In this document: piece by piece, positions 1-16,636 of the stretch | How the letters are laid out: every line of letters starts with the position of its first letter | Numbering within the stretch: the stretch's first letter is position 1 | DNA from: PVC group bacterium | GTDB lineage: Bacteria > GCA-001730085 > JADFSZ01 | Assembly (NCBI GenBank): GCA_022560555.1 | Contig: JADFSZ010000013.1 | Coordinates: 1-16,636, forward strand | Direction: 5' to 3' | Length of the DNA: 16,636 nt | Notes under the pieces: model-generated | Database searches by the model: none | Told to the model about the DNA's origin: nothing | The model's input: the letters and a program-made list of their open reading frames with translations, nothing else | Made by a program: the position numbers and the translations under genes

Positions 1-1
1 G

Positions 2-112
2 TTTACATACAGCTATAGAAACTTTGTAGATCCGAGTGGAATTTTACCATCCTACGCTCAATTTATATTTGCGAATGGCATAACAGAATCTGAAATGTAT
101 GGCGTAAGATAA
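2..112 (+). CDS. 3' end of an unidentified ORF that enters from the left window edge (FTYSYRNFVDPSGILPSYAQFIFANGITESEMYGVR*)
   Basis: Frame 2 is open from the window edge to TAA at 110-112. It is co-directional with the two following accessory genes. No family recognised. Confidence 0.3.
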   Translation, partial: FTYSYRNFVDPSGILPSYAQFIFANGITESEMYGVR

Positions 113-173
113 CAAAGAGTATAACAAGCCCAGAAAACCGTACAATGCAGGGTTGGAATAATAAAGAAAGGAG

Positions 174-602
174 ATGGCCCCGGTGGAAAGTAATGACAGA
201 AAAGAACAATTTATTGAAATGAGAGCAAAAGGGATAAGCTATGACAAGATTTCCAGGGCCCTAGCTGTATCTAAGCCCACTCTTGTGAGATGGAGTAAAG
301 GTTTATCACAAACCATTAAGAATATGAAAGCCATCGAATTAGAGGTGCTGCTTGAAAAATATTATGCTACCAAAGTGAAAAGGATTGAACTCTTTGGAGA
401 GAAATTAAAGTGTATCAAAGACGAATTGGATAAAAGGGAATTGTCAGAGGTCTCTACAGAGAAGCTTTTTGAATTATACGTTAGATTTATCGAAATTCTC
501 AAGAAAGAGGTAGTAGATGTAGTATTTAGCGCGGAAAGTGACGTCATCGAGATGGTACATAAAATGAGTCAAGAAATAAATACTGAAACCTGGGGTGGAT
601 GA
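174..602 (+). CDS. Helix-turn-helix DNA-binding protein with a coiled-coil-like C-terminal half; mobile-element-type regulator or small-terminase-like
   Basis: 142-aa ORF. The N-terminus RKEQFIEMRAKGISYDKISRALAVSKPTLVRWSK resembles resolvase/transposase-type HTH. The rest is K/E/L-rich and probably helical. AAAGGAG lies immediately upstream of the ATG, which is unusually short spacing. Confidence 0.55.
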   Translation: MAPVESNDRKEQFIEMRAKGISYDKISRALAVSKPTLVRWSKGLSQTIKNMKAIELEVLLEKYYATKVKRIELFGEKLKCIKDELDKRELSEVSTEKLFELYVRFIEILKKEVVDVVFSAESDVIEMVHKMSQEINTETWGG

Positions 603-626
603 TAACAAAAGTTAACCGTTTTGTTA
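603..626. repeat. Perfect 8-bp inverted repeat TAACAAAA-N8-TTTTGTTA between the HTH gene and the excisionase-like gene
   Basis: TAACAAAA (603-610) and TTTTGTTA (619-626) are exact reverse complements. The loop gttaaccg contains the palindrome GTTAAC. No T-tract follows, so it looks more like an operator than a terminator. Confidence 0.4.
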
Positions 627-657
627 CCACTTTAGCAATGGAGGAGTAGATTGCCTG

Positions 658-840
658 ATGGAGAAGCGCTATATAAGTTCACAAGAGTTATCTGATTTTA
701 TTGGAGTTAAACCTCAAACCCTTCGAAAATGGGTCTGCTATCGTAAGATTCCTTTTTTCAAAGTAGGAAGAATGGTCAAGTTTGACCTCCGAGAAATAGA
801 GAAATGGATGGAGAAAAAACGCAGAAAAGCTCTATATTGA
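658..840 (+). CDS. Excisionase / AlpA-family (HTH_17-type) DNA-binding protein
   Basis: 60-aa ORF. YISSQELSDFIGVKPQTLRKWVCYRKIPFFKVGRMVKFDLREIEKWM fits the excisionase-family winged-HTH pattern. GGAGGAG (641-647) lies 10 nt upstream of the ATG. Confidence 0.75.
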   Translation: MEKRYISSQELSDFIGVKPQTLRKWVCYRKIPFFKVGRMVKFDLREIEKWMEKKRRKALY

Positions 841-904
841 CAACTACCCAAAACTATAGTAATGTATAGAACATGGCTTTGAAGAAAGGGATTCTTCGAT
901 AATC

Positions 905-943
905 AAAATCAAAATAAAACCCATCTTGAGAAAAGACGGGTTT
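905..943 (-). terminator. Intrinsic terminator forming the expression platform of the cobalamin riboswitch
   Basis: Minus-strand RNA reads ACCCGUCUU-uucuc-AAGAUGGGU followed by UUUUAUUUUGAUUUUG. The stem is 9 bp. Its one non-Watson-Crick position is a G.U wobble on the minus strand but an A.C mismatch on the plus strand, which favours minus-strand function. Confidence 0.75.
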
Positions 944-999
944 AAGAGATCAATAACCTAGAGCCATGTCCCCTATCCTCGAGGGTCAAGCGTGTTTAC

Positions 1000-1144
1000 T
1001 CGCTAGCAGGCTTTCTGGCTCACGGCTTATCTACTCGCCCTGCCTTCCCACCCCAAATCTTCGGAGCAGTGGCTCTTTGGCTTTCGTATCCGTTTACAGC
1101 AGCGGGTCTGCACCTGATTTTCACAGGTTTTCCTACACTAACGA
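1000..1144 (-). promoter_or_regulatory. Cobalamin (B12) riboswitch aptamer
   Basis: Minus-strand RNA reads UCGUUAGU GUAGGAAAACCUGUGAAAAUCAGGUGCAGACCCGCUGCUGUAAACGG ... GCCACUGCUCCGAAGAUUUGGGGUGGGAAGGC ... GAGCCAGAAAGCCUGCUAGCGA. This matches the conserved cobalamin riboswitch core as seen in the E. coli btuB leader: GGAA..CC.GUG..AAUC.GG..GAC.CGC.GC.GUAA, then CACUG...GGUGGGAAG, then the B12 box GCC.GAA.(A/G)CCUGC. P1 closes 1144-1137 with 1007-1000 (8 bp, two of them G.U). Confidence 0.88.
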
Positions 1145-1181
1145 AATGACTGTTTACAAAGAACGAAATTTAACAGCATCC

Positions 1182-1211
1182 AAAATAGCACGTCTTCAGA
1201 TAATTTGTCAA
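1182..1211 (-). promoter_or_regulatory. Predicted sigma70-type promoter for the riboswitch transcript
   Basis: On the minus strand: -35 TTGACA (1211-1206), an 18-nt spacer ending in an extended-10 TGc, then -10 TATTTT (1187-1182). The predicted TSS near 1177 is about 33 nt upstream of P1. Confidence 0.5.
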
Positions 1212-1230
1212 TGGCTTATTTTTCGCCTCT

Positions 1231-1258
1231 TTTACAGAAGGTTCCTTTTATGTATAAT
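1231..1258 (+). promoter_or_regulatory. Predicted sigma70-type promoter for the adenosyltransferase gene, divergent from the riboswitch promoter
   Basis: -35 TTTACA (1231-1236), 16-nt spacer, -10 TATAAT (1253-1258). GGAAG (1277-1281) lies 5 nt before the ATG at 1287. Confidence 0.5.
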
Positions 1259-1286
1259 ACACCGATTCATATCCACGGAAGAATTT

Positions 1287-1892
1287 ATGTCGCTACATAT
1301 TCATCGGGTATATACAAAAATCGGAGATGACGGATTAACACAACTTATGGGATCTCCCCGCGTTCCAAAGCATTCGCTTCCCATCGAATGCCTCGGGGCC
1401 TGTGACGAACTATGCGCTTTTATCGCCATGATTTCGATTCATTTAAAAGCTGTGAAAACGAAAAAGGTGTTTTCCGGGCAGATTATAAAACTGCTCACCC
1501 AAATCCAAAATGATGTGTTTGACATCGGGTACATCGTCACACACTCGAAACTTTCAGCCCATGATGCCCAATCCGTTTTTCCAACAAATAAAGTGGATCT
1601 TCTCGAAAAATGGCTGGACACGTGGTCTTCAGAACTCCCGCCTTTGATGTCTTTTATACTGGGCGGAGGAGGTATTCTTTCAGGTTCAACACACGTAGCG
1701 CGTACTATCTGCAGAAAAACAGAGAGGCTGTTCTGGGCCTATCAAAAAAAGAGGCGCTTGCCTTTGAGCTGTCTCAAATACCTTAATCGCTTATCGGATT
1801 TTTTGTTTGTGCTTGCCCGGAAATTGGCTTTCACATTCCACGAAAACGAAACCCTTTGGAATATCCCGAAAATCCCGCACCGAAAAAAATAA
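1287..1892 (+). CDS. pduO: PduO-type ATP:cob(I)alamin adenosyltransferase
   Basis: From the internal Met108 of ORF 966..1892 the protein reads MSLHIHRVYTKIGDDGLTQL...FILGGGG...HVARTICRKTERL...YLNRLSDFLFVLAR. This matches the PduO-family pattern YTKxGDxGxT / FILPGG / ARTVCRRAER / YLNRLSDYLF. The 5' 321 nt of the track ORF overlap the riboswitch and promoters and are not coding. Confidence 0.85.
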   Translation: MSLHIHRVYTKIGDDGLTQLMGSPRVPKHSLPIECLGACDELCAFIAMISIHLKAVKTKKVFSGQIIKLLTQIQNDVFDIGYIVTHSKLSAHDAQSVFPTNKVDLLEKWLDTWSSELPPLMSFILGGGGILSGSTHVARTICRKTERLFWAYQKKRRLPLSCLKYLNRLSDFLFVLARKLAFTFHENETLWNIPKIPHRKK

Positions 1893-1904
1893 AAAACCAA
1901 AAGC

Positions 1905-2333
1905 TTAAAGAAGATTTTCGACCTTTAGCAGTTTCTTCTTTTTCAAAATCCCGGATGAAAATCCACCGAGATCCCCATCGGATCGAACGACATAGTGACA
2001 CGGAATGAGAATCGGTGTACGGTTTTTGCTCATCACGCGGCCAACCGCGCGCGCGGCTTTCGGAACTCCCCCCTTTACGGCAAGTTCTTTGTAAGATAAG
2101 AGGCGCCCTGTTTTTCGTCTGTAAAGGGCCTTGAGGATCTTTTTTTCGAAAAGGGTGTATCTACCCCAATCAATTGAAACAGAGTTAAAACGCCGCAACC
2201 CCGTATCGCAATATTGAATTAAGGATGCTTTTAGTTTTTTTAAATCTAAATCATCCCTGTTTTCAACTCGCCCTTTTTGAAAATTAATAGAATAAACTTT
2301 TTTAGCCCGCATTTCCAGATGAATCCACCCCAT
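1905..2333 (-). CDS. ogt: Methylated-DNA--protein-cysteine methyltransferase (Ogt/MGMT family)
   Basis: The C-terminal domain reads SYKELAVKGGVPKAARAVGRVMSKNRTPILIPCHYVVRSDGDLGGFSSG, with the active-site PCH motif. The start is moved to Met44 (ATG 2333-2331), just downstream of the tgt stop; Met51 at 2312 is an alternative. The longer track ORF would overlap tgt. Confidence 0.8.
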   Translation of the reverse strand: MGWIHLEMRAKKVYSINFQKGRVENRDDLDLKKLKASLIQYCDTGLRRFNSVSIDWGRYTLFEKKILKALYRRKTGRLLSYKELAVKGGVPKAARAVGRVMSKNRTPILIPCHYVVRSDGDLGGFSSGILKKKKLLKVENLL

Positions 2334-2349
2334 ATTTTTCGAATAAATA

Positions 2350-3504
2350 TTATCGGCTGCGACAAACTTTTTCAGATTTGTTCGACTGATACTCTTTGCA
2401 GAATTCTTTTTTGTAGTTTTCAAATGTGCCCTCCTCAATATGTTCGCGGCATTCCCGCACAAGGTTTAAAACAAAGTGAAGATTATGTATCGAATTTAGA
2501 TGCAATCCCAATATTTCCTGAGCCTGCATCAAATGCCGCAAATACGCCTTTGTAAATTTTTGACATGTAGCGCATGCACACCCCTCTTCTATCGGAGTAA
2601 AATCCTCGATGAATCTAGCGTTTCGAATGTTGATCGGCCCCTGTCTTGTGAAAAGAGACCCATTTCTGGCATTTCTGGTCGGCATCACACAATCAAACAT
2701 ATCAATACCTTCCCCGATCGCTCTCACCAAATCCACGGGTTCTCCGACTCCCATCAGATATCGGGGACGGTCTTCGGGCAAAAGATCAATAAAACTATCC
2801 AACACCCGGTACAATTCATCCCGCTCCTCTCCAACAGATAATCCGCCAATAGCATACCCGGGGAAATCCAAGCTCAACAATTCTTCGGCTGATTCTACCC
2901 GCAAATCAGGAAACATCCCTCCTTGAATAATTCCAAAGAGCATCTGACTGGGGTCTTGCCTTTGCACAAGAAATCGCTCTTTGGAAAGGGCGGCCCAGCG
3001 ATGTGTCCTCTGAAGAGAAATCCGGACTTCTTCTTGGGAGGCATCATGACTCACACATTCATCAAGCGGCATCAGTATATCTGAGCCCAACTGCAGCTGA
3101 AGATCAATCACTTTTGCGGGAGTTAACTCATGTTTGGATCCGTCAATATGTGACTGAAACGTGACACCCAAGTCTGTAATTGATCTAAGACGCGCTAAGC
3201 TAAAAACTTGAAACCCACCGCTGTCCGTTAATATCGGCTTTGGCCAAGCCATAAACTCATGAAGCCCGCCCGCTTTTTGAATGATGTCACACCCGGGCCT
3301 TAAATTGAGATGATAGGTGTTCGATAAAACAATCTCAGTTCCCATCTTCATCAAGTCATCGGGAGACAATGTCTTCACAGTCGCGAGAGTGCCAACAGGC
3401 ATAAAGACGGGAGTTTCGATCAGGCCATGGGCTGTTTGAAGTTCACCGGTACGCGCGCGCGTTTTTGCATCATGGGCCTTACGAATAAATGACATGCCGC
3501 TCAT
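2350..3504 (-). CDS. tgt: tRNA-guanine transglycosylase (queuine tRNA-ribosyltransferase)
   Basis: 384 aa. Motifs: RARTGELQTAHGLIETPVFMPVGT, LTDSGGFQ, MPLDEC, and the zinc site CACATC...H. Length is typical. Confidence 0.95.
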   Translation of the reverse strand: MSGMSFIRKAHDAKTRARTGELQTAHGLIETPVFMPVGTLATVKTLSPDDLMKMGTEIVLSNTYHLNLRPGCDIIQKAGGLHEFMAWPKPILTDSGGFQVFSLARLRSITDLGVTFQSHIDGSKHELTPAKVIDLQLQLGSDILMPLDECVSHDASQEEVRISLQRTHRWAALSKERFLVQRQDPSQMLFGIIQGGMFPDLRVESAEELLSLDFPGYAIGGLSVGEERDELYRVLDSFIDLLPEDRPRYLMGVGEPVDLVRAIGEGIDMFDCVMPTRNARNGSLFTRQGPINIRNARFIEDFTPIEEGCACATCQKFTKAYLRHLMQAQEILGLHLNSIHNLHFVLNLVRECREHIEEGTFENYKKEFCKEYQSNKSEKVCRSR

Positions 3505-3549
3505 TTTACATAAGAGCTTTCGGATTGTACAGGAATAGATAGATGGGAC

Positions 3550-4056
3550 TTAGAAGGCGCCGCTTTTTTTAGTATTGTCCTCGAGAGCCACTTCCAGATT
3601 TCTCCATTGTCCGGAAAGCTCTTCAATACAAAGAACAAGTTGCCGTACTTCAGGATAGAGGGTGTTGACAATTTTTGTTTTTTGATAAATTTCCGGTACG
3701 GACATCTCTTTCATAAGAACGGAGAACTTATTTAGTATTTCTGTTTTTTCTCTCGGAAACACAATCGAGGATTTAATCAAAGCTTCAACAAACTCTTTGA
3801 TCATTTGAGCCAAATGAACTTTTCCGAATCTGTGAAAATATTTAATTGCTTGATCAACACGGTATAGATGGACTCTCTCAATATGTTTCAGGGCATCAAC
3901 TGATATGTCCAAGAATTCACATGTAAAATCTTCAGGTATCAGTTCGGTCTCTTCAGGAATTTTGGCCGGTTTCTTTTTACGGAGGATGGCCAAATACCCT
4001 TTAATCTCTTCGGCCAAATTTTCCATGTATTCAAATTTAAACTTTCTCTTATTCAT
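3550..4056 (-). CDS. Hypothetical protein (168 aa), first gene of the tgt-ogt transcription unit
   Basis: Clean ORF. AAGGAG lies 9 nt upstream of the ATG, and a strong predicted promoter sits about 100 nt upstream. The gap to tgt is 45 nt. No family recognised; the sequence is probably all-helical. Confidence 0.6.
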   Translation of the reverse strand: MNKRKFKFEYMENLAEEIKGYLAILRKKKPAKIPEETELIPEDFTCEFLDISVDALKHIERVHLYRVDQAIKYFHRFGKVHLAQMIKEFVEALIKSSIVFPREKTEILNKFSVLMKEMSVPEIYQKTKIVNTLYPEVRQLVLCIEELSGQWRNLEVALEDNTKKSGAF

Positions 4057-4160
4057 ACCTTTTCACTCCTTTTGTAACAGAGACAATGCGCCGTACAGTT
4101 AAATGCGCAAGAAGCATGCCAAACAATAAATTTGTAAGCACTTAATATTAAATGGGTTAG

Positions 4161-4188
4161 ATTATGACCAAGAATTAGAAAATGTCAA
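4161..4188 (-). promoter_or_regulatory. Predicted sigma70-type promoter for hypothetical-tgt-ogt
   Basis: On the minus strand: -35 TTGACA (4188-4183), 16-nt spacer, -10 CATAAT (4166-4161). Confidence 0.55.
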
Positions 4189-4201
4189 AAATACTTAACA
4201 T

Positions 4202-4219
4202 TGTTACATCTGTGTAACA
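4202..4219. repeat. Palindrome TGTTACA-N4-TGTAACA just upstream of the -35; candidate operator and/or weak moxR terminator hairpin
   Basis: TGTTACA (4202-4208) and TGTAACA (4213-4219) are exact reverse complements. A further TGTAACA copy lies at 4072-4078 beside the RBS of the 168-aa gene, and a near-copy TTTGTAAG lies at 4131-4138. Confidence 0.4.
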
Positions 4220-4249
4220 TTTTTCGATAGGGCCCTATAGTAAATATAT

Positions 4250-5242
4250 TTAAGGTACTTCAATCACGTTGAAGATTTTTTCGATGATATGTTCGCTCGT
4301 CAGATCCTCTGCCTCGGCTTCATACGTAATGATTACACGATGCCTTAGGATATCCATTCCAACCGATTTAACATCATGCGGAGTAACATAGCCGCGTCCG
4401 TTCAAAAAGGCATGGGCCTTGGACGCCAAGGCCAGAGAAATCGTCGCGCGGGGGGATGCCCCGTATTCAATAAAACTCGCGATATCCAGATTATACTGTT
4501 TTGGATCCCTTGTTGCCATCACAATGTCGACAATATAGTTTTCAAGTTTTTCATCCAAGTAGATCTCATTGATAATCTGTCTGGATTTGAGTATAACATC
4601 CGGAGTGACAATCGGCGTTACTTCTGTCTCTTTGTCAACCACAGCCATCCGTTTTAAAATTTCTTTCTCTTCTGCTTTATTGGGATATGTTATCTTCAAC
4701 TTCATCAAAAACCTGTCCACTTGCGCTTCAGGCAAAGGATAGGTCCCCTCCTGTTCAATAGGATTTTGTGTCGCAAATACAAGAAACAATGTATCCAGCT
4801 TTTTGGTTGAGCTTCCCAAGGTGACTTGGCGTTCCTGCATCGCTTCAAGAAGAGCGCTTTGCACTTTCGCGGGCGCGCGATTAATTTCGTCTGCTAAAAT
4901 AATATTTGAAAAAATAGGCCCTTCTTTGACGGAGAAGGTCCCGTCCTTTGGATTATAGATCTGTGTACCAACGATATCGGCCGGAAGTAAATCAGGTGTG
5001 AATTGAATTCTTTGAAATTTAGCTTGAATGGTTTTGGCGAGGGTTGAAATAGTAAGTGTCTTGGCAAGTCCGGGAACACCTTCAATCAAAATATGGCCGT
5101 CTGTCAGAATCCCGATGAGGAGACGTTCAATCACATAACGCTGTCCAACAATAACTTTAGAGATCTCATCCCGTAAGCGCTCAAGGTAAATCCCCTCCGA
5201 TCGAACACGTTCATTTAACGCCTGAATGTCATCATGTCTCAT
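4250..5242 (-). CDS. MoxR-family AAA+ ATPase
   Basis: 330 aa. VIVGQRYVIERLLIGILTDGHILIEGVPGLAKT (Walker A), ILADEINRA (Walker B) and a C-terminal SPRATISLALASKAHAFLNGRGYVTPHDV lid are typical of MoxR/RavA-like ATPases. Confidence 0.9.
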   Translation of the reverse strand: MRHDDIQALNERVRSEGIYLERLRDEISKVIVGQRYVIERLLIGILTDGHILIEGVPGLAKTLTISTLAKTIQAKFQRIQFTPDLLPADIVGTQIYNPKDGTFSVKEGPIFSNIILADEINRAPAKVQSALLEAMQERQVTLGSSTKKLDTLFLVFATQNPIEQEGTYPLPEAQVDRFLMKLKITYPNKAEEKEILKRMAVVDKETEVTPIVTPDVILKSRQIINEIYLDEKLENYIVDIVMATRDPKQYNLDIASFIEYGASPRATISLALASKAHAFLNGRGYVTPHDVKSVGMDILRHRVIITYEAEAEDLTSEHIIEKIFNVIEVP

Positions 5243-5250
5243 ATATCGCC

Positions 5251-5664
5251 TTAAGACTTCTCTGTTCCGATTTTTTCCTTCTTGTCCTTTTTCCTTTTAG
5301 GTTGATTTTTTACACATTGTTTTTCCAGCCACTCAAGAATCACATCTCCTGTGTACTGAATTTCTTTCTGATTCAATTGTCGATTTATTTTAATTTTGTG
5401 CCATTTCTCAAGACATTTCCTACAGCAAGTAGCTGTTGCGTGCTGAGCTTTAAATACGGGATGTCCCGACATGGGTGTCTGCTTTCCGTCATTTTTAATC
5501 ACCGGCGGCGCAATCCGACGCGCTATGAAATCATAGGCATGCTTCTTTATCGTATCAAACCCTCGAACAGAAATATATTCCAAATCTTTTTCATCCAGCT
5601 TAAACTGACTTCTGAAACTTGATTGTGTTAAACGTTTCAATACATCATCGATTTTTTTAGACAT
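5251..5664 (-). CDS. DUF4186-family protein
   Basis: 137 aa. The core NDGKQTPMSGHPVFKAQHATATCCRKCLEKWH matches my recollection of the DUF4186 signature (GHPVFxAQHATATCCRxCLxKWH). Its ATG overlaps the ymdB stop (cATGTCTAA), which suggests translational coupling. Confidence 0.6.
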   Translation of the reverse strand: MSKKIDDVLKRLTQSSFRSQFKLDEKDLEYISVRGFDTIKKHAYDFIARRIAPPVIKNDGKQTPMSGHPVFKAQHATATCCRKCLEKWHKIKINRQLNQKEIQYTGDVILEWLEKQCVKNQPKRKKDKKEKIGTEKS

Positions 5665-6457
5665 GCTCCTCTTTCCCTTCTAGTTGGTAAACAACACGTT
5701 TAATCTCTGTAGCTTTTCCTGTTTTCTCATCAACTTCAACAGAGATTCCGGAAGCTCGCACATCATGAACGGCTACGTCAAATCGCTCCGGCTGCCTGGA
5801 TAAAAATGTCTTTATCACTTTTTCCTTATCACGTCCAATAACCGAATCATAAGGCCCCGTCATCCCGACATCCGTAATATAGGCCGTTCCCTTTGGCAAA
5901 ATCCGTTCATCCGCTGTCGGCACATGTGTGTGTGTTCCAAACATACAGCTGACTTGGCCGTCTAAATACCACCCCATAGCTATTTTCTCTGACGTGGCTT
6001 CAGTATGAAAATCCACAAAAATAATGTTCGTTTCTTTTTGAAGCTGTTTCACAAGTCTGTCCGCTTTTCGAAACGGACAATCCACCGGATTCATAAAAAC
6101 ACGTCCGATCAGATTGATCACACCCACCGATAGGCCGGTACGGGAGGAGACCACAACATGTCCTTGTCCGTGAGTGTCATCCGGATAATTAGCCGGACGC
6201 AGCAGACACGCCTGTTCGTCCAAATACTCTAAAACATCCCTCTTTTTCCATACGTGATCCCCGGTTGTAATCACGTCAATACCGCAGTCCAAAAGTTCTT
6301 CCGTTAACCTTTTCGTGATTCCGGACCCCGCCGCGGCATTTTCCCCGTTGACAATAACAAAATCGAATCCTTCTCTTTCTATAACGCCTCCAAGAACCAC
6401 TTTAAGAATATCGCGTCCGGGACGGCCAACCACATCACCTAATATTAAAGTTTTCAT
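5657..6457 (-). CDS. ymdB: YmdB-family metallophosphoesterase (2',3'-cyclic-nucleotide 2'-phosphodiesterase)
   Basis: 266 aa, collinear with B. subtilis YmdB: LGDVVGRPGR, NGENAAAG, DFHTEATSEK, GTHTHVPTADERILPKGTAYITDVGMTGPYDS. It sits immediately downstream of rny, as in Bacillus. Confidence 0.9.
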   Translation of the reverse strand: MKTLILGDVVGRPGRDILKVVLGGVIEREGFDFVIVNGENAAAGSGITKRLTEELLDCGIDVITTGDHVWKKRDVLEYLDEQACLLRPANYPDDTHGQGHVVVSSRTGLSVGVINLIGRVFMNPVDCPFRKADRLVKQLQKETNIIFVDFHTEATSEKIAMGWYLDGQVSCMFGTHTHVPTADERILPKGTAYITDVGMTGPYDSVIGRDKEKVIKTFLSRQPERFDVAVHDVRASGISVEVDEKTGKATEIKRVVYQLEGKEEHV

Positions 6458-6496
6458 ATCATGAGAGTCCGGATCATAGGTTCATGGTTTTTCGAT

Positions 6497-8065
6497 TTAT
6501 TTGGCATACTCAACAGATCGAGTCTCTCGAATGACCACAACTTTGATTTGTCCGGGATACGCAACTTCCTCCTCAAGTTTTTTGGCAATATTTCGCGCAA
6601 TCAAGGGAGAATCCGGATCTCCGATTTCGTCCGGTTTGACAACAACCCGAATCTCACGGCCGGCCTGAATAGCATGAACCTTTTCGATTCCGCGGAACGA
6701 TTCGGCAATTTGCTCGATTTTGGCCATGCGTTTTATATAGGCTTCCAATGTGTCACGCCTGGCCCCGGGCCGGGCGGCCGACATGGCATCCGCCGCGGCT
6801 ACCAACACCGCCATCAATGTTTCAGGCTCTTCTTCCCCATGATGACTCGCAACCGCGTTGCAAATCTCCGGAATTTCTCCGTATTTACGGCAGAGATTCC
6901 CGCCAATCACGGCGTGGGATCCTTCAACTTCATGATCAACAGCTTTGCCTATATCATGCAGAAACCCGGCACGGCGACACAACTGAATATCAACTCCAAG
7001 CTCACCGGCCATCGTTCCCATAAGATAGGCGATTTCTTTGCTATGTCTCAGAATGTTTTGCCCGTAACTGGTACGATATTTAAGACGTCCCATCAGACGA
7101 ATGAGCTCTGGGTTCATGCCCCGCAGACCCAATTCCAGCGCCGCCTGCTGCCCGTCTTCAACCATCTTTTCTTCGATTTCGTTCCGTGTTTTTTCAACAA
7201 CTTCCTCAATGCGTGCAGGATGTATACGGCCGTCAGATATCAGCTTTTCTAAACTGATCCGGGCGATTTCCCTCCGGACTTTGTTAAACCCGGAAATAAT
7301 CACCGCTTCGGGCGTATCATCAATGATCACATCGATCCCCGTGGCGGATTCAAAAGCACGAATATTCCGGCCCTCCCGGCCGATAATACGGCCCTTCATC
7401 TCATCATTGGGCAAATGCACAACGGAAACAGTCGTCTCTACCACATGCTCCGCGGCGTATTTCTGGATCGCGAGACCGACAATGTTCCTCGCGCGTTTCT
7501 TTGATGTTTCCCGCGTCTCATCTTCGACCTGTTTGACAATAATAGCGGCCTCATGCTTAACATCATCTTCGATCTTTTCCAATAAAAGCTTTTTTGCTTC
7601 CTGTGAACTCACACCGGAAATTCTTTCCAGTTCCCGCTTTTCTTCACTGATCAGGCAATCAATTTCTTTTGATCGCGTATCAATTTTAGTCTCCGCTTCT
7701 TTAACCGTCTTTTCCTTCTCGTCCAAATCATAAATCTTCTTATCAAGATATTCAAGACGCTTATCAAGATTAGTCTCTTTTTGCGCTAAACGTCTCTCGT
7801 ATTCGAGAAGCTCTTGCTTGCGGGTTTTGGTTGATTCATCAAATTCCGCCGTTGCTTTCAATTTCCAATCTTTTAACTCAAATTCAGCTTCTTTGCGCCG
7901 TGAATCAATCTCCTTTTCGGTTTCATCTTTAACACGCGTAATGTAATTTTCTGTATCCTTAATTTTCCGGCTAGTTAGAAATTTTCGCAGATAAAAACCG
8001 ATGAAAAAGAAAATGACGCCACAGACAAGGACCGTTAGGGCAAACCAAAACACAATCTGCTGCAA
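6497..8065 (-). CDS. rny: Ribonuclease Y
   Basis: 522 aa. It has an N-terminal transmembrane helix, a coiled-coil region, a KH domain ([15 protein letters not shown]) and an HD domain (HSKEIAYL...LHDIGK). The start is TTG, with AAGGGGGUG 6 nt upstream. Confidence 0.95.
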
Positions 8066-8072
8066 ATGAATA

Positions 8073-8118
8073 CACCCCCTTCATATCAATCAATCGATCA
8101 TTGGACATAAAGGAGGTG
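8073..8118 (-). promoter_or_regulatory. Predicted hairpin sequestering the rny Shine-Dalgarno
   Basis: On the minus-strand RNA, CACCUCCUUU (8118-8109) pairs with GAAGGGGGUG (8082-8073). That is 10 bp: 8 Watson-Crick and 2 G.U, with a 26-nt loop. Both non-Watson-Crick positions would be C.A mismatches on the plus strand. Confidence 0.4.
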
Positions 8119-8464
8119 ATAATTTTTTTATCTTCGCTGAAAAGTCTTAAATAAAAAAATAGGTCAACGAATTAAGAACAGTTTTTAGATTCACTCGAAT
8201 TCGGAAATGCACGTCCATATCTTGATTTTGAATATGGTGATCAAATAATTGCCACCTGAGTATTGGGTCATCATGATTTTCACTTGAGTCGCTTTGCATC
8301 ACGTTGATTCAGGGTAAACTTCTTCAAAAACAGGAGTGCATTCGCATTCTAAAACTGTAACTCTATTTCCCACAATATGTTAACAATAGATTTTAACTGA
8401 CTTTTTGTTAGACTTTTGTCCTTGGTTAGTAATCGGTAGTAATAGGCTCTCTTTTAGACATAAA

Positions 8465-8493
8465 ATTATAAAGCATGTTGCGGCGGATGTCAA
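8465..8493 (-). promoter_or_regulatory. Perfect-consensus sigma70 promoter overlapping the epimerase stop codon
   Basis: Minus strand reads gtcgtagTTGACAtccgccgcaacatgcttTATAATttta. The -35 TTGACA is at 8493-8488, the spacer is exactly 17 nt, and the -10 TATAAT is at 8470-8465. The predicted TSS is near 8459. Confidence 0.65.
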
Positions 8494-9440
8494 CTACGAC
8501 AATACGGGCTCTTCTGATACCAAAGAATCGTTTTCTTAATCCCTTCTTCCAGACCAACACTTGGCTTGTACCCCAATAATCTCTTGGCCTTACGAATATC
8601 CGCATGGGAGTGCTTCACATCTCCGACTCGCGGGGCAGCATAACGAAAAGAAACATCCGTTTTGATATGCCTCTTGAGAATACGTCCCAATGTGTTTAAA
8701 TCAACACGGCTTCCACAACCAATATTATAGACTTCACCCAGAGCCTTTCGGGGCGCCCGACACGCCTTCAAGTTGGCTAAAACCACATTTTGGACATAGG
8801 TAAAATCACGGCTCTGAAAGCCATCTCCATAAATGGTGGGAGCCTTTCCATCCAACAACGATACAATGAATTTAGGAATCGCGGCCGCGTAAAACGACGC
8901 GGGATCCTGATAAGGGCCGAACACATTAAAATATCTGAGGCCAATAACCGGAACCTTGTATAGGTCATAAAACATTTTCGCGTATTGCTCGTTGTTTAAC
9001 TTTTGAAGAGCATACGGAGATAACGGGCTTGGAATAATCTTTTCGTGTTTGGGCAACACTTTTGTATCCCCATAAACGGCCGATGAGGATGCGTACACAA
9101 CACGTTTAATTCTTGACTCTTTCGCGGCAAAAAAGATATTAAATGTTCCGTTGATGTTCATATCATGACTTTTATCCGGATGCTCACAAGACAACGGAAC
9201 GGACGGCAACGCCGCCAGATGAATACAATAGTCTACACCGCGCATCGCGCGTTTTACCGTCTTCAAATTACGGATATCTCCCTTGATAAATTGGATTTTT
9301 TTACCGCATTCCGAAAGATTTTTCGCGGATCCCGTCAGCAAATTATCCAAAACGACAACGCGATGCTTTTTGGCTACCAACGCGTGAACAACATTTGAGC
9401 CTATAAAACCCGCTCCGCCTGTCACAAGAAATTTTGCCAT
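8490..9440 (-). CDS. NAD-dependent nucleotide-sugar epimerase (SDR family; WbpP/TviC-like UDP-hexose or UDP-HexNAc(A) 4-epimerase)
   Basis: 316 aa. Rossmann motif TGGAGFIGS, catalytic YxxxK (SPYALQKL), and length and layout typical of extended SDR epimerases. Confidence 0.85.
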   Translation of the reverse strand: MAKFLVTGGAGFIGSNVVHALVAKKHRVVVLDNLLTGSAKNLSECGKKIQFIKGDIRNLKTVKRAMRGVDYCIHLAALPSVPLSCEHPDKSHDMNINGTFNIFFAAKESRIKRVVYASSSAVYGDTKVLPKHEKIIPSPLSPYALQKLNNEQYAKMFYDLYKVPVIGLRYFNVFGPYQDPASFYAAAIPKFIVSLLDGKAPTIYGDGFQSRDFTYVQNVVLANLKACRAPRKALGEVYNIGCGSRVDLNTLGRILKRHIKTDVSFRYAAPRVGDVKHSHADIRKAKRLLGYKPSVGLEEGIKKTILWYQKSPYCRS

Positions 9441-9454
9441 ATTGGTATTGTGTC

Positions 9455-10756
9455 CTATATAAGTACTATTTTGCTACTCTTAATGCCTTTCGTGATATAA
9501 CGCGTATCAATCAGCATGGAGCAGTTTTTGACAATGTTTTTGATTTGTTTTTTATAAGCCAAGTGGTCTGTAATCAGCAAAACACAATCCATCGATTTTA
9601 AATTTGCAGGCGTGGGCTTTTTATAAACACCCTGAATATGTCCATCCATTTTGGCATAATAAGGATCATGGATAAAGATTTTTGCTCCTTTGGTATTAAG
9701 AGCGCTAATAATATCAAGGGCCGGGGATTCCCGGATATCATGAACATCTTTTTTATACGCAAGACCCAGTATATAGATCTTCGCGCTTTTGATGGATTTG
9801 CGCCTTTCATTCAGGGCCTCAATGGTTTTTTGAATCACATACTGCGGCATCATGCGATTGATCTGGCTTGCCAGATCAATAAACCTGGCCTCAAAATCAA
9901 ACATACGGGCCTTCCAAGACAAATACAATGGATCAATAGGAATGCAATGACCGCCTAATCCCGGGCCGGGATAAAAGGGCATAAAACCAAAGGGCTTTGT
10001 CGCGGCCGCCTCTATCACTTCCCAGACATTGATATTCATCTTGTCGCACATCATCGCGAGCTCATTGACAAGACCAATATTCACAATGCGAAACGTGTTC
10101 TCAAGGAGCTTTACCATCTCCGCGCTTTGGGTGGATGACACTTGAATCACCTTAGGAATAATATTTTGATAGAGCGCGGCCGCGATTTTCGTAGATAAGG
10201 GGTCAATCCCTCCGACCACTTTAGGGATATCTTTGGTTTTATAATTTTTATTGCCCGGATCAACACGTTCGGGAGAAAAAACCAGTAAAAAATCTTTTTT
10301 CGGAACAAGACCAGCGTCCATCAGCATTTGCGCGATCACTTCGTCCGTCGTCCCCGGATATGTAGTGCTTTCTAAAATGATAAGACGTTTTTTAGCATTT
10401 AAAGATAAGATACTCTCTACGGCCTGAATGATATAAGACACATCCGGCTCTCTCGTCTTTCTTAAAGGGGTCGGAACACAAATAATGACAACATCCGTAT
10501 CATTCAAGGCCGAAGTGTCGCTGAAGGGCATAAATGTCTTTCGCTTTAGGGTGCTTTTGACTTCCGTATCTTTCACATCACCGACATAGGACTTTCCACG
10601 GCAAAGAGAGGACACCTTTTCTTCGTTTAAATCAACGCCCTTGACACGAAACCCTTTTTTGGCAAATTCCAACGCGAGTGGCAGCCCCACATACCCAAGC
10701 CCGATCACGCCGATAACAGCTTTCTTCTTTTTGATTTTTTCCAATAAAAATTTCAT
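9455..10756 (-). CDS. Nucleotide-sugar dehydrogenase (UDP-N-acetyl-hexosamine 6-dehydrogenase family; WbpO/TviB/WecC-like)
   Basis: 433 aa. VIGLGYVGLPLALEFAKKGF is the N-terminal Rossmann fold, and GGHCIPIDP holds the catalytic Cys. Its ATGA overlaps the ugd stop. Confidence 0.85.
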   Translation of the reverse strand: MKFLLEKIKKKKAVIGVIGLGYVGLPLALEFAKKGFRVKGVDLNEEKVSSLCRGKSYVGDVKDTEVKSTLKRKTFMPFSDTSALNDTDVVIICVPTPLRKTREPDVSYIIQAVESILSLNAKKRLIILESTTYPGTTDEVIAQMLMDAGLVPKKDFLLVFSPERVDPGNKNYKTKDIPKVVGGIDPLSTKIAAALYQNIIPKVIQVSSTQSAEMVKLLENTFRIVNIGLVNELAMMCDKMNINVWEVIEAAATKPFGFMPFYPGPGLGGHCIPIDPLYLSWKARMFDFEARFIDLASQINRMMPQYVIQKTIEALNERRKSIKSAKIYILGLAYKKDVHDIRESPALDIISALNTKGAKIFIHDPYYAKMDGHIQGVYKKPTPANLKSMDCVLLITDHLAYKKQIKNIVKNCSMLIDTRYITKGIKSSKIVLI

Positions 10757-12075
10757 AGTCTTACCTTCATTTTCTCAAAATTTGTTTTTCGCCCGATACT
10801 GATATATTGTAATTGATGCTCTTCCATTTGAAAAGGCTCATATATATTCCGCCCATCAATCACGAGAGGATTTTTTAATTCCCTCTTTATACGATGTAAA
10901 TCCAAGCCCTTAAATTCCGGCCATTCCGTTAAAATAACAAGAACATCACAATCTCTGGCCGCCTCATACGGGTTGTGAACATAGGTCAAATCCGGAAATA
11001 TTGACCGGGCTTTTTCTATCGCCTCCGGATCATAGGCTTTGATCCTCGCCCCTCGTTTTAACAAAAATTTAATCACATCAATGGAAGGAGCATTTCTCAT
11101 ATCATCTGTGTTCGGCTTATAGGCGAGGCCCCAAATGCCAATTTTTTTCCCATTGAGATCACCGAGAGCATCTTCGATTTTTTTACAAAACATTGTTCGC
11201 TGATTTTTATTGATTTTTTCTACCTCAGAGAGCAGCCCAAAATCATACCCTAAATCCTTCGCGATCCGGCGGAAAGCAGCAACATCTTTCGGGAAACATT
11301 CGCCCCCATAGCCGATTCCAACACCAAAAAACTTTGTCCCGATCCTTGGATCAAATCCCATACCCTGAACCACTTCTTTAACGTCCGCGCCGGACAACTC
11401 GCATATATTTGCCAAAGCATTCGCGAAAGATATCTTCGTCGCTAAAAACGAATTGGATGCGTGTTTAATCATTTCCGCGCTACGGATATCCGTTGTAAAT
11501 ATTTTCTTCTGAAACGGACTATACAAATCCGTTAATATCTTCTTGGCTTTCTCACTTTCAACACCAATAATAATTCGATCCGGATTCAAAAAGTCCTTAA
11601 CGGCGGATCCTTCGCACAAAAACTCCGGGTTGGATGCCACATCAAAAGAACAGGAGGATTTTAAAGATTCTTTAATGGTCTTAAAAACCCATTCGCATGT
11701 TTTAACAGGAACAGTGCTTTTCTCCACAATGACTTTATATCCATTTAGATTTTCGGCTATCTCCCTCGAAACTTTTTCTATATAGGTAAGGTCCGCTCCC
11801 CCATCGGGAAGAGGAGGTGTCTGCACACAGATAAAAACAACCAAACTGTCCTGGATGCTTGTTTTTATGTCTGTCGAAAATTCCAAACGTCCTTCATTCC
11901 TATTCCGTTCGATAAGCTCCTTGAGTCCCGGCTCATAGATCGGCATACCGCCTTGAATGAGTTCGTTGATCTTGCCTTCATCATGATCCACACAAATGAC
12001 ATCATTGCCCATACTGGCCAAACACGTGCCGGTCACTAAGCCAACGTAGCCCGTTCCTATAATGGTGATTTTCAC
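10753..12075 (-). CDS. ugd: UDP-glucose 6-dehydrogenase
   Basis: 440 aa. (M)KITIIGTGYVGLVTGTCLA, GYGGECFPKDV (catalytic Cys) and GLAYKPNTDDMRNAP. The start is GTG, in a GTGA overlap with the gatA stop. Confidence 0.9.
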   Translation of the reverse strand: MKITIIGTGYVGLVTGTCLASMGNDVICVDHDEGKINELIQGGMPIYEPGLKELIERNRNEGRLEFSTDIKTSIQDSLVVFICVQTPPLPDGGADLTYIEKVSREIAENLNGYKVIVEKSTVPVKTCEWVFKTIKESLKSSCSFDVASNPEFLCEGSAVKDFLNPDRIIIGVESEKAKKILTDLYSPFQKKIFTTDIRSAEMIKHASNSFLATKISFANALANICELSGADVKEVVQGMGFDPRIGTKFFGVGIGYGGECFPKDVAAFRRIAKDLGYDFGLLSEVEKINKNQRTMFCKKIEDALGDLNGKKIGIWGLAYKPNTDDMRNAPSIDVIKFLLKRGARIKAYDPEAIEKARSIFPDLTYVHNPYEAARDCDVLVILTEWPEFKGLDLHRIKRELKNPLVIDGRNIYEPFQMEEHQLQYISIGRKTNFEKMKVRL

Positions 12076-13541
12076 GCGGAACTTTCGGTTTCAAATTTTG
12101 GTTTCTGCTTGTGGTGATCGGTGGCCTGTTCATAAGCGTGGGCGGCTTCTAAAACAGCACTTTCTTCAAAAGCCCGGCCTAAAAGCTGTAACCCGACAGG
12201 AAGTCCTGACTTGTCAAAACCACACGGGAGTGAGATCCCGGGTAATCCGGCTAAATTGGCAGAAATCGTAAACACATCAGACAAATACATATTGAGAGGG
12301 TCATCCGTCTTTTCTCCCAAACGAAAGGCCGTTGTCGGAGAAGTCGGCGTTAAGACGAGGTCAACCGCTTCAAACGCCTTGTCAAAATCCTGTTTGATCA
12401 AAGTCCGAGCCTTTTGCGCCTTCAAATAATAAGCATCGTAATACCCTGAACTCAAAGCATAGGTTCCCAAAAGGATTCTTCTCTTCACTTCCGGGCCAAA
12501 CCCTTGACCACGCGTTTCTTTGTACATGTCTTTCAACCCTAATTTTCCGCTCGCCCGATACCCATATTCAACACCGTCATAACGAGCTAAATTTGAACTG
12601 GCTTCCGCCGTTGCGATAATATAGTAGACAGCAATACAGTACTCGGTATGCGGCAATGTGATCTCACTCATATGAGCACCCAGTTTTTCATAAACATCAA
12701 TGGTATCTTTAATGGATTTTTTAACTTCCGGATCTACCCCCTCGATAAAATACTCTTTCGGAACACCGATCTTCACACCTTTTACGCCTTTTTCTATAGC
12801 GTTCGTATACAACGGAGGCTCTTTGTCAACAGAGGTCGCATCCATCGGATCTTTCCCGGAAATAACTTCCAATAATAAAGCCGCGTCACGAACGTTTTTA
12901 CTAAACGGGCCAATCTGGTCCAACGAAGACGCAAACGCGACCAAACCGTACCGCGACACACGGCCATAAGTCGGCTTCATCCCCACCACACCGCAAAAAG
13001 ATGCCGGCTGGCGAATTGATCCTCCTGTATCGGAGCCCAAACCTAAAACGACCTCGTCTCCTGCCACAGCCACGGCGGATCCCCCGGACGATCCTCCGGG
13101 AGCACGAGTGATATCCCAGGGATTTCGACTGGCACCAAACGCGGAATTTTCCGTGGATGATCCCATCGCAAATTCATCAAGATTAGTTTTCCCGATTATG
13201 ATAGCATCCTCGGCCTTCAGCTTCTCGACAACAGTGGCATTATAGGGCGACATATATCCCTCGAGTATTTTCGACGAACACGTTGTCGGCATCCCGATGG
13301 TCATAAGATTATCTTTAATAGCAATCGGAACACCTGCTAATTTCCCAAGCGATTGACCTTTGGCCCTTTTTTGGTCAATCCGTTCGGCCTCTTTAAGAGA
13401 CGCGGCTTCATTGAGCGCGAGAAAAGCTTTGAGATGAGAATCCTTATCACGAATTGTCTGAAAAACATCTTTGATACAGTCAACAGTAGATATTTCTTTG
13501 CTAGTGTATTTTTCCTGCAGACTTTGCACGCTTAATTCCAT
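12072..13541 (-). CDS. gatA: Asp-tRNA(Asn)/Glu-tRNA(Gln) amidotransferase subunit A
   Basis: 489 aa. It carries the amidase signature GGSSGGSAVAVA and GVPIAIKDNL. Length is typical. Confidence 0.95.
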   Translation of the reverse strand: MELSVQSLQEKYTSKEISTVDCIKDVFQTIRDKDSHLKAFLALNEAASLKEAERIDQKRAKGQSLGKLAGVPIAIKDNLMTIGMPTTCSSKILEGYMSPYNATVVEKLKAEDAIIIGKTNLDEFAMGSSTENSAFGASRNPWDITRAPGGSSGGSAVAVAGDEVVLGLGSDTGGSIRQPASFCGVVGMKPTYGRVSRYGLVAFASSLDQIGPFSKNVRDAALLLEVISGKDPMDATSVDKEPPLYTNAIEKGVKGVKIGVPKEYFIEGVDPEVKKSIKDTIDVYEKLGAHMSEITLPHTEYCIAVYYIIATAEASSNLARYDGVEYGYRASGKLGLKDMYKETRGQGFGPEVKRRILLGTYALSSGYYDAYYLKAQKARTLIKQDFDKAFEAVDLVLTPTSPTTAFRLGEKTDDPLNMYLSDVFTISANLAGLPGISLPCGFDKSGLPVGLQLLGRAFEESAVLEAAHAYEQATDHHKQKPKFETESSA

Positions 13542-13552
13542 AATAGAAAGGC

Positions 13553-13840
13553 CTATTCGATAACCGGAGGAACCAGAAAAAATCCGTCTTGCTGTTTTGG
13601 CGCTTGATTCAAGACCTGATCACGGTTGACACTCGGTTTAATTTCATCTTTGCGAAAAACATTTTCAAGATCAAGGACATGGTCCATCGGCAACACATTT
13701 GTTGTGTCCAATTCATTCAGTTTTTCAATGTATTTTAGAATGCTTTCGAGCTGACCTAGATACAATGTCTTTTCCTTTTCTGACAATTGGACATGCGCGA
13801 GAGTGGACGTATACTCTATATCTTTTTTAGAGAGAGGCAT
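13553..13840 (-). CDS. gatC: Asp-tRNA(Asn)/Glu-tRNA(Gln) amidotransferase subunit C
   Basis: 95 aa. It lies immediately upstream of gatA (11-nt gap) and has a GatC-like sequence (LAHVQLSEKE...LNELDT...P). Confidence 0.9.
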   Translation of the reverse strand: MPLSKKDIEYTSTLAHVQLSEKEKTLYLGQLESILKYIEKLNELDTTNVLPMDHVLDLENVFRKDEIKPSVNRDQVLNQAPKQQDGFFLVPPVIE

Positions 13841-13848
13841 AGGTCCCT

Positions 13849-14103
13849 TCAGGTTTCGATCCTGGTAATATCATAGGAATATTGTTCAATCACAGGATTG
13901 ACAAGAAGCTTTTGACACATATTCTTCAGGATGTCTTCGGCTTCTTTTGCACTCTTAGAATTTAATTTGATTTCCATGTATTTCCCCAAGCGCACATCCT
14001 CAACACCTTGGAATGCGAGACTTTTGAGGGCATTTTGAACCGTGACCCCCTGGGGATCCAACACGCTCTTTTTCAATGTGACATAAACCTTTGCTAAAAA
14101 CAT
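13849..14103 (-). CDS. purS: Phosphoribosylformylglycinamidine synthase subunit PurS
   Basis: MFLAKVYVTLKKSVLDPQGVTVQNALKSLAFQGVEDVRLGKYMEI matches the PurS pattern. The start is moved to Met16 (ATG 14103-14101), preceded by GAGGAAGG. The longer track ORF would overlap purC. Confidence 0.85.
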   Translation of the reverse strand: MFLAKVYVTLKKSVLDPQGVTVQNALKSLAFQGVEDVRLGKYMEIKLNSKSAKEAEDILKNMCQKLLVNPVIEQYSYDITRIET

Positions 14104-14131
14104 AAGATGCCTTCCTCTATCGGTGCCTTTT

Positions 14132-15040
14132 TTACAGCTGACACGCATATCCGGTTAATTGTTGAAAAACCGCTAAGTATCTTTCGGATGTCTTTTCTAC
14201 AATATCTACCGGCAAAGCCGGGGCCGGAGGTGTTTTGTCCCAGTCGAGAGCGTTTAAATAATCCCGCACAAACTGCTTATCAAAATTGGGTTGACTTTGA
14301 CCCGGCCGGTATTCATCCAAGGGCCAAAAACGGGATGAATCCGGAGTGAGAACTTCATCGATCAGGATAATATCCCCGTTGTCATCAAGGCCAAACTCGA
14401 ATTTTGTATCCGCAATGATGATCCCCTTTTCAAATGCCAAGTCCCTGGCAAACCGATAAATCTCAAGACTTTTATTTTTGAGATAGGCCCCTGTTTCTTT
14501 GCCGACAATATCACACATGACCTGAAAAGAAATATTCTCGTCATGACCCGTATCCGCCTTTGTGGCCGGTGTAAAAATGGGTTCTTCAAGTTTGGATGAT
14601 TCGACCAAGCCTTTCGGAAGAACTTCTCCGCATACGGTTTGGGATTTTTGGTATTCTTTCCATCCGGATCCGGCCAAATATCCCCTCACAACACATTCCA
14701 CGGGAAACACCTTTGTTTTCTTCACAAGCATGCTTCTTCCCTTCAAGAGGTCTTTGTAGTCACTGAGCTCTTTGGGAAATTCATCGGGATTCATCGTGAT
14801 TAAATGATTCTTAACCACGCTTTTCAGTTGAAAAAACCAAAATTGAGAGATTTTGCTCAGCACGATCCCTTTGCCGGGAATTCCGTTCGGACATACGCAG
14901 TCAAACGCAGAAATACGGTCCGTCGCAACAATAAGGAGTTTATCCTCAATTTCATAGACATCCCGAACTTTTCCTTTTCGAAATTCTTTGACTCCTTCAA
15001 AATTTGTTTCAAGTACGGCTTCCATATGCTGCGTGCTCAT
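14132..15040 (-). CDS. purC: Phosphoribosylaminoimidazole-succinocarboxamide (SAICAR) synthase, long form
   Basis: 302 aa. GKVRDVYEIEDKLLIVATDRISAFD and LIDEVLTPDSSRFW. Its ATGA overlaps the purB stop. Confidence 0.95.
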   Translation of the reverse strand: MSTQHMEAVLETNFEGVKEFRKGKVRDVYEIEDKLLIVATDRISAFDCVCPNGIPGKGIVLSKISQFWFFQLKSVVKNHLITMNPDEFPKELSDYKDLLKGRSMLVKKTKVFPVECVVRGYLAGSGWKEYQKSQTVCGEVLPKGLVESSKLEEPIFTPATKADTGHDENISFQVMCDIVGKETGAYLKNKSLEIYRFARDLAFEKGIIIADTKFEFGLDDNGDIILIDEVLTPDSSRFWPLDEYRPGQSQPNFDKQFVRDYLNALDWDKTPPAPALPVDIVEKTSERYLAVFQQLTGYACQL

Positions 15041-16311
15041 AATTTGATTACCCGTTCAATAATTTTCGAAGCATGTTTTGTGTGACAATGGAGATCGAAA
15101 CACTCAGTGATTTCCTTTTGCGTGAGAATTTTACGCACTTTCGAGTCCTTCATAAGGAGATCCTTTAATGAAAGTTTTGTGTCCCATGCTTTCATCGCGT
15201 GGGCTTGCACGATTTTATAAGCCTTTTCGCGTGTGAGGCCTTTTTTGATGAAGGCTAACAGAACCTGCTGACTCGAAGGCAAGCCATATGACAAATCGAT
15301 ATTCTCCTTCATCTTTTTTTCATAAACGATGAGGTTTTTTAAAAGTCCTACAGATTTTTTCAACATATAGTCAAGCAAAATCGTGCTATCCGGAATAATC
15401 ACGCGCTCTACGGACGAATGAGTTATATCACGTTCATGCCATAGAGGAATGTTTTCCATCGCGGGCACTACGTGGCCGCGCAAAACGCGGGCCAAACCTG
15501 AAATACGCTCACACACAATCGGATTCTTTTTATGAGGCATCGCGGAAGATCCTTTTTGCCCCTTACTGAAGCTCTCCTGAACTTCAGAAACCTCTGTTCT
15601 CTGAAGGTGGCGGATTTCTGTCGCGATTTTGTCCAGGCTGGATGCGATGATCGCGAGCACCGATATAAATTCGGCATGACGATCACGCTGAATAATCTGC
15701 GTTGAGATCGGTGCCGGTTTCAGTCCCATTTTTTTGCAAACATATTTTTCAATTGATGGATCAATATGCGCGTATGTTCCAACGGCACCGGAAATTTTTC
15801 CGTAACTGATGGTGTCAACCGCTCTTTGAAGACGCTCAAGGTTCCGCTTGCCCTCGGCTAAAAATACAGCCATTTTCAAGCCAAATGTCGTCGGTTCTGC
15901 GTGCACACCGTGACTTCGGCCCATAATAACGGTGTTTTTGTATTTTCGGGACAAATGGGTGAGAACCTGAATCAATTCCTTTAAATCTTTTATAAGAATC
16001 TCACCGGATTGTTTCATCTGATAAGAAAGGGCCGTGTCGAGAACATCCGAACTCGTCATTCCCATATGAATAAAACGGGAGTCAGGGCCTACATGCTCGG
16101 CAACGGATGTCAAAAAGGCAATGACATCATGCTGGACCGTTTTTTCAATGGCATGAATTCTCTTCGTTGTAAATTTGGCTTTCTTCTTGATAACACGTAG
16201 AGATTTTTGGGGGATGTTCCCTAGCTTCGCATGAGCCTCACAAGCATAAACCTCAACAAGGAGCCAGGCTCGAAACCTGTTGTCATCGTCCCAAATATGT
16301 CTCATCTCCAT
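15037..16311 (-). CDS. purB: Adenylosuccinate lyase
   Basis: 424 aa, collinear with B. subtilis PurB: GRSHGVHAEPTTFGLK, KGQKGSSAMPHKKNP, LWHERDITHSS. It begins MEMRHIWDDDNRF, about 8 residues shorter than the usual MIERYSRPEMxxIW. In-frame TAA TAA lies directly upstream and there is no SD. Confidence 0.93.
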   Translation of the reverse strand: MEMRHIWDDDNRFRAWLLVEVYACEAHAKLGNIPQKSLRVIKKKAKFTTKRIHAIEKTVQHDVIAFLTSVAEHVGPDSRFIHMGMTSSDVLDTALSYQMKQSGEILIKDLKELIQVLTHLSRKYKNTVIMGRSHGVHAEPTTFGLKMAVFLAEGKRNLERLQRAVDTISYGKISGAVGTYAHIDPSIEKYVCKKMGLKPAPISTQIIQRDRHAEFISVLAIIASSLDKIATEIRHLQRTEVSEVQESFSKGQKGSSAMPHKKNPIVCERISGLARVLRGHVVPAMENIPLWHERDITHSSVERVIIPDSTILLDYMLKKSVGLLKNLIVYEKKMKENIDLSYGLPSSQQVLLAFIKKGLTREKAYKIVQAHAMKAWDTKLSLKDLLMKDSKVRKILTQKEITECFDLHCHTKHASKIIERVIKL

Positions 16312-16636
16312 TAATTATTATACTATCGGGCCCTGCATCCTCATAAAATAACTTAATATTGCTAGCTTGCACGAGCGGCTTCAATTCTTCCATAATTTTT
16401 ACAACCAAGGCAACAACATTAAACTTCTCTTGTTTGAGAACCAATCTGCCCTGTTCAATCCGGGAAACATTCAATAAATCATTAACTAATTTTAACATTC
16501 GCTCATTATTATCGTAAACTATATCAAGATACTCTTTTTGTTGCTGCGACACTTCGCCAAGCCTACCCGTCAAAAAAAGATCCAAAGACCAACGAATAGA
16601 ACTAAGGGGTGAACGCAATTGATGTGAAACAATACT
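16283..16636 (-). CDS. Sensor histidine kinase fragment: HisKA/DHp domain only, 5' end outside the window, stop just before the HATPase_c N-box. Possibly a truncated pseudogene.
   Basis: The frame is open to the window edge and reads SIVSHQLRSPLSSIRWSLDLF..., which is the H-box. The track's M at 16618 is an internal TTG Leu. The ORF ends ...IIINGDETYLGR*, where kinases normally continue into the N, G1, F and G2 boxes. The last 29 nt overlap purB. Confidence 0.7.
   Translation of the reverse strand, partial: SIVSHQLRSPLSSIRWSLDLFLTGRLGEVSQQQKEYLDIVYDNNERMLKLVNDLLNVSRIEQGRLVLKQEKFNVVALVVKIMEELKPLVQASNIKLFYEDAGPDSIIINGDETYLGR

Follow-up and report, generated by a model that had tools for sequence, protein, structure and literature searches.

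A cobalamin riboswitch probably orphaned from its btuB-like gene by foreign DNA in a PVC group bacterium

The window analysed here, 16,636 nucleotides long, is the entire contig of an NCBI MAG entitled 'PVC group bacterium', and its left end lies 882 nt into DNA that appears foreign to the rest. This left segment carries two plus-strand genes, both of them real ORFs: one at 174..602 encodes a 142-aa HTH_23-like protein with a coiled-coil (HTH_23 22.8 bits, just under the cut-off), and one at 658..840 encodes a 60-aa protein of the excisionase and HTH_17 family. Pointing towards them from the minus strand is a cobalamin riboswitch unit that consists of a promoter-like site (1182..1211), an aptamer (988..1157) and an intrinsic terminator, T1 (905..943). 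Divergent from the riboswitch is a gene for a PduO-type ATP:cob(I)alamin adenosyltransferase (1287..1892, plus strand; PF01923 153.9 bits, TIGR00636 130.3 bits), which has a promoter-like site of its own at 1231-1258 that matches 11/12 consensus positions. To the right of pduO lie the housekeeping genes ogt, tgt, a MoxR ATPase gene, ymdB, the RNase Y gene, gatCA and pur genes. The original prediction, made from the letters of this DNA, had the riboswitch converge on the excisionase-like gene (658-840) and then on the HTH gene (174-602), and this geometry is correct.

The strand and boundaries of the riboswitch, for which a cmscan search with RF00174 had been recommended, are given by such a search of the whole window: the Cobalamin family matches the minus strand at 1157..988 with a score of 84.1 bits, the cut-off being 31.5 (E 7.6e-20), and the alignment covers positions 1-189 of the 189 in the model. 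RF00174 is the sole Rfam family above its gathering score in the 16,636 nt; in positions 1-2000 no other Rfam element was found at E <= 1, bar one chance-level viral match, and there is no tRNA, tandem repeat or other Rfam family near the junction described below. Membership of RF00174 requires the conserved motifs GGGAAGG ... AGCCAGnAnnCCUGC, and in the cmscan alignment the B12-box region of the riboswitch, GAGCCAGAAAGCCUGC, and the core GGGAAGGC match the consensus with high posterior probability. The well-conserved minus-strand cobalamin riboswitch of the original prediction is thus confirmed. Members of this family form the 5' leader of a gene for B12 transport, B12 synthesis or a B12-independent isozyme; in the window no such ORF comes after the riboswitch, and at the orthologous loci of three relatives (L001, L004 and L008, described below), where the riboswitch scores 85.5, 85.5 and 80.4 bits, respectively, it is followed by a BtuB-like gene. 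The family assignment stands, and the cis target is absent from this contig.

The promoter-like site consists of TTGACA at 1211..1206, an 18-nt spacer and an extended -10 element, TGcTATTTT, at 1190..1182; it matches 10/12 consensus positions, has the TG and, if active, would start the riboswitch RNA near 1175 on the minus strand. A promoter of this kind had been proposed, and the site is indeed present. Such a match is not significant alone, as 8 sites were observed in comparison to 5.8 +/- 2.1 in shuffles; no base of the site varies among the four related sequences, namely the window, L001, L004 and L008. At the other end of the unit, the proposed stem-loop and U-tract terminator is borne out by an 11-bp hairpin, AAACCCGUCUU-UUCUC-AAGAUGGGUUU, at 943..917, whose loop has 5 nt and which is followed by the U-tract UAUUUUGAUUUUG at 916..905. 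Folded alone, this hairpin has an energy of -13.2 kcal/mol (z = -4.5), and 0/200 shuffles were as stable; the T1 stem of L008 has a different sequence and is fully paired over 13 bp. The only minus-strand ORF of at least 20 aa downstream of the riboswitch has 26 codons (924..844), starts inside the T1 stem and has no Shine-Dalgarno sequence, so the earlier statement that neither a Shine-Dalgarno sequence nor an ORF follows on this strand holds apart from this one small frame. A unit with its own promoter-like site and terminator and a read-through region devoid of any other ORF has the layout of a riboswitch-gated non-coding RNA.

Among public protein clusters a single one lies very close to the PduO protein of the window, and the comparison set comprised the three independent, readable metagenome contigs with members of the PduO or BtuB clusters. 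L001 (ENA, BioSample SAMN18835368, 2407 bp) is 97.1% identical to window 883-2114, L004 (a second, separate assembly of BioSample SAMN18835368, 2346 bp) is 96.9% identical to window 884-1902, and L008 (JGI sample 3300022707, 6867 bp) is 96.4% identical to and collinear with window 884-7548; their similarity to the window ends at 883, 884 and 884, respectively. Neither GTDB genomes nor JGI metagenomes, in which the lineage is barely sampled, yielded a match when scanned for the PduO protein, the HTH protein and a terminator pattern of 27 nt. All three relatives have the same arrangement, in which pduO points one way and the promoter, riboswitch and terminator point the other way into a Shine-Dalgarno sequence and a btuB-like receptor gene. 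The downstream content of related genomes, whose comparison had been suggested, is therefore a btuB-like gene in 3/3 cases. From promoter to terminator the window differs from L001 and L004 by five substitutions, none of which falls in the promoter hexamers or the terminator stem. After T1 all three relatives have a short second hairpin (T2), the Shine-Dalgarno sequence AGGAAAGGA and an ATG, with the Shine-Dalgarno sequence and receptor gene about 90 nt past the terminator hairpin.

The gene downstream of the riboswitch in the relatives encodes a signal peptide, a TonB box and a Plug domain. In L001 the ORF is cut at 376 aa; it includes the Plug domain, and among NCBIfam models it is matched best by TIGR01779, 'TonB-dependent vitamin B12 receptor' (E 6.6e-50). 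TIGR01779 is also the best match of a full-length orthologue (P0254), which it covers end-to-end (28-606 of 614, 286.9 bits). We use the name 'BtuB-like' because this score of 286.9 bits is below the NCBIfam equivalog cut-off for BtuB (TIGR01779 / NF007926), which is 599.7 bits. The best-match similarity and the presence of the riboswitch itself both point to B12 as the probable substrate of the receptor. The btuB-like gene is polymorphic in the population: L004 has a nonsense allele, and the stretch that links signal peptide and TonB box occurs as two alleles.

The window aligns with its relatives through ...GAAGAATCCCTTTCT and then diverges from them fully, and the ends of the three blastn alignments place the breakpoint at 881..884, inside the T2 loop and 22 nt past the U-tract of the riboswitch terminator. 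Alignments and the folds of L001 and L004 show what is left of the btuB leader after T1, a remnant at 884..904 on the minus strand that includes the T2 5' arm, AAGAAUCCCU. The part of the leader beyond the breakpoint in the relatives, ...GGTTAGGGATTTTTTTATTTCTAATAGGAAAGGATGACCATG, which comprises the T2 3' arm and the Shine-Dalgarno sequence and leads into btuB, is absent from the window. The window and the relatives thus have the form of an occupied site and three empty-site contigs that part at a sharp breakpoint. The original prediction had named as a refuting case relatives in which a gene comes straight after this riboswitch with identical downstream sequence; that case is realised in part, as the gene is present in them but their sequence matches the window only to 883. 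The T2 loop at the breakpoint is hypervariable among the relatives. A role for the T2 5' arm as an anti-Shine-Dalgarno sequence for btuB is supported in L001 and L004 (-9.3 and -11.3 kcal/mol, equalled in at most 2% of shuffles) and not in L008 (-4.9 kcal/mol, 30% of shuffles). We also considered an inverted repeat, I1 (25 nt, 80% identity, 739-763 and 877-901), as a recombination site and rejected it, since 12.5% of composition-matched random sequences contain an equal.

The segment to the left of the breakpoint, 1..882, has no similarity to L001, L004 or L008 by blastn, and its GC content is 36-38% as opposed to 41-48% in the adjoining kilobases; another low-GC patch lies at 3.6-4.4 kb. A 934-bp ENA contig that stems from another study, L002, shares positions 1-580 with the window at 99.7% identity; it ends at the exact base of window position 1 and diverges from the window after 580. 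Past that point L002 encodes a longer form of the HTH protein and then a serine recombinase N-terminus with DNA invertases as its closest matches (phrog_125, E 1.9e-7). The window's HTH protein (MCH7504277.1, locus tag IID04_01385) belongs to a family with natural short forms of 135-142 aa and long forms of 206-216 aa; its gene is of the short form and hence not a truncation artefact. The protein encoded at 658..840 matches PF12728 (42.9 bits, cut-off 27), TIGR01764 (34.5 bits, cut-off 28.8) and phrog_66, 'excisionase and transcriptional regulator' (E 1.6e-9). It appears from these matches to be a member of the excisionase family, and as the same domains occur in plain regulators its role in excision is putative. 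The excisionase-family gene at the tip of the segment and the mosaic behaviour of this DNA mark 1-882 as probable mobile-element or island DNA that runs to the contig end.

Searches for the kind of element involved gave little. Positions 1-882 contain no recombinase gene and no terminal repeat, a single junction is visible, with no target-site duplication, and blastn of the segment against phage and plasmid records found no match. Among viral contigs the Xis-like protein has one distant match, 48% over 27 residues, on an unrelated contig (L005), and the HTH alignment has none. Distant HTH homologues on three further contigs (L003, L006 and L007) have unrelated, unannotated neighbours and no Xis, and so do not identify the element type. 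PADLOC defence-system models gave only sub-threshold matches, to mad1 and PbeA. The records of a PVC-group MAG include a C-terminal BtuB fragment (P0253, MCH7505640.1) whose accession block fits the MAG of the window (MCH7504277/79). By this accession numbering btuB has probably been separated from its leader and not lost.

The founding example of a cobalamin riboswitch is the leader of E. coli btuB, which is controlled mainly at translation. We read the present element as the leader of a btuB-like gene that would act as a B12-OFF, transcription-terminating riboswitch, an OFF logic suggested by RNA folding, by a small number of covarying positions and by what is generally known of cobalamin riboswitches. 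An alternative to the terminator, which the original prediction had proposed to seek by folding, is indeed predicted when the transcript is cut at the terminator loop, that is, before the T1 3' arm exists. In the MFE fold of this truncated transcript the flank and 5' arm of T1, 950..932, pair with 1049..1029, a strand within the aptamer core (GGGAAGGCAGGGCGAGUAGAU), which makes these two minus-strand segments the predicted halves of an antiterminator. Compared with the other three sequences, L008 is altered in the aptamer strand and in both the 5' and the 3' arm of the terminator, and the antiterminator duplex is retained there despite changes on both strands (-15.8 vs -15.0 kcal/mol). The expression platform is represented by two distinct haplotypes only, so covariation evidence for the antiterminator is thin; the retention of both terminator and antiterminator pairing in L008 is suggestive of a switching platform.

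According to this model, when B12 is lacking the aptamer-core strand GGGAAGGCAGGG...GAU (1049..1029) would pair with 950..932 and the polymerase would read through. When B12 is bound, 1049..1029 would be locked in the aptamer, the hairpin at 943..917 would form, and transcription would stop at about 905. In the normal arrangement of the lineage the read-through would run about 90 nt past the terminator hairpin to the Shine-Dalgarno sequence and btuB. On this contig a terminated RNA of about 270 nt would be expected in the presence of B12, and in its absence a read-through RNA that now would run antisense into the excisionase-like gene.

We consider it probable that this is an ordinary btuB riboswitch leader which has been orphaned, foreign DNA at 883/884 having replaced the rest of the leader and btuB. 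Three relatives have btuB downstream of the same riboswitch and share a common break with the window at 883/884, and they therefore support one of the two readings that had been offered, namely that a riboswitch of a B12 transport gene, divergent from pduO, was uncoupled from that gene by an insertion. As judged by the sequences compared, the stand-alone state of the riboswitch is secondary. Recombination at 883/884 would have put the end of a mobile element or island, with its excisionase-family and HTH genes, in the place of btuB, and would have left behind an intact but orphaned promoter-riboswitch-terminator unit. Three parts of this account are inferred, namely the nature of the event as an insertion, the identity of the left segment as a mobile element and the faithfulness of the contig to a real genome. 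The antisense orientation to the excisionase-like gene would then be a by-product of the insertion and not an evolved arrangement; B12-dependent antisense read-through as such a by-product is likely because promoter, aptamer and terminator are all intact. The absence of decay in the orphan riboswitch fits a recent event, and fits retention for a new function equally well.

Could the join at 883/884 be an artefact of assembly or binning, such as a chimeric contig, mixed strains or an unrelated element, with the riboswitch really still upstream of btuB? The window is a MAG contig that ends within the foreign segment; L002 shares 1-580 and the same end base and then continues differently, which makes the region an assembly-graph branch point; the C-terminal BtuB fragment, probably of the same MAG, is on a separate short contig; and all three other sources have the uninterrupted arrangement. 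A de Bruijn graph chimera requires a shared k-mer, however, and only the short stretch CCCTTTCT is common with the relatives at the breakpoint. In addition, the break lies in an intergenic hairpin loop and not in a repeat, no join-spanning repeat is above chance (the best, I1, is equalled in 12.5% of shuffles), and neither gene on the foreign side is broken, since the HTH protein of 142 aa ends like its short-form homologues P0123 and P0126. We regard an artefactual join as unlikely. A genuine junction might alternatively be one state of a programmed and reversible rearrangement, in which inversion or excision by a recombinase switches btuB on and off, for example in escape from phages or bacteriocins. 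The near-identical copy of the left segment in L002 adjoins a serine recombinase with DNA-invertase matches, an excisionase-family gene lies at the junction in the window, btuB is unusually polymorphic (the L004 nonsense allele and two N-terminal alleles), and the breakpoint is in a small hairpin with a hypervariable loop. Against these points, no pair of recombination sites was found, the sole junction-spanning repeat, I1, being at chance level; the window has no recombinase gene and a single visible junction; and the two states were not seen together in one sample. Such a switch seems to us highly improbable.

The second reading in the original prediction was of a riboswitch-gated antisense RNA against the excision genes, and in its evolved form, like that of AspocR, read-through in the absence of B12 would lower excision of the element through an RNA that pairs or collides with the xis and HTH transcripts, and termination with B12 would relieve this effect. 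This arrangement has been seen once, on one MAG contig, and conservation speaks against it, since btuB is there in three relatives at 96-98% identity. The unit does possess a promoter-like site of its own, its aptamer and terminator are intact, and 65 nt downstream it meets the convergent excisionase-like gene, but in the three relatives btuB occupies this place, so that all three parts are no more than an inheritance from the btuB leader. The lack of mutational decay relative to the btuB-linked orthologues, which might be taken as a sign of function, is uninformative on selection at about 3% divergence. Control of an antisense RNA by a B12 riboswitch is documented for AspocR of Listeria (PMC8079631), but at the present locus there is no apparent link between B12 and excision, no antisense-specific feature and, by the Rfam search of 1-2000, no dedicated RNA effector element such as an ANTAR site. 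The logic for the host would also be odd, as low B12 would stabilise the very insertion that cuts off the B12 receptor. We find an evolved antisense RNA highly unlikely, and the original prediction is not upheld in this part. Hardly less doubtful is the proposal that the orphan unit now is a B12-gated antisense generator over the xis-like and HTH genes that modulates excision and the re-joining of riboswitch and btuB; if true, it would amount to a metabolite-controlled and reversible gene disruption.

An orphaned btuB leader, the reading that we prefer, makes the locus a new instance of familiar phenomena from a lineage that has seen little sampling, btuB cobalamin riboswitches being classic. 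It resembles the btuB leaders with RF00174 in its 84-bit aptamer with a B12 box, in its position upstream of a BtuB-like receptor gene in three relatives and in the ligand-dependent OFF logic that is expected of it; it differs from that of E. coli in that the platform is an intrinsic terminator and not mainly translational, and from btuB leaders at large in that the regulated gene is detached in this contig. A close parallel is GI-23, a fully sequenced 25-kb genomic island with defence systems that is inserted in the btuB riboswitch of classical Vibrio cholerae. Both cases have foreign mobile DNA within or between the btuB riboswitch leader and btuB, beside a conserved chromosomal neighbourhood. 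In the window, by contrast, 882 nt of foreign DNA are visible, the host is an uncultured PVC-group bacterium, and the insertion lies downstream of the terminator and leaves the whole riboswitch intact. The present locus would be the second example of foreign DNA in a btuB riboswitch leader, after GI-23.

Among riboswitch-controlled non-coding RNAs, AspocR of Listeria monocytogenes is antisense to pocR and under the control of a B12 riboswitch (Mellin et al. 2013, as described in the review PMC8079631). It shares with the present unit a B12 riboswitch and terminator, a read-through that is antisense to a convergent regulatory gene, and a short terminated RNA with B12, about 230 nt in Listeria and about 270 nt as predicted here. 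Unlike the present unit, AspocR is conserved and experimentally shown, and it acts on a regulator of metabolism that depends on B12; at the present locus the antisense geometry appears to stem from a single insertion, is absent in the relatives and has a target without a known tie to B12. Rli55 of Listeria and EutX of Enterococcus are riboswitch-controlled sponge RNAs whose ANTAR-binding elements sequester EutV, and these RNAs, like AspocR, are conserved and target B12-dependent pathways (PMC8079631). They resemble the present unit in that a cobalamin riboswitch gates a non-coding RNA rather than an ORF, and differ from it in that this locus has no ANTAR-binding element and no eut context.

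The case carries a caution, in that a seemingly stand-alone riboswitch aimed at a mobile-element gene here looks like a standard btuB leader cut from its gene, and one 2.4-kb contig of a close relative sufficed to show this. If the contig is real, it constitutes a natural experiment in which an intact promoter-riboswitch-terminator unit would fire into an excisionase-like gene, and accidental gated antisense transcription would be testable there. Finally, the insertion, the nonsense allele and the N-terminal alleles of btuB taken together hint that the B12 receptor may be under diversifying or inactivating pressure at the strain level.

In the related metagenome contigs, the riboswitch terminator is separated from the btuB Shine-Dalgarno (SD) sequence by a second hairpin, AAAGAAUCCCU ... 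AGGGAUUUUUU followed by a U-run (L001 1150-1195, minus strand; L004 1005-1050, plus strand; L008 185-230, minus strand), a remnant of which is found at window positions 884-897. The loop and 5' flank of this hairpin are much more variable than the neighbouring sequence, and the loop is the site of the window's breakpoint. Pairing of its 5' arm with the SD is possible in L001 and L004, which are two assemblies of one BioSample, but is not convincing in L008. The hairpin may act as another terminator, pair with the SD as an anti-SD element, or serve as a target for recombination.

The btuB gene is unusually polymorphic among these sequences (L004 1061-2344, L001 2-1129, L008 3-158 and P0254, a full-length BtuB-like orthologue), given that they are 96-98% identical, and its changes are of three kinds. 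The L004 gene is split by an in-frame TAA at L004 1772, where L001 reads GAA; the stretch from the signal peptide to the TonB box occurs as two distinct alleles, EVIFEHKKIVVTASRV in L001 and L008 and EGEESAGETLPIFKSKDVIVVTASRV in L004 and P0254; and in the window the gene is uncoupled from the riboswitch. Together they may reflect pressure from phages or bacteriocins.

To the left of the breakpoint, window positions 1-580 are 99.7% identical to part of L002, a 934-bp ENA contig from a different study that ends at the exact base at which the window contig begins. Past the shared stretch L002 diverges: its version of the HTH protein is 216 aa long and is followed by the N-terminus of a DNA-invertase-like serine recombinase. 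This shared end point of two assemblies suggests that a repeat or variable-region boundary lies just left of window position 1.

Upstream of the real pduO start, an ATG at 1287, the frame remains open for 107 more codons (966-1892, plus strand) and overlies the riboswitch on the opposite strand. Gene callers have produced a 308-aa "PduO" that engulfs the riboswitch in several public assemblies; the protein is 201 aa in the NCBI annotation of the window MAG and in a JGI contig. The longest ORF of the O6-methylguanine methyltransferase-like gene (1905-2462, minus strand; 185 aa) begins with TTG and overlaps the end of tgt (2350-3504, minus strand) by 113 nt; since JGI annotates only 135 aa on L008, translation probably starts at a codon downstream of this TTG. 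A 168-aa ORF (3550-4056, minus strand) located between tgt and the MoxR ATPase gene lies in a low-GC patch (35-37%) and has no match in Pfam; its length and position are conserved in a counterpart at L008 2872-3378.
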